Below are positions 1 to 64,000 of a DNA stretch of 64,000 nt, piece by piece. The position numbers were made by a program, and so were the translations under genes. Under the pieces are notes generated by a model that worked only from the letters and a program-made list of their open reading frames with translations, was not told the origin of the DNA and did no database searches. The stretch spans positions 376,729 to 440,728 of the forward strand of contig CBDFKV010000006.1 of the NCBI GenBank assembly GCA_965249035.1, given 5' to 3'. Numbering within the stretch: position 1 is the first letter of the stretch; every line of letters starts with the position of its first letter. Origin of the DNA: Candidatus Poriferihabitaceae bacterium (GTDB lineage: Bacteria; Pseudomonadota; Gammaproteobacteria; Arenicellales; Poriferihabitantaceae).

Positions 1-2028
1 ATCCACCCCTTTCAGCACCGCAAATGGCAACGCCACCGCCGCAGCCGCTGGTGTCGCTTCTTCGGCAGCCGCTTGTTGCGTCGCACTCATGTAATGGTCT
101 GCGTTGATTTGATTCAAATTCAAGTTAAAGCGATAGCGTGGCTGGCTAAATGATGCCGACGCATTACCCGTCACAGTCGATTCATCTACTATCGCGGTCA
201 TATTCGCCAACTCAATTGAGTCCAGCCCGCCCACATAGTTAGCATCAATCGACGCTTGTTGTAACGCCGCGGCGGGCATATCACCCACGTCAATACCTAG
301 GCGACTTAACTGCTCACGCAAATTAAAAGAAGTGGTTTTAAGCGAGCCCTCGGCCTTCAAATTAGACAAGAGCTGACTAATGTTTGCAGACCCCTGCGCT
401 TCCAGGTCATCTGACTTCAACGTAAACCCAGATAGTTTGGCAGTCTCTTGGCCTAAATCCAGCGCAAACTGTGGCGCATCGATGCTCACTGCATTTAATG
501 CCTTGTCACCCACGCCCAAATCAATGCCTACATTGTGTAACTGCTGGCGCAAGGAAAAGGTTGAGGTTTTAAGCGAACCCTCAGCCTTTATATCTGACAT
601 TAACTGACTCAGTGTTACAGAACCCTGCGCCTCAAGATCATCTGACTTCAACGTGAATGCCGGTAACTTGGCAGTTTCCTGACCTAGGTCCAGCGTAAAC
701 TGTGGTGCATCAATGCTCACTGCATTAAATGCCTTGTCGCCCAAACCCAAATCAATGCCTACATTGTGTAACTGCTGGCGCAAGGAAAAGGTTGAGGTTT
801 GAAGCGAGCCACTTAGTTTTGGTTTAGATAATAGTCCACTGGCTTCAATCCCACCCGTCACTTTGGCATCATCGGCATTCAAGACAAATGCAGGCAAACT
901 GAGGCTTTCGTTACCCATATCAAAGCGGTACTTCGGCGCTTGAATTTGTACCGCTTTAAAAGCACCATCGCCCAAACCCAGGTCAACACCGAGATTAGTC
1001 AGCAACCCTTGTAAGTCGAACACTGAGGTCTCTAATGCGCCCGACAGAATGGGTGCGGATAGTAAGTTAGTAATGTTCAAATCAGCCTTGGCATTTAAAT
1101 CACCCGAATCCAGCGCCAGTGCTGGAGCCGACAAGGTTTCTTGTTGCAAGTTAATGCTCACGTCGCCGGCCCGTAACGTTTGCTTGCCCGCGATCATTTC
1201 TGCCCCAGCTTCTGCGGTATGGTTAAGAGTCAGGCCTTTGATATCTATTTGTTGCTGACTCAAGCCAAAATCAAGCACATCAAAGGCAATATCAGCCTCT
1301 CGCTTGGTCATCGAGACGTTGCCCGTGAAGTCACTCAGCTTCACCGCATCCATGCCATCATTGAGTAAAATGGTGGTATTGGCTTTGATGTATGCCGGTC
1401 CCGGCAAGGCATCGCCTTGTGCCAATACCGAAAGCTCTATATCAGTGGGCTGCCCCGGCTCAATCGTACCTGTTGTAAGGTCAAGCTTTTCCAGCTGATA
1501 GTGCTGGCCCGCACTGTCATCGTTCCAGCTAACTTTACCGTTTTCGATATTGACCCCTTGGATAATCAAACCACCAGCCAATAGCCCTGCCTGTTCTGAT
1601 GATGATTGCTCAATGCTATCCGCATGATCACCGAGCAAATCTGCCCAGTTACTGTCACCCGCAGCGTTCACCGCCAGATTGATATCGGGTTCAACCAAGG
1701 TTACCTGATCTACCTCAAGCCGCTTTTGCAGCAAGGGCTTTAGCTTGACCTTGATCCGTGCTTCTTTTGCAGAAACCATATTGGCTGGTTTAAAGCCGTC
1801 GCGATTGGCCAGACTGAATTCATTAGCGTTTATTCCCAACGACGGATAAAACGACCAACTCAAATCACCCGCTAGGTTGAGCTGGCGCCCGGTTTGCTTG
1901 AACACCGCATCAGATATTTGGGTCTTGTAGTCATTTGGGTCGACATTATTGATCAAAAAATAGCCGCCGCCGACTAATACCACAACCAGGAACAAAACCA
2001 GGAAGAACAAAACTTTGACTAATTTCAT
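1..2028 (-). CDS. AsmA-family protein, N-terminal part only (the gene runs off the window start)
   Basis: The - strand frame is open from the ATG at 2026-2028 to position 1. It is absent from the ORF track because it has no in-window stop. My translation begins MKLVKVLFFLVLFLVVVLVGGGYFLINNVDPNDYKTQISDAVFKQTGRQLNLAGDLSWSFYPSLGI. That is a TM anchor followed by the N-terminal signature I associate with AsmA-like proteins. The + strand ORFs at 380-1498 are antisense artefacts. Confidence 0.7.
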   Translation of the reverse strand, partial: MKLVKVLFFLVLFLVVVLVGGGYFLINNVDPNDYKTQISDAVFKQTGRQLNLAGDLSWSFYPSLGINANEFSLANRDGFKPANMVSAKEARIKVKLKPLLQKRLEVDQVTLVEPDINLAVNAAGDSNWADLLGDHADSIEQSSSEQAGLLAGGLIIQGVNIENGKVSWNDDSAGQHYQLEKLDLTTGTIEPGQPTDIELSVLAQGDALPGPAYIKANTTILLNDGMDAVKLSDFTGNVSMTKREADIAFDVLDFGLSQQQIDIKGLTLNHTAEAGAEMIAGKQTLRAGDVSINLQQETLSAPALALDSGDLNAKADLNITNLLSAPILSGALETSVFDLQGLLTNLGVDLGLGDGAFKAVQIQAPKYRFDMGNESLSLPAFVLNADDAKVTGGIEASGLLSKPKLSGSLQTSTFSLRQQLHNVGIDLGLGDKAFNAVSIDAPQFTLDLGQETAKLPAFTLKSDDLEAQGSVTLSQLMSDIKAEGSLKTSTFSLRQQLHNVGIDLGVGDKALNAVSIDAPQFALDLGQETAKLSGFTLKSDDLEAQGSANISQLLSNLKAEGSLKTTSFNLREQLSRLGIDVGDMPAAALQQASIDANYVGGLDSIELANMTAIVDESTVTGNASASFSQPRYRFNLNLNQINADHYMSATQQAAAEEATPAAAAVALPFAVLKGVD
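320..815 (-). repeat. In-frame tandem duplication inside the AsmA-like gene, period 231 bp (77 codons), with more degenerate copies on both sides
   Basis: Positions 391-621 and 622-852 align base for base with few mismatches (for example cctgcgc at 393 and 624). The string gttgaggttt(t/g)aagcga recurs at about 560 and 791. Confidence 0.85.
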
Positions 2029-2079
2029 GGGGTGTATTCACGTCCTTATTTTAAAGCCTGACGCCAGCAGTTAGGGCAA

Positions 2080-3039
2080 TTAAGCCGCCATCATCGCCAG
2101 CGCGGTTTTGATTACTTCCAGTCCAGCTTCGGGTGGCCGCACACCTTCACTCATTGCGCGGCGCCAATTCTTGGCATTTGGTTGGCCATGATAAAGGCCC
2201 GTTAAATGCGGCGTTAAATGCTTTAGCCAAACGCCCTTTGCCAGCTCAGACTCAATGTAATCACAATAGGCCAGCACTATGTCACGGCGCGACTGAAAAC
2301 GGGCTGAACCTCCATACAGAAGGGGATCAGTTTGATTCAGCACCCAAGTATTCTCTATCGCCGCACGCCCAAGCATGACTGAATCAACTTGGGTTAAATG
2401 CTGCTGCGCCTCGGCGATGGTTTTTATCCCGCCATTGATACTCCAACAACAATCGGGGAATGCCGCTGCCAGCGCGTACACCCGCTCATAGTTAAGCGGC
2501 GGCACTTCACGATTCTGGCGCGGGCTTAAGCCCTTCAGCCAGGCTTTTCGTGCATGAACGATAAATTCGTTGCAACCCGCATCACGCACCACTTGGACAA
2601 AATGGCTCAAATCTTTTAGCTCATCCTGGTCATCAATCCCAATACGGTGCTTAACCGTCACCGGGACTGACACTGCAGCTTGCATTGCAGCGACACACTC
2701 ACCCACTAATTCGGGCTCAGCCATCAAGCAAGCGCCAAATTTGCCAGCCTGCACCCGATCGCTGGGACAACCGACATTGAGATTAACTTCATCATAGCCC
2801 CAGTCCTCCGCAATCTTTGCCGCCTGCGCCAATTGCGTGGGGTCGCTGCCACCAAACTGTATCGCCAGTGGGTGCTCGCTGTCGTTATAGGTTAAAAACC
2901 GTGCGCGATCTCCAAACAAAATCGCGCCAATATGGATCATTTCGGTGTACAGCTTGATATGAGGCGAAAACAGCCGCAGATAGGCTCTGCAATGGCGGTC
3001 GGTAATATCCAGCATCGGTGCGATTGAGAGCAGCGACAT
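2080..3039 (-). CDS. dusA: tRNA-dihydrouridine(20/20a) synthase
   Basis: 319 aa. It begins SIAPMLDITDRHCRAYLRL...LYTEMI and contains NLNVGCP and a TIM-barrel Dus pattern typical of DusA. Confidence 0.9.
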   Translation of the reverse strand: MSLLSIAPMLDITDRHCRAYLRLFSPHIKLYTEMIHIGAILFGDRARFLTYNDSEHPLAIQFGGSDPTQLAQAAKIAEDWGYDEVNLNVGCPSDRVQAGKFGACLMAEPELVGECVAAMQAAVSVPVTVKHRIGIDDQDELKDLSHFVQVVRDAGCNEFIVHARKAWLKGLSPRQNREVPPLNYERVYALAAAFPDCCWSINGGIKTIAEAQQHLTQVDSVMLGRAAIENTWVLNQTDPLLYGGSARFQSRRDIVLAYCDYIESELAKGVWLKHLTPHLTGLYHGQPNAKNWRRAMSEGVRPPEAGLEVIKTALAMMAA

Positions 3040-3094
3040 GATCTATAATCCCGGCCTTAAGTTGGTTGACAAGCCAACAGCTTAACCGATTTGA

Positions 3095-4678
3095 GTGCGC
3101 GATAACATGACCCAACCATTACTAACTCTTAAGCAAAATCTTGACAAAATTGTCAGCCTTGGGATTGATGTTTTATTCAACCAGATCAATCGTGGCATCG
3201 AAAAGGAAAGCTTGCGCACCAGTGATGACGGCACCCTCGCTAACACTGCACACCCCGCAGCGCTGGGCTCGCCGCTCACCCACCCACGAATCACCACGGA
3301 TTTTAGCGAAGCGCAGCTTGAGTTTGTCTCGCCGGTGGTGCAAGACATTGAGGGCATCACCAGCTTTTTAACCGCTGCGCATCATTACACCTATCAAAAT
3401 ATTGGCCAGGAAAAGCTGTGGGTTAATTCCATGCCCTGCATGTTAGAAGGCGACGATGACATCCCGATTGCGCGCTTTGGCCAATCCAATATTGCCAAAA
3501 TGAAAGAAGTGTATCGTCTCGGACTGGGGCATCGCTATGGCCGCTTGATGCAAACTATTTCGGGCATTCATTACAATTTTTCTTTGCCCGATGAGTTCTG
3601 GACCTATTACCTCGGCAAAGATTTATCAAAAACCGAACTCCGAGAGGGTATTTCTGTTGCCTATTTCGGCCTAATCCGCAATTTCCATCGCCATGCCTGG
3701 TTGGTTTTTTATCTGTTCGGCGCCTCGCCTGCGGTGTGCAGAACCTTCCTCAAAGGCCGCGACCATCATCTCGACTCAAGTGATGGCAGCTTTTACGCAC
3801 CCTACGCCACCTCCTTGCGCATGAGTGACGTCGGCTATAGCAACAAAGCGCAAAGCCAAATCAAAGTCTGTTACAACAATCTGGATGATTATATCGACAC
3901 GCTAAAAAAAGCTTTAGCGACCGAACACACGCCCTACGCGGATATCGGCACCGATGGGGGCGATTCGTGGCAACAGCTCAACAGCAATTTGCTGCAAATT
4001 GAGAACGAATTTTATGCTGTCATCCGCCCCAAACGCGTGGTTGCCAGTGGTGAAAAGCCGGTTCATGCCCTGCGCGAGCGTGGGGTGGAATACGTCGAAG
4101 TCCGCTGCATGGACTTAAACCCGTTTGTACCGATCGGCATTGACCAGGAAACCATCCACTTTTTGGATATGTTCCTGCTGCACTGCTTGCTGAGTGCCAG
4201 CCCGGATATTGACGATACAGAAAATGAACACATCGCCAACAATAAATCCAAAGCCGTTTTGGAAGGACGCAAGCCAGGACTTGAATTATCCGATAATGGC
4301 CAGCAACGCAGCCTGACCGATTGGGGCGCGCAGCTCATTGACGAGCTACGGCCGATTGCGGCTATCCTTGATTCCGTTCAGTTCACCAATCATCACAACA
4401 ATGTGCTCGATCAGCAATTGGCTAAAATCAATCAGCCCGAGCTGACGCCTTCAGACCAAGTCTTAGCGACAATGGCTAACAACGATTGGAGTTTTTTCGA
4501 GTTTGCGCAGAACCAAGCGGAAGAGCATGAACGTTTTTTCAAACATCTGCATCTAAATGAATCCACCAAGGCCGACTTTAAAAAGATGGCAACGCTATCG
4601 CTAGCCGAACAGCTCGAAATTGAAGCCAGCGACACGCAAACATTTGATGAGTTCATGGCCGAGTATTTTGCGCGCTAA
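3095..4678 (+). CDS. gshA: Glutamate--cysteine ligase
   Basis: 527 aa. The length and blocks (GIEKESLR, QLEFVSP, RMSDVGY, YVEVRCMDLNPF) match proteobacterial GshA. Confidence 0.9.
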   Translation: MRDNMTQPLLTLKQNLDKIVSLGIDVLFNQINRGIEKESLRTSDDGTLANTAHPAALGSPLTHPRITTDFSEAQLEFVSPVVQDIEGITSFLTAAHHYTYQNIGQEKLWVNSMPCMLEGDDDIPIARFGQSNIAKMKEVYRLGLGHRYGRLMQTISGIHYNFSLPDEFWTYYLGKDLSKTELREGISVAYFGLIRNFHRHAWLVFYLFGASPAVCRTFLKGRDHHLDSSDGSFYAPYATSLRMSDVGYSNKAQSQIKVCYNNLDDYIDTLKKALATEHTPYADIGTDGGDSWQQLNSNLLQIENEFYAVIRPKRVVASGEKPVHALRERGVEYVEVRCMDLNPFVPIGIDQETIHFLDMFLLHCLLSASPDIDDTENEHIANNKSKAVLEGRKPGLELSDNGQQRSLTDWGAQLIDELRPIAAILDSVQFTNHHNNVLDQQLAKINQPELTPSDQVLATMANNDWSFFEFAQNQAEEHERFFKHLHLNESTKADFKKMATLSLAEQLEIEASDTQTFDEFMAEYFAR

Positions 4679-4693
4679 GGTTGCTGTACTATA

Positions 4694-5509
4694 GTGCGGA
4701 CTATGCCTGAACCCATAGCCGGGCTAATCACCGCTGCTAAGGTTCACCCCGAATGGCAGCCGATTCTGGAAACCGCACTCGGCAAGATGGACACCAATTA
4801 TTTGGCATCCTTGCTTGCAGATAACAGCTGGCTTCCCGGCCAGCAGAATTTGCTCGCCGCCTTTCGGCGTGACCTTCAAGGTACACGGTATATTCTATTT
4901 GGTGAATCACCCTACCCGCGTTCAGAGTCAGCCAACGGTATTGCATTTTATGATGCAGCAGTTGGTAGTTTGTGGTCGGATTCAGGCTTATCGAAAGCGG
5001 TTAATCGTGCTACTTCCTTAAGAAACCTGATCAAAACACTATTGTTGTCCGAAGGTTTACTGAAGCCCGACAGCGCTGGCAAGATATCTCAAGAAAGTAT
5101 CGCCGAGATCGACAAATCTAATCTAATAAACAACATCTATCAATTATTTCAACAATTTGAAATAAAAGGATTTTTAATGTTGAATGCCAGCCCGGTGTTG
5201 CACCTCAACCGTAAACCTCAAGTAGAGGCACGCTATTGGCAGCCTTTTATTCAATGCTTGCTACACGAGCTGCCAAAATACACCAAGCCAGCACCCACTT
5301 TGGTGCTGTGGGGCAAAGTAGCAACAACAATAGAACACATTCCTGCAAGTACTGCTTTTCCGCAATTAACCGCCGAACACCCTTACAATATCTCATTCAT
5401 CCACAACCCCGAGATGCAACACTTATTCCAATCTCTGCAGCTACTAAAATCGTATCGACTTACACGTGGAAATGCCGCGCATGCCGAAAGTATCGCCTAC
5501 GATTGCTGA
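4694..5509 (+). CDS. Uracil-DNA-glycosylase-superfamily protein, an UNG-like paralog with a non-canonical motif
   Basis: 271 aa. The layout resembles family-1 UNG (HPEWQPIL...YL..L...LPG..N.LAAF...). The water-activating loop reads GESPYP where UNG has GQDPYH. Confidence 0.55.
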   Translation: MRTMPEPIAGLITAAKVHPEWQPILETALGKMDTNYLASLLADNSWLPGQQNLLAAFRRDLQGTRYILFGESPYPRSESANGIAFYDAAVGSLWSDSGLSKAVNRATSLRNLIKTLLLSEGLLKPDSAGKISQESIAEIDKSNLINNIYQLFQQFEIKGFLMLNASPVLHLNRKPQVEARYWQPFIQCLLHELPKYTKPAPTLVLWGKVATTIEHIPASTAFPQLTAEHPYNISFIHNPEMQHLFQSLQLLKSYRLTRGNAAHAESIAYDC

Positions 5510-5617
5510 TCTTGCGGGCAGTAAGGAAATAGTAATGGCACATTTTGCTGGAGCGATCCAACTTTGAAGCTTAGATCGATCAATCACCTGATTAAAAGCA
5601 ACTATTTCTCAAGGAGA

Positions 5618-6340
5618 TTAAGCTGGTTTAGCACTTCCTTGTTTGCGATACGCCGAAGAACGTCGATCACCGCCTTTGGGTAGTGGCGCGACAGGCCGCT
5701 TAAGTTGTGCCTGAATCCTTGCTCTAAAATGATCGTCGCCCAGCACCCAGGACTTATTGGTCATTTCTCTGATTTCTCGTAGCGTCTTGATCGGAATATG
5801 GGCATTGAACAAAGCGCGATAATTGTCAGATCTTTGCTCAGTGTTGCTGCCCAGTTCACTATACAGCGTGTGCGCCGTTATGAATGAACAAGGTTCACCC
5901 AACGCATTACACCTGAAACTCGACCACGGATATTCACCTGGATGATCAACCATCTCAGCGCGAACGGGGTTGCACTCAATATAGCGATAACAAACCAAGG
6001 CGTAGGTATCACAGTCGATCAATGTTGCTTTGTATCGGCCTTCCCAAAGCGTGCCTGTACGTTGATATTTGAAGTTGAAATACTGGACATAACCGCGGCC
6101 AATGGACTGAATCGCTTTGGATAAGCTGCCCTCAGCCTGAGGCGTAATCAGTAAATGCACATGGTTGGTCATCAACACATAAGCGTGTAGCTCGCAGGGA
6201 TATTTCTTAATCGCTTTTTCAAGCAGCTCCAAATACTGGTGATAGTCATCATCAGCAATGAAAATGGGCTCACGATTATTGCCGCGAATAATGACATGTT
6301 GTGGCTGACCGGGTAGGTTGTATCGAGGTTGTCGGGCCAC
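5618..6340 (-). CDS. REP-associated tyrosine transposase (RAYT) / IS200-like Y1 HUH transposase, copy 1
   Basis: 240 aa. It has the HUH motif in MTNHVHLLITP and a downstream Tyr helix YRYIECNPVRA. The N-terminus is PGQPQHVIIRGNNREPIF. Confidence 0.8.
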   Translation of the reverse strand: MARQPRYNLPGQPQHVIIRGNNREPIFIADDDYHQYLELLEKAIKKYPCELHAYVLMTNHVHLLITPQAEGSLSKAIQSIGRGYVQYFNFKYQRTGTLWEGRYKATLIDCDTYALVCYRYIECNPVRAEMVDHPGEYPWSSFRCNALGEPCSFITAHTLYSELGSNTEQRSDNYRALFNAHIPIKTLREIREMTNKSWVLGDDHFRARIQAQLKRPVAPLPKGGDRRSSAYRKQGSAKPA

Positions 6341-6350
6341 AGTGTTTAGC

Positions 6351-6420
6351 TGATTGTTGGAGTCAGGACATGCTAGCGAAGTCAGTCGATAAAATCAATC
6401 GAGTCTGACCCCATTGGTTT
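6351..6420. repeat. ~70-bp REP-like repeat, copy 1, containing a bulged hairpin at 6381-6409
   Basis: In my hand alignment, the 70-nt segment from tgattgttggagtcagg to ccattggttt matches 7647-7716 at about 60 of 70 positions. The hairpin is GTCAG-TCGAT / ATCGA-(GT)-CTGAC. Confidence 0.8.
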
Positions 6421-6799
6421 TCTTTTTGGGATTAGGATTAGAATTATTGATGAGTTCTAGTTCTTGCATCCCACTTTCCATTTTTTCATAAATTTTAGAT
6501 TTTTCTATATGTTCATTAATAAGGGGCATATATTTCTCTTTAATGTTATTGTCTTTAAATAAAATACCTCCAAAATCATTGAATATCTCATTTATAAATA
6601 TTGAGTTTTCATCTGCAAGTGAAAATATAAATATTGTTTTCAATAAAAATTTATTTACTCTTTCTTTTTCATTCTTATAATTCTTTAATTTTATTTTATA
6701 TATCCACCTCCAAATATCTTTTTCATCTGTTTTTGAGAAAAAGTACTCAGGGTAATGCCGAGCAAATAAAGTCAGTATCTTTAGTTTTTGTAGTGTCAT
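6395..6799 (-). CDS. Hypothetical protein (orphan ORF-A, AT-rich)
   Basis: 134 aa, Lys/Asn/Ile-rich, with no motif I recognise. It lies in a visibly AT-rich stretch. Its last codons and stop lie inside the 70-bp repeat. Confidence 0.45.
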   Translation of the reverse strand: MTLQKLKILTLFARHYPEYFFSKTDEKDIWRWIYKIKLKNYKNEKERVNKFLLKTIFIFSLADENSIFINEIFNDFGGILFKDNNIKEKYMPLINEHIEKSKIYEKMESGMQELELINNSNPNPKKKTNGVRLD

Positions 6800-6890
6800 C
6801 TCAGTAGTTCTATATGCATGGTAGAGGGCATGGGTCAGAATTTGTAGGCATCACCGGCGCAGAGGAACCTAAACCATCAAATAGATCAAT

Positions 6891-6920
6891 GAGAATTCCG
6901 GAGAATTCCGGGGAATTCCG
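6891..6920. repeat. 3 x 10-bp tandem repeat g(a/g)gaattccg, each unit carrying a GGAATTCC palindrome
   Basis: Read directly as gagaattccg gagaattccg gggaattccg. It abuts the left 19-bp inverted repeat of RAYT copy 2. Confidence 0.9.
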
Positions 6921-6938
6921 GGGACACAATACTTAATT
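6920..6938. repeat. Left arm of a perfect 19-bp inverted repeat bracketing RAYT copy 2
   Basis: ggggacacaatacttaatt is the exact reverse complement of 7621-7639 (aattaagtattgtgtcccc). This arm overlaps the RAYT stop codon. Confidence 0.9.
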
Positions 6939-7604
6939 ACCACGATCTACCTTCGGCCCGGGCCTCTTCTTTTTCAGATCACGACCTAAACAACGTCCAA
7001 CATGCTCAACAAATCCCACTGTGCCGAGTGGTCTGCCTGTGCGCTCATGTTGCATCAAAAGTTTATCATCCTGCTCAAGCGCGTCGCCTAGATAGGCTCG
7101 CCAATCACCCAAGTCCACAAATCGCTTTTCATAACCCGTGCTGACCAATCCACTAGGGTCAACACCGGCCAAATGCGCATGCACGCTACTCCATCGATAA
7201 TCCCAGGCCTGCTTCACCATCCCAGCTTTAACCGGGTTAAGCTCTACATACGCCAGCGTGTTAAGCAACCAGTGCTCATTCAGAACATACGAACTGAAAC
7301 GACCTTGCCATAAATACCCCGTCCAGCCTTCACGAAAATTAATTCTACGGGTATAACGTCGGTGGACTTCACCCACCGCTCGGCTCAAATTGGATGTCTT
7401 GCTTGGCACCAATACCAGGTGAACATGGTTGGTCATCAGACAATACGCTAGCACCTCTATCCCTTCCTCTGCGCACCATTGTTTGAGCAAAGACAGATAT
7501 GCCTGATAATCGCCTTCGTTAAAGAATACGTCTTGGCGACGATTACCCCGTTGAACAATATGGTGAGGATATTCGGGTAAAACGATTCGTGCGAGTCTTG
7601 GCAT
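6933..7604 (-). CDS. REP-associated tyrosine transposase (RAYT) / IS200-like Y1 HUH transposase, copy 2
   Basis: 223 aa. It has the HUH motif in MTNHVHLVLVP, a Tyr helix AYVELNPVKA, and the N-terminus PEYPHHIVQRGNRRQDVF. It is only distantly similar to copy 1. Confidence 0.8.
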   Translation of the reverse strand: MPRLARIVLPEYPHHIVQRGNRRQDVFFNEGDYQAYLSLLKQWCAEEGIEVLAYCLMTNHVHLVLVPSKTSNLSRAVGEVHRRYTRRINFREGWTGYLWQGRFSSYVLNEHWLLNTLAYVELNPVKAGMVKQAWDYRWSSVHAHLAGVDPSGLVSTGYEKRFVDLGDWRAYLGDALEQDDKLLMQHERTGRPLGTVGFVEHVGRCLGRDLKKKRPGPKVDRGN

Positions 7605-7620
7605 CAGTCGAGTATAACAT

Positions 7621-7639
7621 AATTAAGTATTGTGTCCCC
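7621..7639. repeat. Right arm of the perfect 19-bp inverted repeat bracketing RAYT copy 2
   Basis: Exact reverse complement of 6920-6938. Confidence 0.9.
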
Positions 7640-7646
7640 CGAACTG

Positions 7647-7716
7647 TGATAATTGGAGTCAGCTCATACTAGCAGGGTCAGTCGATCAAATCAATCGAGT
7701 CTGACCCTATTGGTTT
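7647..7716. repeat. ~70-bp REP-like repeat, copy 2, with a bulged hairpin at 7677-7705, followed by 13-bp tandem units ccctattggttt at 7705-7738
   Basis: Aligns to 6351-6420. The segment 7690-7712 is also the exact reverse complement of 8478-8500. Confidence 0.8.
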
Positions 7717-8252
7717 ACCCTATTGGTTTCATTGGTTTCAAAAGGAAATACAAAGGGTAACAATATTTTATCCTCGCTTTCATAAAATTTACGCCAGCTT
7801 TCACCAACTTTACCTGCAAACTCAGTTTCTTTTTGACTGGCAAGAGCAACAGCATCACCCCTACCTGAGTACTTGCTTAAGTTAGCAACCCGAACTAATA
7901 AACAAGCTGTTAGCCCTGTACTCCATTCTTCGTCACTCATTTCGTTCAAATCAAGGAAATACGGCACTCTCAAAATCAGCACTTTTTTTTGGCATATATA
8001 ATTAACATTCATCCGATAATTCCTTAAGACTATTATTTCTTTAATTGCTCCTTCAAGATCGCTCAAGGTAGATTTGCTAATCTTACGAATAACATCGATT
8101 GATTTTGCTAGATGATCCGCAATTTCTCTTTCTTCCGTATCTTGAGATTGCGAAGTTTTAATACTAATCTTACCCACAAGATTAATCTGTGATAAAGAAG
8201 TATTCACAGCTATTTTTAATAGTCGCTCGATGGTGGATTTAACTATTGACAT
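7707..8252 (-). CDS. Hypothetical protein (orphan ORF-B, AT-rich)
   Basis: 181 aa with no recognisable motif. Its C-terminus (ETNETNRVNQ) is encoded by the 13-bp tandem repeat. It is co-oriented with ORF-C, 11 nt upstream. Confidence 0.45.
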   Translation of the reverse strand: MSIVKSTIERLLKIAVNTSLSQINLVGKISIKTSQSQDTEEREIADHLAKSIDVIRKISKSTLSDLEGAIKEIIVLRNYRMNVNYICQKKVLILRVPYFLDLNEMSDEEWSTGLTACLLVRVANLSKYSGRGDAVALASQKETEFAGKVGESWRKFYESEDKILLPFVFPFETNETNRVNQ

Positions 8253-8263
8253 TAAGATGGGCT

Positions 8264-8449
8264 CTAATCAACTGGACGAGAAATTGTGGTTGGTTGACGA
8301 ACGGAAGGCTCCATATAATAAGGCTCAATACTGGTGCGATCAACCGTAAATGCCTCCCATAACCGAATTAATTGCACTGGATACTTAATGATCAAATTTG
8401 CAACTCCACGCCCAATAATGGCGCTTGAAACAGCAGTTCCACCAACCAC
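8264..8449 (-). CDS. Hypothetical small protein (orphan ORF-C)
   Basis: 61 aa with a GTG start. A 7-bp perfect hairpin lies just upstream at 8451-8468. Support for coding is weak. Confidence 0.25.
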   Translation of the reverse strand: MVGGTAVSSAIIGRGVANLIIKYPVQLIRLWEAFTVDRTSIEPYYMEPSVRQPTTISRPVD

Positions 8450-8477
8450 AAGAGGCTCTAAAGCCTCTCTACAATTT

Positions 8478-8500
8478 CAATAGGGTCAGACTCGATTGAT
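8478..8500. repeat. 23-bp inverted partner of the REP-like repeat
   Basis: caatagggtcagactcgattgat is the exact reverse complement of 7690-7712. It lacks the second hairpin arm. Confidence 0.85.
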
Positions 8501-8573
8501 ATTCATCCACGCACTGCATACCCCCGATGACACTAGAGATGATTGTACATCAGGGGCGGGAAGCTAGTCCAGT

Positions 8574-9457
8574 TCAGGCCGTGATCGTGTCGAGTGCCTG
8601 CTGATATTTATCGGCAGTGTGGTTAATGACCTCATCGGGTAGTTTCGGCCCGGGTGCGGTTTTATCCCAGTTCAGTGTTTCGAGGTGGTCGCGGACAAAC
8701 TGCTTGTCGAAGCTTGGCGGACTGGTACCGGTGGCATATTTCTCCGTAGGCCAGAAGCGGGATGAATCCGGGGTCAGTACTTCATCAAGTAAATACAACT
8801 TACCGTCATCGTCGAGTCCGAACTCGAATTTGGTATCGGCAATAATGATGCCTTTGGTGCGGGCATATTCAGAACCGTGCAGATAAATCTGAATACTCAG
8901 ATCACGCACTTTCTCAGCCAGTTTAGTGCCGATCATGTCGCACATGGTGGCGAAATCGATTTCTCATCGTGATCACCGACCGCTGCCTTGGTGGCGGGTG
9001 TAAAGATGGGTTCCGGTAATTGTGCAGCCATTTCCAGATCGGCAGGTAATTCGATGCCGCAAACAGCCCCGGTCGTCTGATAATCTTTCCAGCCAGAACC
9101 AATCAGGTAGCCGCGCACAACGGCTTCAACCGGTAACGGTTGTAAACGTTTGACTACGATGGCGCGTTCGCCTATTTCGGCACGTTCCACCGGTTTAGTG
9201 ATAACCGTTGTGAGGTCCAGATCGCTAAGGTGATTCGGTACGATACTAACGGTGCGGTCAAACCAGAAATTTGACAGCTTAGTCAGCACAGCGCCTTTAC
9301 CGGGAATCGGGTCAGGCAGAATGACGTCGAAGGCAGACAGGCGATCAGTGGTGACGATGAGTAAATGCTCATCATCCACGGAATAAATATCCCTGACTTT
9401 GCCCTGATTGATTTTTTCCAGACCAGATAAATTTGATTCGTAAAGTGCGCTGCTCAT
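8574..9457 (-). pseudogene. purC: SAICAR synthetase (long-form PurC) split by a 1-nt frameshift; may be a sequencing artefact
   Basis: The N-terminal ORF is 8933-9457 (KVRDIY...TDRLSAFD) and the C-terminal ORF is 8574-8945 (ADTKFEFG...LTPDSSRFW). Adding one A to the AAA run (plus-strand TTT at 8960-8962) restores ...[17 protein letters not shown]... in one frame. Confidence 0.85.
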
Positions 9458-9585
9458 AATAGATAGATTCGTTTTTAAGTTGTTTCTATTATTCGGCCCA
9501 AGAATCGTTGCTCAAGGGCCGGTACAGTAAACAGCATATTTTAGCCTTAAAATTAAAGGGATTAGCTACTAAGCAGTAGTCACAA

Positions 9586-10701
9586 CTAGTCCGATAACTC
9601 CACCGCGCGAAGATCAATAACTGCCTCCTCTGGGCTGACAGTATTAACATAAAACCCTGACCCGAGTTCAAAGCCGGTTGGAATACTGGTGCGTGGGGTA
9701 ATCTCTAAATGCCAGTGATAACTGCCTTCGTGCGCATCAAAGCGCCCCATATGCGGCAAGGTATGAATAAAATAATTGTACTGCACATTTCCCAGCACTG
9801 CATTCAGCCGCGCCATGGTGCGTTTCAGCACGCTGGAAAAGTCGGCTAAATCTTCCGGTGTTGCGTGCAAAAAATCGGCGCTATGGTCGAGCGGCAATAT
9901 ATGCACTTCCCATTCAAAGCGGCTAGCAAACGGCTTGATCGCAACAAATCGCTCACCACGCTCAACGATATACTGGCCCACGTCAATCTTGCGACGCACT
10001 TCACCCGAGCTTCGGTCGTAAATCGTTGCTTCAAACGACAGCGCTTCGTCAATCAGACTACAAAAAACGCACTGCCCCCGTTTATTATAAAACTCGTGAC
10101 TATTGGTCACTTCTAGATAGACGTTTTCTGGCACTACCGGTGTGGCAATTAACTGGCTGTGCGTGTGCGGAATACTGCTGCCGGCGGCGATACCATAATT
10201 TTTAAAAATCAGCACATATTTCAGTCGATCATCACGGTTATACAGCGTTTGCATCCGTGTTTGATAGGCACCGAACAACATTGCCAGATGGGCTGGCGAC
10301 ATTTCATGCAAAGCAATCCCATGGTTAGCATGGTCGATAATTACTTCGTGGCGGCCATAGCCTTCAATCGTTTGTTGCAGCCCAAAGCTATAGCTCTGGT
10401 CATTTTGATCATCGCCCAATACTGGATAGAGGTTTTCAACGATACGTACCGCCCAATCTTCATCCTTGCCTTCTGGCCAAGTGCGAATCGCGGGCGGGGT
10501 TTTGTATTCATTACCCCGACAAAACGGACAATTCTCGGCGTGCTCACGCGTATCTCGCTCAATCGCTTCTTCAGCGTTTTTCGGTCGCATTCCGCGCGCA
10601 GTCGCGATCAACACCGATTCTGATGGAACGATGGGGTCAATCCTGATTTCTCTAATGACGTTATCCCCTGAAACCGGGGTGGGCGCTTTGGCTTGTTTCA
10701 T
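9586..10701 (-). CDS. GalT-family (HIT-superfamily) nucleotidyltransferase / galactose-1-phosphate uridylyltransferase-like protein
   Basis: 371 aa. It has the Zn-site CPFCRGNE and the active-site HTHSQL (HxHxQ). The substrate is unknown. Confidence 0.6.
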   Translation of the reverse strand: MKQAKAPTPVSGDNVIREIRIDPIVPSESVLIATARGMRPKNAEEAIERDTREHAENCPFCRGNEYKTPPAIRTWPEGKDEDWAVRIVENLYPVLGDDQNDQSYSFGLQQTIEGYGRHEVIIDHANHGIALHEMSPAHLAMLFGAYQTRMQTLYNRDDRLKYVLIFKNYGIAAGSSIPHTHSQLIATPVVPENVYLEVTNSHEFYNKRGQCVFCSLIDEALSFEATIYDRSSGEVRRKIDVGQYIVERGERFVAIKPFASRFEWEVHILPLDHSADFLHATPEDLADFSSVLKRTMARLNAVLGNVQYNYFIHTLPHMGRFDAHEGSYHWHLEITPRTSIPTGFELGSGFYVNTVSPEEAVIDLRAVELSD

Positions 10702-10802
10702 CAGCTACTCCGCTATGACAGGCGGCTATTAGACGCCTTGTCGCCAGGTAGCGCGAGCTAAAAGTTTTAATGCACCAAGAAGTTACGATTGGCAGTTTCG
10801 CG

Positions 10803-10828
10803 GCGCTATCTATCTGCGCTATCTATCT
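10803..10828. repeat. 2 x 13-bp direct repeat gcgctatctatct in an intergenic region
   Basis: Read directly from the sequence. The function is unknown. Confidence 0.6.
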
Positions 10829-10956
10829 GAAGGCATTGCTAAAGAGCCGCATCAGATTCCTGCCCAATGGCTCTTGCACTTGCCTAAAATCAGTGCATTA
10901 ATTTGATTCAGATTCAAGATAAGCATTCGTCGAACCCACCAATTATTGTGAATGCC

Positions 10957-10993
10957 ATAAAAAATCGCGCTGGCTGTATCTATCCAGCGCGAT
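10957..10993 (-). terminator. Rho-independent terminator downstream of xsc
   Basis: A 10-bp stem, atcgcgctgg / ccagcgcgat, is followed on the - strand by a T-run (plus-strand aaaaaa). It lies about 30 nt after the xsc stop. Confidence 0.65.
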
Positions 10994-11020
10994 TGCAAGC
11001 CAATGCAAAGCTTGATTAGC

Positions 11021-12790
11021 TTATTGCTGCTTCATATCGCTAGCGTCAATCCCAGCAACAGCAACGGGCGTTTTCATTGCATCTCGACGGAACGGCTCAC
11101 CCAGTTCCTGATTGAGGACCACTTCAATGAAGGTGGTAACATTATCATCCATCTGCGCTGCGACCGCCGTATTAAGCGCGGCTGTGAGATGCTCTGCCGT
11201 TTGTACCTGGACGCCTTTGGCACCACACGCCTCTGCAATCTTGGCGTATTCAACGTCAAGGTCAAGCTCTGTGCCAACAAAGTTGTCGTTATACCAGAGC
11301 GTTGTATTACGCTTCTCCGCGCCCCATTGATAATTGCGAAAGATGACCATGGTAATGGCTGGCCAATCATCACGACCACAAGAGGTCATCTCATTCATTG
11401 AAATACCGAATGCACCATCACCCGCGAACCCAACTACCGGCACATCGGGTCGGCCAATTTTTGCACCAAGAATAGCGGGGAACCCGTATCCACAGGGGCC
11501 GAATAATCCTGGGGCTAAGTATTTTCGGCCTTCTTCAAAACTTGGATAGGCGTTACCAATCGCGCAATTGTTACCAATATCAGATGATATCGTTGCTTCT
11601 TTAGGCAGAGCTTCCATAATAGCGCGCCAGGCTTTTCTAGGAGATAAATGTTCTGGCTGACGATCACGACTACGTTGATTCCAGGTGGTGCCCGGATCAT
11701 CATCTTCATGATCCATCGTCACCAATTCCTTGGCCCAATCAGCTTTGGTTTTTTCAATGAGATTGAGACGAGATTGGCGATTTTTATCACCAGCGGTGTC
11801 AGACAGCTGTAATAAAAGCTGCTCAGCAACTAGGCGGGCATCCCCTTGGATAGCGACATCGACCTTTTTGGTCAGACCAATGCGACTGGAATTAATATCC
11901 ACCTGAATAATGCTCGCCTCTCTAGGCCAGTAGTCGATGCCGTAGCCTGGCAGCGTTGAAAATGGATTGAGACGATTGCCCAATGCCAATACAACATCAG
12001 CTTTGGAAATTAACTCCATCGCAGCCTTTGAGCCGTTATAGCCAAGCGGGCCTGCGGCTAGCGGATGCGAGCCAGGGAAAGCATCGTTATGTTGATAGTT
12101 ACAACACACCGTTGCTGATAACCGTTCTGCTAATGCTTTGGATGCCTCAATTGCATCAGCAAGAATGACGCCTGCACCGTTAAGGATGACCGGAAAATTG
12201 GCCTCAGATAACAATTTTGCTGCGGCAGCAATCGCAGCCGCTCCACCGGGCGAGCGCTCCAGCCTTACGATTTGCGGCAGCTCGATATCGACTACCTGGG
12301 TCCAAAAATCTCGGGGAACATTAATTTGTGCAGGAGCGGAACCACGCCATGCATTTTCAATCACCCGGTTGAGCACTTCGGCGATACGAGTCGGATCGCG
12401 CACCTCTTCCTGATAGCAGACCATGTCCTGAAATAGAGCCATCTGTTCAATTTCCTGAAAACCACCTTGGCCGATAGTCTTATTGGCTGCCTGCGGAGTG
12501 ACCAACAACAAAGGGGTATGGTTCCAATAGGCCGTTTTTATCGGAGTTACCAAGTTGGTAATGCCGGGGCCATTCTGAGAAATCACCATACTCATCTTGC
12601 CTGTTGCACGGGTAAAACCGTCAGCACTCATGCCCGCATTGCATTCATGGGCACAATCCCAAAATTTGATCCCTGCGGCAGGAAACAGATCTGAAATCGG
12701 CATCATAGCAGAGCCAATGATGCCAAATGATTGATCAATCCCGTGCATTTGTAGCACTTTGATGAACGCTTCTTCAGTGGTCATTTTCAT
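11021..12790 (-). CDS. xsc: Sulfoacetaldehyde acetyltransferase (TPP-dependent)
   Basis: 589 aa. The N-terminus is MKMTTEEAFIKVLQMHGID..FGIIGSA.MPISDLF, followed by WNHTPLLLVTPQAANKTIGQGGFQE and the TPP motif GDGAFG...N. This matches my memory of Xsc rather than generic ALS. Confidence 0.8.
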   Translation of the reverse strand: MKMTTEEAFIKVLQMHGIDQSFGIIGSAMMPISDLFPAAGIKFWDCAHECNAGMSADGFTRATGKMSMVISQNGPGITNLVTPIKTAYWNHTPLLLVTPQAANKTIGQGGFQEIEQMALFQDMVCYQEEVRDPTRIAEVLNRVIENAWRGSAPAQINVPRDFWTQVVDIELPQIVRLERSPGGAAAIAAAAKLLSEANFPVILNGAGVILADAIEASKALAERLSATVCCNYQHNDAFPGSHPLAAGPLGYNGSKAAMELISKADVVLALGNRLNPFSTLPGYGIDYWPREASIIQVDINSSRIGLTKKVDVAIQGDARLVAEQLLLQLSDTAGDKNRQSRLNLIEKTKADWAKELVTMDHEDDDPGTTWNQRSRDRQPEHLSPRKAWRAIMEALPKEATISSDIGNNCAIGNAYPSFEEGRKYLAPGLFGPCGYGFPAILGAKIGRPDVPVVGFAGDGAFGISMNEMTSCGRDDWPAITMVIFRNYQWGAEKRNTTLWYNDNFVGTELDLDVEYAKIAEACGAKGVQVQTAEHLTAALNTAVAAQMDDNVTTFIEVVLNQELGEPFRRDAMKTPVAVAGIDASDMKQQ

Positions 12791-12961
12791 GGTGGTTTCT
12801 CCTCGATATTAGGTGGTCTGTCTAGGTGGTCAGCTCAGTGCTGTTCTTTATGAAAGCCAGGAATAATCTAGCCTTCAAGCCATCTCGTCGGTTGTAATCA
12901 CTGATTTACCCAGCAGAAATGGAATAAAATCGATATTAAACGTCTCGATTTTAAAAGTCAA

Positions 12962-12975
12962 TGCATTGCAATGCA
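12962..12975. promoter_or_regulatory. Perfect 14-bp palindrome TGCATTGCAATGCA in the xsc / iclR-type divergent intergenic region; candidate operator
   Basis: The palindrome is seen directly. The operator assignment is inference. Confidence 0.3.
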
Positions 12976-13093
12976 GAAAAACATCGTAAATTGAGATATA
13001 TTAGACCATTGCCATGCGGATAGTTATTCGGCAGATTCGCGCTGAGTAGTTGAGATTTATCCGCACATACACCCTAGAAAGGTTTAAATAATT

Positions 13094-13864
13094 ATGAAAG
13101 ATGGTAGTACCCAGTCGACTTTGATCCGCGGTTTTTTGATCGCTGAGACCATTGTGCAGGCTGATCGTCCGGTATCAAGCGCCTTCCTGGCTGAAGAGCT
13201 CAGCCTTCCGAAAGCAACGGTTCATCGTATAGCTCAGCAACTTGAGGAAGAAGGTTTAATCCAGCGGGAGCCTGGCGGAAAGCGGTTTACCGGCGGAAAA
13301 CGACTGCGTAATCTGGCGATGTCGACCCTGTCCAACTCAGTGCTCAACGCCCATCGCACTTCCATACTGCAAGCCTTGTCGGAGGAAGTGGGCGAGACCT
13401 GCAATCTAACGGTGCTGGAAGGTAACGAGATCGTTTATTTGGACCGTATCGAGACCAACTGGCCCTATCGTATTCATTTACCGATTGGCTCACACTTGCC
13501 TTTGCATTGCACAGCAACAGGCAAGTTATTTCTTGCCCATATGAAACCAGCAGCACGCCAGCGTATGATCGAAAGCCTTACATTAACCCGTCATACCGAG
13601 CAAACCATTACAGAAGTCGATGTACTGGATGAACAATTGCACAAAATTGCCGCCGAAGGCGTTGGTGAAGACAATGGCGAGTATCTTGACGGCTTGGTAT
13701 CTCTGGCGGTACCAGTGATTGGTGAAAACAAGCAAATTTGCTTTGCTATCGCTATTCACGCACCCTCGGTACGCAAATCACTCAGCGAGCTGCGCCAATA
13801 TCTACCCGCACTGCGTTATGCTGCGGGGCGGTTAGCCGCCACAGAATGTACCCACCTAGATTAG
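13094..13864 (+). CDS. IclR-family transcriptional regulator
   Basis: 256 aa. It has an N-terminal wHTH (LSLPKATVHRIAQQLEEEGLI) and a C-terminal IclR effector domain pattern (PLHCTATGK). Confidence 0.85.
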   Translation: MKDGSTQSTLIRGFLIAETIVQADRPVSSAFLAEELSLPKATVHRIAQQLEEEGLIQREPGGKRFTGGKRLRNLAMSTLSNSVLNAHRTSILQALSEEVGETCNLTVLEGNEIVYLDRIETNWPYRIHLPIGSHLPLHCTATGKLFLAHMKPAARQRMIESLTLTRHTEQTITEVDVLDEQLHKIAAEGVGEDNGEYLDGLVSLAVPVIGENKQICFAIAIHAPSVRKSLSELRQYLPALRYAAGRLAATECTHLD

Positions 13865-14326
13865 AACACCAACAGGGCTCACTCGACCCGGGGTTGAGCA
13901 GTAGCTTATCGCAATTTAGCTACTTTTCCAGATCACCGCAATTTCCTTATCACCGTCTCAGGCAGAGTTCCTGTGGCTCGGGACAAAGAAATACGAAACA
14001 AAATCAAAGTGCTGTTGGATCAAAAGGGCATTGCGTTCCCGGTTAGATCCGTCATTGACCACAGGCAATTCAATGAGGGGACGCTAGGTTTTCATAGTCT
14101 CCGGTGTTGGGATGTAACAACCCAGGAACGTTAGAAAATTCAATTGTAACGTTGGGTTCCTTCGGGTACTCCACTTCGTTGCGCGCACCTCAACCTAGGT
14201 GTTATAAAGAACCGGATACCACAGTATCCAGTTTTTGAACAACCTGATATCGTAAAATTTAACCAGTCGTATCCATAACAACAGGCGGCAACTCTTAATC
14301 CAGGAAATTTGGTGAAATAGCAAATA

Positions 14327-15580
14327 ATGGAACTCAACACTGCATGGCAATTTGGCGTCGCTCTTGGGCTGGGGATGCTCATTGGGCTGGAACGTGAACG
14401 CACTCGTGGCGATGAACAAGCATTCGCCGGAGTCAGAACTTTTTCGTTGATAGCATTACTCGGTGCTGCAGCTGTGTATGCCGGAGAGCAGTCCGGCTTG
14501 CCTTGGATTGTTGGCTTGGTATTTCTTGCGGTTGTGGCGCTGGTAGTGGCGGCTTACTACGTCACGTCTAAAAAAGGCTATATCGGTGCTACCACTGAAG
14601 TCTCCGTACTCATCACCTTTTTCATCGGTGGGATGTGCGTCTGGGACCAAGTCGACGTTGCAGGTGCTATCGCGGTGATCGTCATGCTACTGCTTGCGCT
14701 AAAGGGCTGGCTGCATAACCTCGCGGGGCGGATTGAAGCTTCGGACGTCGAAGCGACACTTAAATTCGCCATCATCACCCTGATCATTCTACCGCTGGTG
14801 CCGAACACCAATTTTGGGCCGCCGGGGCTTGAGGTCATCAATCCCTACAAAACCTGGTTGATGGTGGTGTTGATCGCTGGTCTTAATTTTGCCGGCTACA
14901 TTCTGGTTAAGGTTGTGGGTCGAGAACATGGGCTGGGGATCACCGGACTGCTGGGCGGCTTGGTATCCAGCACAGCCGTCACCTTGAGCTTTTCCCAACG
15001 CAGCCGAACTGAACCTAATCTCGCTCCCGTTCTGGCCCTGGCGATTTTGTTGGCCTGGACAGTGATGTTTTTTCGTGTAGTTATCGAAGTGGGCGTAGTC
15101 AACCTATCACTAGCTAAGAACCTAGCCTTGGGAATGGTGCTGATGGGCGCGGTCAGCCTCGCGATCTGCTTACTGCTGTGGCGACGTGGGCGCAACGAAG
15201 AACGAGCCGAAGTGGAATCTGGGCATAATCCATTCGAGCTAGGTGATGCCATCAAGTTTGGCGTGCTATTTGCAGTAGTTATTTTCGTCGCCCGTGCTGC
15301 CCAAGTCTATTTTGGCGATAACGGTTTGTATCTGGCCGGAGCGCTGGCAGGTTTAACCGATGTCGACGCAATTGCATTATCAATGGCCAATCTCGCCCAG
15401 CAAGACCCCAGCAGCTCGGCAGCGGCTGCTCGTACTATTGTCATCGCAGTCATTTCCAATACGATGGTCAAGTGCGGCATGGCTATCTGGCTTGGCGCTG
15501 CAGCCATGCGCCGGACGATGATTCCCATCACTGCAGTGCTCGCACTAGCCGGAGCAGGTGCCACTTATTTAGTGGGCTAA
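14327..15580 (+). CDS. MgtC/SapB-family membrane protein with a DUF4010-type C-terminal domain
   Basis: 417 aa and polytopic. The N-terminus GLGMLIGLERE...GVRTF is the MgtC-like signature. Confidence 0.65.
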   Translation: MELNTAWQFGVALGLGMLIGLERERTRGDEQAFAGVRTFSLIALLGAAAVYAGEQSGLPWIVGLVFLAVVALVVAAYYVTSKKGYIGATTEVSVLITFFIGGMCVWDQVDVAGAIAVIVMLLLALKGWLHNLAGRIEASDVEATLKFAIITLIILPLVPNTNFGPPGLEVINPYKTWLMVVLIAGLNFAGYILVKVVGREHGLGITGLLGGLVSSTAVTLSFSQRSRTEPNLAPVLALAILLAWTVMFFRVVIEVGVVNLSLAKNLALGMVLMGAVSLAICLLLWRRGRNEERAEVESGHNPFELGDAIKFGVLFAVVIFVARAAQVYFGDNGLYLAGALAGLTDVDAIALSMANLAQQDPSSSAAAARTIVIAVISNTMVKCGMAIWLGAAAMRRTMIPITAVLALAGAGATYLVG

Positions 15581-16566
15581 ACTGCGCCTACCGATCTTTT
15601 TCTCAGAGACGAAGGCGGGAAACCAAATTCTTGCTGAAACACAGAGGAGAAATGAGCGGGATTGACAAACCCGGCTGCCATACCAATTTCAGTGCCTGAC
15701 AGCGTAGATTTGCTCAACAAATCGTGCGCTTTAGCTAGCCGCAAGCTGCGATAAAACCGCATCGTAGTCTGCCCCATTTCTTGTTGGAACAAGCGATTGA
15801 TCTGGCGCGTGCTAACACCAGATAATTGAGCGATTTGTGTCAAGTCTAAGGGATCGGCAATATGATTTTCCATTGCCTCAATCGCTAAAATAATCGACTG
15901 CTTATTGGTTGCGTAGCGCTGTGCTAAACCCGCTCGCTGAGGCCCTCCAGAGGGCCGAATCTCTGTATGCATAAACCAATCGCTCACACGCCTGGCAAAG
16001 CTTGGGCCATGATGTTCGGCCAATAGTGAGTGCATCATATCAAGCGGCGCGACCCCGCCTGCGCAGGTCATTCGGTCTCGGTCGATCACGTACAAAGAGC
16101 GTTCAAGCATCAGTTTCGGCATACGCTCTGCGAATGCCGCTGCATGTTCCCAATGTACCGTCAAGCGTCGCCCTGTCATAACTCCAGCCAAACCTAAAAT
16201 TACGGGTCCACCGGAGACCCCACCTAATTTCACTCCGTCTCGGGCAAGATGTCGCAACCACTCAAATACGGTCTTGTTATCGAACCTAATTGGATCACCG
16301 CCCGCCACAACCAGCACTAAATCAAAATCACTCGATTCACCAAGTGCTATTGACGCGGGTACGTAGGCGCCGCTAGAGCTAACGCTGTGATCTCCTGCTG
16401 CGGCGATATGATGAATCGAATAGATCGTTTTATTCGCGATTAGATTGGCCGCGCGCAACGGTTCGATTGCGGCTGAATAAGACATCAGTGCAAACCCATC
16501 AACCATCAAAAAGCCAACCCTGAATGGTTGATCCGTTGCGCCGGCGTAGGGCGACCTAGCCGCCAT
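15577..16566 (-). CDS. GlxA-type (DJ-1/PfpI + AraC HTH) transcriptional regulator
   Basis: 329 aa. It has an N-terminal GATase1-like domain and a C-terminal AraC HTH (GFVNPAHFSSVFQQEFG). Its start overlaps the stop of the upstream gene. Confidence 0.85.
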   Translation of the reverse strand: MAARSPYAGATDQPFRVGFLMVDGFALMSYSAAIEPLRAANLIANKTIYSIHHIAAAGDHSVSSSGAYVPASIALGESSDFDLVLVVAGGDPIRFDNKTVFEWLRHLARDGVKLGGVSGGPVILGLAGVMTGRRLTVHWEHAAAFAERMPKLMLERSLYVIDRDRMTCAGGVAPLDMMHSLLAEHHGPSFARRVSDWFMHTEIRPSGGPQRAGLAQRYATNKQSIILAIEAMENHIADPLDLTQIAQLSGVSTRQINRLFQQEMGQTTMRFYRSLRLAKAHDLLSKSTLSGTEIGMAAGFVNPAHFSSVFQQEFGFPPSSLRKRSVGAV

Positions 16567-17755
16567 CGATTAACTGTTGGTAAATCGTTGGATCGGTTGC
16601 GCCCTCAGTGCCGAGTAGCAGAATGACGCTGTCCTGATCCAGTTCGAGGTGTTTAGCCATTTCAGGGTTTTGAGCAACCACCAAAAATCCCGCTAAACCA
16701 GCTACCGCAGACTCGCCCGCGACCACGGTGTGTGCTTGTGTAGCCAGCAATCGCATTGCGGGGGCGACTAATTCATCGGTGATCGTCATATAGGCGTGAC
16801 AACTGGCTTTTAATACTTCCCACGCTAAGATAGATGGCTCTCCGCACGATAAACCCGCCATCAACGTTTCTTGTTCAATCTCAACCGCAGTTGCCTCACC
16901 ACTGACAGCGCTTTGATACAAACACGCCGCCCACTCAGGCTCAACTATCACCATCTTAGGGCGATTCTCACCCATTTGTTGCCAGCAATAGGCACACACC
17001 GATGCTGCCAAACCACCCACCCCCCCCTGTATAAAAACGTGGGTAATGGTCTGGTCGTGCTGTAATTGAGCAAATACTTCATTCATCATCACGCTATACC
17101 CGGCCATCACGTACTGCGGGATTTCAACGTAACCGGGATAAGTCGTATCCGATACAACGATCCACCCATGCTTAGCGGCATCTACTTCGGCTAACCGCAC
17201 CGAGTCATCATAGTCGCCCTCGATTCGAACCACTGTTGCACCTAAATCTCGCATTGCTTGGGCACGAAACTCGCTCACTTCGGCATGCACATAAATCCGG
17301 CAGGGGCAACCAAATCGCTGCGCACCCCAAGCAACCGAGCGGCCATGATTACCATCTGTGGCGGTTACGACCGTAACCTGGCTGGCGGCGTGTTGAAAGG
17401 CACCACTGGCAAGCTCCTCGCTGCTCGGCGTTTTACCGGTGCGTTCTTTGATGGCAGCTTGCAAAACCCGAAACACTGCGTAAGCGCCGCCTAAGGCTTT
17501 GAAACTGCCCAGACCAAAACGCTCAGCCTCATCTTTATATAGCACTTCAGAAACACCGGTTTGCTCGGCAATCTCCTGCAAGCCACGAAGCGGCGTTGGG
17601 TTATATCCAGGCCAAGTGCTGATTTCTTGACCAGCTGCTGCCATTGCTTCTGGGTTGAGTAAGGCCGCCAGCTCAGCAGGATAATGCGAGCTTGCTGCAC
17701 AATGCTTGCTCATTTTAAAGCCAACCTGCCTATGCTTAAATAGTTTAGGTATCAC
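16556..17755 (-). CDS. Diaminopropionate ammonia-lyase-like PLP (fold type II) enzyme
   Basis: 399 aa. The block YKDEAERFGLGSFKALGGAYAV (PLP-Lys region) resembles YgeX/DpaL. An alternative start is at 17713. Confidence 0.65.
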   Translation of the reverse strand: MIPKLFKHRQVGFKMSKHCAASSHYPAELAALLNPEAMAAAGQEISTWPGYNPTPLRGLQEIAEQTGVSEVLYKDEAERFGLGSFKALGGAYAVFRVLQAAIKERTGKTPSSEELASGAFQHAASQVTVVTATDGNHGRSVAWGAQRFGCPCRIYVHAEVSEFRAQAMRDLGATVVRIEGDYDDSVRLAEVDAAKHGWIVVSDTTYPGYVEIPQYVMAGYSVMMNEVFAQLQHDQTITHVFIQGGVGGLAASVCAYCWQQMGENRPKMVIVEPEWAACLYQSAVSGEATAVEIEQETLMAGLSCGEPSILAWEVLKASCHAYMTITDELVAPAMRLLATQAHTVVAGESAVAGLAGFLVVAQNPEMAKHLELDQDSVILLLGTEGATDPTIYQQLIDGG

Positions 17756-17793
17756 CTATAACCTCTTTATTAAAAACAAAATATATCAAACCA

Positions 17794-18570
17794 CTAAGCC
17801 TTAACATGGAACAATGAGCCAAAACCTTCAACCGGCTGAGTACAATTAAGAAGAGTCAGTGCTTGCCATACCAACGCTTGATTACTGGTAACAACGGGGA
17901 TACCCAGCTCCATTTCCAGGGTGTCGATCACCAATGAAGCGCGAAGCGCAGTGCAGGAAATAAAAAGTGCCTCAGCCTCATCCGAACAGGCTTGTTTGGC
18001 CGCTGAAACAATATCAGCCAACGGAAACATCGTCACTTCGATATCATCTTCTGAGCCGAAACCACAGACATTGATCACGTCCAAGCCTTGCTTTCGCAGC
18101 AGCTCACCCAGTGCTTGATTGATTTCATCAATGTACGGGGTTAAGACTGAGATTTTTTTTGCGCCAAGTGCTTGCAGCGCAGCCGCTGCTGCTGTTGCTG
18201 GCGTGATCACCGGAATTCCAGGGCATTGCTGATGAATGCGCTCAACAATTCGGTCATACCCAATGGCGGCGGTCCCTGAAGTGCAACCATAAATCATCAA
18301 ATCAACGCCCAAGCCAGGCAGGATACCTCCCGCTGCACGCTCAATATCGCCTGCCATAGCCCGCAAATTCTCTAGCGTCATCGGATTTTGATTGGTGACT
18401 CGATTGGTGAAAACCTCAACTTCCTTGGGCAACATCCGGCGCAGGTCTTGCTCAGAATTAAAATCGGTCGCTAAAGCAATAAACCCAATCCGGCCCGCTG
18501 GCGCAATCACATCCAGCCGCTTGGGGTGGGCAATTTGTTCAAGGCGAAAGTGCGAATTATCGGTCGGCAT
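17794..18570 (-). CDS. Asp/Glu/hydantoin-racemase-superfamily protein (maleate isomerase / arylmalonate decarboxylase / EutA-like)
   Basis: About 258 aa from the ATG at 18570, which I prefer over the track start at 18633 because it lies 4 nt after the upstream stop. Two Cys-containing half-domains are present (YGCTSG, ISCTAL). Confidence 0.65.
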   Translation of the reverse strand: MPTDNSHFRLEQIAHPKRLDVIAPAGRIGFIALATDFNSEQDLRRMLPKEVEVFTNRVTNQNPMTLENLRAMAGDIERAAGGILPGLGVDLMIYGCTSGTAAIGYDRIVERIHQQCPGIPVITPATAAAAALQALGAKKISVLTPYIDEINQALGELLRKQGLDVINVCGFGSEDDIEVTMFPLADIVSAAKQACSDEAEALFISCTALRASLVIDTLEMELGIPVVTSNQALVWQALTLLNCTQPVEGFGSLFHVKA

Positions 18571-18574
18571 CGAA

Positions 18575-19762
18575 TTAATCAATGATAGGAATATCAGGTG
18601 CAGCACGAACGGACAGCCATTCTGCGCCATCATCCGTGATCACGATATTTTCTTCGTGCACCATTTGCTTACCGGGCGCAAAAGTCATGCCCGGCTCCAG
18701 TGTTAACACCATACCTGATTGCAACACCGTATTGTCTGTCGCAGTGTGCGATGGCCGTTCGGTTAACTGCATGCCTAAGCCATGACCCAGCCGCCCTACT
18801 TCATTCCCCAGGCTGCCACCCTCGACCATGACAGCGTTCATGGCGGCCCAAATATCGCTGGTGGTTTTGCCCGGTTGTGCCACAGAAAACCCTGCTTCCA
18901 CCGCATCAAATACCACTTGATTCGCGCGCTCAGCATCAGCTGATAGATGACCAAAGCCGAAATTGCGATCGAAATCACAGAAATAGCCATCCCAAACCGT
19001 ACCCGTATCAATGATCAACACATCACCATCAGCCAGTACGCGATCGCCCGGCCCCATGATAATACTGTCATAACCGCCTTGCCCCGAACCCGCGACGATA
19101 TAGGGTGAATGGTCGGCACCACGCCGGATCAAATCAATACGAAATTGCTGACAGACCTCCCGCTCACTCATCCCTGCCCTCATCAAACCAGGCAAAGCCA
19201 AGAAAGCTGAGGAGCTTAAGTGGCAAGCATAGCGGATTTTTTCGACCTCTCTGGCAGATTTCACCATCCGCTGTTGATGCATAAGCTCAGCGATATCAAT
19301 CACCTCAAGCTGCGGCAATCGTGACATCAAGTACTGAAAGTTGGCAATCGGCATGCGAATCTGGCTTTCAGGGCCGAGCGTTATGCCCAGGCGCCCATGG
19401 CGGCGAGGAATCGATTGCAGTAAATCCACCAACAGCGAAATACCGTCATCTTCTGGACAAGGCGATGCCCAGGTACGGATGTCGTCCAACCAAGTCGCTT
19501 CCATCCCGGCAATGCCGATTTCTGGAATGATCGCAACAGGCTTTCCGACTGCGGGAATCACTAGAAACCAGGGGCGCGTTGGACTTTCCCAGAATTGAGT
19601 CTGAAAGCCTGAAAAATAGCGAACGTTAGCCTCAGTAGTCAGCAAAATCGCATCAAGGCGAGCAGCCGCCATCTGCACCTGCATCTGGGTGGTACGTGCG
19701 GCAAATTCGACTTCTGGAAACCCGCGAGGTGGTTCAGCTAGTTGGGGATTTGCTAGTATCAT
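18575..19762 (-). CDS. M24-family metallohydrolase (Xaa-Pro peptidase / creatinase / ectoine-hydrolase-like)
   Basis: 395 aa. It has a creatinase-type N-domain and a pita-bread fold with metal ligands in the context DFD..., GHGLG, LEPG, HEEN. Confidence 0.75.
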   Translation of the reverse strand: MILANPQLAEPPRGFPEVEFAARTTQMQVQMAAARLDAILLTTEANVRYFSGFQTQFWESPTRPWFLVIPAVGKPVAIIPEIGIAGMEATWLDDIRTWASPCPEDDGISLLVDLLQSIPRRHGRLGITLGPESQIRMPIANFQYLMSRLPQLEVIDIAELMHQQRMVKSAREVEKIRYACHLSSSAFLALPGLMRAGMSEREVCQQFRIDLIRRGADHSPYIVAGSGQGGYDSIIMGPGDRVLADGDVLIIDTGTVWDGYFCDFDRNFGFGHLSADAERANQVVFDAVEAGFSVAQPGKTTSDIWAAMNAVMVEGGSLGNEVGRLGHGLGMQLTERPSHTATDNTVLQSGMVLTLEPGMTFAPGKQMVHEENIVITDDGAEWLSVRAAPDIPIID

Positions 19763-19887
19763 TCATGACTCAGCGTCAGATGTTTTAGGAATCTTCTGAA
19801 TCGTTATAACGCATTATCTAAGGTGTGGCTATTGGTAATGCGACCTTTAACTCCAAACGCTGCGGTAACGGCGAGCACAGAAATTGT

Positions 19888-20229
19888 CTAAATCTGCAGC
19901 AGCCATACGAGTGTCAGCACACTACCAATGGCCGCCATCGAGTACAGCAACCAAGCCATCAATGTGTCTTGCCGCAAGCCAAAGTCGTGCACCGTGACTC
20001 GGGCGCGATGCGCTGCATGCCAAAGCGATAAAAAAATCACGCCGAACACCATCAATTTACCCAGCCATGATGATAAAAACTGACCAATTTGTGCGTAGCT
20101 AAGCGCCTCGGGTACGTGGCCTATTCCAGCTAGTAGCGTCAGCACGATCAACACGGGAATAATAAAGGCCGTTACCGTCCCGCCAGCAGCGAATAAACCC
20201 CAGAAAATGGGTTTGTTTGATTTAGCCAT
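19888..20229 (-). CDS. frdD: Fumarate reductase membrane anchor subunit D
   Basis: 113 aa. PIFWGLFAAGG and the overall hydrophobic pattern match E. coli FrdD. Confidence 0.8.
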   Translation of the reverse strand: MAKSNKPIFWGLFAAGGTVTAFIIPVLIVLTLLAGIGHVPEALSYAQIGQFLSSWLGKLMVFGVIFLSLWHAAHRARVTVHDFGLRQDTLMAWLLYSMAAIGSVLTLVWLLQI

Positions 20230-20230
20230 C

Positions 20231-20632
20231 TTAAAATACCCTTGCTAAGAACAACACCAGCAGCGAAACAATAATCCAGGCCGAATATTGGCCGACGATC
20301 ATCACCCAGGCAGGCAAAAAAGTTTCGCCGATTAGTATCGGAGTGGTTTGTGGCATCAAGTTAAACCAAGTCATCGAATGGTACAGTGCCAGCAACAAAG
20401 CCACGAGCTGAAAACCAATCATCAGCGGGTTACCCAGCAAACTTAAGAACTCACCATACGCTTCAGGTCCTTCAGTTATCTGTTTGATTCCATAGATTAA
20501 TAACAAGGCATACAGTCCAATAAACAGGCACGAAGCCTCGCGAATCATATAACGCTGGTATAGAGGCCTTTTCAGCCACCAAGCGGTTTTTGAAACTGGC
20601 CGCAGGTAGGGTCTTCTTGCTGATTCGCTCAT
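20231..20632 (-). CDS. frdC: Fumarate reductase membrane anchor subunit C
   Basis: 133 aa. RPY.RP......WW...P.Y..YM.RE and GPEAY..F match FrdC. Confidence 0.8.
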
Positions 20633-21379
20633 CCTTTGCTCCCCGGAAGCAAGCGCTCCGTATACCAGTCAATGGTACTTTTGATTTTCATTTGTTGTAT
20701 CGAACCGCCCGGGTCAACGTGACTTGGGCAAGCTTCTGAACAAGCACCCACAAACGAGCATTCCCACACTCCTTCGTTAGTCGCGGTGATTTCTTCTCGC
20801 TCACTTCTGCCGCCATCACGTGAGTCGCTGTTATATCGGTGCGCCAGGGCCAATGCTGCGGGGCCAATAAAGCCCGGGATCAGTCCATACTGCGGACATG
20901 CGGCGTAACACAGCATGCAATTGATACACAGGGTGGTTGTGCTTAAATAGTTTTAGCTGATGTGGCGTCTGCCTGTTTTCTCCAGTCGCCGCTTTGGGCG
21001 TGTCGACCTTTGGGATCATATAGGGCTTAACTTTTTCGAGCTTGCCGATAAAATCGTCAATTTGTGTTACTAAGTCCCGCTCGATTGGAAAATGATCTAA
21101 GGGCTCAACCCGGATCTGGCTACCATAGTCACGAATAAACGCTTTGCAAGCCAGCATAGGCTCACCATCAACAACCATTCCACAGCTGCCGCAAACCGCC
21201 ATGTGGCAAGACCAGCGATAGCTCAATGTGGTATCAATATTGTCTTTGATATAGTTCAGCGCATCCAGCACCACCCACTCGTCCGGGCAAGGAATATCGG
21301 TATACGTTTGAAAATAAGGCTCTTTATCGGTTTCAGGATCGTACCGAAGGACTTCCAGCGAAATCATTCGGTCACTCAT
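20629..21379 (-). pseudogene. frdB: Fumarate reductase iron-sulfur subunit split by a 1-nt frameshift; may be a sequencing artefact
   Basis: The 182-aa ORF 20831-21379 carries the 2Fe-2S part (SCHMAVCGSCGM). The 95-aa ORF 20629-20916 carries CYAACPQYG...CSEACP. The other frame at about 20925-20945 reads [18 protein letters not shown], so the shift lies near the AAA/TTTT runs at 20945-20954. Confidence 0.85.
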
Positions 21380-23136
21380 TTCTGATCTCCTGAATAATCC
21401 CGCACGCCCGGTTTTGATCGGGTGATAATCACATCCTGATAATCGATGCTGGGCTGATCTTTACCTTTAAAATAGATCAGGGAATGCTTTAAATAGTTGT
21501 CGTCGTCACGCTCAACATAGTCAAGCCGCTGATGCGCACCGCGAGACTCTTTGCGCGCCAGGGCGGCTTCCGCCACCGCTTGTGACACATCCAACATGTT
21601 TTCAAGCTCAAGCAGTTGAAACAACTCGGTATTGTAGACATTACTTTTATCGTACAACGAGACGTTTGCCAGAGTTGGGCGTAATTGAGCCAACTTATCG
21701 CAAGTGTTTTGAATGCCTGCTTCATCCCGGTAGATGCCAACACCCGCCTCCATGCTATCCATCATCTCACGCCTAATGTGTGAGACGGCTTGCGATCCTT
21801 CAGGCTTTTCAAACCAGGCTCGCACCCGATCTTGCGCTTGCTTGGCCAACTTGCTAGTCGTGCTATCCCCTGTTAGAGGAACATGCGTACTCACGTATTC
21901 GACTGCATTCTGTGCGGCACGCTTGCCAAACACCAACAGCTCCGTCAAAGAATTTGACCCCAATCGATTAGCACCATTTATACTGACGCAGGCGCATTCA
22001 CCGATCGCGTATAAGCCCGGAATTGACGTCTCAGCGTCGATGTTGGTATGAATCCCGCCCATCATATAATGCACTACCGGCCTGATTGGGACGGGCTCTG
22101 TAACCGGGTCAACTCCCGAATAGCTAATGGATAAATCACGCACCAAGGGTAAGCGCTCATTGATCTTTTTTTCACCCAAATGCGTCATATCCAGCAGCAC
22201 GGCATCACCCCACTGCGTTTTGATCGTATTGCCCTTTTTCTGCTCACTCCAAAACGCCTGGCTTAATCGATCTCGTGGGCCAAGCTCCATACTTTTCAGC
22301 ACCGGATCGCCCAAAGGCGTTTCCGGCCCCATGCCGTAATCCTGCAAATAACGATAGCCGTCCTTATTCCGCAACACCCCGCCTTCACCGCGACAACCTT
22401 CAGTTAATAAAATACCTGTCGATAGCAAGCCCGTGGGGTGGTACTGTACAAACTCCATGTCTTTTAAGGCAACCCCAGCGCGGTATGCCATCGCCATACC
22501 ATCGCCGGTTTTAATCGCGCCATTGGTCGAAAAGGGGAAAATCCGACCCGCGCCACCGGTAGCGATAATGACCGCAGAGCCCTGAAACTCCTTCATCGTG
22601 CCATCACGCATGTCGATCGCGGTGACGCCCTGAATCTTACCTTCATCGACCAATAAGTCGGTCGAATAAAATTCATCATATCGTTTGATCGATGGGAATT
22701 TCAGTGAGGTTTGGAACAGCGTATGCAATATATGAAAGCCACTTTTGTCCGCAGCAAACCAAGTACGCTTTATTTTCATCCCACCGAATGGACGTACTGC
22801 AACGCTGCCGTCGGGCTCACGACTCCAAGGACAACCCCAATGCTCCAACTGCAATAATTCTTTCGGCGCTTGCTTGATAAAATACTCTACGGCATCTTGG
22901 TCACTCAGCCAATCGCCACCACCGACCGTATCGTCAAAATGCGTGTCTAAACTGTCATCAGGCTTGATCACTCCAGCCGCACCCCCTTCTGCAGCACAGG
23001 TGTGGCTGCGCATGGGGTAGACTTTTGATATCAGCGCAATTCGTTTTTTGGGGTCCAGCTCCGCAATCGCAATCGCCGCGCGCAAACCAGCACCACCTGC
23101 ACCCACAATGATGATGTCAGCATCTATTCTTTCCAT
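21376..23136 (-). CDS. frdA: Fumarate reductase flavoprotein subunit
   Basis: 586 aa. It has the FAD motif IIIVGAGGAGLRAA, the covalent-FAD His in RSHTCAAEGG, and HPTG and RGEGG blocks. Confidence 0.9.
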   Translation of the reverse strand: MERIDADIIIVGAGGAGLRAAIAIAELDPKKRIALISKVYPMRSHTCAAEGGAAGVIKPDDSLDTHFDDTVGGGDWLSDQDAVEYFIKQAPKELLQLEHWGCPWSREPDGSVAVRPFGGMKIKRTWFAADKSGFHILHTLFQTSLKFPSIKRYDEFYSTDLLVDEGKIQGVTAIDMRDGTMKEFQGSAVIIATGGAGRIFPFSTNGAIKTGDGMAMAYRAGVALKDMEFVQYHPTGLLSTGILLTEGCRGEGGVLRNKDGYRYLQDYGMGPETPLGDPVLKSMELGPRDRLSQAFWSEQKKGNTIKTQWGDAVLLDMTHLGEKKINERLPLVRDLSISYSGVDPVTEPVPIRPVVHYMMGGIHTNIDAETSIPGLYAIGECACVSINGANRLGSNSLTELLVFGKRAAQNAVEYVSTHVPLTGDSTTSKLAKQAQDRVRAWFEKPEGSQAVSHIRREMMDSMEAGVGIYRDEAGIQNTCDKLAQLRPTLANVSLYDKSNVYNTELFQLLELENMLDVSQAVAEAALARKESRGAHQRLDYVERDDDNYLKHSLIYFKGKDQPSIDYQDVIITRSKPGVRDYSGDQK

Positions 23137-23274
23137 TCGCTCACCCCGGAAATTATTCTTCTTTGCAGCAATAATGCACTGCCCGGCAATTCAGTTATTG
23201 TGCTCTAAACGATTCAATGCTGGTGTCGCAAACAAGCCCTCTCCAACCTTTAATCAATACACCACTATTATAAC

Positions 23275-23688
23275 TCAGGTATCAAATTTGATCTTGCTAT
23301 GACTACCGTCACAATAAGGCTTATTGGCTGACGCACCGCAACGACAGAGTGCTGTCATACCCTCCTTTTGAATGTGTTCGCCATCGGGCGTGGTAATCAC
23401 CACCGCACCATTAAGCAATAATGGGCCACCTTTAGTTACTGATAGGGTGACTGGCTCTGCTGCTGACTTTTCTTGGTCACCTTCTATCGACAGCGCACCT
23501 GATGGACACCGTTTGACTTGAGCCGTGATGTCATCACTGGATGTTCCTTCAAGCTGAATCCACGGCCTGTTTTCAGGATTAAACACCGCTGGCAAAGCGT
23601 GGAAACATTTTTTTGAATGGATGCATTTGGCAGGCTGCCATACGACAGTGACTTCATCGTTAGTGTAACGCTTGACAATATCTTTCAT
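23275..23688 (-). CDS. Iron-sulfur protein: divergent 4Fe-4S mono-cluster domain plus a CDGSH-type domain
   Basis: 137 aa. The CDGSH signature CRCGASANKPYCDGSH is in the C-terminal half. The N-terminal half has a C..KC....P pattern. Confidence 0.6.
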   Translation of the reverse strand: MKDIVKRYTNDEVTVVWQPAKCIHSKKCFHALPAVFNPENRPWIQLEGTSSDDITAQVKRCPSGALSIEGDQEKSAAEPVTLSVTKGGPLLLNGAVVITTPDGEHIQKEGMTALCRCGASANKPYCDGSHSKIKFDT

Positions 23689-23829
23689 TATTTAAATTCC
23701 TTCAATTCTCCTATGGAGGCTCAGTTTACCGTACCACGTCATTGAACGAGTTTAAAACGTCAAAGTCGTGTATCGGCAGTGTAGCGATGAAAAGGATACC
23801 CAAAAGGCGGAGCGAGTATCTTTGCTGAA

Positions 23830-24468
23830 TCACAAAGTTCGCAAAAAGCGGTCCATCCGCGGCAAATAGTGATTGTCGTAGTTAAGCGACATCACGACTG
23901 TCTTTGATCTACCCACCACCTCATGTCTCGGGACAAAACCGATCACTCTGGAATCAGCACTATTGTCGCGATTATCACCCATCACAAAATAGTGCTCGTC
24001 GGGCACTGTTACAGGATAGAAACTGGATAGCCTTGATCCAGATTTGCGCGTCTGTACAAAGTGGCCAGTGCCCAACAAATCTTCATTACGCAGATTCGCT
24101 TCAACCGGTTTATAACGAAGAGCTTTACCGTTAATTTTCAGTATATTATCGTGCATTTCAATGCTGTCACCGGGTAAGCCAATCACCCTTTTAACTAGCC
24201 GCTTTCCAGATACTTTTGAGTCAAAAATAACGATATCGCCGCGCTGTGGGTCATCAAACTTGCGTAAAGAAACGTGCGTAAATGGCACGCGCAAATCATA
24301 GGCCATCTTGTTGACCAATATCCGATCTCCTTCAACAATGGTTGGCTTCATCGAGCCAGTAGGCACCACATTCCAATCAGCAACCGCACTACGGAACACC
24401 ACCATCAACAACAAGAATGTCAGTAAACTGAGGTGCTGTTTTAGTACTCTAATAACTCCTGTTTTCAT
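23830..24468 (-). CDS. lepB: Signal peptidase I
   Basis: 212 aa. It has an N-terminal TM segment, the catalytic Ser box GSMKPTI, and GDNRDNSADSR. Confidence 0.85.
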   Translation of the reverse strand: MKTGVIRVLKQHLSLLTFLLLMVVFRSAVADWNVVPTGSMKPTIVEGDRILVNKMAYDLRVPFTHVSLRKFDDPQRGDIVIFDSKVSGKRLVKRVIGLPGDSIEMHDNILKINGKALRYKPVEANLRNEDLLGTGHFVQTRKSGSRLSSFYPVTVPDEHYFVMGDNRDNSADSRVIGFVPRHEVVGRSKTVVMSLNYDNHYLPRMDRFLRTL

Positions 24469-24511
24469 CGATTTGCCCTCGTAGTAGTTTTACCCGCCTC
24501 TATTACACAAT

Positions 24512-25733
24512 GAGACCTCAGCATAACCGCGGGGTTTGATTGGTCTTGAAGAAATATCCTGAAAATTCTAAAAAATTAGCGAAATAAATCATTTTTATCA
24601 ACATACTCGGCCTAATATTGCGATATCCGTCGCTTTTCGGCATTTTTCTTCAATTCTAGACACAACTATCCCGCGTAACCGACATCGGGCAAACCATAAA
24701 GCATCAGAAATTTTGCGCCTTTACGTATATTGGACGCCATCGCTGCAATCCCGTAAGACGTTATATTCTTCGCTAGCCCCATATAGCGAGTTCTCGCTAA
24801 ACCATAGTGTTGCTTATAGGTTGCAAAGGGGCGTTCACCGCCAGAGCGTGTAACGGCAATCTGTGCATTACGTTTTTTATCCGACTCTGACAATGGATTA
24901 TTTCGATAGCCTTTTCGTTGGACCTGATCTTCAATCCCCAAGCCTTTTAGCTTAGTCCGCGTCTCTTCAGAGCTATAGGCAGAATCTGCAAATAACGCCG
25001 CCTCATCTCCTAACAATAAGGTATCGCGTTCCTGACTATCATGCACATTGCCAGCCGTGACATTTTGACGATGAATAAATCCATCTTCGTCCACGCCTGT
25101 ATGAACTGAATAACCGTAGGTGGACTTTGCTCGGCCACGACTGTCTTTCTTTACATGCCAGTCTGCTTCCTGATCACGCGTAGGCTTACCCTCTTTATTC
25201 TTACCTGAACCAGATTGAGCCGCCTCAATGGGCGTTGCATCTATGATGTTAATGCGCCCTTCGGTCATAATAATATTCTTAGATTCAAGTTGGCGGTTAA
25301 TCTCACCCAATAATTTATCCCATAAGTCATGTTCAACGAGGTTGTTGCGAAAACGCCCCAAGGTAGAAGCTTCTGGCACCTCTGCACCTAACTCAAGATG
25401 GCAAAATTTGCGAAATAATAGATCACGATAAAGACTTTGCGCCAACTGAACGTCTGATAGTTTGTACCATACGCCAAGCAACAAACTTCGAAACAGCGTC
25501 AGCAACGGATAACTCGGATGACCCGTGCTAGAACCATAGATTGAAGACATCAGACTTTCTAACTCCGACCAATCCAATAATGCCTCTGTATCGTCTAGCG
25601 AGCACAAAATAGGGTGACTCATCTCCGCGCTAGAAACAAATAGTCTGGGCTGTGTTGTGAATGATTTTTGCATGCCTGATTATAACATTTAGCAACTATT
25701 CGGTGAAGATTGGCTGAGTTGTGCTGAGGTCTC
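24512..25733 (-). mobile_element. IS5-family insertion sequence, complete copy 1
   Basis: The termini gagacctcagcataac (24512) and gttgtgctgaggtctc (to 25733) are inverted, 15 of 16 nt. The direct repeat ACAAT lies immediately outside both ends (24507-24511 and 25734-25738). Confidence 0.85.
24666..25673 (-). CDS. IS5-family DDE transposase
   Basis: 335 aa, colinear with my memory of the IS5 Tnp (YPLL.LFR...L..WY.LSD, IDAT.IEA, ADSAY, ERPF...K). Confidence 0.9.
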   Translation of the reverse strand: MQKSFTTQPRLFVSSAEMSHPILCSLDDTEALLDWSELESLMSSIYGSSTGHPSYPLLTLFRSLLLGVWYKLSDVQLAQSLYRDLLFRKFCHLELGAEVPEASTLGRFRNNLVEHDLWDKLLGEINRQLESKNIIMTEGRINIIDATPIEAAQSGSGKNKEGKPTRDQEADWHVKKDSRGRAKSTYGYSVHTGVDEDGFIHRQNVTAGNVHDSQERDTLLLGDEAALFADSAYSSEETRTKLKGLGIEDQVQRKGYRNNPLSESDKKRNAQIAVTRSGGERPFATYKQHYGLARTRYMGLAKNITSYGIAAMASNIRKGAKFLMLYGLPDVGYAG

Positions 25734-25743
25734 ACAATATAAG

Positions 25744-26892
25744 CTAAATGCTCTGCTCCAGCAATTGGGTCGTATTTTCAAGCGTCATTTCGATAGGATT
25801 TCCTCCGGCGCTCGGGTCTTTGATTGCCATCGCCGCCAACTCTTCCATACGATCAGAACCTACGCCCAGCTCCGCCAGTTTATCGGGAATACCCAAGTCT
25901 TCACGCAGCTGCAACGCAAAATCGTAAAACCCATCAAAACCGCCTTGAATATCCAAATACGCCGCCACCCGCTCAATACCGCCTTCAATTGCAGAACGGT
26001 TAAAGCGTAACACCGTTGGCATAACCACCGCATTGGTGGTGCCATGATGGGTGTTGTAAACCGCACCGATCGGGTGTGACAGTGCATGCATGCCGCCTAA
26101 GCCTTTTTGGAAAGCAGTCGCCCCCATCGCTGCTGCACTCATCATGTGGCTGCGTGCTTCAATATCACTGCCATCGGTATAAGCACGTGGCAAGTACGCT
26201 TTCACCAGCCGCATGCCTTCTAGCGCGATCCCTTGAGACATCGGATGATAAAATGGCGAGCTATAGGCCTCAAGGCAATGAATAAACGCATCCAAACCTG
26301 TGCCGGCAGTAATCATTGGCGGCAGTCCGACCGTCAACTCCGGGTCGCAAATCACCACACTCGGTAATATCTTCGGGTGAAAAATAATCTTTTTAACATG
26401 CGTTTGTGAATCAACGATGACACTGGCACGTCCCACCTCAGAGCCAGTGCCGGCGGTAGTTGGCACCGCGATAATCGGCGCAATCGCACCTGCATCGGCA
26501 CGCGTCCACCAATCACCGATATCTTCAAAATCCCAAACCGGTCTGGTTTGATTAGCCATAAAGGCAATGACTTTGCCCAAATCCAAACCCGAACCACCCC
26601 CAAAAGCAATGACACCATCGTGATTGCCCGCTTTGTATGCAGCTACTCCAGCATACAAGTTTTGATCAGTGGGGTTAGGGTCAACGTCGGCGAAAATAGC
26701 CGGTTCGAAACCCGCAGCCTGCATCACTTCTAAGGTCGAATGCGTAACAGGAAGGCTGGCCAGCCCTCGATCTGTGACTAGCAACGGCCTTTTAATACCT
26801 GCCGTAGCACAGGCATCACCCAGCTCAGCAATGCGCCCAGCACCCAGTCGAATACTGGTCGGATACGACCAATTAGCAGTTAGATTTGTCAT
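25744..26892 (-). CDS. Iron-containing (group III) alcohol dehydrogenase
   Basis: 382 aa. It has GGGSGLDLGK and the His-rich metal site (HALSHPIG..YNTHHG). Confidence 0.85.
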   Translation of the reverse strand: MTNLTANWSYPTSIRLGAGRIAELGDACATAGIKRPLLVTDRGLASLPVTHSTLEVMQAAGFEPAIFADVDPNPTDQNLYAGVAAYKAGNHDGVIAFGGGSGLDLGKVIAFMANQTRPVWDFEDIGDWWTRADAGAIAPIIAVPTTAGTGSEVGRASVIVDSQTHVKKIIFHPKILPSVVICDPELTVGLPPMITAGTGLDAFIHCLEAYSSPFYHPMSQGIALEGMRLVKAYLPRAYTDGSDIEARSHMMSAAAMGATAFQKGLGGMHALSHPIGAVYNTHHGTTNAVVMPTVLRFNRSAIEGGIERVAAYLDIQGGFDGFYDFALQLREDLGIPDKLAELGVGSDRMEELAAMAIKDPSAGGNPIEMTLENTTQLLEQSI

Positions 26893-28274
26893 GATAATTC
26901 CTTCAGGTGATAGGATTTTGGTCGGGTGAGATTCTGGTAACCGATCACAGACAGTGCGCCACCACGCCCCGTATTTTTACAGCCAGTCCAGCACAAAGCC
27001 GGGTCCAAATAGTCAGCGCGATTCATATAAACCGTACCCGTTTGGATTTTTGCGCCCAAAGCGAATGCTCGATCTACCTCATTTGTCCACAACGACGCCG
27101 TTAAACCAAACTCGCTGTCGTTCATCAGCTGAAGTGCCTCCTCATCGCCACTCACTTTCATGATTCCTACCACTGGCCCAAAGCTCTCATCGCGCATCAC
27201 GCGCATGTCGTGATTCACATTGGTTAGAATCTGTGGCATCAAATACGTGCCACCATCGTCTTCGGGGAATAGCTTAGGGTCAATCATTGCCTTGGCACCC
27301 GCTGCAATCGCTTCTTGGGTTTGTGCTCGCACTTCAGCCGCAAAGCGCAGGTGTGCCATCGGCCCTAGCGTAGTGTCAGCATCCAACGGATTACCGAGTT
27401 TATAGCCCGAAACAATTGCCACCGCTTGTTCAACGAAGGTGTCGAACAAGCTATCAATCACGTAAATGCGCTCTATTCCACAGCAACACTGGCCGGAATT
27501 AAACATGGCTGCGTCAATCAGTGTTTCCACCGCCGCCTCCAAATTTGCATCATCCATCACGTAACCAGGGTCTTTTCCACCCAGCTCAAGCCCAAGCCCA
27601 GTAAAAGTGCCCGCGGCCGCCCGCTCCATAACTTTACCTGCTCCCACTGAACCGGTAAAATTTACGAAACCGAATAAGCCATCAGCAATTAGCTGTGACG
27701 TCGTATCGTGATCTAGAAATATATTCTGAAACACCTCCGTAGGTAAGCCTGCATCGCTAAATGCTTCCACCATACGCTCACCCGCAAGCAGGGTTTGGCT
27801 GGAGTGTTTTAGCACCACGGCATTGCCGGCAATCAATGCGGGAGCAACTGTATTGATCGCAGTCAAATAAGGATAATTCCAAGGGGCGATCACCAACACC
27901 ACGCCATGCGATTCGCGCATAATTTGACGCTTAAAACCGGGGCTGTCTTCAATCACCACCGGCGCCAACGCTTGCTTGGCAATATCCGCCATATGCGATG
28001 CACGCTCCTCAACGCCGCCGAACTCACCACCGAAGCGAATGGGGCGTCCCATCATGTGTGCCAGCTCAGGCACGATAATGTCTGACATGTCGCCTAATCG
28101 TGCAACGCCAGCGCGGACTAATGCAACCCGCTCATCCAACGGTTTGTCCGCCCAGGCTTTCTGCGCTTGACTCGCCTTCGTAACCAACACCGTGGCGTCT
28201 TCATAGTCCATGGTGGGCCGCTCGGCATAAACCGACCCATCAATCGGGGAAATACACTGAATCATTTTTGTCAT
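26889..28274 (-). CDS. NAD(P)-dependent aldehyde dehydrogenase
   Basis: 461 aa. It has ELGGKDP and the catalytic-Cys block FNSGQCCCG. It overlaps the ADH start by 4 nt. Confidence 0.85.
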   Translation of the reverse strand: MTKMIQCISPIDGSVYAERPTMDYEDATVLVTKASQAQKAWADKPLDERVALVRAGVARLGDMSDIIVPELAHMMGRPIRFGGEFGGVEERASHMADIAKQALAPVVIEDSPGFKRQIMRESHGVVLVIAPWNYPYLTAINTVAPALIAGNAVVLKHSSQTLLAGERMVEAFSDAGLPTEVFQNIFLDHDTTSQLIADGLFGFVNFTGSVGAGKVMERAAAGTFTGLGLELGGKDPGYVMDDANLEAAVETLIDAAMFNSGQCCCGIERIYVIDSLFDTFVEQAVAIVSGYKLGNPLDADTTLGPMAHLRFAAEVRAQTQEAIAAGAKAMIDPKLFPEDDGGTYLMPQILTNVNHDMRVMRDESFGPVVGIMKVSGDEEALQLMNDSEFGLTASLWTNEVDRAFALGAKIQTGTVYMNRADYLDPALCWTGCKNTGRGGALSVIGYQNLTRPKSYHLKELS

Positions 28275-28308
28275 TTACTGTGCTCTCATTGTTGGTTTGA
28301 TGACGCAA

Positions 28309-29676
28309 TTAGGCACGCTCGAAGCCACGCGCAACTTCCCAGTCGGTCACCCGACGGTCAAATGCTTCCTGCTCCCATTCAGCCGCTCGCACGTAGTGGT
28401 CGATCACTTCATCACCAAATGCTGCGCGTAACATGATCGAGTCTCTCAGCGTATCGGTTGCTGAGCGCAGCGTCGTTGGAATCGAACGCGCGCTCTCGGC
28501 CGCATAGGCATCACCCTTAAATTCAGGCTCAAGCTTGCGCGAGTTTTCTATCCCATCCAGTCCCGCCGCAATCAGTGCAGCCATGGCGAGATAAGGGTTC
28601 AAATCTGAACCACCGACCCGGCACTCTATTCGAATCGCATTGCTATCCTGCCCACAAATTCGATACCCAGCGGTGCGATTATCCAGCGACCAAATCGCTT
28701 TGGTCGGCGCAAAAGTACCTTCGGCAAAGCGTTTGTAGCTATTGATGTAGGGCGCCAAAAAATAGGTAATATCAGAGGCGTTATGCAGCAACCCTGCCAA
28801 ATAGTCGCGCATCAAGTCTGACATGCCATATTCACCCTTAGCATCGGCAAACAAGGATTTGCCATCAAGCGACCATAGGGACTGATGCACGTGAGAAGAC
28901 GAACCCGCCGCATCATTATTCCACTTGGCCAAAAAGGTCACTGATTTTCCTTGCTGGTGCGCAATTTCTTTGCAGGCATTTTTTGTAAAAACATGACCAT
29001 CAGCCGTATCTAAAGCGCCGGCGTACTTAATGTTGATTTCTTCCTGCCCGGCGCTGGCCTCTCCTTTAGAACACTCAACCACCACCCCCGCACCGTGCAA
29101 TCCATTGCGAATCGCGCGCATCAGCTCTTCTTCTTTTGAGGTTTGGAAAATGTGGTAGTCCTCATTATACGCACTGACTAAACTTAGGTCGTCATACCCC
29201 AATGCACACGCTTCGGCATACGCTTCTTCAAAGATAAAAAACTCCAGTTCAGTCGCCATCATCGCAGTCATACCCGCTTTTTCAAGGCGCTGCAATTGAC
29301 GCTTTAATACTGCGCGTGGCGAGTGTGGCACGTCTTTATGGGTGTGATGATCCAGCACATCACAAAACACCAGCGCAGTGCCCTCAAGCCAAGGGACATG
29401 GCGCAATGTCTCTAAATCGGGCTTCATCACATAATCGCCATAGCCCGCCTCCCAACTGGTGGAGCGATAGCCTTGCACCGTCTCCATTTCCATATCGGTC
29501 GCCAGCAAATAATTACAGCTGTGCGTTTCTTCCCAGGCGCTGTCGATAAAAAACTGTGCGTGAAAACGCTTTCCCATCAAGCGCCCTTGCATATCAACTT
29601 GCACGGTTAATACGGTATCGATCTCCCCTGACGCGACAGCGGCTTTAAGCGCCTTAAATGTTAAATTTCCAGACAT
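28309..29676 (-). CDS. Glutamine-synthetase-family protein (gamma-glutamyl-amine synthetase, PuuA/IpuC-like)
   Basis: 455 aa. GS catalytic-domain blocks are present (ATELEFFIF, GSSSHVHQSLW, NSYKRF, DLNPYLAMAALIAAGLDGI). Confidence 0.75.
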   Translation of the reverse strand: MSGNLTFKALKAAVASGEIDTVLTVQVDMQGRLMGKRFHAQFFIDSAWEETHSCNYLLATDMEMETVQGYRSTSWEAGYGDYVMKPDLETLRHVPWLEGTALVFCDVLDHHTHKDVPHSPRAVLKRQLQRLEKAGMTAMMATELEFFIFEEAYAEACALGYDDLSLVSAYNEDYHIFQTSKEEELMRAIRNGLHGAGVVVECSKGEASAGQEEINIKYAGALDTADGHVFTKNACKEIAHQQGKSVTFLAKWNNDAAGSSSHVHQSLWSLDGKSLFADAKGEYGMSDLMRDYLAGLLHNASDITYFLAPYINSYKRFAEGTFAPTKAIWSLDNRTAGYRICGQDSNAIRIECRVGGSDLNPYLAMAALIAAGLDGIENSRKLEPEFKGDAYAAESARSIPTTLRSATDTLRDSIMLRAAFGDEVIDHYVRAAEWEQEAFDRRVTDWEVARGFERA

Positions 29677-29967
29677 GATGGACTCTCGTGTTTTACTGAT
29701 TCAGTTTAACTCGAACAATCAGTGCGAGCGACTATGGCCGCCTTTATTTTTATAAAACTGATGTTGCTCACTAAATAGTGAATCTACACCTTTTGAGCTA
29801 CCTTCTACCAGCACAATTTGCCCCCATATTATTAATCTTCTCCCAAGAACAGAACCCAGCACCCCTCAATGAAACATTGCACTGATTACCAAGAGAAACG
29901 CCAATTACCTGTAAATATTAATCCGGCAGCATAATGTCGGCCAATATAAGCGTTGGTCATCGCGTAT

Positions 29968-31384
29968 ATGGTCTCCTCCCGAATTGCAAGGTAGAAAAGA
30001 GCTAATGACAGGGATAGATTGCATGCGTATATCCGGTCTTAGAATGAGCAGTTTGTTGCTCTGACCTTGATGTAATCTGCCCATACCGTCCCTTACGAGC
30101 GTCCGAACTCGAGGTTCATCGCGATGATCGGGTTTCCGGTATGTAGGTTTGACCTTATGTGTCATCTTTCTCATTCAACTTCGCAATTTCTGGCAAGAAA
30201 CAGTTTGCTAAAATATGGCTTGTGCTTTGGTGTGGATCGTATTGAACAGGGTTTAATTAGTCTGCAGATGAAATCTGGCTGCAAAGTGTGGGTCATAGTC
30301 GGTGCCATAGCGAATCACCGCCCAGCCGATACGGACCATCTTGTTTGCATAGGCGACGATGGCTTTATGAATGCCAACGCGCAGAACCAATTGCCGTAAC
30401 CAGAGGTTTAATGGGTCTTGCTTATCGCCGATATTACTGACGACCGATCGAGCCCCATGTATGACGAGACTGCGTAGTCTGCTATTGCCGCGCTTACTGA
30501 TGCCCAGCAAGACCTCTCTACCGCCACTGCTATGCTGGGCAGGCACGACACCTAATGAAGCTGAGGCATCCCGACCTTTGCTAAACTGCTGCCCATCGCC
30601 AATGTGGCTTAAGAAAGCACTGGCAACAATGGGCCCATATCCGGGAATGTTATTCAGTTGCTTGCAGGCCGGGGAGTCACGATTAATGCGTTTGATTTGT
30701 TGATCATACGCAGCGAGGCATTTGTCCAGGTGCTGCAGATAGGCATAGTCCTGATGCAAGACCAGCATAAACCCTTGGCTGAATAGCTGGCCAGTATTCT
30801 CCAACAACTCAGGTAAGGCTCGTTTCAGATTATTGATACCTTTTCGGATAACCAAGCCTCGTTCTGTCAACATTGCACGAATGCGATTGCAGTGTTGAGT
30901 TCGTGCATCAATGACTTGCTGGCGCTTGTACACAATCAGGGCTTGGTCTTGCTGCTCAATCGTCTTGATGCGAACACAACGCATTTCTGGGCGAGCCACT
31001 GCTTCGGCAATAGCCAACGCATCGTTGTAATCATTTTTGTTGCCGCGAAGGTACGCTTTGACATGCTGCGCGGGGATAAGCTTGACTGTATGCCCGAGTT
31101 TGTCGAGTTCTCGTGCCCAATGGTGGGAGCCAGAACAGGCTTCCATACCGACCAGACAAGCTGGGATATTGGCGAAAAAATTAAGCAGCTGGGCTCGTCG
31201 TAACATTTTCCGGTTAACGATCTTACCCCGCTGATCACAGCCTACCAGATGAAAAACAGACTTTGCAGTATCCAGGCCGATTGTTGTAATCTTGTTCATG
31301 GTCTTCTTCCTCTCTGATGAGTGTTAGGTTCAATCTCTCCATCATGGCACTTTTGATGCCGACTAAAAAGAGGGAGGAGACCAT
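29968..31384 (-). mobile_element. IS110-family (IS1111-type layout) insertion sequence; coordinates are the subterminal inverted repeats, so the true ends may lie a few nt outside
   Basis: atggtctcctccc (29968-29980) is the exact reverse complement of gggaggagaccat (31372-31384). The flank upstream of tnp is 72 nt and the non-coding region downstream of tnp is 272 nt. Confidence 0.7.
30253..31299 (-). CDS. IS110-family DEDD transposase/recombinase
   Basis: 348 aa. IGLDTAKSVFHLVG.D..GK, VGMEACSGSHHWAREL, NKNDYNDALAIAEA and LGISKRGNSRLRSL are colinear with IS5075/IS4321-type proteins as I remember them. Confidence 0.85.
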   Translation of the reverse strand: MNKITTIGLDTAKSVFHLVGCDQRGKIVNRKMLRRAQLLNFFANIPACLVGMEACSGSHHWARELDKLGHTVKLIPAQHVKAYLRGNKNDYNDALAIAEAVARPEMRCVRIKTIEQQDQALIVYKRQQVIDARTQHCNRIRAMLTERGLVIRKGINNLKRALPELLENTGQLFSQGFMLVLHQDYAYLQHLDKCLAAYDQQIKRINRDSPACKQLNNIPGYGPIVASAFLSHIGDGQQFSKGRDASASLGVVPAQHSSGGREVLLGISKRGNSRLRSLVIHGARSVVSNIGDKQDPLNLWLRQLVLRVGIHKAIVAYANKMVRIGWAVIRYGTDYDPHFAARFHLQTN

Positions 31385-31390
31385 TACATC

Positions 31391-31439
31391 GAGCGTAGCG
31401 CGGCGATCTGTCGGTTTAGATTGCCGCGTCGCTACGCTC
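31391..31439. other. GC-rich extended hairpin immediately outside the IS110-family element (REP-like or target-site structure)
   Basis: gagcgtagcg (31391-31400) pairs perfectly with cgctacgctc (31430-31439). There is additional inner pairing, cggc/gccg. Confidence 0.6.
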
Positions 31440-31539
31440 CTCGCAACGACAGATGGGACGTTTCGCTCCGTACCCGGTTAATTCGCGCTGGCGGCTTGAG
31501 ATGGAGTCATGCACAATCCACTGACCACCCAGAACCCTG

Positions 31540-32784
31540 ATGAGCTCCCCTAATCCCATGTCTTCAGTTTTTGATATCGATACCGTTCGCAATGAATTTC
31601 CTGTGCTCAGCAGAGAAGTCAATGGCCGCCCCTTAGTCTATCTAGATAACGGCGCCACCACTCAAAAGCCGAACACTGTTATCGACGTGATCAACGCCTA
31701 TTATCGGCAGCAAAACTCCAATATCCACCGTGGTGTGCACACTATGAGCCAAGAGGTCACGACTCAATACGAGCAAGCGCGCGAGGCGATCCGCCAATAT
31801 ATTGGCGCCAAACACGGCCACGAAGTATTGTTCACCCAAGGCACCACCCACAGCATTAACCTGGTGGCATCGTCTTTTGGTACAGCATTTATCAACGCCG
31901 GAGACGAGATTTTAATTTCAGCAATGGAGCATCATTCCAACATCGTGCCATGGCAAATGTTATGCGAGCGAAGTGGCGCGATACTCAAAGTAATTGATAT
32001 CAACCCAGCTGGCGAATTGGATCTGGACTCGTTTGAGCAACAGCTCACAAAAAAAACCAAACTGGTCGCGATTAGTCACGTATCAAATGCGTTAGGCACG
32101 GTTAACCCCGTGAAGCAACTGATCGAACAGGCGCACCAAGTGGGCGCCAAAGTGCTGGTTGACGGCGCGCAAGGCATCCCACACTTTCCGGTTGATGTTC
32201 AAGCGCTGGACGCGGATTTTTATGCGTTTTCAGGGCACAAATTGTTTGGTCCTACCGGGGTAGGCATTTTGTACGGTAAAGAAGCACTCTTGAACGCTAT
32301 GCCACCTTACCAAGGCGGCGGCAATATGATCAAGCGCGTTACCTTTGGAAAAACCACTTATAACGATTTGCCACATAAATTTGAGCCAGGCACGCCAAAT
32401 ATTGTTGGTGGCTTGGGTTTGCACGCAGCCATTGAGTTTTTAGCAGCGCTGGATCAACCAGCCATTCAGACGCACGAACAACAATTACTGCAAACCGCGA
32501 CAGAAGGGCTCAAGCAAATTAGGGGTTGTCGCCTTATTGGTACAGCCACCAACAAAGCCAGCGTCATTTCATTTTTGGTCGACAATACCCACCCGTTTGA
32601 TGTCGGTACGCTGCTTGATCAACAAGGGGTTGCAGTGCGCACCGGGCACCATTGTTGCCAACCGCTAATGGACTATTACGGCATCCCGGGAACCATCCGC
32701 GCTTCATTTACACTCTATAATAATTTGGCCGATGTTGACGCTTTTCTGAGCGCTACCGAGCGCGCCGCCAATATGTTGCAATAG
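31540..32784 (+). CDS. sufS: Cysteine desulfurase, SufS/CsdA type
   Basis: 414 aa. It has the PLP-Lys in FSGHKLFGPTGVG and the catalytic Cys in RTGHHCCQPL. An alternative start is at 31558. Confidence 0.9.
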   Translation: MSSPNPMSSVFDIDTVRNEFPVLSREVNGRPLVYLDNGATTQKPNTVIDVINAYYRQQNSNIHRGVHTMSQEVTTQYEQAREAIRQYIGAKHGHEVLFTQGTTHSINLVASSFGTAFINAGDEILISAMEHHSNIVPWQMLCERSGAILKVIDINPAGELDLDSFEQQLTKKTKLVAISHVSNALGTVNPVKQLIEQAHQVGAKVLVDGAQGIPHFPVDVQALDADFYAFSGHKLFGPTGVGILYGKEALLNAMPPYQGGGNMIKRVTFGKTTYNDLPHKFEPGTPNIVGGLGLHAAIEFLAALDQPAIQTHEQQLLQTATEGLKQIRGCRLIGTATNKASVISFLVDNTHPFDVGTLLDQQGVAVRTGHHCCQPLMDYYGIPGTIRASFTLYNNLADVDAFLSATERAANMLQ

Positions 32785-32805
32785 CCCATAACTATCATCA
32801 TAACC

Positions 32806-33234
32806 ATGTCTACGATAAACCAAACCCAAGACGCCATCATCACAGAGTTCGGCCTATTCGATCAATGGATGGATAAATACGAATACATCATTGACCTCGG
32901 TAAAAAACTGCCGTTGATCGACCCCAGTTATAAGACCGAAGGTCATCTCATTCCTGGCTGTCAAAGCCAAGTGTGGCTGCGCGCCGAGCGTGACGGTGAT
33001 GTCATCCAGTTTACTGCTGACAGCGACGCTATCATTACTAAGGGCATCATCGCCTTATTGATCCGTGTTCTTTCGGAGCAAACCGCAAAGGCCATCAGTC
33101 AGGCGGATTTGTATTTCATCGACAAGATCGGCTTGAGCCAGCATCTCTCACCAACCCGCTCAAACGGGCTGGTCAGTATGGTGAATCAGATGAAACAAAT
33201 TGGGTTTAGTTCTCAAGGGCGATCACAGAGCTAA
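32806..33234 (+). CDS. sufE: Cysteine desulfuration (sulfur acceptor) protein SufE/CsdE
   Basis: 142 aa. It has the acceptor Cys in PGCQSQVWL and sits directly downstream of sufS. Confidence 0.85.
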   Translation: MSTINQTQDAIITEFGLFDQWMDKYEYIIDLGKKLPLIDPSYKTEGHLIPGCQSQVWLRAERDGDVIQFTADSDAIITKGIIALLIRVLSEQTAKAISQADLYFIDKIGLSQHLSPTRSNGLVSMVNQMKQIGFSSQGRSQS

Positions 33235-33254
33235 CCTTGTTGACCCAATACAGC

Positions 33255-33401
33255 TCACGTCGGGTGTCGATAGATGTAAAAAGGGTCCCCACGACATTGA
33301 ACCTCCTTTTCAAACTTCGCGCCTTTGGCTTTTGCCAGTTGAATGGAAGCCACATTTTCTGAGTGAATTACGATGTCCCTGAAAAACGGGTGACCGTCAG
33401 A
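33255..33401 (-). pseudogene. Possible 3' remnant of a GNAT acetyltransferase gene
   Basis: My translation of the - strand is SDGHPFFRDIVIHSENVASIQLAKAKGAKFEKEVQCRGDPFYIYRHPT*. It resembles a GNAT C-terminus (N.aS..L..K.GF..E), is preceded by an in-frame stop, and lies next to an IS5 end. Confidence 0.3.
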
Positions 33402-33444
33402 TCAAGTTTGAACTTCTATACCTGAGCAACTTAAACAACTGAAT

Positions 33445-34649
33445 GAGACCTCAGCATAACCGCGGGGTTTGATTGGTCTTGAAGAAATATCCTGAAAATT
33501 CTAAAAAATTAGCGAAATAAATCATTTTTATCAACATACTCGGCCTAATATTGCGATATCCGTCGCTTTTCGGCATTTTTCTTCAATTCTAGACACAACT
33601 ATCCCGCGTAACCGACATCGGGCAAACCATAAAGCATCAGAAATTTTGCGCCTTTACGTATATTGGACGCCATCGCTGCAATCCCGTAAAACGTTATATT
33701 CTTCGCTAGCCCCATATAGCGAGCTCTCGCTAAACCATAGTGTTGCTTATAGGTTGCAAAGGGGCGTTCACCGCCAGAGCGTGTAACGGCAATCTGTGCA
33801 TTACGTTTTTTATCCGACTCTGACAATGGATTATTTCGATAGCCTTTTCGTTGGACCTGATCTTCAATCCCCAAGCCTTTTAGCTTAGTCCGCGTCTCTT
33901 CAGAGCTATAGGCAGAATCTGCAAATAACGCCGCCTCATCTCCTAACAATAAGGTATCGCGTTCCTGACTATCATGCACATTGCCAGCCGTGACATTTTG
34001 ACGATGAATAAATCCATCTTCGTCCACGCCTGTATGAACTGAATAACCGTAGGTGGACTTTGCTCGGCCACGACTGTCTTTCTTTACATGCCAGTCTGCT
34101 TCCTGATCACGCGTAGGCTTACCCTCTTTATTCTTACCTGAACCAGATTGAGCCGCCTCAATGGGCGTTGCATCTATGATGTTAATGCGCCCTTCGGTCA
34201 TAATAATATTCTTAGATTCAAGTTGGCGGTTAATCTCACCCAATAATTTATCCCATAAGTCATGTTCAACGAGGTTGTTGCGAAAACGTCCCAAGGTAGA
34301 AGCTTCTGGCACCTCTGCACCTAACTCAAGATGGCAAAATTTGCGAAATAATAGATCACGATAAAGACTTTGCGCCAACTGAACGTCTGATAGTTTGTAC
34401 CATACGCCAAGCAACAAACTTCGAAACAGCGTCAGCAACGGATAACTCCGATGACCCGTGCTAGAACCATAGATTGAAGACATCAGACTTTCTAACTCCG
34501 ACCAATCCAATAATGCCTCTGTATCGTCTAGCGAGCACAAAATAGGGTGACTCATCTCCGCGCTAGAAACAAATAGTCTGGGCTGTGTTGTGAATGATTT
34601 TTGCATGCCTGATTATAACATTTAGCAACTATTCGGTGAAGATTGGCTG
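33445..34649 (-). mobile_element. IS5-family insertion sequence, copy 2, lacking the terminal ~17 bp at the transposase-proximal end
   Basis: It is colinear with copy 1 from gagacctcagcataac up to gattggctg, then diverges into the IS66-like end. The second IR is absent. Confidence 0.85.
33599..34606 (-). CDS. IS5-family DDE transposase (3 aa differences from the copy at 24666-25673)
   Basis: Direct comparison of the two 335-aa translations shows P/R at residue 53, and T/A and S/F near the C-terminus. Confidence 0.9.
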   Translation of the reverse strand: MQKSFTTQPRLFVSSAEMSHPILCSLDDTEALLDWSELESLMSSIYGSSTGHRSYPLLTLFRSLLLGVWYKLSDVQLAQSLYRDLLFRKFCHLELGAEVPEASTLGRFRNNLVEHDLWDKLLGEINRQLESKNIIMTEGRINIIDATPIEAAQSGSGKNKEGKPTRDQEADWHVKKDSRGRAKSTYGYSVHTGVDEDGFIHRQNVTAGNVHDSQERDTLLLGDEAALFADSAYSSEETRTKLKGLGIEDQVQRKGYRNNPLSESDKKRNAQIAVTRSGGERPFATYKQHYGLARARYMGLAKNITFYGIAAMASNIRKGAKFLMLYGLPDVGYAG

Positions 34650-36607
34650 TAACCGTTCACACCCCTGAGATTTCCACACGAATTTGTAACCGCCACGAGC
34701 ATGTAAAATAGCATTCTAAAGAGATTGCCGACAAAAAAACAAAAAAAGTTCTTGACACTATTTTTCGGATATTTCCTAGATTTGTGACCTACTTTTAAAG
34801 TGGCCTCAATTCTTCTTGAGAGACAATGTAAGGACTTGCGCAGGCTCGTTAATCACACGACACCTCACTCCTCGTTAAAAATAATTACGTCGCTTGAAGG
34901 TATTTTCAGACGGCAAAATTGCGCCCTGAAAACCCATGCGATAATTAAGCTAGTTAAACAACACAGGTGTGAGTTTCTTATGGTTCTTGATGATCAGGAA
35001 CTACTGCAAATCGATGAAAACTTCATCGACACGCTCTTGAAAAAAGACCCGACCGCATTGGCCGGGTTAAGCGTTACTTTGCTTAATGACCTGAAAGAAG
35101 CCCGCGAACGCCTAAATCAAAATCCTTCCAACAGCTCCAAACCTTCTAGCAGCTTGCCACCATGGGATAAAGAGGCTTCAGATGAGGAGGAGCCAGAAGC
35201 CGATCAAACCGCAGAGCCGGAATTTATCAACGACAGTGACGTCACCATGGAAGCTGACAATACGCCAGACAAAAAGAAAGATCAAAGCACAACCCAGGAT
35301 TCGACGGATCAAAAACGTCACCCTGGCCGACAACCAAATTCGCAGGGCTTTGGTCGAACCCAAAAGCTGTCGGTAAGCCACACGGCACACCACCATTGCG
35401 ATGCCTGTAGTGTTTGCAATACAAGTCTGAGCGTGGTTGAAAAAGCCTATACCGGGTTCTATAGCATTAACATTGAGTTCGGTGACGAGGCGTCACCGGG
35501 CATTCAACTAACGAATACGCACCACATTTATTATTCAGGCACCTGTCTGAATTGTGGGCTGGAAAATCGTTCGCAACCCAAGCGCGCGCCTGAAGATACG
35601 ACAAACTGGGCCGGCGTGGGAATGACCGAGTGGCGGTTGATTGGCCCTGATCTGGCTGCTTTGATCGTTTATCTGTCGATGGAAATGCGCATAACGCGCC
35701 GCAAGGTACAGCTGTTTCTGTACGACGTTCTTGGTCTGAAGTTGAGCGTTGGCACTATCCAGAACTGTATGATCGAATCTGCACGGGCACTGGCTCCGGT
35801 CGAAAACCAAGTGGTTGATGAACTACTTGGTGGGTCTTTGTTACACGCAGATGAAACCTCGCACAATGAAGCTGGCACACGCTTGTGGTTGTGGGTATTC
35901 ATCACGTCTGCAACGGCGTTATTCTTGGTCGGACCACGCAGCAAAGAAATTTTCACCCATATGCTGGAATCATCCTCGATACGGTTTGACGGCTGGCTGA
36001 TGAGCGATGGTTATCTGGTTTACCGGGACTTTGTTAATCGTTTACGCTGTTGGGCGCACCTGAAGCGTAAAGCCAAAGGGCTTGCCGAGTGTTTTACCCC
36101 AAGCTCCAGAAAATATGGAAAACAGATGCTTGAAAGTTTGAATCAGCTAATGGCCGCAGTTTATCAAGCGCGTGAAGGCCCGGATAAGGGCAAGGTCTCA
36201 ATTGCTGCCCAGCATCAGGGTGAACTTGGACGCTTGCGAGAACTTTGTGAAGTCATGTCAGCCTCTTCACATAAAAAATCACGCGAACTTGGTAGAGAAT
36301 TCCTCAACGATTGGGAGGCAATCTTTCGTGTGCTGGATTGCCCCGCATGGCCTTTGACCAACAATGAAGCCGAGCGAGCTTTACGTCACTGGGTTATCAT
36401 GCGAAAAATCACTCAGGGTACACGTTCTGAGATGGGAAGTCGGGCGCTGGCTTTGTTTGCTAGTATTATTACCACCTGTCGGTTGCGTAATGCCTCGCCT
36501 TTGCTGTACATCAAAGAGGTGATTAATATGCGTCGTCAGGAAAAAGAGGCCCCTCGATTACCTGCACCAGTTTTGCCTGGTTGAGAGAGGGGGGGGCTGA
36601 ACGGTTA
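34649..36607 (+). mobile_element. IS66-family-like insertion sequence (single-ORF type)
   Basis: The ends are gtaaccgttca... (34649) and ...tgaacggttac (to 36607), giving an 11-bp perfect terminal IR that starts with the GTAA typical of IS66. The 8-bp flanks (gattggct / ccggtgtg) show no target duplication. Confidence 0.7.
34800..36584 (+). CDS. IS66-family transposase (TnpC-like)
   Basis: It has Cys pairs (HHCDACSVCN, CLNCG) followed by LHADETS...RLWLWVF...SDGY..Y....RCWAHLKR, the IS66 DDE pattern. The more likely start is the ATG at 34980. Confidence 0.75.
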   Translation: MASILLERQCKDLRRLVNHTTPHSSLKIITSLEGIFRRQNCALKTHAIIKLVKQHRCEFLMVLDDQELLQIDENFIDTLLKKDPTALAGLSVTLLNDLKEARERLNQNPSNSSKPSSSLPPWDKEASDEEEPEADQTAEPEFINDSDVTMEADNTPDKKKDQSTTQDSTDQKRHPGRQPNSQGFGRTQKLSVSHTAHHHCDACSVCNTSLSVVEKAYTGFYSINIEFGDEASPGIQLTNTHHIYYSGTCLNCGLENRSQPKRAPEDTTNWAGVGMTEWRLIGPDLAALIVYLSMEMRITRRKVQLFLYDVLGLKLSVGTIQNCMIESARALAPVENQVVDELLGGSLLHADETSHNEAGTRLWLWVFITSATALFLVGPRSKEIFTHMLESSSIRFDGWLMSDGYLVYRDFVNRLRCWAHLKRKAKGLAECFTPSSRKYGKQMLESLNQLMAAVYQAREGPDKGKVSIAAQHQGELGRLRELCEVMSASSHKKSRELGREFLNDWEAIFRVLDCPAWPLTNNEAERALRHWVIMRKITQGTRSEMGSRALALFASIITTCRLRNASPLLYIKEVINMRRQEKEAPRLPAPVLPG

Positions 36608-38054
36608 CCCGGTGTGGGCACTCCTGCATTTCAGCCCTCGGCTTAGTCATTCGTTGATAGTTTTTCGGCCTTCGTTTCGTGCATCTCGGCTCTCTACGCC
36701 CCGGGCGTTGGTTTAGAACACTTGCGGCTAAACTATCGCAAAGCAATGCCAGCAAACGAGCCAGCTCTTTAGAACTAATTTCTGCTTTTAATAGTGGCTC
36801 CCATTGCCGTAATGTTTGAATACTTGCCTTAAAGCTGATTAAACGAACGGGAACATCGGCCTTTTCTGCTGCCCTGAGAATCAGTAAGCGCAGACAATTG
36901 TACACAATGAAATGCATCGACACTTCCTTTCGAATCATGCTTGGCGATTTGCATCTTAGTATATCCATTCCCATCGTCGTCTTAATGTCACGGAAGAACA
37001 ACTCCACATCCCACCTCTGCAAATATAAATCAGCTATCGCCTTTGCGCTATAGAGTTTGTGGTCTGTTAGTGTCGTCACAATGTAAAATGATTTGCAGCG
37101 AAAGCCAGGCTCGGTTACTGTGACTTTGATTTGCCTCAAGACAAGCTTGTCTGGTAATGCTAACCATTGTGCCTTGCTGTAACTTATTCTCTTCTGCCAT
37201 TTTGGCTTAGGCCAATAAATCAGAAGGTCATCTTCGCCTAGTATTTTATCCGCGTCTTTTGCTGTTACAGGCGTTCGTCTTGCCAACGTAATAACTGAAT
37301 CAACACCTCTTTGACTTAGTTGATGAACATCGTAATAGCTACAGAATCCCTTGTCCCCAAGGAATATATCATCTGCGTTAAACGTATCCCATTGATCACG
37401 TAAGAGGCGTAATTCATGACTCTTTTTGTTACCCATTCGGTAGCTCAACAACGCACCTGTGTGAAGATCAAAACAGGGACACAGGAATGCTTGAGGGAAT
37501 CCACAGCCTGGCTTTTGTGCCCGTGTTTGGGGCCATATTTGCTGATTCTCTATGGTGTCTGGCATACTGATGCCACTGCCGTCGACAACCACTACACGTC
37601 TATTTTGCAGGTCATTTTTGGCTGAGTACTTAGCTAAGGCCTGCGAGGTATGAGACAGAATGATTTGCAAGTCAGTTTCTTCCAACTTTGACCGAGCTTG
37701 ACAGTACGCTGAGGTAGATACTGAGGGCAGTGTTAGTGATCGGCTTGCTGCAAAGGCGTGAAATTGCCTCACCACTTCAGAGCAACCACCGTCGGAATTA
37801 AGTATTTGAGAAAAAAACCCCCAGAAAGTATTTTCTTTGCTGAACAATCTACGTCTACTTTGTAGCCCACTACGATGTGGAGCAAGCACCTGAGTTGGGA
37901 TAAAACCAGTAAAGCATTTAGCCAGTTGACTAATGGATTTCCGTTGTATTTGATGGTGTTTATCTGCCAATATTTGGCTCGCAGATCGGGGCTTTCGGCG
38001 CAACGAAGCGAGGTGAAAACCGGGCAAGAATAAGTTGGTATATTTCATGCCCAA
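36558..38054 (-). CDS. IS4-family DDE transposase; its last ~17 codons and stop lie inside the neighbouring IS66-like element
   Basis: 498 aa. It has VVVDGSGISMPD, FLGDKGFCSY and YLQRWDVELFFRDIKTTMG (the Y..R..IE...K box of the IS4 family). Confidence 0.8.
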   Translation of the reverse strand: MGMKYTNLFLPGFHLASLRRKPRSASQILADKHHQIQRKSISQLAKCFTGFIPTQVLAPHRSGLQSRRRLFSKENTFWGFFSQILNSDGGCSEVVRQFHAFAASRSLTLPSVSTSAYCQARSKLEETDLQIILSHTSQALAKYSAKNDLQNRRVVVVDGSGISMPDTIENQQIWPQTRAQKPGCGFPQAFLCPCFDLHTGALLSYRMGNKKSHELRLLRDQWDTFNADDIFLGDKGFCSYYDVHQLSQRGVDSVITLARRTPVTAKDADKILGEDDLLIYWPKPKWQKRISYSKAQWLALPDKLVLRQIKVTVTEPGFRCKSFYIVTTLTDHKLYSAKAIADLYLQRWDVELFFRDIKTTMGMDILRCKSPSMIRKEVSMHFIVYNCLRLLILRAAEKADVPVRLISFKASIQTLRQWEPLLKAEISSKELARLLALLCDSLAASVLNQRPGRREPRCTKRRPKNYQRMTKPRAEMQECPHRVTVQPPPLSTRQNWCR

Positions 38055-38125
38055 TTATCTCATTTTGCGCTTATTTCCTCACCTATTTTGCTATGCTAAA
38101 GGGCCTTAACTTAGTGCCATTCCGG
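36608..38125 (-). mobile_element. IS4-family-like insertion sequence (boundaries tentative)
   Basis: The candidate imperfect IRs are ccggtgtgggcact (36608-) and the reverse complement of agtgccattccgg (to 38125), of the form CCGGnnTGG(G)CACT. It abuts the IS66-like end directly. No target duplication is seen. Confidence 0.5.
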
Positions 38126-38420
38126 ACAGTTCTATTTACTCTTAACACTATTATCCTTCTATCACCCCCTTTCATCTGCCGTAACTCTACTTATAATTTC
38201 CCGCATAATTAGTATGGTACGTTGAAAATCTGCACGACAATGTGATGACTCGAAGCTTGTTCGTCAATCTAAAAGGGCTTACGTACAAAAGCCGTGCTGA
38301 CGCACGGCATACTGTGTTTGATTGTCGCTGAGACGCACTGAAATCCGAAACGGTGACACGCCTAATGAGGCACCACCTATGGTTTACTGACGATGGTATT
38401 TTGTGAAGAAAAAAGCGTTA

Positions 38421-38450
38421 GACAGGATGTAGGTCGTACTACATCGTGTC
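38421..38450. terminator. Bidirectional rho-independent terminator downstream of pdxH
   Basis: The stem is gacaggatgtag / ctacatcgtgtc (12 bp, one mismatch). T-runs flank it on both strands (plus-strand ttatttta after it, aaaaaa before it). Confidence 0.6.
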
Positions 38451-38535
38451 AGGATTTATTTTAATGAATTATTCTATTATCATGCGTTTTAATCTAAATA
38501 AATGGTCAGCATGATACGAGAAGTCAATTCTTAAT

Positions 38536-39186
38536 TCAGGGCGAAAGCCGATCCATTTCCCAATCAGATTGATCGCTGCGGACAAACAAAAACCGATCAT
38601 GCAGGCGGTGATTCCTGCCCTGCCAAAACTCGATTCGATGGGGTTTAATACGATAACCACCCCAGAATGACGGCAAAGAAATATCACCCTGCTTGAATTG
38701 TCGCTTCATGTCGTCAAGCTTGGCTTCCAACAAGCCACGGGTTGAAATCACGTCGCTTTGGTTGGATGCCCACGCGCCCAATTGGCTACCGCGCGGACGC
38801 GTGCTGAAATAGCGTAGTGATTCCGTCGCAGACACTTTGCGAGCATGTCCTTCGACAATCACTTGCCGGTGCAAGCCAATCCAAGGAAAAATTAGGCTGA
38901 TCTGATCATTTTCAGCGATCTGTTCGGCTTTGCGGCTACCATAATTGGTATAAAACACGAAGCCATCGTGGTCGTAGGACTTCAATAAAACAGTACGCTG
39001 TGAAGGAGCCGCTCCCACTGTGGCAGTCCCAACCACCATCGCGTTGGGCTCCGGCATGCCCGATTCAACCGCTTGCTGAAACCACACTTCAAATTGTTTG
39101 AAAGGGTCTGAGTTGATACTGCTCCGGCTTAAGCCCTCGTCGGCATAGGCTTCACGCAGCGCCTCAATATCAGGTCGATGTGCCAT
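38536..39186 (-). CDS. pdxH: Pyridoxamine 5'-phosphate oxidase
   Basis: 216 aa. It has PF.QF..WF..A, RTVLLK and IEFWQGR..RLHDR, the canonical PdxH blocks. Confidence 0.9.
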   Translation of the reverse strand: MAHRPDIEALREAYADEGLSRSSINSDPFKQFEVWFQQAVESGMPEPNAMVVGTATVGAAPSQRTVLLKSYDHDGFVFYTNYGSRKAEQIAENDQISLIFPWIGLHRQVIVEGHARKVSATESLRYFSTRPRGSQLGAWASNQSDVISTRGLLEAKLDDMKRQFKQGDISLPSFWGGYRIKPHRIEFWQGRNHRLHDRFLFVRSDQSDWEMDRLSP

Positions 39187-39383
39187 GATGTTGTTGAATT
39201 GAAATAGAGCATTGATTCTATCTCTTTCGCAGCGTTATAACGAGCGACTAGCACCGAAAGCTTAGCCCACAGGCTAGCGGCCACCCACCCAAGCTGAATA
39301 CCACTTATTGTCAGCGGGATAGGTTCGCTTTTTACCGGTCGGAACCCTATAATCATCGCCAAATTTTAGACCATAGCCTGCCC

Positions 39384-40580
39384 ATGCCCAGCGACAAAGA
39401 GTTTGTGCGTATCAGCCGACTTCCCCCTTATGTTTTCAATATTGTCAATGAGTTAACGGCCAATGCGCGCCAACGTGGCGAAGATATTATTGACTTTGGT
39501 ATGGGCAACCCGGACCAACCAACCCCCCAGCACATCGTCGATAAGCTGGTTGAAACGGCACAACGCAGTGATACCCATCGCTACTCGCAATCTCGCGGCA
39601 TTGCCCGCCTACGCAAAGCCATCTGTGATTGGTACGGGCGTCGTTACGACATCGAGCTTGATCCTGAGAGCGAAGCCATCGTCACGATTGGCTCTAAAGA
39701 GGGCTTGGCACATCTAGCCCTGGCAACCACCGGCCCGGGCGATACGATTTTGGTTCCAAACCCCTCTTATCCGATCCACCCATACGGTTTTGTGATCGCC
39801 GGCGCAGACATTCGCCACGTGCCGATGACGCCTGATAACGACTTTTTGGCTGAGCTGGAAAAAGCCATTATCGACACCTGGCCTGCGCCAAAAATGTTGG
39901 TACTCAACTTCCCCTCCAACCCCACCGGCGAATGCGTCGATTTAACCTTTTTCCAAAAAGTGGTTGATATCGCCCGCACACATGATATTTGGGTAGTGCA
40001 TGATCTGGCTTATGCCGATATCGTTTACGATGGCTACAAGGCACCGTCGATTCTTCAAGCCGATGGCGCCAAAGATATTGCTGTCGAGTTTTTCTCCTTA
40101 TCAAAAAGCTATAATATGCCCGGCTGGCGAGTGGGATTTATGGTGGGAAACCAAACCTTGGTTTCCGCCCTGACCCGAATGAAATCGTATCTCGACTATG
40201 GCATGTTTACCCCCATTCAAGTCGCGTCGATCGCAGCACTGGATGGCGGAGATGAATGCGTTCACGAGATTAGAGATATGTATCAAGACCGCCGCGATGT
40301 ACTCTGCAACGGCTTGGATTCGATCGGCTGGACTATTAAACGGCCCAAGGCGACCATGTTTGCCTGGGCAAAAATTCCGCCTGAATATGCACATATGGGC
40401 TCACTAGAATTCAGCAAAAAGCTGATTCAAGATGCTAAAGTTGCAGTCTCTCCCGGAATCGGCTTCGGCCACTACGGTGATGATTCGGTGCGCTTTAGTT
40501 TGATCGAAAACGAGCACCGCACGCGGCAGGCAATTCGTGGCATTCGCCAAATGTTTAAAAATGATGGTTTAATTAAATAA
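39384..40580 (+). CDS. alaC: Class I PLP aminotransferase, AlaC (YfdZ)-like
   Basis: 398 aa, closely colinear with E. coli AlaC as I recall it ([42 protein letters not shown]). Confidence 0.8.
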
Positions 40581-41950
40581 TGATGGTATTGAAACGGTTT
40601 TTCTTGCTTGGCTCTGTATCACTATTGCTCGGTGCTTGCGCCCATACTGGCGAGCCCGGCAAGAATTCTGACAAGAAGGTGAATGCACAACCAATCGCTC
40701 AAAAAGCGGCATCAAAAAAACTAGACGCGTTTCAGCAACGACCAAAGCCAAGTATTGCTTCCCAGCGTGAATTAGTAGCTACTCCTCCTGATTTCTGGAC
40801 CCAATTACGCACTGATTTCGCTCTACCCGAACTCAACAACGATCGAGTCACCTACTATGAAAAACGTTTTTCACGACACCCCGACTATGTAAAAAGAGTG
40901 TTTGATCGGGCGCGCTGGTTTTTGCCACACATCTATCAACAAACCAAAGCCCGAGGCTTCCCTGCAGAGGTGGCACTATTACCTGCGGTTGAAAGCGCAT
41001 TTAAACCCGATGCGCTGTCTTTCTCTAAGGCGTCGGGTCTATGGCAATTCATCGGCAGCACTGCAACAATATACCAGCTGGATCGTAACCAGTGGTACGA
41101 CGCCCGACGCGACCCAGTCTTGGCGACTGAAGCCGCGATGACCTTTCTTGGCGAGTTGGAACAACGTTTTGATGGCGACTGGTTTCACGCATTTGCGGGA
41201 TACAACGCTGGTGGCACGACCATTGAGCGGGCGATCAAACGTAATCGCAAAAACAACAAAGGCACTGACTTTGTCGACTTAAAACTTCGCACAGAAACAA
41301 CCGATTACGTCCCTAAGTTAATCGCTTGGCGCAATATCGTACGTGACCCACAACGCTACGGCATCACGCTGCCATCGATGCCGCTTGATACCCAATTCGC
41401 GCAAATTGATACCGGCACCCAAACCAATATTCGATTACTGGCTAAATTGATCGATGTTGACGATAAAACCCTGCAGTTCTTGAATAGAGCGTACCACCGC
41501 GGCATCACCCCGCCCCAAGGCCCCCACTTGATAACCGTCCCGGCAGATAAAGCCGCATTGACGCGTACAAAGCTAGCGTCTCTGAGTAAGCACGACCACA
41601 TGTATTGGGCCAGCTATCAAATCAAAAAAGGCGATGTATTGGGCAAAATTGCCAAGACACATGGAGTTAGTGTTGCTTCAATTCGTGACACTAATAAAAT
41701 TCGCGGCAACCTTATTCACCCGGGTAATCAGTTATTGATTCCGATGAATCAGCCGCTTAACACGGCAGCCAAAGCGCCTAGCCCATCAACAAAGAAAGTC
41801 ACGCACCGAGTACGTCGAGGAGAAACATTGTGGGAGATTGCGCGTCAGTATTCGGTCAAAGTTGCCCAATTGAGCAACTGGAATCGCAGCATCAAAGGCA
41901 GCCGAATTAAACCAGGGCAACGACTGGTCGTATTCCCTGGACGGTCTTAG
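40580..41950 (+). CDS. mltD: Membrane-bound lytic murein transglycosylase D-like lipoprotein (SLT domain plus 2 LysM)
   Basis: 456 aa. It has the lipobox LLLGAC, the SLT motif AVESAFKPDALSFSKASGLWQF, and two C-terminal LysM repeats (YQIKKGDVLGKIA, HRVRRGETLWEIA). Confidence 0.8.
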   Translation: MMVLKRFFLLGSVSLLLGACAHTGEPGKNSDKKVNAQPIAQKAASKKLDAFQQRPKPSIASQRELVATPPDFWTQLRTDFALPELNNDRVTYYEKRFSRHPDYVKRVFDRARWFLPHIYQQTKARGFPAEVALLPAVESAFKPDALSFSKASGLWQFIGSTATIYQLDRNQWYDARRDPVLATEAAMTFLGELEQRFDGDWFHAFAGYNAGGTTIERAIKRNRKNNKGTDFVDLKLRTETTDYVPKLIAWRNIVRDPQRYGITLPSMPLDTQFAQIDTGTQTNIRLLAKLIDVDDKTLQFLNRAYHRGITPPQGPHLITVPADKAALTRTKLASLSKHDHMYWASYQIKKGDVLGKIAKTHGVSVASIRDTNKIRGNLIHPGNQLLIPMNQPLNTAAKAPSPSTKKVTHRVRRGETLWEIARQYSVKVAQLSNWNRSIKGSRIKPGQRLVVFPGRS

Positions 41951-42426
41951 CTGGACTGATCCATGGATGGTGAAGCATTCGCTATATCCAGCGACATCAG
42001 CAACGCTTCCTCTCGCCCGCCTTTAGTTGGATAGTAGTTTGCCCTGTGGCCAACCTGCTTAAAACCTAACGAGCCGTACAAGCCCTGCGCCGCAGGGTTT
42101 GACTCGCGTACTTCTAAATGAAATCGAGTAATGCCTTGCTGCCGCAAATGGTTGATCAACGCGATTAGAGACTGGCGGCCAAATCCTTGGCTCTGAATGT
42201 CAATTCGCACACCAAAATCGAGCAACTCAGCTTCATCGCCTACGCAGCTTATGACTGCATACGCCACTGCCGCCACATGCTCTGACCAAGCCAATAAAAC
42301 CTCATGCACTGGGTTGTTGCTACTTGATCGAATCGCGACTTCTGACCAAGTAGCTGTGCCAGCATCACGCGCCATATCAACGATGACATCCACATCATCG
42401 CCCACTGCCTGTCGCCAGCTAATCAT
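41947..42426 (-). CDS. rimI: GNAT acetyltransferase, ribosomal-protein-alanine acetyltransferase-like
   Basis: 159 aa. It has the GNAT motif A (QSQGFGRQSL), LEVRESNPAAQGLY..LGF, and the conserved context next to a family-4 UDG. Confidence 0.7.
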   Translation of the reverse strand: MISWRQAVGDDVDVIVDMARDAGTATWSEVAIRSSSNNPVHEVLLAWSEHVAAVAYAVISCVGDEAELLDFGVRIDIQSQGFGRQSLIALINHLRQQGITRFHLEVRESNPAAQGLYGSLGFKQVGHRANYYPTKGGREEALLMSLDIANASPSMDQSS

Positions 42427-42432
42427 AACTGA

Positions 42433-43164
42433 CTAATGATTAGCCTTATCCACTACTGACTTCGCTAACAGCAAATCCTGCCACGTTTTGCGTTTATCGA
42501 TCGGCGTCCGCAGTAAATAAGCGGGATGATAGGTGACCACCAGCGGTGTCTTGGCATCACCGTAGGCATAGACAGTCCCACGCATACGGCCCAGAGGCCT
42601 GGTTTCTTTGAGTAATGCTTGGGCACTGATCCGCCCTAAAGCGACGATAACTTTTGGCTTCAGAAGCGCAATTTGTTGGTGCAAGTAGGGTTCACAAGCC
42701 GCTATTTCTTCTGGCTTCGGGTCTCGATTATTCGGCGGCCGACACTTAAGCACATTCGCAATAAATACTTGCTCGCGCTGCTCACCAATCGCTTCAACCA
42801 TTTTTGTCAGCAACTGCCCAGCACGACCGACAAAGGGTAAGCCTTGCTGATCCTCGTTTTGTCCCGGTGCTTCGCCAATAAAAAGCCAATCCGCGCTATC
42901 GGCACCCGCACCAAACACGGTGTTTTTGCGTGTTATATGTAATTCACAACGCTCACAGGCAGAAACTTCCGACTGAATGCTACCTAAATCAGGCACGTCG
43001 CTCGCTTTAGAAATGTCCTTATTCGCTGGGACCACTTGGGTCGCGAGGGCTCGCGGCGGCGCTTCAATCGTGTCGACAGACACAACATCGCTCGGTGCAC
43101 GTTCCACCCAAATATCTATGCCCATTTGGCGTAGTATCTGTTTTTTACGTGCGTCGAGCTGCAT
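42433..43164 (-). CDS. Uracil-DNA glycosylase, family 4
   Basis: 243 aa. It has GEAPGQNEDQQGLPFVGRAGQLL and HPAYLLR. Confidence 0.8.
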   Translation of the reverse strand: MQLDARKKQILRQMGIDIWVERAPSDVVSVDTIEAPPRALATQVVPANKDISKASDVPDLGSIQSEVSACERCELHITRKNTVFGAGADSADWLFIGEAPGQNEDQQGLPFVGRAGQLLTKMVEAIGEQREQVFIANVLKCRPPNNRDPKPEEIAACEPYLHQQIALLKPKVIVALGRISAQALLKETRPLGRMRGTVYAYGDAKTPLVVTYHPAYLLRTPIDKRKTWQDLLLAKSVVDKANH

Positions 43165-43185
43165 CTTGATTTGCCCTGAAACCGC

Positions 43186-44730
43186 CTAAATAGTCAGCTG
43201 TGGATGCGCTTTTGGCTCAAGACTCACCAACTTATTCAGCGCATTGACATACGCCTTGGCCGACGCAATCACAATATCCAAATCACGGCCATGGCCATTG
43301 ACCACACGACCTTCATGCTTAAGGCGCACACCCACTTCACCCTGTGCGTCAGTGCCGCTGGTAATCGCATTAACCGAATACAGCCGTAACTGTGTATCCA
43401 TTCCTACCAAGGCTTTGATCGCTTGATAGGAGGCATCCACCAAACCGTTGCCCTTCTGGGTCAGCTTTTTGACTTCACCATCTATTTCTAGCGTGATGGT
43501 TGATTCAGGTTGACGCACATCAGACTCAATACTGGCTTGCAAGCTAACCAGCTTGAAGCGTTCCTGACCCGATTCAATCGAGGTTTCAGATGCAATCGAC
43601 AATAAATCATCATCAAAGATTTCATGTTTTTTATCCGCCATGTCCTTAAATCGAGCAAAGGCTTCATTTAACGCATCATCACTGTCGAACTCAACCCCCA
43701 ACTCTTTCAGGCGATCAGCAACGGCATTGCGACCCGAGTGCTTACCCAACACCATCCGGTTTTCTGACCAACCGACATCCTCAGCACGCATAATTTCGTA
43801 GGTTTCGCGCGCCTTTAAAATACCGTCTTGATGGATACCTGCTTCGTGTGCGAAGGCATTAACGCCAACAATGGCCTTATTCGGCTGCACCGGAAAGCCG
43901 GTAATACCGGAAACCAAACGACTCGCTGGCACCAATTGGGTGGTATCAATATCTACCGTGCAATCAAATACATCCGGGCGAGTGCGAACTGCCATCACGA
44001 TTTCTTCCAAAGCGGCGTTGCCGGCGCGCTCACCCAAACCATTGATGGTGCACTCAACCTGACGTGCGCCAGCAATTACCGACGCCAGAGAATTTGCCAC
44101 TGCCAAACCTAGGTCGTTATGACAGTGCACTGAAAATACCGCTTTATCTGCATTGGGCACTCGCGACATTAAGTCGGTAATCAATTTGCCATAAAGCTGC
44201 GGCATTGCATAACCGACAGTATCGGGGATATTCACCGTGGTCGCGCCCGCGTCAATGACCGCCTCCAGAATGCGACACAGAAAATCAGGCTCTGAGCGGC
44301 CGGCATCTTCCGGAGAAAACTCAACGTCATCAGTATACTGACGCGCTTGTTTGACCGCCGCCACTGCCCGCTCAACCACCTCATCCGGCTGTAGGCGCAG
44401 TTTTTGCTGCATGTGAATTGGCGAAGTGGCAATGAAGGTATGTACACGGCCACGTTTCGCCGATTTAATCGACTCGCCCGCGCGTTCAATATCACCGAGA
44501 TGCGCACGCGCTAGGCCGCAAATGATACTGTCGGTGATTTCTCTGGCAATGGTCGAAACCGCCTCAAAATCACCCGGGCTAGCGGCCGGAAAACCCGCTT
44601 CGATCACGTCGACGCGCATTTTCTCTAGCTGCTTGGCCACCTGCAACTTTTCATCCAAAGTCATTGATGCGCCGGGGCTTTGTTCGCCGTCGCGCAAGGT
44701 AGTGTCAAAAATAATTAATTGATCGCTCAT
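43186..44730 (-). CDS. leuA: 2-isopropylmalate synthase
   Basis: 514 aa. It has [26 protein letters not shown] and the C-terminal LeuA dimerisation/regulatory domain. Confidence 0.92.
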
Positions 44731-44818
44731 GAGCGCTCTCCAAAACTAAAATACGATTACAAGGTTTTTTGGTATCTCGTGGATACCAATAATAAAGCCG
44801 GAATGTAGGGTAAGAGTA

Positions 44819-44926
44819 TTATTGCGCCAGCGGGCGCAGTAGGAGCAGCGTAGCAAGAGACAATAGCACGCGGACACCGGCGAATGCGGGGTCTAAACGG
44901 GTGTATTGTGCGTGATCTTGCTTCAT
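44819..44926 (-). promoter_or_regulatory. Candidate leucine-operon leader peptide (35 codons, with a run of four Leu codons)
   Basis: My translation is MKQDHAQYTRLDPAFAGVRVLLSLATLLLLRPLAQ*. It lies 88 nt upstream of the leuA start on the same strand. It is not in the ORF track because it is under 60 aa. Confidence 0.45.
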
Positions 44927-44990
44927 GCGACTAGTTTAGCGGCAGAATTTTGAGATTGCAACGAAGAAAAAACACGAAGAAAAAATGTGT

Positions 44991-45281
44991 TTAATCAACC
45001 ACCTGAAAAAATGTCTCACCCGCTTTGATAAAGCCAAGCTCTTGTCGAACGATGGTTTCTACCGATTGACCACCCTGTTTTAAATCGGTCACTTCAATCA
45101 GCAAGCGATCGTTCCTGGCCATCAATTCTTTATTTTCTTGGGACAATTCCACCGCTTTATCGCGCTGCCGGAAAAGATCAAATACATTCTTATCTCCTGC
45201 CCACAGCGCAAATTGTAACGCCAACAATAAGCCTAACAAAACAACAGAAATCGTCCGTGCCAAATGCTGATTGCTGGTCAT
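44991..45281 (-). CDS. ftsB: Cell division protein FtsB
   Basis: 96 aa with a TM segment and coiled coil. It lies directly downstream of eno, as in many gammaproteobacteria. Confidence 0.8.
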   Translation of the reverse strand: MTSNQHLARTISVVLLGLLLALQFALWAGDKNVFDLFRQRDKAVELSQENKELMARNDRLLIEVTDLKQGGQSVETIVRQELGFIKAGETFFQVVD

Positions 45282-45327
45282 ATTCCTCTTTTGCTATGCG
45301 GTTCGCGTAGTCCTAGACCGCCCTATT

Positions 45328-46650
<1,323 letters not shown>

Positions 46651-46803
46651 TCAAATTATAACTAAATCGCTCCTTTTTAACCGAGTTAAAGCGCCACTGT
46701 TTGTCTGGATATTTTGTTTGGCCAGCAAATAGTTAACGCTTCTGCCTATGTTCAGTCTTTTTGGGTAGAATCGGCCAACAGATTGTCAACTCACTGAATT
46801 CGC

Positions 46804-48873
46804 ATGACGGTATCAACTTTGTTCTCCAACACACGCCAGCTATTGATCACTAGCACCCTCAGCAGTCTATTAGCCCTGGGATCTATCACCGGCGCCAATG
46901 CTACATCCATTGCTTATTTTGATCATGGCATTGACACAGATTTCGCGGCGGATATCCCCCGCGTATTAGCTGGCTTTGATTTCGTTAACGATGACGATAT
47001 TCCCGATGACGAATCGCCCAACAAGCATGGTACTAGCGTTGGACAAGTGCTACTAAATGACACCCGAGTCACTAATATCGTACCGATCAAAGTCACCGCA
47101 CCAGGCTATGCCTGGGATTTAGAGCGAGGCAACGCTGCGATGCGATATATCCTTACGCTTGATGATGTGCGAGTCATCGATTTTCAATATTTACAACCGA
47201 TTGATGTCAGCCTGTTGCAGCAAGCTGTCAAACAAAACAAAGTGATTGTCACCCAAGCAGGCAACCATAGCCTTGACAGTCCTAATCTGGGGGCAACCTT
47301 AATTCCGCTGCTAAATGGCGGTGGTTTAATTGTCGGCGGACTCGACTCTAACGACCAAATTCATCAAAGCAGTAACCGAGCGGGCGACTTAGCAGATCAT
47401 TACGTGGTCGCGCCCGCCTTTAATAGCTTCACCGATACACAAGGAACCTCACTAGCTAAACCCCACGTATCTGCAGCAGCGGCGTTACTGATCGAAGCGG
47501 CTCCCAATTTGAGCGCCAAGCAAGTCGTTGAGATCATTAAGACTACCGCTACCGACCTTGGAGAGGTAGGAGTTGACCCCATTTATGGCCACGGCAAACT
47601 CAATGTCGAGCGCGCATTAAGCCCTCAAGGGCTAGGGTCGGTTGGCGGCGAATCAGGAAATGGCTCCGGCGGCGGTAGCGGCGGTGGTGCAATTGCTGCA
47701 TTAGCGATTGGCGGCGCGATCGGCTGGGCATTGATGAACCGATCTAAAACGCTACAAAAAACCTTGGTGCTGGATAGCTATGATCGACCCTACTATTTTG
47801 ACTTAGCATCACGCGCACCCAAGGTCGGCTTACAAGATACGACCAGCATTCTTGGGTTTAAACAAACCTCTGCTGAAATCACCCAATATCAACAGCACAC
47901 CGGCATCGCTGGCTTTGACAGCCAAACCCTCAGCCTTGGAGCGAATCGGCCGACAACCGTGAGTGACTGGTTTAACCCGATGGAAGCGGACGAGCGCGAC
48001 AGCCAGCTTAGCTTTGCTTTAGACCAAACCAGCGCTGATGGTGATAGCCTGAGTATGGTCTTAAACCAACCACTGGCACTACACTTTGGTGCGGCCAGTC
48101 AATCGGCCGCATTGAGTGGCTTAAGCTCAAGCCAACTGTTCGCCTCTCCTTTCTTAGGCTACGCAGGCCAAAATGTGGGTGTTCGGTTTGGTCAACAAAA
48201 CAGCTCAACCCTGGGATTACTCAAGACTAGTTTTGGCTTATCCAGCAATGATGATCAAGGTCGACATGGTGCTTCCAGTGACGCTATCTTGCTAGAAACC
48301 TTGGTTGAAAAAGACCAAGGCTCGGTCGGCTTACAGCTTGCTTATACCGAAGAAACTGATGCTTTATTTGGCAGTGCAGACAATGGCCCGCTCAGCGTGG
48401 GCGGTGCGCAAACCTTATCGATAGCCCTGTCGGGGCACTATGCCCTGAGCGAGCGGGTCACGCTATTTGGGCAATATGCCTACGGTACTACGGCGGTTCA
48501 AGCCGAAAAAGGTTCGCTGCTCAATGGCTTCTCGCGCTTGAATAGCCAATCGGCAGCACTGGGGTTAAGCGCCAAAAAGCTGTTCCACTCGGAAGATCAA
48601 CTGGCGCTGTCAGTTTCGCAACCGCTACACGTCAGCCAAGGCTGGGTTGATCTGCACACGCCCACTTCTCAGGATAGCCAGTTTTCGCCGATCTACGAGA
48701 ATGAGCGAGTAAACCTGGGTGCAGCAGGCACCCCAGAAACGCGTCTTGAGCTGGGTTATTCCCGGCCACTGGGCTCATTTTCGCTTAATAGCCACTTGGT
48801 CTATCGTAACAATACCTACGCCGATGACGGTGAACAATATGGTGTAGCCATTCACCTCAGCAAGCAATGGTAA
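46804..48873 (+). CDS. Autotransporter with an S8 (subtilisin-like) serine protease passenger domain
   Basis: 689 aa with a signal peptide. The triad contexts are D in FDHGID, H in HGTSVG and S in GTSLAKPHVSAAAALL. A Gly-rich linker and a C-terminal beta-barrel-like region ending in ...HLSKQW follow. Confidence 0.7.
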   Translation: MTVSTLFSNTRQLLITSTLSSLLALGSITGANATSIAYFDHGIDTDFAADIPRVLAGFDFVNDDDIPDDESPNKHGTSVGQVLLNDTRVTNIVPIKVTAPGYAWDLERGNAAMRYILTLDDVRVIDFQYLQPIDVSLLQQAVKQNKVIVTQAGNHSLDSPNLGATLIPLLNGGGLIVGGLDSNDQIHQSSNRAGDLADHYVVAPAFNSFTDTQGTSLAKPHVSAAAALLIEAAPNLSAKQVVEIIKTTATDLGEVGVDPIYGHGKLNVERALSPQGLGSVGGESGNGSGGGSGGGAIAALAIGGAIGWALMNRSKTLQKTLVLDSYDRPYYFDLASRAPKVGLQDTTSILGFKQTSAEITQYQQHTGIAGFDSQTLSLGANRPTTVSDWFNPMEADERDSQLSFALDQTSADGDSLSMVLNQPLALHFGAASQSAALSGLSSSQLFASPFLGYAGQNVGVRFGQQNSSTLGLLKTSFGLSSNDDQGRHGASSDAILLETLVEKDQGSVGLQLAYTEETDALFGSADNGPLSVGGAQTLSIALSGHYALSERVTLFGQYAYGTTAVQAEKGSLLNGFSRLNSQSAALGLSAKKLFHSEDQLALSVSQPLHVSQGWVDLHTPTSQDSQFSPIYENERVNLGAAGTPETRLELGYSRPLGSFSLNSHLVYRNNTYADDGEQYGVAIHLSKQW

Positions 48874-49025
48874 CGTAACTGCTGACCGAAACAGTTAACT
48901 CTGTTTTATCCCACCCACCCTATTACTAATACCCTACAGTTGGCTCATCGTCGATTTTGCGTTGACCAAAATGCCAAAAGCCGTTATCGTGCGGTCGTAG
49001 CAACGATAATGATAAACGGCACTCC

Positions 49026-49793
49026 ATGACTGAAACCGCACTCTCCGTACGCGAACTACGCAAATCCTTTGGCACTCACGAAGTCCTGAAAGGGATCAAT
49101 TGTGAGGCTAAGCAGCATGATGTCATTTCGATACTGGGTAGCAGTGGCTCCGGTAAAAGCACCATGCTTCGTTGCATCAATCTTTTAGAGACACCGACCT
49201 CGGGCGATATCTACGTCCAGGACGAATTGATCGAGATGGTCGAAAAGCGCGGTGAACGCGTTGCCAAAGACCCCAAGCAAATCGCCAGAATTCGCGCCAA
49301 ACTCGGAATGGTATTCCAACAATTTAATTTGTGGGCCCACCTAACCGTCATAGAAAACATTATCGAAGCGCCGATCCATGTTCTCAAGTTATCTCGGGCA
49401 GAAGCCATAGAGCGCGCAGAAGCACAATTGCAGCGCGTTGGCTTGTGGGATCGCAAAGATTATTTCCCAGTACAGTTATCGGGTGGCCAACAGCAACGCG
49501 TGGCTATTGCCCGGGCGCTAGCGATGGAACCAGCGGTATTGCTGTTTGATGAACCCACCTCTGCCCTTGACCCAGAGCTGGTCGGGGAAGTGCTACAAGT
49601 CATGCATGGCTTGGCGGAGGAAGGCCGCACAATGTTGGTCGTCACCCACGAAATGGGTTTTGCACGAGATGTTTCAAATAGAGTATTATTCCTACACGAG
49701 GGGCTAATCATTGAAGATGGGCCACCCGAACAGGTATTCGAGCAACCCAAGTCAGATCGTTTTCGCGACTTTCTGTCGGGCGTGCTCAAATAA
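49026..49793 (+). CDS. Polar amino-acid (His/Arg/Lys/Orn-type) ABC transporter, ATP-binding protein
   Basis: 255 aa. It has Walker [10 protein letters not shown], the signature LSGGQQQR and Walker [12 protein letters not shown]. Confidence 0.85.
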
Positions 49794-49835
49794 CAGCCTT
49801 ATCCATTCCACATTATTAAAGAGGATTTTTAGAGT

Positions 49836-50621
49836 ATGAATGTATTAAAGAAATTATTAGGGATTGTTGTAGCTAGCTCCTTGCTGGGCTTTGCCACTCT
49901 CAGCCAAGCAGGCGACTGGAGCAAAGTCCGTATTGGCGTTGAAGGTGCTTACCCACCATTCAGCCAAGTTGAACCCGACGGCTCTTTGGTGGGATTTGAT
50001 ATTGATATCGCCAACGCCCTATGTGCGGAAATCGGCGCTGAGTGTGAGCTGATTACGCAAGATTGGGATGGAATCATTCCGGCGTTATTAGCGCGCAAGT
50101 ACGATGCAATTATTGCCTCAATGTCGATTACTGAAGAGCGCAAAGAAAAAGTTGCTTTTACCAATAAGTATTACACTTCACCGGTTCGATTCGCGGCTAA
50201 AAAAGGATCTGCCTCTGACACTAGCAAAGAAGGCCTCAAGGGCAAAGCTATTGGGGTACAACGTGCAACGGTTAGTGATACCTTCGCGACTGGCGAATAT
50301 GGCGACGCTGAAATCAAGCGGTACAGCACCCAGGACGAAGCCTATCTCGATGCCATTGCAGGACGTATTGATTTTCTATTGGCAGATGCTTTAGTGATGG
50401 ACGACGGTTTTCTAAAAACGGAACAAGGCGCTGATTTTGAGTTTGTCGGCCCCCTCTTCAGCGACGAGAAATACTTTGGCCCCGGGATTGGTATCGCAAC
50501 CCGCAAAAAGGATGCCGATCTGGTAGATCTTCTCAACCAAGCGATTGATACGATCCGCACTAATGGAGTCTACAAAGAATTGAACGATAAGTACTTCACT
50601 TTCGACGTCTATGGCGAGTAG
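49836..50621 (+). CDS. Periplasmic basic-amino-acid-binding protein (HisJ/ArgT/AotJ-like)
   Basis: 261 aa with a signal peptide. It has the family-3 SBP pattern (G.EG.YPPF, GFDIDIA..LC). Confidence 0.8.
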   Translation: MNVLKKLLGIVVASSLLGFATLSQAGDWSKVRIGVEGAYPPFSQVEPDGSLVGFDIDIANALCAEIGAECELITQDWDGIIPALLARKYDAIIASMSITEERKEKVAFTNKYYTSPVRFAAKKGSASDTSKEGLKGKAIGVQRATVSDTFATGEYGDAEIKRYSTQDEAYLDAIAGRIDFLLADALVMDDGFLKTEQGADFEFVGPLFSDEKYFGPGIGIATRKKDADLVDLLNQAIDTIRTNGVYKELNDKYFTFDVYGE

Positions 50622-50716
50622 CGTGTTCTTGGGGCTGGTTTGTGACTAGCCCCATTTCCTTACTATCAACTCCCACTCATATCTGCCCAATGCAACCATT
50701 AAACTCTAGCGACTAA

Positions 50717-51403
50717 ATGTTCGATTTCGAAGGCTATCTGCCATTCATTATCAAAGGCATGGGCCTAACAATTGCTGTCGCATTACTCTCGCTACTGATC
50801 GCGTTAGTGCTGGGCATGTTAGCGGCAACCGCTCGCCTCTCGAAATCCAAACCATTACAGTTAACGGCTGGGGTATACACGACTGTCATCCGTGGAATTC
50901 CTGATATTGTATTGATGCTACTGATCTTCTTTGGCGGCCAAATGCTTATCAATAGCATTGGCGATAAACTGGGGTGGGATTATATCGACGTCAACCCATT
51001 TATCGCAGGTGTACTAACCATCGGCTTCATTTTTGGTGCCTATATGGGTGAAACCTTTCGCGGTGCCATCATGGCTGTACCCAAAGGTGAGATTGAAGCA
51101 GCGCACGCGTTTGGCATGTTACCCAAACAAGCTTTTTTACGGATTACCCTGCCCGCCATGGTGCGCCACGCGCTGCCTGGGTTTGGTAATAATTGGTTGG
51201 TTATGGTTAAAACCACTGCGCTGGTATCCCTAATTGGTCTACACGATATGGTCTTTAACGCGGGTGTCGCTGGCGGTGCGACCCGTAAACCATTTACGTT
51301 CTACTTATTGGTAGCCTTTCTATTTTTACTGATCACCGCTGTTTCCAATCATGGAATCCGCTGGATTGATAAACGCTATAGTGGTGGCGTAAAGACTGAC
51401 TAA
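50717..51403 (+). CDS. ABC transporter permease (HisQ-like)
   Basis: 228 aa. It is polytopic with an EAA-loop region (GEIEAAHAFGM). Confidence 0.8.
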   Translation: MFDFEGYLPFIIKGMGLTIAVALLSLLIALVLGMLAATARLSKSKPLQLTAGVYTTVIRGIPDIVLMLLIFFGGQMLINSIGDKLGWDYIDVNPFIAGVLTIGFIFGAYMGETFRGAIMAVPKGEIEAAHAFGMLPKQAFLRITLPAMVRHALPGFGNNWLVMVKTTALVSLIGLHDMVFNAGVAGGATRKPFTFYLLVAFLFLLITAVSNHGIRWIDKRYSGGVKTD

Positions 51404-52092
51404 TGGATTTCACTCACGTTATCGAAAACTTGCCACTTTATTTTCAGGGCCTTTGGGTAACTGTTCAACTACTGGTATTGGCGCTTGCTCTTGGCTTATT
51501 GATTGCTCTACCGATTGGTATTGCTGCTGGATCTCGTTCAATTTGGATCAATGCGTTTCCACGTGCGTTTATTTACTTCATGCGCGGCACGCCGTTATTA
51601 GTACAGATTTTTTTGATCTATAATGGCATGGGACAATTCGAAGCCATTCGTGAAAGCTTTATCTGGCCTGTATTCAAACAAGCGTATTGGTGCGCGCTAA
51701 TCGCCTTTGCACTGAATACCGCTGGCTATACGGCCGAAATCATTCGCGGCACCATCAAACAAACGCCACGCGGAGAAATAGAAGCGGCCAAAGCTTCTGG
51801 TATGTCAGTAGTCACTCAATATCGTCGAATTATTTTGCCCAGCACCTTCCGGCGCATGCTGCCAGCTTACGGCAACGAAGTGATTTTTATGCTTCACGGA
51901 ACCGCTCTAGCGGGCTTTATTACGATTGTCGATATACTAGGTGCCGCGAAATACGTCAATTCACGTTACTACATCCCCTTCGAGTCATATATCACCGCAG
52001 GCTTGTTCTACCTCTGCTTGACTTTCATGATCGTTCTGATCTTCAAGCACTTGGAAAAACGCTATTTATCCTATCTAACGCGTAAACCCTGA
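51403..52092 (+). CDS. ABC transporter permease (HisM-like)
   Basis: 229 aa with an EAA loop (GEIEAAKASGM). Its start abuts the upstream stop. Confidence 0.8.
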   Translation: MDFTHVIENLPLYFQGLWVTVQLLVLALALGLLIALPIGIAAGSRSIWINAFPRAFIYFMRGTPLLVQIFLIYNGMGQFEAIRESFIWPVFKQAYWCALIAFALNTAGYTAEIIRGTIKQTPRGEIEAAKASGMSVVTQYRRIILPSTFRRMLPAYGNEVIFMLHGTALAGFITIVDILGAAKYVNSRYYIPFESYITAGLFYLCLTFMIVLIFKHLEKRYLSYLTRKP

Positions 52093-52145
52093 ATTCGATT
52101 ACCGAACATTGGTTCTTTAGATTGCTAAATAGCCATTAGCCGCAA

Positions 52146-53325
52146 CTAAGCTTCAATTCGTACCTTAGCTATTACTCTTGCTTGTTGGTCTGAGGCCACC
52201 ACACTGTCTAAATCCCGCTTGCTCGTCGCAGGCAACGTATCCATGGTTGACTCCACCACTATCGGGATTTGATCGAACGCCAAGCGCCCATTTAAAAAAG
52301 CATCAACCGCCACCTCATTGGCCGCATTAAGTATGGTGGGTAGAGTGCCTTCTGCCTCCGCAGCCTGGCGCGCCAATCGTAACGATGGGAATTTATCCAG
52401 ATCAGGGGCTTCAAACTCAAGCTTACCTAATGCGATTACATTCAATGGTTCAGCGCCTGACTCAATGCGATCAGGCCACGCCAAAGCATGCGCGATAGGG
52501 ATACGCATGTCCGGGCTACCCATCTGTGACAAGATCGAACCATCCACATATTCAACCATAGAATGAATCATACTTTGCGGGTGGACCACGATGTCAACCC
52601 GCTCCGGCGTTGTATTAAACAAGGCGCACGCTTCGATCAGTTCCAAACCTTTGTTCATCATTGTCGCCGAGTCCACTGATATCTTTCGCCCCATGTCCCC
52701 AATTGGGGTGCGCGCAAGCCTGAGCCGGAGTAACGCTTGCAAACTGAGATTGATCAAGCGTCCGAAAGGGCCCGCCTGAGCCAGTCAATAATATTTTTCG
52801 CACCCCACTGGCATCCAAATCACGCTGCATCGCATCAGCAGGCAGGCACTGAAAAATTGCGTTATGTTCGCTATCGAGTGGCAGCAAAGTGGCGTTGGCT
52901 GCTCTCGCCTCGGCAATGATTTCTGGCCCCATCATTACCAACGGCTCTTTATTAGCAATCAGCACGGTTTTCCCTGCGCGTACGGCTGCCAACGTCGACA
53001 ATAAGCCCGCGGCACCGACAATCCCGCCAACGACCACGTCAGCCTCGTCCATCGCTGCCAATGCCACCAAGGCATCACTACTGCTAATCACCTCGGTTTG
53101 ACAGCTATTCTGATTGAGCTGATCGCGCAATGAGCTTGCAGCTGACGGATTAACCATCACTGCATAACGAGGCTGAAACTGAAGGCATTGCTCAGTCATC
53201 CGCTCAACATCGGAATGAGCACTTAAGCCAAACACACTAAATCTACCGGGATGCCGAGCAATCACATCTAGCGTATTAACACCGATTGAGCCGGTTGAAC
53301 CGAGGATCGTAATGGGTCTTGGCAT
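52146..53325 (-). pseudogene. dxr: 1-deoxy-D-xylulose-5-phosphate reductoisomerase split by a 1-nt frameshift; may be a sequencing artefact
   Basis: The N-terminal ORF is 52615-53325 (ILGSTGSIG, DSEHNAIFQ, LTGSGGPFR, HPNW) and the C-terminal ORF is 52146-52757 ([17 protein letters not shown]). Removing one C from the CCCC run at 52697-52700 gives [22 protein letters not shown] in one frame. Confidence 0.88.
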
Positions 53326-53330
53326 AAGAC

Positions 53331-54137
53331 TTATGACCAGACAACAGCCTGCCAGTAAGTCGCGAATAGTGGCAACCCGGCAATCAAACCATCGATGCGA
53401 TCCAGTATGCCACCATGGCCCGGTAAAATAACACCGCTGTCTTTCACTCCCGCTGAGCGCTTTAACTTACTTTCGGTCAAATCACCCACCACTGAAATCA
53501 GACTGGTTAATAACGCCACCAAAGCAACCGACAGATAAGACATCCAGCCGGTGATATTTGGAAATACAAATACGGTGTAAGCCAGCGCCACTAGTATTGC
53601 GCCAAGGCAGCCTGCCACCAACCCTTCCCAGGTTTTTCCGGGTGATATGTCGGGAGCCAGCTTATTTTTACCGAATTGCTTGCCGCCAAAATATGCCAAT
53701 GAATCGGCACTCCAAACAATCAACATGCCAAGCAATAGTATCTTCGCGCCTTCAGGCTGTGACTTGAGAAAAAATATCGCTAGCCACGCGACAAACAATG
53801 CCCACACTCCTTGAGTCAGGCACAAGTATCGATGCTTTTTATCCCATTTTTTACCCAGCCGTAAGGTTTTGGTGAGCCAATAAATGACTCCCACAAATAA
53901 GATGGGCCACGCGGGAAGATGGGAGGCCAGCAAAAACATCGCCCCCAGAGAGAGGTAGACGACCATTGAGATGAGCATCGATTGCAGCCCCGCCTCACAC
54001 AGACGCGACCACTCATACAAAACGACTGCAAATACAGCCAGAGCCAGCAAACTAAACAGATGTGGTGAAAGGCCCAACAGCCCCCATAAAACCAGTGCTA
54101 ATAGCACAATGGCGGTTAAGATTCGATGCATTAACAT
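53331..54137 (-). CDS. cdsA: Phosphatidate cytidylyltransferase
   Basis: 268 aa and polytopic. It has the C-terminal signature S..KR..GVKDSG...PGHGG.LDR.D. Confidence 0.88.
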   Translation of the reverse strand: MLMHRILTAIVLLALVLWGLLGLSPHLFSLLALAVFAVVLYEWSRLCEAGLQSMLISMVVYLSLGAMFLLASHLPAWPILFVGVIYWLTKTLRLGKKWDKKHRYLCLTQGVWALFVAWLAIFFLKSQPEGAKILLLGMLIVWSADSLAYFGGKQFGKNKLAPDISPGKTWEGLVAGCLGAILVALAYTVFVFPNITGWMSYLSVALVALLTSLISVVGDLTESKLKRSAGVKDSGVILPGHGGILDRIDGLIAGLPLFATYWQAVVWS

Positions 54138-54144
54138 AGTGTAT

Positions 54145-54891
54145 TTAAGTACTCAAAGTACATTTAGCGTCAATCTGCTCGTCTGTCTTCCCATACCGAC
54201 GTTGGCGTTGACTGAAACCTGTAATCGCTAGGTCAAGCTCCCGCTGATCGAAGTCTGGCCAATAGCAATCGGTAAAATAGTATTCCGCGTAGGCTGCTTG
54301 CCACAGTAAAAAATTACTGATCCGTTGCTCTCCACCCGTGCGAACTAAGAGGTCGGGGTCGGGCAGGTTGTGCGTCGCCAAATAGCTGTTGAAACGCCGC
54401 TCATCCAGGTCTTCGACCTGAAGATGGCCTGCCGCAACTTCAGTTGCGATGCGTTTACTCGCTTGCATAACGTCCCAACGGCCACCGTAATTAATGGCGA
54501 TGGTCAGCGTCATGTTTGTGTTGTTCTCAGTTAACGTCAGACCTGCAGTGATCTTTTTTTGAATCCGTTTGGAAAAGGCGCTTAGATCACCAATGATATT
54601 CAGCTTAATGCCGTTATTGTGCAAACGTTGCAGGTCAGTTTCCAGAACAGTGACGAGCAACTCAAGCAACAGCTTAACTTCAGCCGGTGGACGATTCCAG
54701 TTTTCGCTGCTAAACGCAAACAGCGTGAGATAACCAACACCCCGTTCAGCGCAGTGCTCAACAACCTTCCGAACGGCAGCCACACCTTGCTTGTGACCGT
54801 ATACACGGGGCTTATTGCGGGCTTTCGCCCAGCGGCCATTGCCATCCATGATGATAGCAATATGCGCTGGTAGCTGGTCTGTCGCGGGCAT
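54145..54891 (-). CDS. uppS: Di-trans,poly-cis-undecaprenyl-diphosphate synthase
   Basis: 248 aa. It has HIAIIMDGNGRWA, LFAFSSENW.RP and RTGGEQRISNFLLWQ. Confidence 0.92.
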   Translation of the reverse strand: MPATDQLPAHIAIIMDGNGRWAKARNKPRVYGHKQGVAAVRKVVEHCAERGVGYLTLFAFSSENWNRPPAEVKLLLELLVTVLETDLQRLHNNGIKLNIIGDLSAFSKRIQKKITAGLTLTENNTNMTLTIAINYGGRWDVMQASKRIATEVAAGHLQVEDLDERRFNSYLATHNLPDPDLLVRTGGEQRISNFLLWQAAYAEYYFTDCYWPDFDQRELDLAITGFSQRQRRYGKTDEQIDAKCTLST

Positions 54892-54928
54892 GATGCGTGC
54901 TACTAATGGTTGACTATACGTCCAAAGC

Positions 54929-55486
54929 CTAAACTTCCATCACCTCTTCGTTCTTGGCAGCTACCAAGCCTTCAATTTGGTGGACGTACTGATCGGTTTT
55001 TCCCTGGATTTGATCCAAGGCCCGCTTCTCATCATCTTCGGAGATTTCTTTTTCTTTTTCTAAATCTTTGGTCATGCTAATCGCATCACGGCGAATATTG
55101 CGAATCGCGATTTTACCATTTTCACCTTCGTGGCTGACTATTTTAGTCATCTCCTGCCGACGATCTTCGGTCATAGGTGGCAAGGGAATACGAATATTGT
55201 CTCCCGCACTCACTGGGTTTAGACCCAAGTCGGAAGTCATGATAGCCTTTTCAATCACTGGTACCATGTTCTTTTCCCAAGGCTGTACCGCTAAGGTCCT
55301 GGCGTCTTGAACGCTGACAGTCGCACATTGTGATAAGGGCGTTGCGCTACCATAGTAATCCACCATGATGTGGTCCAGTAAACTGGTATTGGCGCGACCG
55401 GTACGAATGCGTTGAAATTCATCTTTGACCGCTGCTACGCTCTTCTTCATTCGCTGTTCGGCGTCTTGCAAAATATCGTTAATCAT
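54929..55486 (-). CDS. frr: Ribosome recycling factor
   Basis: I prefer the start at MINDILQDAEQRMKKSV, the fourth codon of the track ORF. The rest is canonical Frr. Confidence 0.92.
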   Translation of the reverse strand: MINDILQDAEQRMKKSVAAVKDEFQRIRTGRANTSLLDHIMVDYYGSATPLSQCATVSVQDARTLAVQPWEKNMVPVIEKAIMTSDLGLNPVSAGDNIRIPLPPMTEDRRQEMTKIVSHEGENGKIAIRNIRRDAISMTKDLEKEKEISEDDEKRALDQIQGKTDQYVHQIEGLVAAKNEEVMEV

Positions 55487-55593
55487 GGGACTCACCTCCG
55501 AAGGTATTGCCTAATTGAAAGGCTTTATTGGCCCCTGTCTTGTCGCATTTATCAAGCTGCGAGCCGCTCTAGGGGTGGAGTATTATAGCGCTA

Positions 55594-56316
55594 TTAGCTT
55601 GGGGTCACGAGTGTCCCGATGCTTTCACCTGCGATAGCGCGCGGTAAATTACCCGGTTTATGAAAATTTAATACTTGAATCGGCATCCCGTTTTCACGAC
55701 ACAAGGTGATCGCGGTAGCGTCCATCACGCGCAAGCCCTTTTCCAAGACCTGGTCAAAAGTAAGGCGATCGTACTTAACGGCGTTAGGGTTTTGTTCGGG
55801 GTCATCGTCGTAAACGCCATCGACCCGCGTTGCTTTGATCATTAAATCAGCACCCATTTCCAGCGCCCGCAAGCTGGATGCGGTGTCGGTGGTAAATAGT
55901 GGGTTGCCCGTGCCTGCGCCAAAAATCACCACCCGGCCTTTATCAAGGTGCTTGAGCGCGCGATTGCGGACATAGGGCTCAACCACGCCATCAATGGAAA
56001 TCGCTGACATCACCCGGCTGGGCTGACCACAGGCATCTAATGCTTGCTGTAACGACAGCGCATTCATCACCGTCGCCAGCATACCGATATAGTCAGCGCC
56101 AATTCTATCCATATCGGCAGCGGCGTTGCTCATGCCGCGAAAGAAATTACCGCCACCAACGACAATCGCCAATTGCACCCCAGACTGCACGATCTGTTGA
56201 ACCTCGTCAGCAATCGATGCCAGCATCGACCCATCAATGCCAAATTTGGCATCACCTGCCAACGACTCGCCACTCAGCTTTAATAACACGCGTCGATAGG
56301 CAGGTGCTTGAGTCAT
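55594..56316 (-). CDS. pyrH: UMP kinase
   Basis: 240 aa. It has [20 protein letters not shown] and the [12 protein letters not shown] pattern. Confidence 0.93.
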
Positions 56317-56349
56317 TGTATGATTGGGTTTAAACCCGTTTCATTCAGT

Positions 56350-57228
56350 CTAGGCCTGTCCTGCCTGAGCCATAACTTCGGCAACGAAATCATCTTCACG
56401 CTTTTCGATACCTTCACCCACTTCTAAGCGAACCATAGAAACCACTGAAGCGCCTGCTTCCTTTAACAGTTGCTCAATGGTTTGATCAGGGTTCTTGACG
56501 AAGGGTTGTCCCAATAAAGTGTTCTCTTTCAAGAACTTATTCATCCGACCAACCACCATCTTTTCGGCAATTTCGTCGGGCTTGCCGGACTCTTTAGCTT
56601 GCGCCATAAAAATCTCTTTTTCCTTAGCCAGTAACTCTTGCGGCATGTCAGCTTCTGAAATACAAGTCGGGTTACTCGCTGCGATATGCATTGCCACATC
56701 TTTAGCAACGCCTACGCTACCACCGTTGAGTTTAACCAGCACGCCAATTTTGGCGCCGTGCAAATATACGCCCAACACTCCATCACCCGCCTCAACCCGC
56801 TCGAAGCGACGAACGCTAACGTTTTCACCAATTTTGGTGATCAATTGTTGACGCGCTTCTTCTATGGTTTGTCCATCCATCGCGCTGCCATTCAGCGCTT
56901 CGATACTGGCAGGATTGGCGTCAATCACCTGATGAGCGACACTACTAGCAAAGTTCTTAAAACCATCGTCTTTGGCAACGAAGTCTGTTTCACTATTCAC
57001 TTCAACTAAGGTAATAACACTGCTATCGGCAGATTCAGCCGCCGCAATTACGCCTTCGGCGGCAATACGGCTTGCCTTTTTTGCGGCAGCGGCAGCACCT
57101 GCTTTACGCAAATTCTCGATCGCGGTATCCATATCGCCACCCGCCTCGGTCAGCGCCTTTTTACAATCCATCATGCCAACGCCAGTACGCTCGCGCAGCT
57201 CTTTTATCATTGATGCAGTAATTGCCAT
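56350..57228 (-). CDS. tsf: Translation elongation factor Ts
   Basis: 292 aa. It begins MAITASMIKELRERTGVGMMDCKKAL. Confidence 0.95.
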   Translation of the reverse strand: MAITASMIKELRERTGVGMMDCKKALTEAGGDMDTAIENLRKAGAAAAAKKASRIAAEGVIAAAESADSSVITLVEVNSETDFVAKDDGFKNFASSVAHQVIDANPASIEALNGSAMDGQTIEEARQQLITKIGENVSVRRFERVEAGDGVLGVYLHGAKIGVLVKLNGGSVGVAKDVAMHIAASNPTCISEADMPQELLAKEKEIFMAQAKESGKPDEIAEKMVVGRMNKFLKENTLLGQPFVKNPDQTIEQLLKEAGASVVSMVRLEVGEGIEKREDDFVAEVMAQAGQA

Positions 57229-57272
57229 TATTGCTTCACTCTCTATGTTTTGATGTGGTGTGAAAAACCTGA

Positions 57273-58472
57273 CTACTTAGCCAATTTTTTCGCTTGTTTA
57301 ATCCACTCTTCCCGCTCGATTCGCCCTTTAAAAGCCAACTTTTCGTCGACTTCAGCGATCTGTGCTGCATCGAATGCAGCAATTTCAGCGAAAGTTGAAA
57401 TACCCAAATCCTTCAGCTTACCTTCGATGACTGGACCAATGCCGTTGATTTCGGTCAAATTATCGCCGTCTTTATCTGCCTTTAGCGCAGACTTCTTTGC
57501 CGCAGGCTTGACCACGACTTTCTTTTTCGCCACTTTCTTTTTCGCCACTTTCTTCTTTGCTACTTTTTCCTTTACTACTTTTTTCTTCGCTACTTTTACT
57601 ACCGGCACGGGAGCGGGCTCAGCTTCAACCGCTACTTTTTCTTCAGCTACCGCTTCCGGCGCTGCTTGAGTTTCCTCTTTGGCTAACGCTTCCTTAGGAG
57701 TAGCGACTGAAATATCAGCTACGGCCACTTCAGCTGCTTCTACTTCAACATCACCGCTCGGTGCACGCATTTCTGCCATTTGCTCTGACAACGCTTGGTG
57801 CTTGGCATCATTGATCGCGTCAGCCGTTTCAGCTAAATAGAGACGAATCGCGCGAATCGCGTCGTCGTTGCCTGGTATGACATAGTCGATACCCTTCGGT
57901 GAACAGTTACTATCAACCACAGCAACCACTGGAATCCCTAACTTGTTGGCTTCATTAACAGCGATATATTCGTGCTCGCGGTCAATGACAAACAAGGCAT
58001 CAGGCAAGCCCTTCATCTCTTTTATGCCCGATAGGCTCAATTCCAGTTTGGCCCGCTCGCGCTCAAACTGTAGGACTTCTTTCTTGCGCAAACGATTCAC
58101 TTCGCCTGACTCAACCATCCCATCCATTTCTTTTAGCCGTTTGACTGAACTACTCACGGTTTTGTAGTTGGTCAACATACCACCCAACCAGCGATGGTTG
58201 ACGTAAGGCATATTGCAGCGTTCGGCTTCTTGGCGGATCAGTTTAGATGCGGCACGCTTGGTGCCAACAAATAAAACAGAACCGTTTTGGGCGGCAATGC
58301 TGCCGACAAAGTTGGTGGCCTCTTTCAGCATCGGCAGTGTTTGCTGTAAATCGATAATGTGGAGTTTGTTGCGCGCACCAAAAATAAAAGGCGCCATGCG
58401 TGGGCACCAATATCGCGTTTGATGGCCGAAGTGGCACCCAGCTTCTAATAGCTGACGAATCGTAGTAGACAT
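57273..58472 (-). CDS. rpsB: 30S ribosomal protein S2 with an unusual ~150-aa C-terminal extension
   Basis: 399 aa. The first ~245 aa are canonical S2 ([28 protein letters not shown]). Then come an acidic/Ala-rich linker, the Lys-rich repeat KKKV(A/V)K, and a terminal GIGP...GRIEREEW module. Confidence 0.9.
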
Positions 58473-58861
58473 GCTTTAATCTCAGATTGGGTTTATTGTC
58501 CGCAGGTACAGCAACCGACCACGTCATTAGAGCCGACTAGGCTCTGGCGACGGTGGCACCCGGATTGCTCCAAACCCCCGCGTACGTATTTAGCCGCTTA
58601 AATGCTGCCTAGCATGGCAGACATGGCGACCAGAAAAAACGAGGGCGCGATTCTACCTTAAGCTATTGCGTAACGAAAGCAAATTTGCGAGCATTCGCGT
58701 CGGTTTGATGCGAAATAGCTTTTTGCTTTAAAAGGCTAGAAAAACCCGCATAATTAAGCGTCGAGAAAAATTACATTAAACCAGCACTCAGACTAGCAAC
58801 GGCCCAAGCAACAGCCCGGGTTGTAAAGCCAAGTAACAACAGGGCTCACCCTAGGATTATC

Positions 58862-59617
58862 ATGATAAAAACGCCTGCAGAAATTGACAAAATGATCGTA
58901 GCTGGCCGCTTGGCGGCTGAAGTACTGGATTTTATTGAGCCACACGTTCAGGCTGGCGTGACCACGGATCACCTGGATCAGCTCTGCCATAACTATATTG
59001 TCGACCAACAAGCAGCGATCCCGGCACCCTTAAACTATCGCGGTTTTCCAAAATCTATTTGTACCTCCGTCAACAACGTCATCTGCCATGGCATTCCTGG
59101 CCCCAAAAAACTAAAAAAGGGTGACATCATTAACCTTGATATCACGGTGATCAAAGAGGGTTACCACGGCGATACCAGCCGGATGTTTTATGTCGGTGAG
59201 CCTTCAATACTGGCTAAGCGCCTCAGTGAAACCGCCTATGAATGTATGATGCTGGGGATTGAGCAAGTCAAACCCGGCGCCCACCTGGGCGACATCGGCG
59301 AAGTCATACAGGATCACGCGCACTCACGAAATTACTCAGTCGTTCGTGAATATTGTGGCCATGGCATCGGCAAGCAATTTCATGAAGACCCACAAGTATT
59401 GCACTACGGGAAGCGCGGCTCGGGACTTGAACTTCAAGCGGGCATGACTTTTACCATTGAGCCAATGATCAATGCCGGGCGGCGAAATACGCGCTTATTA
59501 AACGATGGCTGGACCGTGGTGACCGGTGATCGCTCGCTGTCGGCGCAATGGGAACACACCATTTTAGTCACATCGACGGGCAGCCAAATTTTGACGACCA
59601 CTGAGTCAGCTGCATGA
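58862..59617 (+). CDS. map: Methionine aminopeptidase, type I
   Basis: 251 aa. It begins IKTPAEIDKMIVAGRLAAEVL and has the metal-ligand contexts D..., HGIG, EPM and EHT. Confidence 0.92.
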   Translation: MIKTPAEIDKMIVAGRLAAEVLDFIEPHVQAGVTTDHLDQLCHNYIVDQQAAIPAPLNYRGFPKSICTSVNNVICHGIPGPKKLKKGDIINLDITVIKEGYHGDTSRMFYVGEPSILAKRLSETAYECMMLGIEQVKPGAHLGDIGEVIQDHAHSRNYSVVREYCGHGIGKQFHEDPQVLHYGKRGSGLELQAGMTFTIEPMINAGRRNTRLLNDGWTVVTGDRSLSAQWEHTILVTSTGSQILTTTESAA

Positions 59618-62271
59618 GCTCTGTCGACAGCGCTTTTCTTAAACGCTACGCTTTATTGGATTTGGATGCCTTACAAACGCACGCTTCAAATACCGATACG
59701 CTTACGGCATTTAGAGCTGCGCTGAAAACTGGCCGGGAACAGCTCAGCAAAGCGCACCATGCCAACGAGCCTACCGACACGATCGTGTATGCAACTGCAT
59801 GGCTGGCTGACCAACTGATCAAAACAGCCTGGCAAGGCCAATTATCATCACAAGCGCAACAAGGCACCGATTTGATCGCGGTGGGAGGCTATGGTCGAGG
59901 AGAGCTGAACCTACGCTCTGATATCGACTTACTGATCCTGAGCAAGAAAGAGCCGAGTGTAGATATCGCTACTGAGCTGGGTGTGGTTATCCAATTTCTG
60001 TGGGACATCGGGCTAGAAGTCGGGCATAGCGTTCGTACCCTCCACGACTGCGTGGAACAAGGTAAAGCCGATATTACGGTCATGACTAATATGCTGGAAA
60101 GCCGGCTATTATGTGGTGATCAGGCACGATTCGATGCCTTCCAAGCCCGCATCCATCAAGCAGATTTATGGCCGGCACCTGAGTTTTACAAAGCCAAGCA
60201 TCAAGAACAAAAAGACCGCCATCACCAAGCGGATAATACCGCCTACCGCCTGGAGCCCAACATCAAAAATAGCCCGGGTGGTTTGCGTGACTTACAGACC
60301 ATCGGCTGGATTGCTAATCGTGTTCATCACACCGATGATATTCAAATTTTGCACTCAAACGGACTGTTAAGTGATGAAGAAAGCACGCGGTTTATCAACG
60401 CACGAAATCTTTTGTGGCAACTTCGAAATGGGCTACACATTTTAGCCAAGCGGCCAGAAGACCGGCTGCTTTTTGCCTGGCAAAGTGACTTGGCATCCGC
60501 GTTAGGCTATGAAGATACCGACACTCACCGCGCCGTCGAGATCATGATGCAACGCTATTATCGCGCGGCTAAAGACGTTGACCTGTTGAATCGTTTATCG
60601 TTGCAGTATTTTGACGAGTTAATTAATCACGCTGATATCACACAAGTCCAACCGATCGATGAGCACTACGAGTTGGTCAACGGTTATATCCACCACCGCG
60701 ACCCCGACTTGTTCGATCACTCACCCCATCACTTACTGACAGTATTCGAGTGTTATCAAAAAACCCCAGGGAGCAAAGGATTCTCAGCTGAAATTATTCG
60801 CGCGGTGATTGCCAATGTCCACCATATAGATGATGCGTTCCGCGCTAACCCCCAACATAAAGCGACGTTTTATGCTTTCTTTCACTACGAAAAGCGCCTG
60901 ACCCACACCATTCGCAAGCTCGACTCCTATGGGGTTCTCGCTGCGTTCCTGCCCGTTTATGGGCGTATCGTTGGACAAATGCAACACGACTTGTTTCATG
61001 CCTATACGGTCGATGCACATACATTATTGGTCGTGCGTAATGTTCGCCGGATGACGATCAAATACCACCGCAAAGAGTTACCATTTCCATCCGAACTGAT
61101 CAAGCGCACCCCTCGTCATGACCGTTTATATCTAGCGGCCCTATTTCATGATATTGCTAAGGGCCGTGGCGGTAACCACGATAAAAAAGGTGCCCGGGAT
61201 GCATTAGACTTCTGTCTCGACATAGGCTTATCAAGGGAGGATTCGGAGTTCATATCCTGGCTGGTATTGCACCATTTACAGATGTCAAAAGTATCCCAAC
61301 GAGAGGATTTATCAGACCCTAAAGTTATTCAAGACTTCTGCCAGTTGGTTGGCGATAGTGAGCACTTGGATAATCTTTATCTGTTAACCGTCGCGGATAT
61401 CAGAGCGACCAGCCAAACCACCTGGACACCCTGGAAAGGCCATTTATTAAAAGAGTTATACGACAAATCCCAACAATTTATTAAGTCAAATAAAGCGATT
61501 GAGAAATCGGCAGAACAACATATTTTGGAGGTTCAGGCAGAAGCACAGCAACTCATCAGTGACCGCGTCCCCAAATCTTTGCTCAAAAAATATTGGGCCA
61601 TGCACGACCCAGACTATTTTTTGCAACACGAACCACGCATGATCGCTTGGCACGCTGAAAGCGTAGGTGAGACCCACGCGCTGGATTTACCCATGGTCGT
61701 TGGGCGCTACCGTTCAACCCTGAAAGTGGCCGAGTTTTTGATCTATACCGCAGAAACCGAGCACTTAGTCAGCACCATAACACGCACCTTTGACAAACTC
61801 AGCCTCAACATTGAAGATGCGCGCATTCATGCGGGCAACCCCGGCTACACACTACTGCTGTTTCATCTCACTCATTCCCACCAAAAGCCGCTTGACGATG
61901 AAACCATCGATAGACACATCGACCAGCTGCGACAAGCCTTAATTACGTCCCGCAGCACCACCCAGCCGAGCAAGCGACTTATCCCCAAACGCTTACAGCA
62001 ATTTGAAGTTGAACCGCACCTGGCTTTTGAAGATGACCTTGATAAAGGCGAAACGACACTAACGTTAACCGCACTGGACCAACCTGGCTTAATGCACCAA
62101 GTGGCCAATCTGTTCGCTGAATGCCATGTCAAGCTATTGTCTGCGCGGATCAATACTCACGGAGAAAAAGCCAAAGACACGTTTACTATCTGCGATCATC
62201 ACAGCCACATAGCACTCTCGGATGAAAAAAAGCAATGCCTGACAAGCAAAGCGCTAGAAAGATTGCGTTAA
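59614..62271 (+). CDS. glnD: Bifunctional [protein-PII] uridylyltransferase / uridylyl-removing enzyme
   Basis: 885 aa. It has the NTase motif GGYGRGEL...SDIDLL, an HD domain (HDIAKGRGG.H) and two C-terminal ACT domains. Its start overlaps the map stop. Confidence 0.92.
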   Translation: MSSVDSAFLKRYALLDLDALQTHASNTDTLTAFRAALKTGREQLSKAHHANEPTDTIVYATAWLADQLIKTAWQGQLSSQAQQGTDLIAVGGYGRGELNLRSDIDLLILSKKEPSVDIATELGVVIQFLWDIGLEVGHSVRTLHDCVEQGKADITVMTNMLESRLLCGDQARFDAFQARIHQADLWPAPEFYKAKHQEQKDRHHQADNTAYRLEPNIKNSPGGLRDLQTIGWIANRVHHTDDIQILHSNGLLSDEESTRFINARNLLWQLRNGLHILAKRPEDRLLFAWQSDLASALGYEDTDTHRAVEIMMQRYYRAAKDVDLLNRLSLQYFDELINHADITQVQPIDEHYELVNGYIHHRDPDLFDHSPHHLLTVFECYQKTPGSKGFSAEIIRAVIANVHHIDDAFRANPQHKATFYAFFHYEKRLTHTIRKLDSYGVLAAFLPVYGRIVGQMQHDLFHAYTVDAHTLLVVRNVRRMTIKYHRKELPFPSELIKRTPRHDRLYLAALFHDIAKGRGGNHDKKGARDALDFCLDIGLSREDSEFISWLVLHHLQMSKVSQREDLSDPKVIQDFCQLVGDSEHLDNLYLLTVADIRATSQTTWTPWKGHLLKELYDKSQQFIKSNKAIEKSAEQHILEVQAEAQQLISDRVPKSLLKKYWAMHDPDYFLQHEPRMIAWHAESVGETHALDLPMVVGRYRSTLKVAEFLIYTAETEHLVSTITRTFDKLSLNIEDARIHAGNPGYTLLLFHLTHSHQKPLDDETIDRHIDQLRQALITSRSTTQPSKRLIPKRLQQFEVEPHLAFEDDLDKGETTLTLTALDQPGLMHQVANLFAECHVKLLSARINTHGEKAKDTFTICDHHSHIALSDEKKQCLTSKALERLR

Positions 62272-62281
62272 GTGGTTTGAT

Positions 62282-63274
62282 ATGCGAAAAGCAGCAATCA
62301 AACAATTTCTAAATACGACGGACTGGCGAGATGCCCGCCTGATTCCGCTCGCACAAGATGCTTCATTTCGGCGTTATTTCCGGTTGCAGCTTGTCGATCG
62401 TACCGCAATCTTAATGGATGCGCCTCCACCCGAACGTGCGGTCATCGAATTTGCCCGCATCGCTGAGCACCTCGACCATTTAGGCTTGCATGCCCCTGCA
62501 CCATTGGCGATAGATAACCGCCATGGCTTGTTACTCCTCAGCGACCTCGGTGACACTACCTTTACCCGCGCACTGGCTGATGGCACCGACGAATCTCATT
62601 TGTATCAAATCGCCTGCGACACGCTGATTCACCTACATCAACACCCCAAAGCCAGCAGCATCGACCTACCTGACTATGACGTACCAACCCTGGATCAAGA
62701 AACTGCACTGCTATTGGATTGGTTTTACCCGCTAGTCATGGCTAAGCCAGCGAACGAGGCCACCCGTGCGTCGTATTTCAAAGCATGGCACCAGATTTAT
62801 GCTGATCTACCCTGCATGCCCTCAACTTTAGTGCTGCGTGATTTTCATATCGACAACCTGATGGTTATCGCTGACACTGAGGGCAATGAGCAATGCGCGT
62901 TGCTGGATTTTCAAGATGCCCTAATTGGTTCGCCGATGTACGACTTGATGTCGTTGCTGCAAGATGCGCGTCGCGATATCAGTCCCTCACTGGAGCAAAC
63001 CCTATTGGACTACTACTTCGAACGAGTCGCAAGCAAGCGCCAAACCAGCCTACAGTGGTATTGGGCTTTAGGCGCGCAACGCCACTGCAAGGTCGCAGGA
63101 ATTTTTGTACGACTGTGGCAACGCGACCAAAAACCACACTACCTAAACCACTTACCACGAGTGATCCGCCTGCTAAAACGATCTTTAGCTCGGGACGAAT
63201 TACAAGCGATAAGCCATTGGTTTTCAGCCCATTTACCTCTCGATCACATTGATTGGAACCGACTCAACCCATGA
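62282..63274 (+). CDS. Aminoglycoside-phosphotransferase-fold kinase (AmgK-like anomeric sugar kinase candidate)
   Basis: 330 aa. It has DASFRRYFRL, ILMDAPP, and the kinase catalytic-loop context LRDFHIDNLM followed by LLDFQDA. The AmgK assignment is from memory only. Confidence 0.5.
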   Translation: MRKAAIKQFLNTTDWRDARLIPLAQDASFRRYFRLQLVDRTAILMDAPPPERAVIEFARIAEHLDHLGLHAPAPLAIDNRHGLLLLSDLGDTTFTRALADGTDESHLYQIACDTLIHLHQHPKASSIDLPDYDVPTLDQETALLLDWFYPLVMAKPANEATRASYFKAWHQIYADLPCMPSTLVLRDFHIDNLMVIADTEGNEQCALLDFQDALIGSPMYDLMSLLQDARRDISPSLEQTLLDYYFERVASKRQTSLQWYWALGAQRHCKVAGIFVRLWQRDQKPHYLNHLPRVIRLLKRSLARDELQAISHWFSAHLPLDHIDWNRLNP

Positions 63275-64000
63275 ACAAAACCGTCTATCTCAAAGACTAC
63301 CAGGCGCCCAGCCATCTGATTAGTCATACGGCATTGCACTTTAGCTTAGCTGCCGATGAAACCGAAGTCACCGCTACTTACACCCTACAACGCAATGGCC
63401 CAAACCAACAGTCGTTGGCTCTTGATGGTGAAGCTTTGATCCTCAAGCACATTTCAATCGATGGAATCGAGCTGGACACAGATGCCTATGACCTCGGCGA
63501 ACACATATTAACGATTCATGAAACACCCGCTGAATTCTCGTTAGAAATTACCTGCACAACAGCACCCGCAACCAATACCGCACTCATGGGTTTGTACCAA
63601 TCCGGAGATATGCTGTGCACGCAGTGCGAAGCACAGGGCTTTCGGCGAATCATGTGGTCGCTGGATCGACCGGATGTACTGAGCCAATATACCGTGACGC
63701 TTGAAGCTAACAAGGCTGATTACCCGATTTTGCTCAGCAATGGTAATTGTGTTGACCAAGGCGAAAATGGCGATCAACACTGGTCCGTGTGGGATGATCC
63801 GTTCCCTAAACCTGCATACTTATTTACACTGGTAGCAGGCAAGCTAGCAGTGCGCAACGATCAGTTTATCACCATGAATGGTCGTCACGTCGACCTCAAT
63901 ATTTACACCCGGCCTGGTGACGAAGACAAAAGCCGACACGCGATGGATTCACTAATCAAGGCAATGCGCTGGGATGAAACCGCCTACAACCGCGAGTACG
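63271..64000 (+). CDS. pepN: Aminopeptidase N, N-terminal part only (the gene runs off the window end)
   Basis: The frame is open from the ATG at 63271, which overlaps the upstream TGA as ATGA. My translation is MNKTVYLKDYQAPSHLISHTALHF...LMGLYQSGDMLCTQCEAQGFRRI...DRPDVLS.YTVTLEA..., the classic PepN N-terminus. Confidence 0.9.
   Translation, partial: MNKTVYLKDYQAPSHLISHTALHFSLAADETEVTATYTLQRNGPNQQSLALDGEALILKHISIDGIELDTDAYDLGEHILTIHETPAEFSLEITCTTAPATNTALMGLYQSGDMLCTQCEAQGFRRIMWSLDRPDVLSQYTVTLEANKADYPILLSNGNCVDQGENGDQHWSVWDDPFPKPAYLFTLVAGKLAVRNDQFITMNGRHVDLNIYTRPGDEDKSRHAMDSLIKAMRWDETAYNREY

Follow-up and report, generated by a model that had tools for sequence, protein, structure and literature searches.

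Gene content and composition of the gshA–purC interval

In the 64-kb stretch of DNA analysed here (the window), a cluster of reading frames and repeats lies between gshA (Pfam Glu_cys_ligase match, 2.8e-157) and a UDG-like gene on one side and purC (Pfam SAICAR_synt match) on the other. These matches agree with the flanks named in an initial annotation, and the coordinates agree with the order that it gave for the - strand (ORF-C, ORF-B, repeat, RAYT-2, ORF-A, repeat, RAYT-1). A frameshift, additional to that annotation, splits purC. The features are as follows:

5618-6340, - strand: RAYT-1, 240 aa, TIRYT-type Y1/HUH protein
6351-6433, + strand: repeat block copy 1, 83 nt
6391-6420, + strand: intact TIR of block copy 1 (TIR HMM 37.5 bits, E 1e-10)
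6395-6799, - strand: ORF-A, 134 aa, orphan
6829-6845, - strand: possible decayed TIR CATGGGTCAGAATTTG, read by eye (HMM 1.5 bits, E 25, without statistical support)
6893-6924, + strand: three tandem copies of GAATTCCGGRGA (repeat search; newly noted)
6916-6939, + strand: 3'-side TIR of RAYT-2, TTCCGGGGACACAATACTTAATTA, overlapping the RAYT-2 stop codon
6933-7604, - strand: RAYT-2, 223 aa, TIRYT-type Y1/HUH protein
7620-7643, - strand: 5'-side TIR of RAYT-2, partner of 6916-6939
7647-7729, + strand: repeat block copy 2, 83 nt
7688-7715, + strand: TIR of block copy 2, with the same truncated arm as copy 1
7705-7739, + strand: tandem iterations of the outer TIR end, read from the sequence (CCCTATTGGTTTA / CCCTATTGGTTT / CATTGGTTTC)
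7707-8252, - strand: ORF-B, 181 aa, orphan
8264-8449, - strand: ORF-C, 61 aa, GTG start
8477-8503, - strand: solo TIR, a third copy and inverted half-repeat (HMM 33.2 bits, E 2.5e-9; newly noted)

The DNA around the ORFs is AT-rich, as had been remarked, with 26–27% GC in the ORF-A segment and 38% in the ORF-B/C segments (ORF-B itself ~36%) versus 49% for the whole window.

Both transposase-like proteins belong to the TIRYT family

RAYT-1 and RAYT-2 match Pfam Y1_Tnp (2.8e-15 and 1.8e-14, respectively), and both carry NHVH, W[EQ] and Y[IV]ExNP, the last as Y[IV]E[CL]NP in these two (NHVH, WE and YIECNP in RAYT-1; NHVH, WQ and YVELNP in RAYT-2). RAYT-1 has a C-terminal extension ending in a conserved GGDR(K/R)S. 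Both score under the cutoff of NCBIfam REP_Tyr_transpos (RAYT-1 at 77.8 bits, cutoff 80), and RAYT-1 weakly matches TnpAREP (PDB 4ER8, E 0.0014). The two proteins had been described as divergent outside the family core, and indeed they align only over the catalytic core, with 37% identity across 157 residues.

TnpAY1 subclass 2.1, which has the signature NHVH, W[EQ] and a YIELNP-like Y motif and a median length of 238 aa, has been equated with TIRYT (Quentin et al. 2018, PMC6006769), and TIRYT, TnpAY1 subclass 2.1 and RAYT group 1 are equal designations. TIRtron TIRs begin with GGGGWSAS (Di Nocera et al. 2013, PMC3733652), as do both TIR families at this locus (GGGGTCAG and GGGGACAC). Because both TIRs start in this way and the proteins have NHVH and Y[IV]ExNP, we assigned RAYT-1 and RAYT-2 to the TIRYT/TIRtron elements, a TIRtron being a gene for a TIR-associated Y1/HUH tyrosine transposase plus the terminal inverted repeats (TIRs) cognate to it. 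This class of domesticated single-strand-DNA transposase genes has already been described, and the locus adds two members to it. Plasmids rarely carry such elements (21 of 72,556 plasmid records).

The repeats are TIRs of two distinct families

The two repeats, reported to match at about 60 of 70 positions, agree at exactly 60/70 (6351-6420 versus 7647-7716); their homology extends to 67/83 (81%), and we found no similarity between the blocks beyond these 83 nt. The bulged hairpin described in both was recovered by folding of the 41-nt cores (-6.1 and -7.4 kcal/mol, z -3.2 and -3.6). The core of the repeat is a TIR of ~27 nt, AATCAATCGAGTCTGACCCCATTGATT, of which an 18-mer occurs three times in the window versus 0.01 expected and is kept exactly in several bacterial classes, at no fewer than 119 loci. 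Significant copies of this RAYT-1-type TIR number only three in the 64 kb, all within the locus (TIR HMM).

Block copy 1 consists of the RAYT-1 5' spacer, a truncated inverted arm (GTCAGTCGAT) and the intact TIR, and the arm and TIR pair into the bulged hairpin, which is a collapsed TIR doublet. Its distance upstream of the RAYT-1 start, 53 nt, falls inside the range found at 12 other loci (below). RAYT-1 keeps only this 5' TIR, of the GGGGTCAG type, having lost its 3' TIR, and two further TIRs of this type lie nearby, one as a solo TIR and the other in the duplicate of the 83-nt collapsed doublet. The duplicate, block copy 2, has no RAYT-1-type gene of its own and adjoins the RAYT-2 TIR across a 3-nt gap. 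The solo TIR is identical to the copy-2 TIR at 23/23 positions and coincides with the GC boundary on the purC side, and the possible decayed TIR stands at the GC-rich edge of the ORF-A segment. Bracketing by TIRs is certain for ORF-B/C and suggestive for ORF-A. That AT-rich DNA in both modules is bracketed by facing TIR outer ends could be more than coincidence.

RAYT-2 forms a complete unit (6916-7643), bounded by a GGGGACAC-type TIR pair of its own, GGGGACACAATACTTAATTA, which the initial annotation had missed; these 24-nt inverted repeats are 96% complementary, and a 20-mer from them occurs exactly twice in comparison with 0 expected. The three tandem GAATTCCGGRGA copies reiterate the outermost bases of its left TIR. 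A GGGAATTCCGGGAATTCCGGGGACAC tail recurs in one other locus (L160), with similar tails in three more (L125, L128 and L139). Among forty metagenomic relatives of RAYT-2 (42–62% identity), chosen by protein similarity, most have flanking GGGGACAC-type TIRs, many of which contain the core GGGGACACAATAC, and at L022 the same RAYT-2-type TIR surrounds a decayed copy.

The repeats had been taken for REP-type substrates of both enzymes. They lack a GT[AG]G foot and, with their few copies confined to the locus, are TIRs of a TIRYT element; the idea of cognate repeats stands for RAYT-1, of which they carry the recognition-type core (12/15 homologs are flanked by it), and fails for RAYT-2, which has a separate TIR family. 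For group 1, Bertels et al. (2017, PMC5581495) reported a 16-mer at ~12 occurrences per replicon, a low-to-moderate abundance with which three copies in 64 kb agree. The proposal that the repeats are younger than the split between the transposases holds in the form that they are younger or more constrained.

The recurring module order, with a repeat block upstream of each RAYT, could also mean that a single ORF–repeat–RAYT module was duplicated in tandem long ago and that its copies then diverged. This is largely refuted already, and we give it hardly any credence: the RAYTs are 37% identical versus 81% for the non-coding blocks, nothing outside the 83-nt block is similar, and ORF-A and ORF-B are not homologous. 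Moreover, the TIR pair of RAYT-2 is common to relatives in unrelated metagenomes, so RAYT-2 is an independent unit that adjoins the block.

TIR arrangement and neighbours in other genomes

Full-length RAYT-1 homologs show the order (-) TIR, gene, (+) TIR in 12/15 cases, with the 3' TIR at -11 to +27 nt from the aligned gene 3' end and the 5' TIR 48–111 nt upstream (12 loci); homologs with 54–64% identity to RAYT-1 sit in TIR-flanked loci. Each TIR family is paired with its own protein subfamily. Gene-free short (-,+) doublets number 18 among 119 loci, and the hairpin at the present locus is a collapsed example of such a doublet. Gene-free TIR pairs 150–1200 nt apart show no (+,-) excess, with 4 (+,-) versus 4 in the same orientation. 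Iterated tails similar to that at 7705-7739 follow the outer end in 33/137 TIR copies versus 4/137 inner flanks.

Intervals bounded by a (+) and then a (-) TIR elsewhere hold a MazE/PemK pair (Pfam; L050) and one AT-rich orphan (L061, TIRs 792 nt apart); by eye, translations from others appear to be an MFS-like membrane protein, an ABC-F-type ATPase and an ATP-synthase-gamma-like fragment. For 41 related elements, the ORFs located up to 1 kb away matched 119 different Pfam families, with no recurrent partner; the most frequent family was seen in only 4/114 ORFs. Toxin-antitoxin or toxin-type neighbours do occur at four loci: MazE/PemK at L050, HicB with a reverse transcriptase at L112, a HipA-like protein at L029, and a haemagglutinin-repeat protein with an AT-rich orphan at L060.

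The interleaved ORFs are orphans

ORF-A matches only itself among 5.8e9 proteins, as does ORF-B in the same set and in 1.84e9 representatives (the latter by full HMMER). None of the three ORFs matches a Pfam, NCBIfam or PADLOC family, and PHROGs gave matches only at E >= 0.015, in line with the initial failure to recognise any motif. ORF-A and ORF-B show no homology to each other and were not found in 159 related loci by tblastn. The last six codons and stop of ORF-A (NGVRLD*) come from the TIR, and the iterations at 7705-7739 encode the ORF-B tail ETNETNRVNQ*.

Such frames might be no genes at all, the AT-rich stretches being non-coding spacer or decayed foreign DNA. The missing homologs, the low-confidence structure models, the lack of clear ribosome-binding sites by eye and the chance length of ORF-C (345/2000 shuffles reach it) would suit this explanation. 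It is nonetheless quite improbable for the longer frames, as, among 2000 dinucleotide shuffles, none matched the 144 open codons of ORF-A (27% GC) and one matched the 186 of ORF-B (38% GC), and both show a coding pattern in GC by codon position (GC1>GC2,GC3 in ORF-A). The coding status of ORF-C is doubtful. With a GC far under that of the RAYTs and flanking genes, ORF-A and ORF-B are probably real genes that came from a foreign source.

A probable local cluster of two TIRtrons

We consider it likely that the locus comprises two TIRtrons in a local cluster, with lineage-specific AT-rich orphans that lie between the units and are not part of them. If these enzymes work as TnpAREP and IS608 TnpA do, their HUH/Tyr site would cleave single-stranded DNA, and join it again, at the GGGG/CCCC foot of a hairpin that an inverted TIR pair may form. 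Such activity would scatter TIR singlets and doublets, mostly near the gene, and tandem stuttering of outer TIR ends could be a by-product. ORF-A and ORF-B would then be bystanders between the outer ends of TIR units, like the arbitrary genes in other genomes.

The initial annotation had instead suggested cargo capture or a defence or addiction module, neither of which is supported. In cargo capture, the TIRs would delimit protein-coding cassettes for excision and transfer by the RAYTs, with cleavage at the two feet facing each AT-rich segment as one conceivable route. The perfect 23-nt inverted TIRs flanking ORF-B/C, the GC drop at the TIR outer ends, and the contents of L061 and L050 speak for it. 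We regard this as very unlikely: the orientation is opposite to that of the canonical unit, with GGGG ends facing inward, and the ORFs therefore lie outside the TIRtrons; once excised, a segment would be devoid of TIRs and thus, judging from the IS608 mechanism, not recognisable for reinsertion. The balanced orientations of gene-free pairs, the arbitrary genes in such intervals elsewhere, and the absence of homologs of any of the three ORFs from protein databases and from the 159 loci also speak against capture.

Likewise, ORF-A and/or ORF-B/C could be toxin-antitoxin, immunity or anti-phage genes that stabilise or accompany the RAYT locus, as the toxin-type neighbours of some RAYT-1 homologs and the operon-like spacing of ORF-C, which ends 11 nt before ORF-B, might indicate. 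We find this unlikely, given the absence of family matches and of homologs, structure models that were unusable (AF2 pLDDT 48.9 for ORF-A and 41.5 for ORF-B), an ORF-C no longer than a chance frame, and the ordinary genes that make up most neighbours of related elements. What survives of the earlier interpretation is the relative age of the repeats and a cognate core.

Comparison with known systems

The closest match is the TIRYT/TIRtron system (Di Nocera, De Gregorio & Rocco 2013, PMC3733652), in which RAYT-like Y1/HUH genes are flanked by long TIRs rather than GTAG REPs, TIRs start with GGGGWSAS and may overlap the gene 3' end (here in RAYT-2), TIRs can be found singly, as dimers or in small groups as well, and a genome may have several TIRYT genes, each with its own TIR. 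Unlike the described cases, two different TIRtrons adjoin here, RAYT-1 is without a 3' TIR, a RAYT-1-type 5' spacer and TIR copy abuts the RAYT-2 unit, and AT-rich orphans lie between the units. TnpAY1 subclass 2.1 (PMC6006769), or RAYT group 1 (PMC5581495), shares the NHVH, W[EQ] and YIELNP-like motifs, a length of ~238 aa with a C-terminal extension, the lack of a canonical REP, and a wide distribution in Proteobacteria at low copy number and rarely on plasmids. The HTH-like C-terminal domain reported for it (Bac_DnaA_C, HTH_23, HTH_28) was not detected in either RAYT by Pfam at E <= 0.1.

REPIN-RAYT/REPtron systems (E. coli TnpAREP, PDB 4ER8; Pseudomonas REPINs) belong to the same catalytic superfamily, have inverted cognate repeats flanking the gene, and may share the proposed chemistry on single-stranded hairpins; the gene-free inverted doublets resemble REPINs. 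They differ from this locus in their GT[AG]G foot and short GC-rich palindrome, in place of which we find a ~27-nt TIR in three copies per 64 kb and proteins with sub-cutoff REP_Tyr_transpos scores and a 4ER8 match of E 0.0014. IS200/IS605 elements share the Y1/HUH core fold and, presumably, recognition of single-stranded DNA hairpins. However, their Y motif is Y---Q rather than Y---NP, the RAYTs score 21–24 bits in NCBIfam IS200 (cutoff 55), the ends here are inverted repeats instead of distinct left- and right-end hairpins, and the locus has no tnpB and two divergent single-copy genes rather than identical IS copies. Integron cassette arrays and composite transposons are superficially similar, with same-strand orphan ORFs alternating with a structured repeat, but the islet showed no integrase gene, GTTRRRY core sites are missing from the repeat, which is identified as the TIR of a transposase-like gene, and the ORFs here lie outside, not inside, the inverted-repeat units.

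A locus of two adjacent TIRtrons

The locus at ~5618–8503 is two TIRtrons side by side, elements of an already known kind: RAYT-like genes with long terminal inverted repeats (TIRs) have been named TIRtrons and their proteins TIRYT (Di Nocera et al, 2013; PMC3733652). The genes here encode two Y1/HUH tyrosine transposases, RAYT-1 and RAYT-2, and are accompanied by three AT-rich ORFs (ORF-A, ORF-B and ORF-C) and by two 83-nt repeat blocks (copies 1 and 2), each holding a RAYT-1-type TIR and a truncated inverted arm.

Features of the locus, in window positions
5618–6340, − strand: RAYT-1
6351–6433: repeat block copy 1
6395–6799, − strand: ORF-A
6893–6924: outermost bases of the RAYT-2 left TIR three times in tandem (GAATTCCGGRGA), just outside that TIR
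6916–6939 and 7620–7643: RAYT-2 TIR pair, 24 nt each, core GGGGACACAATACTTAATTA, unrelated to the RAYT-1-type repeat
6933–7604, − strand: RAYT-2
7647–7729: repeat block copy 2
7705–7739: iterated unit CCCTATTGGTTT, just outside the copy 2 TIR
7707–8252, − strand: ORF-B
8264–8449, − strand: ORF-C
8477–8503: third copy of the RAYT-1-type TIR, inverted, 23/23 identical to copy 2

The observation underlying the initial annotation was confirmed, as the gene order on the − strand, the repeat match, the hairpin and the base composition all check out. The flanks are housekeeping genes, with gshA (Pfam Glu_cys_ligase, 2.8e-157) and a uracil-DNA glycosylase (UDG)-like gene on one side and purC (SAICAR_synt) on the other. 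The two RAYTs are similar in their core only: both contain Y1_Tnp, and their 37% identity is confined to the first ~157 residues. The repeats, described as matching at about 60 of 70 positions, match at exactly 60/70 over that stretch and at 67/83 over the full homologous block, past which no similarity was found between the blocks. The bulged hairpin folds as described in both copies (−6.1 and −7.4 kcal/mol, z about −3.2 and −3.6), and the ORF DNA is indeed AT-rich (26–27% and 38% GC vs 49% for the window). As the third, inverted TIR is 23/23 identical to copy 2, ORF-B and ORF-C lie between perfect inverted repeats. The left TIR of RAYT-2 (6916–6939) overlaps the RAYT-2 stop codon. An Rfam search of 5000–9000 found nothing.

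Several observations concern the surroundings of the locus. purC (8574–9457) is split into two overlapping frames that cover SAICAR_synt profile positions 2–126 and 137–230, with a frameshift near 8933–8962; with one base put back into the T3 run at 8960–8962, an A-run in the coding direction, the expected 13-residue reading would result, and the cause is either a homopolymer sequencing error or a recent pseudogene. The UDG-like protein (4694–5509) stays far short of the cutoff for each NCBIfam UNG model (~43 bits, cutoff 186), yet it has over 2500 relatives (E ≤ 1e-20), which public sources name uracil-DNA glycosylase; it appears to belong to a distinct branch of the UDG superfamily. Elsewhere in the window, two direct copies of a 1208-nt sequence (24509–25716 and 33442–34649, 99.7% identical) encode a 335-aa transposase-like protein, an element that we take to be IS5-like from its look. 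Lying 8.9 kb apart with about five genes between them, these copies could form a composite transposon. At 307–768, a 231-nt unit occurs in two tandem copies with 80% identity; since this period is a multiple of 3, it may reflect a repeated protein domain.

The RAYT-1-type TIR

The window has three copies of the 18-nt core of the RAYT-1-type TIR, ATCAATCGAGTCTGACCC (0.01 expected), all of them within the locus. A scan of one genome per species, the source genome not among them, returned at least 119 loci with this 18-mer in Gamma-, Beta-, Zeta- and Alphaproteobacteria, in Candidatus Electrothrix, and in MAGs labelled Bdellovibrionia, Omnitrophota, Salibacteraceae and Gemmatimonadaceae. Alignment of all copies gave a conserved unit of ~27 nt (AATCAATCGAGTCTGACCCCATTGATT), whose start, GGGGTCAG, fits GGGGWSAS. 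A relative of RAYT-1 or RAYT-2 adjoins the TIR in 25 of the at least 119 loci. Among the loci listed, 15 full-length RAYT-1 homologs (46–64% identity to RAYT-1) were found, 12 of which (54–64%) are enclosed in the order (−)TIR, gene, (+)TIR, where the signs give TIR orientation and the GGGG end points outward. In these 12, the 5′ TIR lies 48–111 nt upstream of the start and the 3′ TIR at −11 to +27 nt from the aligned 3′ end of the gene. The copy 1 TIR, 53 nt upstream of RAYT-1, is thus in the canonical 5′ position. For the 3′ TIR of RAYT-1, the TIR profile HMM found no significant copy and did not support a candidate near 5570; a possible decayed TIR, GGGTCAGA, at 6832 and the inner hairpin arms likewise went unsupported by this model, and all of these are treated as possibilities only.

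The loci listed also contain 18 gene-free (−,+) TIR doublets with short spacers. We infer that the bulged hairpin in the window is a collapsed doublet, in which a truncated inverted arm pairs with an intact (+) TIR; the short arm alone received no score from the TIR profile HMM.

Three other origins or roles were considered for the repeat and rejected. First, a viral origin was discarded, as no contig in the viral collection searched contains the 18-mer. Second, an integron-like reading does not fit a repeat that has no attC core sites and that the comparative data identify as a transposase TIR. Third, the hairpin was rejected as a terminator of the locus genes because its 3′ T-run is on the + strand, opposite to the five genes, which are all − strand, and because a terminator scan found no more sites than in shuffles.

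Exact conservation of the 18-nt TIR core in at least 119 loci contrasts with the associated proteins, which are only 46–64% identical. The exact TIR strings had no text match in the literature or in the supplements of the key papers. An exact core shared across classes provides a defined substrate with which a TIRYT could first be tested biochemically.

RAYT-2 has its own TIR family

Both RAYT-2 TIRs start with GGGGACAC, which fits GGGGWSAS. We compared 40 metagenomic relatives of RAYT-2 (42–62% identity), picked by protein similarity and not by repeat. In most of them, inverted repeats with a GGGGACAC-type start lie on either side of the gene, in many cases with a GGGGACACAATAC core, and none of the 40 loci contains the RAYT-1-type TIR. 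These relatives, with their own TIR and without that of RAYT-1, indicate one TIR family per protein subfamily. The suggestion that the repeats are REP-type substrates of both enzymes therefore stands in part: the repeats are cognate to one transposase, RAYT-1, but they are TIRs rather than REPs, and RAYT-2 has a TIR of its own. At one of the 18-mer loci (L022, 7600–7900), a decayed RAYT-2-like gene fragment still lies between repeats of the RAYT-2 type, GGGACACAATACTCAATTA and its inverse, with duplicated tails on both sides (GTGTCCCCAGAACTCC and TAATTCTAG, each twice).

Tandem duplication of the outer TIR end

Tandem duplications, in units of 7–18 nt that include the CCCC terminus, are frequent at this end. 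In the window, this is seen at both TIR types (7705–7739 and 6893–6924). For the RAYT-1-type TIR, the duplication is present at 33/137 copies among the loci listed, compared with 4/137 inner flanks and 2% of random windows (Fisher p 2e-7); for the RAYT-2-type TIR, it is present at 10/56 copies and 2/56 inner flanks (p 0.03). We found no mention of it in the text of the TIRtron and TnpAY1 literature (PMC3733652, PMC6006769). The duplication may show where the enzyme acts or where hairpins induce slippage, and its bias points to where cleavage or slippage happens.

Coding status of the ORFs

Real genes are probable for ORF-A and ORF-B. Of 2000 dinucleotide shuffles, none produced an open frame as long as the 144 codons of ORF-A, and one produced a frame as long as the 186 codons of ORF-B. 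Their codon-position GC is coding-like, and identical proteins are present in a public collection, from one 768-kb contig. The ORF-C frame is within chance length (345/2000 shuffles). Each of ORF-A and ORF-B matched itself alone among 5.8 billion clustered proteins, as did ORF-B in a full HMMER search of 1.84 billion representatives, and the two are not homologous to each other. Structure models of ORF-B and ORF-A were unusable (pLDDT 41.5 and 48.9). The 3′ ends of ORF-A and ORF-B run into the repeats because the TIR supplies an in-frame stop (NGVRLD*), an ending shared by spurious ORFs at other loci.

Evidence against a cargo or defence module

The ORFs were originally said to carry no recognisable motif, which agrees with our searches: ORF-A, ORF-B and ORF-C have no Pfam, NCBIfam or PADLOC family match, and the best PHROGs hits have E values of 0.015–0.028. 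The same results speak against the proposed defence or addiction module. Nor do homologs of the ORFs accompany RAYTs at the related loci compared, as tblastn of all three against the 119 loci and the 40 RAYT-2-relative loci gave no match.

Cargo capture, also raised in the initial annotation, would place the ORFs inside a unit that a transposase moves. The comparative sequence evidence argues against this, as the ORFs lie outside the TIR-bounded units, have no homolog at related loci, and occupy a kind of interval that holds arbitrary genes elsewhere. The flanking TIRs have their GGGG ends towards the ORFs, which is the reverse of the canonical unit. By our own reading of the translations, (+)-then-(−) intervals at other loci contain an MFS-like transporter, an ABC-F-type ATPase and an ATP-synthase-gamma-like fragment; one further interval (L061) has one AT-rich orphan, and another (L050) a MazE/PemK pair confirmed by Pfam. 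Gene-free TIR pairs 150–1200 nt apart were as often (+,−) as in the same orientation (4 vs 4 among the loci listed). Around 41 related elements, 114 ORFs within 1 kb match 119 different Pfam families, the commonest, HATPase_c, in four. The proposed cargo link finds no comparative support.

Some RAYT-1 homologs do have accessory genes as neighbours. The closest parallel to the layout in the window, a single case, is this complete MazE-like/PemK pair (L050, 4827–5605), which is bounded exactly by a further TIR cluster and the 5′ TIR of a RAYT-1 homolog and is transcribed towards the RAYT. Other RAYT-1 homologs lie beside a HicB-like antitoxin and a reverse transcriptase (L112, 2834–4297), a HipA-like kinase (L029, 3037–4485), a RadC-like JAB protein (L041, 7522–7974), or a haemagglutinin-repeat protein followed by a 218-aa AT-rich orphan (L060, 15–4491). 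Such neighbours, found for a minority of RAYT-1 homologs, suggest that RAYT-1-type elements are often in variable regions; no particular partner is thereby shown. A more speculative reading is that TIRYT enzymes may cut neighbouring TIR units at their GGGG/CCCC feet, so that DNA between two inward-facing feet is exchanged or captured. AT-rich foreign genes (such as ORF-A, ORF-B/C, the orphan of L061 and the MazE/PemK pair of L050) would in that case be HUH-made cassettes, and the outer-end stutters scars of repeated cleavage and ligation. We consider this very improbable.

History of the locus

The alternation of ORF, repeat and RAYT might be read as two modules derived from one by tandem duplication. 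This was rejected because ORF-A and ORF-B are unrelated, RAYT-2 has a separate TIR family, and the non-coding block, at 81% identity, is far better conserved than the proteins, at 37%. The host-like GC of RAYT-1 and RAYT-2 suggests that both are resident TIRtrons. By analogy with TnpAREP and IS608 TnpA, which act on hairpins of their own, the HUH/Tyr enzyme would use single-stranded DNA as its substrate and act where the hairpin of an inverted TIR pair has its foot. Such activity may have left the duplicated doublet block and the solo TIR near the gene, and the AT-rich genes would be foreign DNA between TIRtron units. No empty site could be defined in the UDG–purC interval, as the nearest UDG-like ortholog (63% identical) has different neighbours and no conserved synteny.

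Comparison with known Y1 transposase systems

Both proteins match Pfam PF01797 (Y1_Tnp) well above its cutoff of 23 (57 bits and 54.3 bits). RAYT-1 (240 aa) has the motifs TNHVHLL, LWEGRY and YRYIECNP, and RAYT-2 (223 aa) has TNHVHLV, LWQGRF and YVELNP. Scores were below the cutoffs for NCBIfam REP_Tyr_transpos (77.8 and 66.1 bits; cutoff 80) and transpos_IS200 (21 and 23.9 bits; cutoff 55), and the match to E. coli TnpAREP (4ER8) is weak. The Y1_Tnp match stops at residue ~122, beyond which lies a C-terminal extension with no Pfam match to the HTH-like domain expected for subclass 2.1 (Bac_DnaA_C, HTH_23 or HTH_28) at E ≤ 0.1 in RAYT-1 or RAYT-2; subclass 2.1.2 of TnpAY1 is described as heterogeneous in this region (Quentin et al; PMC6006769). 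Of 72,556 plasmid records, 21 contain relatives of RAYT-1, each with <60% identity.

Class 2 TnpAY1 proteins have the Y motif Y---NP, with NHVH or NH[YF]H, W[EQ], and YIELNP or Y[IV]HLNP as the criteria of Table 1 in that study (PMC6006769). Most TIRYTs were placed in subclass 2.1, which is characterized by a HuH motif NHVH, W[EQ], the Y motif YIELNP, a median length of 238 aa and no REP (Quentin et al; PMC6006769), and which corresponds to Bertels’ group 1, with flanking 16-mers at ~12 per replicon and rare occurrence on plasmids (PMC5581495). Many TIRtron TIRs carry the GGGGWSAS motif; they occur singly, as dimers or in groups, in families of moderate abundance (PMC3733652).

The locus differs from IS200/IS605 elements, which have a Y---Q motif, in that its RAYTs have Y---NP. 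Classical REPtrons (subclasses 2.2/2.5) have palindromes with a 5′ GT[AG]G foot, whereas the repeats here begin with GGGGTCAG or GGGGACAC, without a GTAG/GTGG foot. They also have a high-copy repeat spread over the genome; within the 64-kb window, the RAYT-1-type TIR has three copies, all in the locus. The Y1 core, motifs, lengths and GGGGWSAS TIRs are those of TIRYT, subclass 2.1 and RAYT group 1, and together with the sub-cutoff REP and IS200 scores they identify two adjoining TIRtrons. TIRYT genes have TIRs on both sides, as does RAYT-2, whereas RAYT-1 has the 5′ TIR only. The locus is one further example of the TIRYT/group-1 RAYT elements.

Follow-up and report, generated by a model that had tools for sequence, protein, structure and literature searches.

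A perfect inverted repeat around two orphan reading frames most likely marks the ends of neighbouring TIRtron elements rather than a mobile unit

Introduction

Within the 64-kb stretch of bacterial DNA analysed here (hereafter the window), two orphan reading frames, ORF-B and ORF-C, sit between the arms of a perfect 23-bp inverted repeat, beside two transposase genes. A sequence-only reading had likened these 811 bp (7690-8500) to a REPIN or MITE whose spacer has been replaced by coding DNA, and the locus raises the question of whether the repeat delimits a mobile unit or belongs to something else. Di Nocera et al. 2013 (PMC3733652) describe TIRtrons as TIRYT genes flanked by terminal inverted repeats (TIRs) sharing GGGGWSAS, and Quentin et al. 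2018 (PMC6006769) equate TIRYTs with TnpA-Y1 subclass 2.1.

Here, we identify the family to which the arms belong, compare the orientation of its paired copies across genomes, and find that the repeat and transposase system of the window is of a known kind, the TIRtron, and that the 811-bp segment is most likely not a unit.

Results

The arms are copies of a conserved transposon end

Reading the sequence directly and searching it both returned the inverted repeat as described: 7690-7712 on the plus strand and 8478-8500 on the minus strand carry ATCAATCGAGTCTGACCCTATTG with no mismatch, and the ORF list places nothing except ORF-B and ORF-C between them. A third, differing at one position, is found on the plus strand at 6394-6416, and neither a search nor a PWM scan of the 64-kb window found any others. 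The local details of the sequence-only reading held as well. The left arm forms the distal half of a hairpin (7674-7708; single-stranded DNA fold z = -2.9), in which it pairs with a partial inverted copy on its inner side (7674-7686); the right arm is a solo copy; the 13-bp tandem duplication is real (CCCTATTGGTTTA / CCCTATTGGTTTC / ATTGGTTT at 7705-7738); and the TAG stop codon of ORF-B (7707-7709) falls inside the repeat.

Scored against a PWM, each arm is a copy of a 25-bp TIR, consensus ATCAATCGAGTCTGACCCCATTGAT, of the sort that bounds the TIRYT genes of TIRtrons. They had been placed in a transposase-associated repeat family, which is borne out by the two adjacent Y1_Tnp genes and by the same sequence flanking homologous genes in many genomes; the idea that the repeat is a classical G+C-rich GTAG REP gives way to the TIR assignment. 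The outer end in the family consensus, GGGGTCAG, matches GGGGWSAS, and copies b and c of the window (the left and right arms) read AGGGTCAG, one deviation from it. With one genome searched per species, exact matches to the 18-mer core ATCAATCGAGTCTGACCC turned up in at least 119 genome stretches. Among the matches listed, which come from Gamma-, Beta-, Zeta- and Alphaproteobacteria and Electrothrix, the core is near-invariant across phyla; single MAG contigs labelled Bacteroidota, Bdellovibrionota, Omnitrophota and Gemmatimonadota also match, with bin contamination possible. Searches elsewhere returned no matches to the TIR core in IMG/VR viral contigs, unrelated matches only for the literal repeat sequence in the literature, and nothing in an Rfam scan of 5000-9000 at E <= 1.

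Because the arms are identical just over this near-invariant core, their perfect identity requires no recent event. In the fetched-loci sample, 80 of 173 type-1 TIR copies (~46%) have no other copy within 1 kb, and besides these solos the family forms 21 doublets and clusters in three loci (L047, L048, L050). Solo copies being common, the solo arm beside purC is unremarkable.

These properties bear on a purely local origin, in which the right arm would be a fragment of a duplicated or inverted 83-nt repeat (described below) with no mobile-element meaning. Such an origin would account for three copies lying within 2.1 kb with none elsewhere in the 64 kb, and for the T variant CCCTATTG that copies b and c have in common. 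We nevertheless regard it as unlikely: many copies in the family have the T variant, solo TIRs are normal for it, the same 25-mer occurs in more than 100 other genomes, and the identity between right and left arms ends exactly at the family TIR boundaries, with unlike flanks on both sides.

Two types of TIRtron share one island

The arms lie in an island (5510-8573) between an ung-like gene and purC in which all genes are on the minus strand (Table 1). A frameshift near 8933-8945 breaks purC into two ORFs, and relatives of the ung-like gene (80 metagenome loci, 53-61% identity) share no synteny with the window, as neither purC nor any other window neighbour lies beside them in the 52 metagenome loci of at least 3 kb.

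Table 1. Features of the island and its flanks (window coordinates)
Feature	Coordinates	Strand	Evidence
ung-like gene, left host flank	4694..5509	+	weak uracil-DNA glycosylase matches
RAYT-1, type-1 TIRYT gene, 240 aa, Y1/HUH	5618..6340	-	Pfam Y1_Tnp E = 2.8e-15
Type-1 5' leader/promoter region, copy 1 (inner part of 83-nt repeat)	6351..6393	-	direct repeat
Type-1 TIR copy a, 5' TIR of RAYT-1	6394..6418	+	PWM 49.3 bits
ORF-A, 134 aa, ORFan in ~22% G+C DNA	6395..6799	-	ORF list, G+C profile
Possible decayed type-1 TIR remnant ATGGGTCAGA, oriented as 3' TIR	6829..6839	+	8-mer occurrence
10-bp tandem triplication GAATTCCGG(A/G), type-2 TIR outer end	6893..6924	.	repeat search
Type-2 TIRtron, complete, around RAYT-2	6916..7643	-	TIRs TTCSGGGGACACAATACTTAATTA at 6916-6939 / 7620-7643
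RAYT-2, TIRYT gene, 223 aa	6933..7604	-	Pfam Y1_Tnp E = 1.8e-14
Type-1 5' leader, second copy	7647..7689	-	83-nt direct repeat
Type-1 TIR copy b, left arm	7690..7714	+	PWM 44.9 bits
13-bp tandem duplication CCCTATTGGTTT, two full copies and one partial, TIR outer end	7702..7738	.	sequence
ORF-B, 181 aa, ORFan	7707..8252	-	ORF list
ORF-C, 61 aa, GTG start	8264..8449	-	ORF list
Type-1 TIR copy c, right arm, solo	8476..8500	-	PWM 44.0 bits
purC (SAICAR synthetase), right host flank	8574..9457	-	ORF list, Pfam

RAYT-1 scores 77.8 bits against NCBIfam REP_Tyr_transpos, slightly below the 80-bit cutoff, and its HUH motif (H60, H62) and Y120 are invariant across the 40 relatives in our alignment. An AF2 model built from that alignment (pLDDT 88) has as its best PDB match E. 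coli TnpA-REP (4ER8, E = 8.7e-9), followed by the IS608 and ISDra2 TnpA structures (2A6M, 2VJV, 2XQC). The 240-residue protein exceeds the 165 residues of 4ER8 by a C-terminal extension modelled as helical, with confident helices at residues 167-213. Subclass 2.1 proteins carry a C-terminal extension similar to helix-turn-helix domains (Bac_DnaA_C, HTH_23 or HTH_28); for RAYT-1, no Pfam HTH family matches at E <= 10. By eye, a 'GGD..AYK' remnant of a type-1 C-terminus can be read at 6845-6870, which we record as a lead only.

Homologues of RAYT-1 define how a type-1 element is laid out. Among the matches listed, genes encoding proteins of 54-64% identity lie between two TIR copies in about 15 of the loci found with the 18-mer, and an independent search by protein similarity gave relatives (67-74% identity) that are likewise flanked by TIRs, with one to four mismatches, in L200, L201-203 and L204. 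In these elements the 5' TIR precedes the start codon by ~55-65 nt, the 3' TIR lies at or just past the stop codon, and the CCCC ends point outward. Copy a, 53 nt upstream of the RAYT-1 start codon, has the spacing and orientation seen in the family. A PWM scan found no 3' TIR for RAYT-1 in the window, and a decayed candidate at 5573-5590 was not significant by PWM or in shuffled alignments.

An 83-nt direct repeat, 81% identical between 6351-6433 and 7647-7729, precedes each RAYT gene and contains the 23-mer and a leader of ~43 nt; in our reading, the same leader is translated as an N-terminal extension in a genomic paralogue, P0003. Behind the second leader, at the place expected for a type-1 gene, lies a complete type-2 TIRtron. 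Its TIRs form a 24-nt inverted repeat (96% complementary, 0 expected by chance) with an outer end, GGGGACAC, that matches GGGGWSAS, and its RAYT-2 protein is only 37% identical to RAYT-1. The type-2 TIR also occurs in L020, L022, L054 and L201-203, and in each of these it is found within ~0.3-2.4 kb of type-1 TIRs, so that the two TIR types are clustered there as in the window. P0003 and P0005 are second genomic copies of the transposase genes, at least 90% identical to them; these elements have therefore been duplicated recently, which, to judge from the paralogues, argues against single-copy RAYT genes.

The window pair faces inward

We collected 176 TIR copies by a mismatch-tolerant scan of the fetched loci and the window and compared the orientation of paired copies. 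The 33 divergent pairs (minus then plus) have ATCAAT inside and the CCCC end, CCCCATTG, outside, and comprise 21 short doublets (32-103 nt start to start) and 12 pairs that carry a gene (772-825 nt). Eight pairs, the window pair included, are convergent (plus then minus), with spacings of 105, 492, 549, 641, 786, 820, 1411 and 2058 nt. The window pair, at 786 nt start to start, turns its CCCC ends inward and is thus the mirror image of all 12 gene-carrying pairs and all 21 doublets. Since its ends face inward, the 765 bp between them lie outside the elements.

To judge by family and by topology, the latter a purely comparative argument, the arms are probably the conserved ends of neighbouring TIRtron elements, and the 811 bp would be inter-element DNA rather than a mobile unit. 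The island would be a cluster of TIRtron-family elements composed of a type-1 TIRYT gene with its 5' TIR (6394), a second type-1 5' TIR and leader (7647-7714) with the complete type-2 TIRtron (6916-7643) behind, and a solo type-1 TIR (8476-8500) just downstream of purC, 74 nt beyond its stop codon. On this view one element would end, on its outer side, at the left arm, and the right arm would be a separate solo end; the two would meet tail to tail, with ORF-B and ORF-C in flanking DNA between neighbours rather than in a transposable interior. Against this model, the convergent spacings of the window pair (786 nt) and of a pair in locus L061 (820 nt) fall within the range of true TIRtrons (772-825 nt).

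The same spacing would favour the sequence-only reading, taken as a non-autonomous MITE/REPIN-like composite (7690-8500) with ORF-B/C as cargo and arms recognised in trans by a neighbouring Y1 transposase. Transposase genes do adjoin, a perfect 23-bp inverted repeat arose in none of the shuffled sequences, and the 820-nt pair in L061 encloses a similar AT-rich single-gene unit, with a weak HEPN match. Moreover, the type-1 TIR is quasi-palindromic (19 of 25 positions self-complementary), so it could be bound in either orientation, and the transposase might tolerate both. This composite is nonetheless quite improbable, as its topology is opposite to that of 33 of 33 bona fide pairs. The sequences flanking the 811 bp, GTCGATCAA and ATTCATCCA, hold neither a target-site duplication nor a common direct repeat; blastn against plasmid and phage collections gave no match to the segment, and no second copy of it or its cargo appeared in any collection searched.

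What other convergent pairs enclose also weighs against a cargo whose mobility depends on the arms. Elsewhere such pairs stand anywhere from 105 to 2058 bp apart around ordinary genes: an ABC-F ATPase between two doublets (L047), an MFS transporter (L045) and a MazF-type toxin-antitoxin pair (L050). These cargoes are mutually unrelated, and ORF-B has no similarity to the L061 cargo.

Tandem duplications recur at TIR boundaries

Throughout the family there are counterparts to the 13-bp tandem duplication that borders copy b on its outer side. Tandem duplications of this kind occur at 36 of 170 family TIR copies compared with 3 of 170 control sites, and, as far as these sequences tell, are a family-wide hallmark. 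The type-2 TIR has its own, as the 10-bp triplication in the window and a duplication in L022, so that tandem duplications of 8-16 bp recur precisely at the TIR boundary in two TIR families.

By analogy with TnpA-REP and IS608 TnpA, a TIRYT may bind the TIR and nick and rejoin single-stranded DNA at its outer boundary, and the short tandem duplications would be the footprint of this activity.

Orphan frames in AT-rich DNA begin at TIR outer ends

Only two segments of the window fall below 38% G+C, 6257-6958 with ORF-A (down to 22%) and 7706-8420 with ORF-B/C, and both begin exactly at TIR outer ends. The TIRs also supply the 3' ends of the frames: the last six codons and the stop codon of ORF-A are TIR-encoded, and the C-terminus of ORF-B (ETNETNRVNQ and stop) is encoded by the duplication and the TIR. 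Neither protein resembles the other or anything known. ORF-A matches only itself among 5.8 billion clusters and has no Pfam, NCBIfam or PADLOC match; for ORF-B, neither those clusters nor an exhaustive HMMER search of 1.84 billion representatives gave a match other than itself, and its single-sequence AF2 model (pLDDT 41) is unusable. None of the three frames has a meaningful match in Pfam, NCBIfam, PADLOC or PHROGs, and ORF-C is possibly not a gene.

For ORF-A, an arrangement analogous to that of ORF-B had been proposed, with a degenerate arm on its far side. This proposal is weakly supported: GGGTCAGA at 6832-6839 is the sole additional occurrence of the 8-mer in the window and has the right orientation, but it went unscored by the PWM and in local alignments against shuffles.

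We also considered AT-rich DNA as a general neighbour of TIR outer ends and rejected it: G+C differs on average by -0.018 at 157 TIR outer flanks and by -0.025 at inner flanks. As the outer deficit is no larger than the inner one, the AT-rich neighbours are a local peculiarity and not a family trait.

This comparison speaks against gene capture at TIR outer ends, in which an HUH enzyme would join foreign single-stranded DNA to a cleaved boundary, in the manner of ISCR/IS91 read-through and loosely like an integron. ORF-A and ORF-B/C would then be captured AT-rich ORFan cassettes lying between convergent TIR ends and fused to them in frame at their 3' ends. The exact start of both AT-rich segments at a TIR outer end, the termination of ORF-A and ORF-B within a TIR or duplication, and the possible decayed TIR on the far side of ORF-A are all in keeping with capture, as are the accessory genes that adjoin TIRs elsewhere (HEPN-like in L061, MazF-type in L050, ParE in L200). 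If capture did occur, the HEPN-like 820-bp unit of L061 and the MazF-type pair of L050 would be further TIR-bounded accessory cassettes, and a domesticated Y1 transposase would be at the core of a capture system that works on single strands, in the way of integrons or ISCR elements. However, most convergent pairs enclose core genes, and the ORF-A remnant has no statistical support from PWM or alignments. We consider both the process and the identification of these frames as captured cassettes very improbable. Chance as the source of the inverted repeat can be dismissed outright, as none of 100 dinucleotide-preserving shuffles matched the 23-mer even at three mismatches, and a mismatch-tolerant scan with the 25-mer gave 325 matches in the window and fetched loci but 0 in mononucleotide-shuffled sequence.

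Under the preferred reading of neighbouring TIRtron ends, the AT-rich ORFan segments may be what is left of a dispensable islet gained by horizontal transfer. TIR elements inserted in or beside it would have cut the 3' ends of the frames and so supplied their stop codons. A colonised islet of this kind explains only loosely the two AT-rich segments at TIR outer ends and the possible decayed TIR by ORF-A; together with the TIRtron-like convergent spacings and the quasi-palindromic TIR, they leave a small probability to cassette capture or to inside-out mobilisation.

Discussion

A perfect inverted repeat is to be expected where copies of a very conserved transposon end sit close together, and the 811-bp segment does not merit an entry of its own among mobile elements. 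For research on HUH/Y1 elements, the greater value lies in the side results. TIRYTs are numerous, with at least 7,874 clusters related to RAYT-1, yet they are scarcely mentioned in the literature searched. Three features may offer clues to how TIRYTs cut and join DNA: the 25-bp TIR stays near-invariant while the proteins diverge to ~55-74% identity, an 8-16-bp tandem duplication recurs at the TIR boundary, and different TIRtron types cluster physically.

Comparison with known systems

Members of the IS200/IS605 family such as IS608 and ISDra2 share with the window proteins the HUH/Y1 core fold and, presumably, nicking of single-stranded DNA beside small hairpins. Their ends are non-inverted subterminal hairpins, however, whereas those in the window are inverted repeats with no tnpB-like ORF, and the NCBIfam model transpos_IS200 gives 21-24 bits against a cutoff of 55.

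With MITEs and composite transposons the locus has in common an inverted repeat pair around an internal segment. It differs in that the ends face inward, there is no target-site duplication, the segment is single-copy, and each arm is a whole 25-bp TIR belonging to an element of its own. At most, the layout recalls two adjacent insertion sequences seen 'inside-out'.

REPIN-RAYT systems (Bertels and Rainey 2011, PMC3116915; Nunvar 2010, PMC2817692) are closer, having a related Y1 nuclease (4ER8), a gene flanked by inverted repeats, and doublets with short spacers. Their repeats are numerous in the genome, and their RAYT gene is single-copy and inherited vertically. In contrast, the repeats in the window are not G+C-rich GTAG REPs, number three copies in 64 kb, and accompany transposases with paralogues in the genome; the type-1 repeat is common to distant lineages rather than lineage-specific. 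The window pair also has a 765-bp spacer and an orientation opposite to 21 of 21 family doublets, unlike a REPIN.

The closest match is the TIRtron. The available excerpts of the two TIRtron papers (PMC3733652, PMC6006769) make no mention of cross-phylum invariance of a 25-mer or of tandem duplications at TIR ends, and the window departs from the canonical arrangement in that its type-1 gene has a 5' TIR only and a type-2 TIRtron sits behind the second type-1 5' TIR and leader. As to the traits of the class, both window genes encode Y1 HUH proteins by Pfam Y1_Tnp; TIRs stand on both sides of RAYT-2 and, for RAYT-1, on the 5' side in the window and on both sides of its homologues in 12 loci and in L200-L204. 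In common with TIRtrons as published, the window has Y1/HUH genes longer than E. coli TnpA-REP, long TIRs at fixed distances with an outer GGGGWSAS, and a TIR family whose copies are also found alone, as dimers or clustered.

Organization of the type-2 TIRtron and its flanks

A complete type-2 TIRtron of 728 bp (a Y1/HUH transposase-like, or TIRYT, gene between terminal inverted repeats, TIRs) occupies the place in the window expected for the gene of a type-1 TIRtron. It is flanked on one side by a type-1 5' TIR with its leader and on the other by a candidate decayed type-1 3' TIR, and the whole interval, at 886 bp, is near the span of a normal type-1 TIRtron. This placement of a type-2 element within a type-1 TIR setting looks like a nested or replacement insertion. 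Within the type-2 5' TIR lies a sigma-70-like promoter match reading into RAYT-2, the type-2 gene, which is a match to consensus only (GGGACA, a 16-nt spacer and TATACT, with TG upstream).

The type-2 TIR, GGGGACACAATACTTAATT, is conserved in further genomes (loci L020, L022, L054 and L201-L203), where it forms doublets or brackets a truncated gene. At these loci it lies ~0.3-2.4 kb from type-1 TIRs, indicating that the two TIR families co-localise. Paralogues of both transposase-like genes, each with at least 90% identity, are recorded for the source genome outside the window: a 253-aa relative of RAYT-1, the type-1 gene, in which the same 5' leader is read as an N-terminal extension (P0003), and a 223-aa relative of RAYT-2 (P0005).

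The host gene purC, on the right-hand flank of the island, is read as two overlapping ORFs separated by a frameshift, each with a strong SAICAR_synt match; it is either a pseudogene or the product of a single-base assembly error. If the assembly carries indel errors, ORF-C and ORF-B could be one gene. Two other repeats in the window, one direct with copies 8.9 kb apart and one tandem near the window start, bear no relation to the 7690-8500 unit that holds these ORFs.

Coordinates of features in the window and at TIR-bearing loci of other genomes
Feature	Location	Remark
Whole interval from candidate type-1 3' TIR to type-1 5' TIR, with the type-2 TIRtron inside	window 6829-7714	
Candidate decayed type-1 3' TIR	window 6829-6839	
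Type-1 5' TIR and leader	window 7647-7714	
Promoter match	window 7611-7638 (-)	
purC	window 8574-9457	frameshift near 8933-8945
Direct repeat, 300 nt	window 24509-24808 / 33442-33741	99% identity
Tandem repeat, 231 nt	window 307-768	two copies, 80% identity
Tandem duplication, type-1 TIR end	window 7702-7738	
Tandem duplication, type-2 TIR end	window 6893-6924	
Tandem duplications elsewhere	L029 1786/2562; L073 733/1558; L022 ~7861	examples
Gene with weak HEPN_RiboL-PSP likeness	L061 844-1688	TIR-associated
MazF-type toxin and antitoxin	L050 4830-5495	TIR-associated
ParE and XRE-type HTH genes	L200 1177-2351	TIR-associated

Conservation of the type-1 TIR and duplications at TIR ends

Among the matches listed, the 25-bp type-1 TIR is near-invariant in very distant lineages (L001-L119 and the three window copies at 6394-6418, 7690-7714 and 8476-8500), spanning Alpha-, Beta-, Gamma- and Zetaproteobacteria and Electrothrix and, from four further phyla, single MAG contigs. 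The accompanying TIRYT proteins share only 54-74% identity, a disparity implying that the DNA site is strongly constrained or that horizontal transfer is frequent. The type-1 TIR core had no match among IMG/VR viral contigs. At L061, L050 and L200, TIR copies flank or adjoin small accessory genes.

Tandem duplications of 8-16 bp, comprising the final TIR bases and a few bases of flank, were found at 36 of 170 type-1 TIR ends versus 3 of 170 control sites, and type-2 TIR ends also bear them. No mention of such duplications was found in the text of two papers on TIRYTs (PMC3733652, PMC6006769); they may be the footprint of TIRYT nicking and rejoining.
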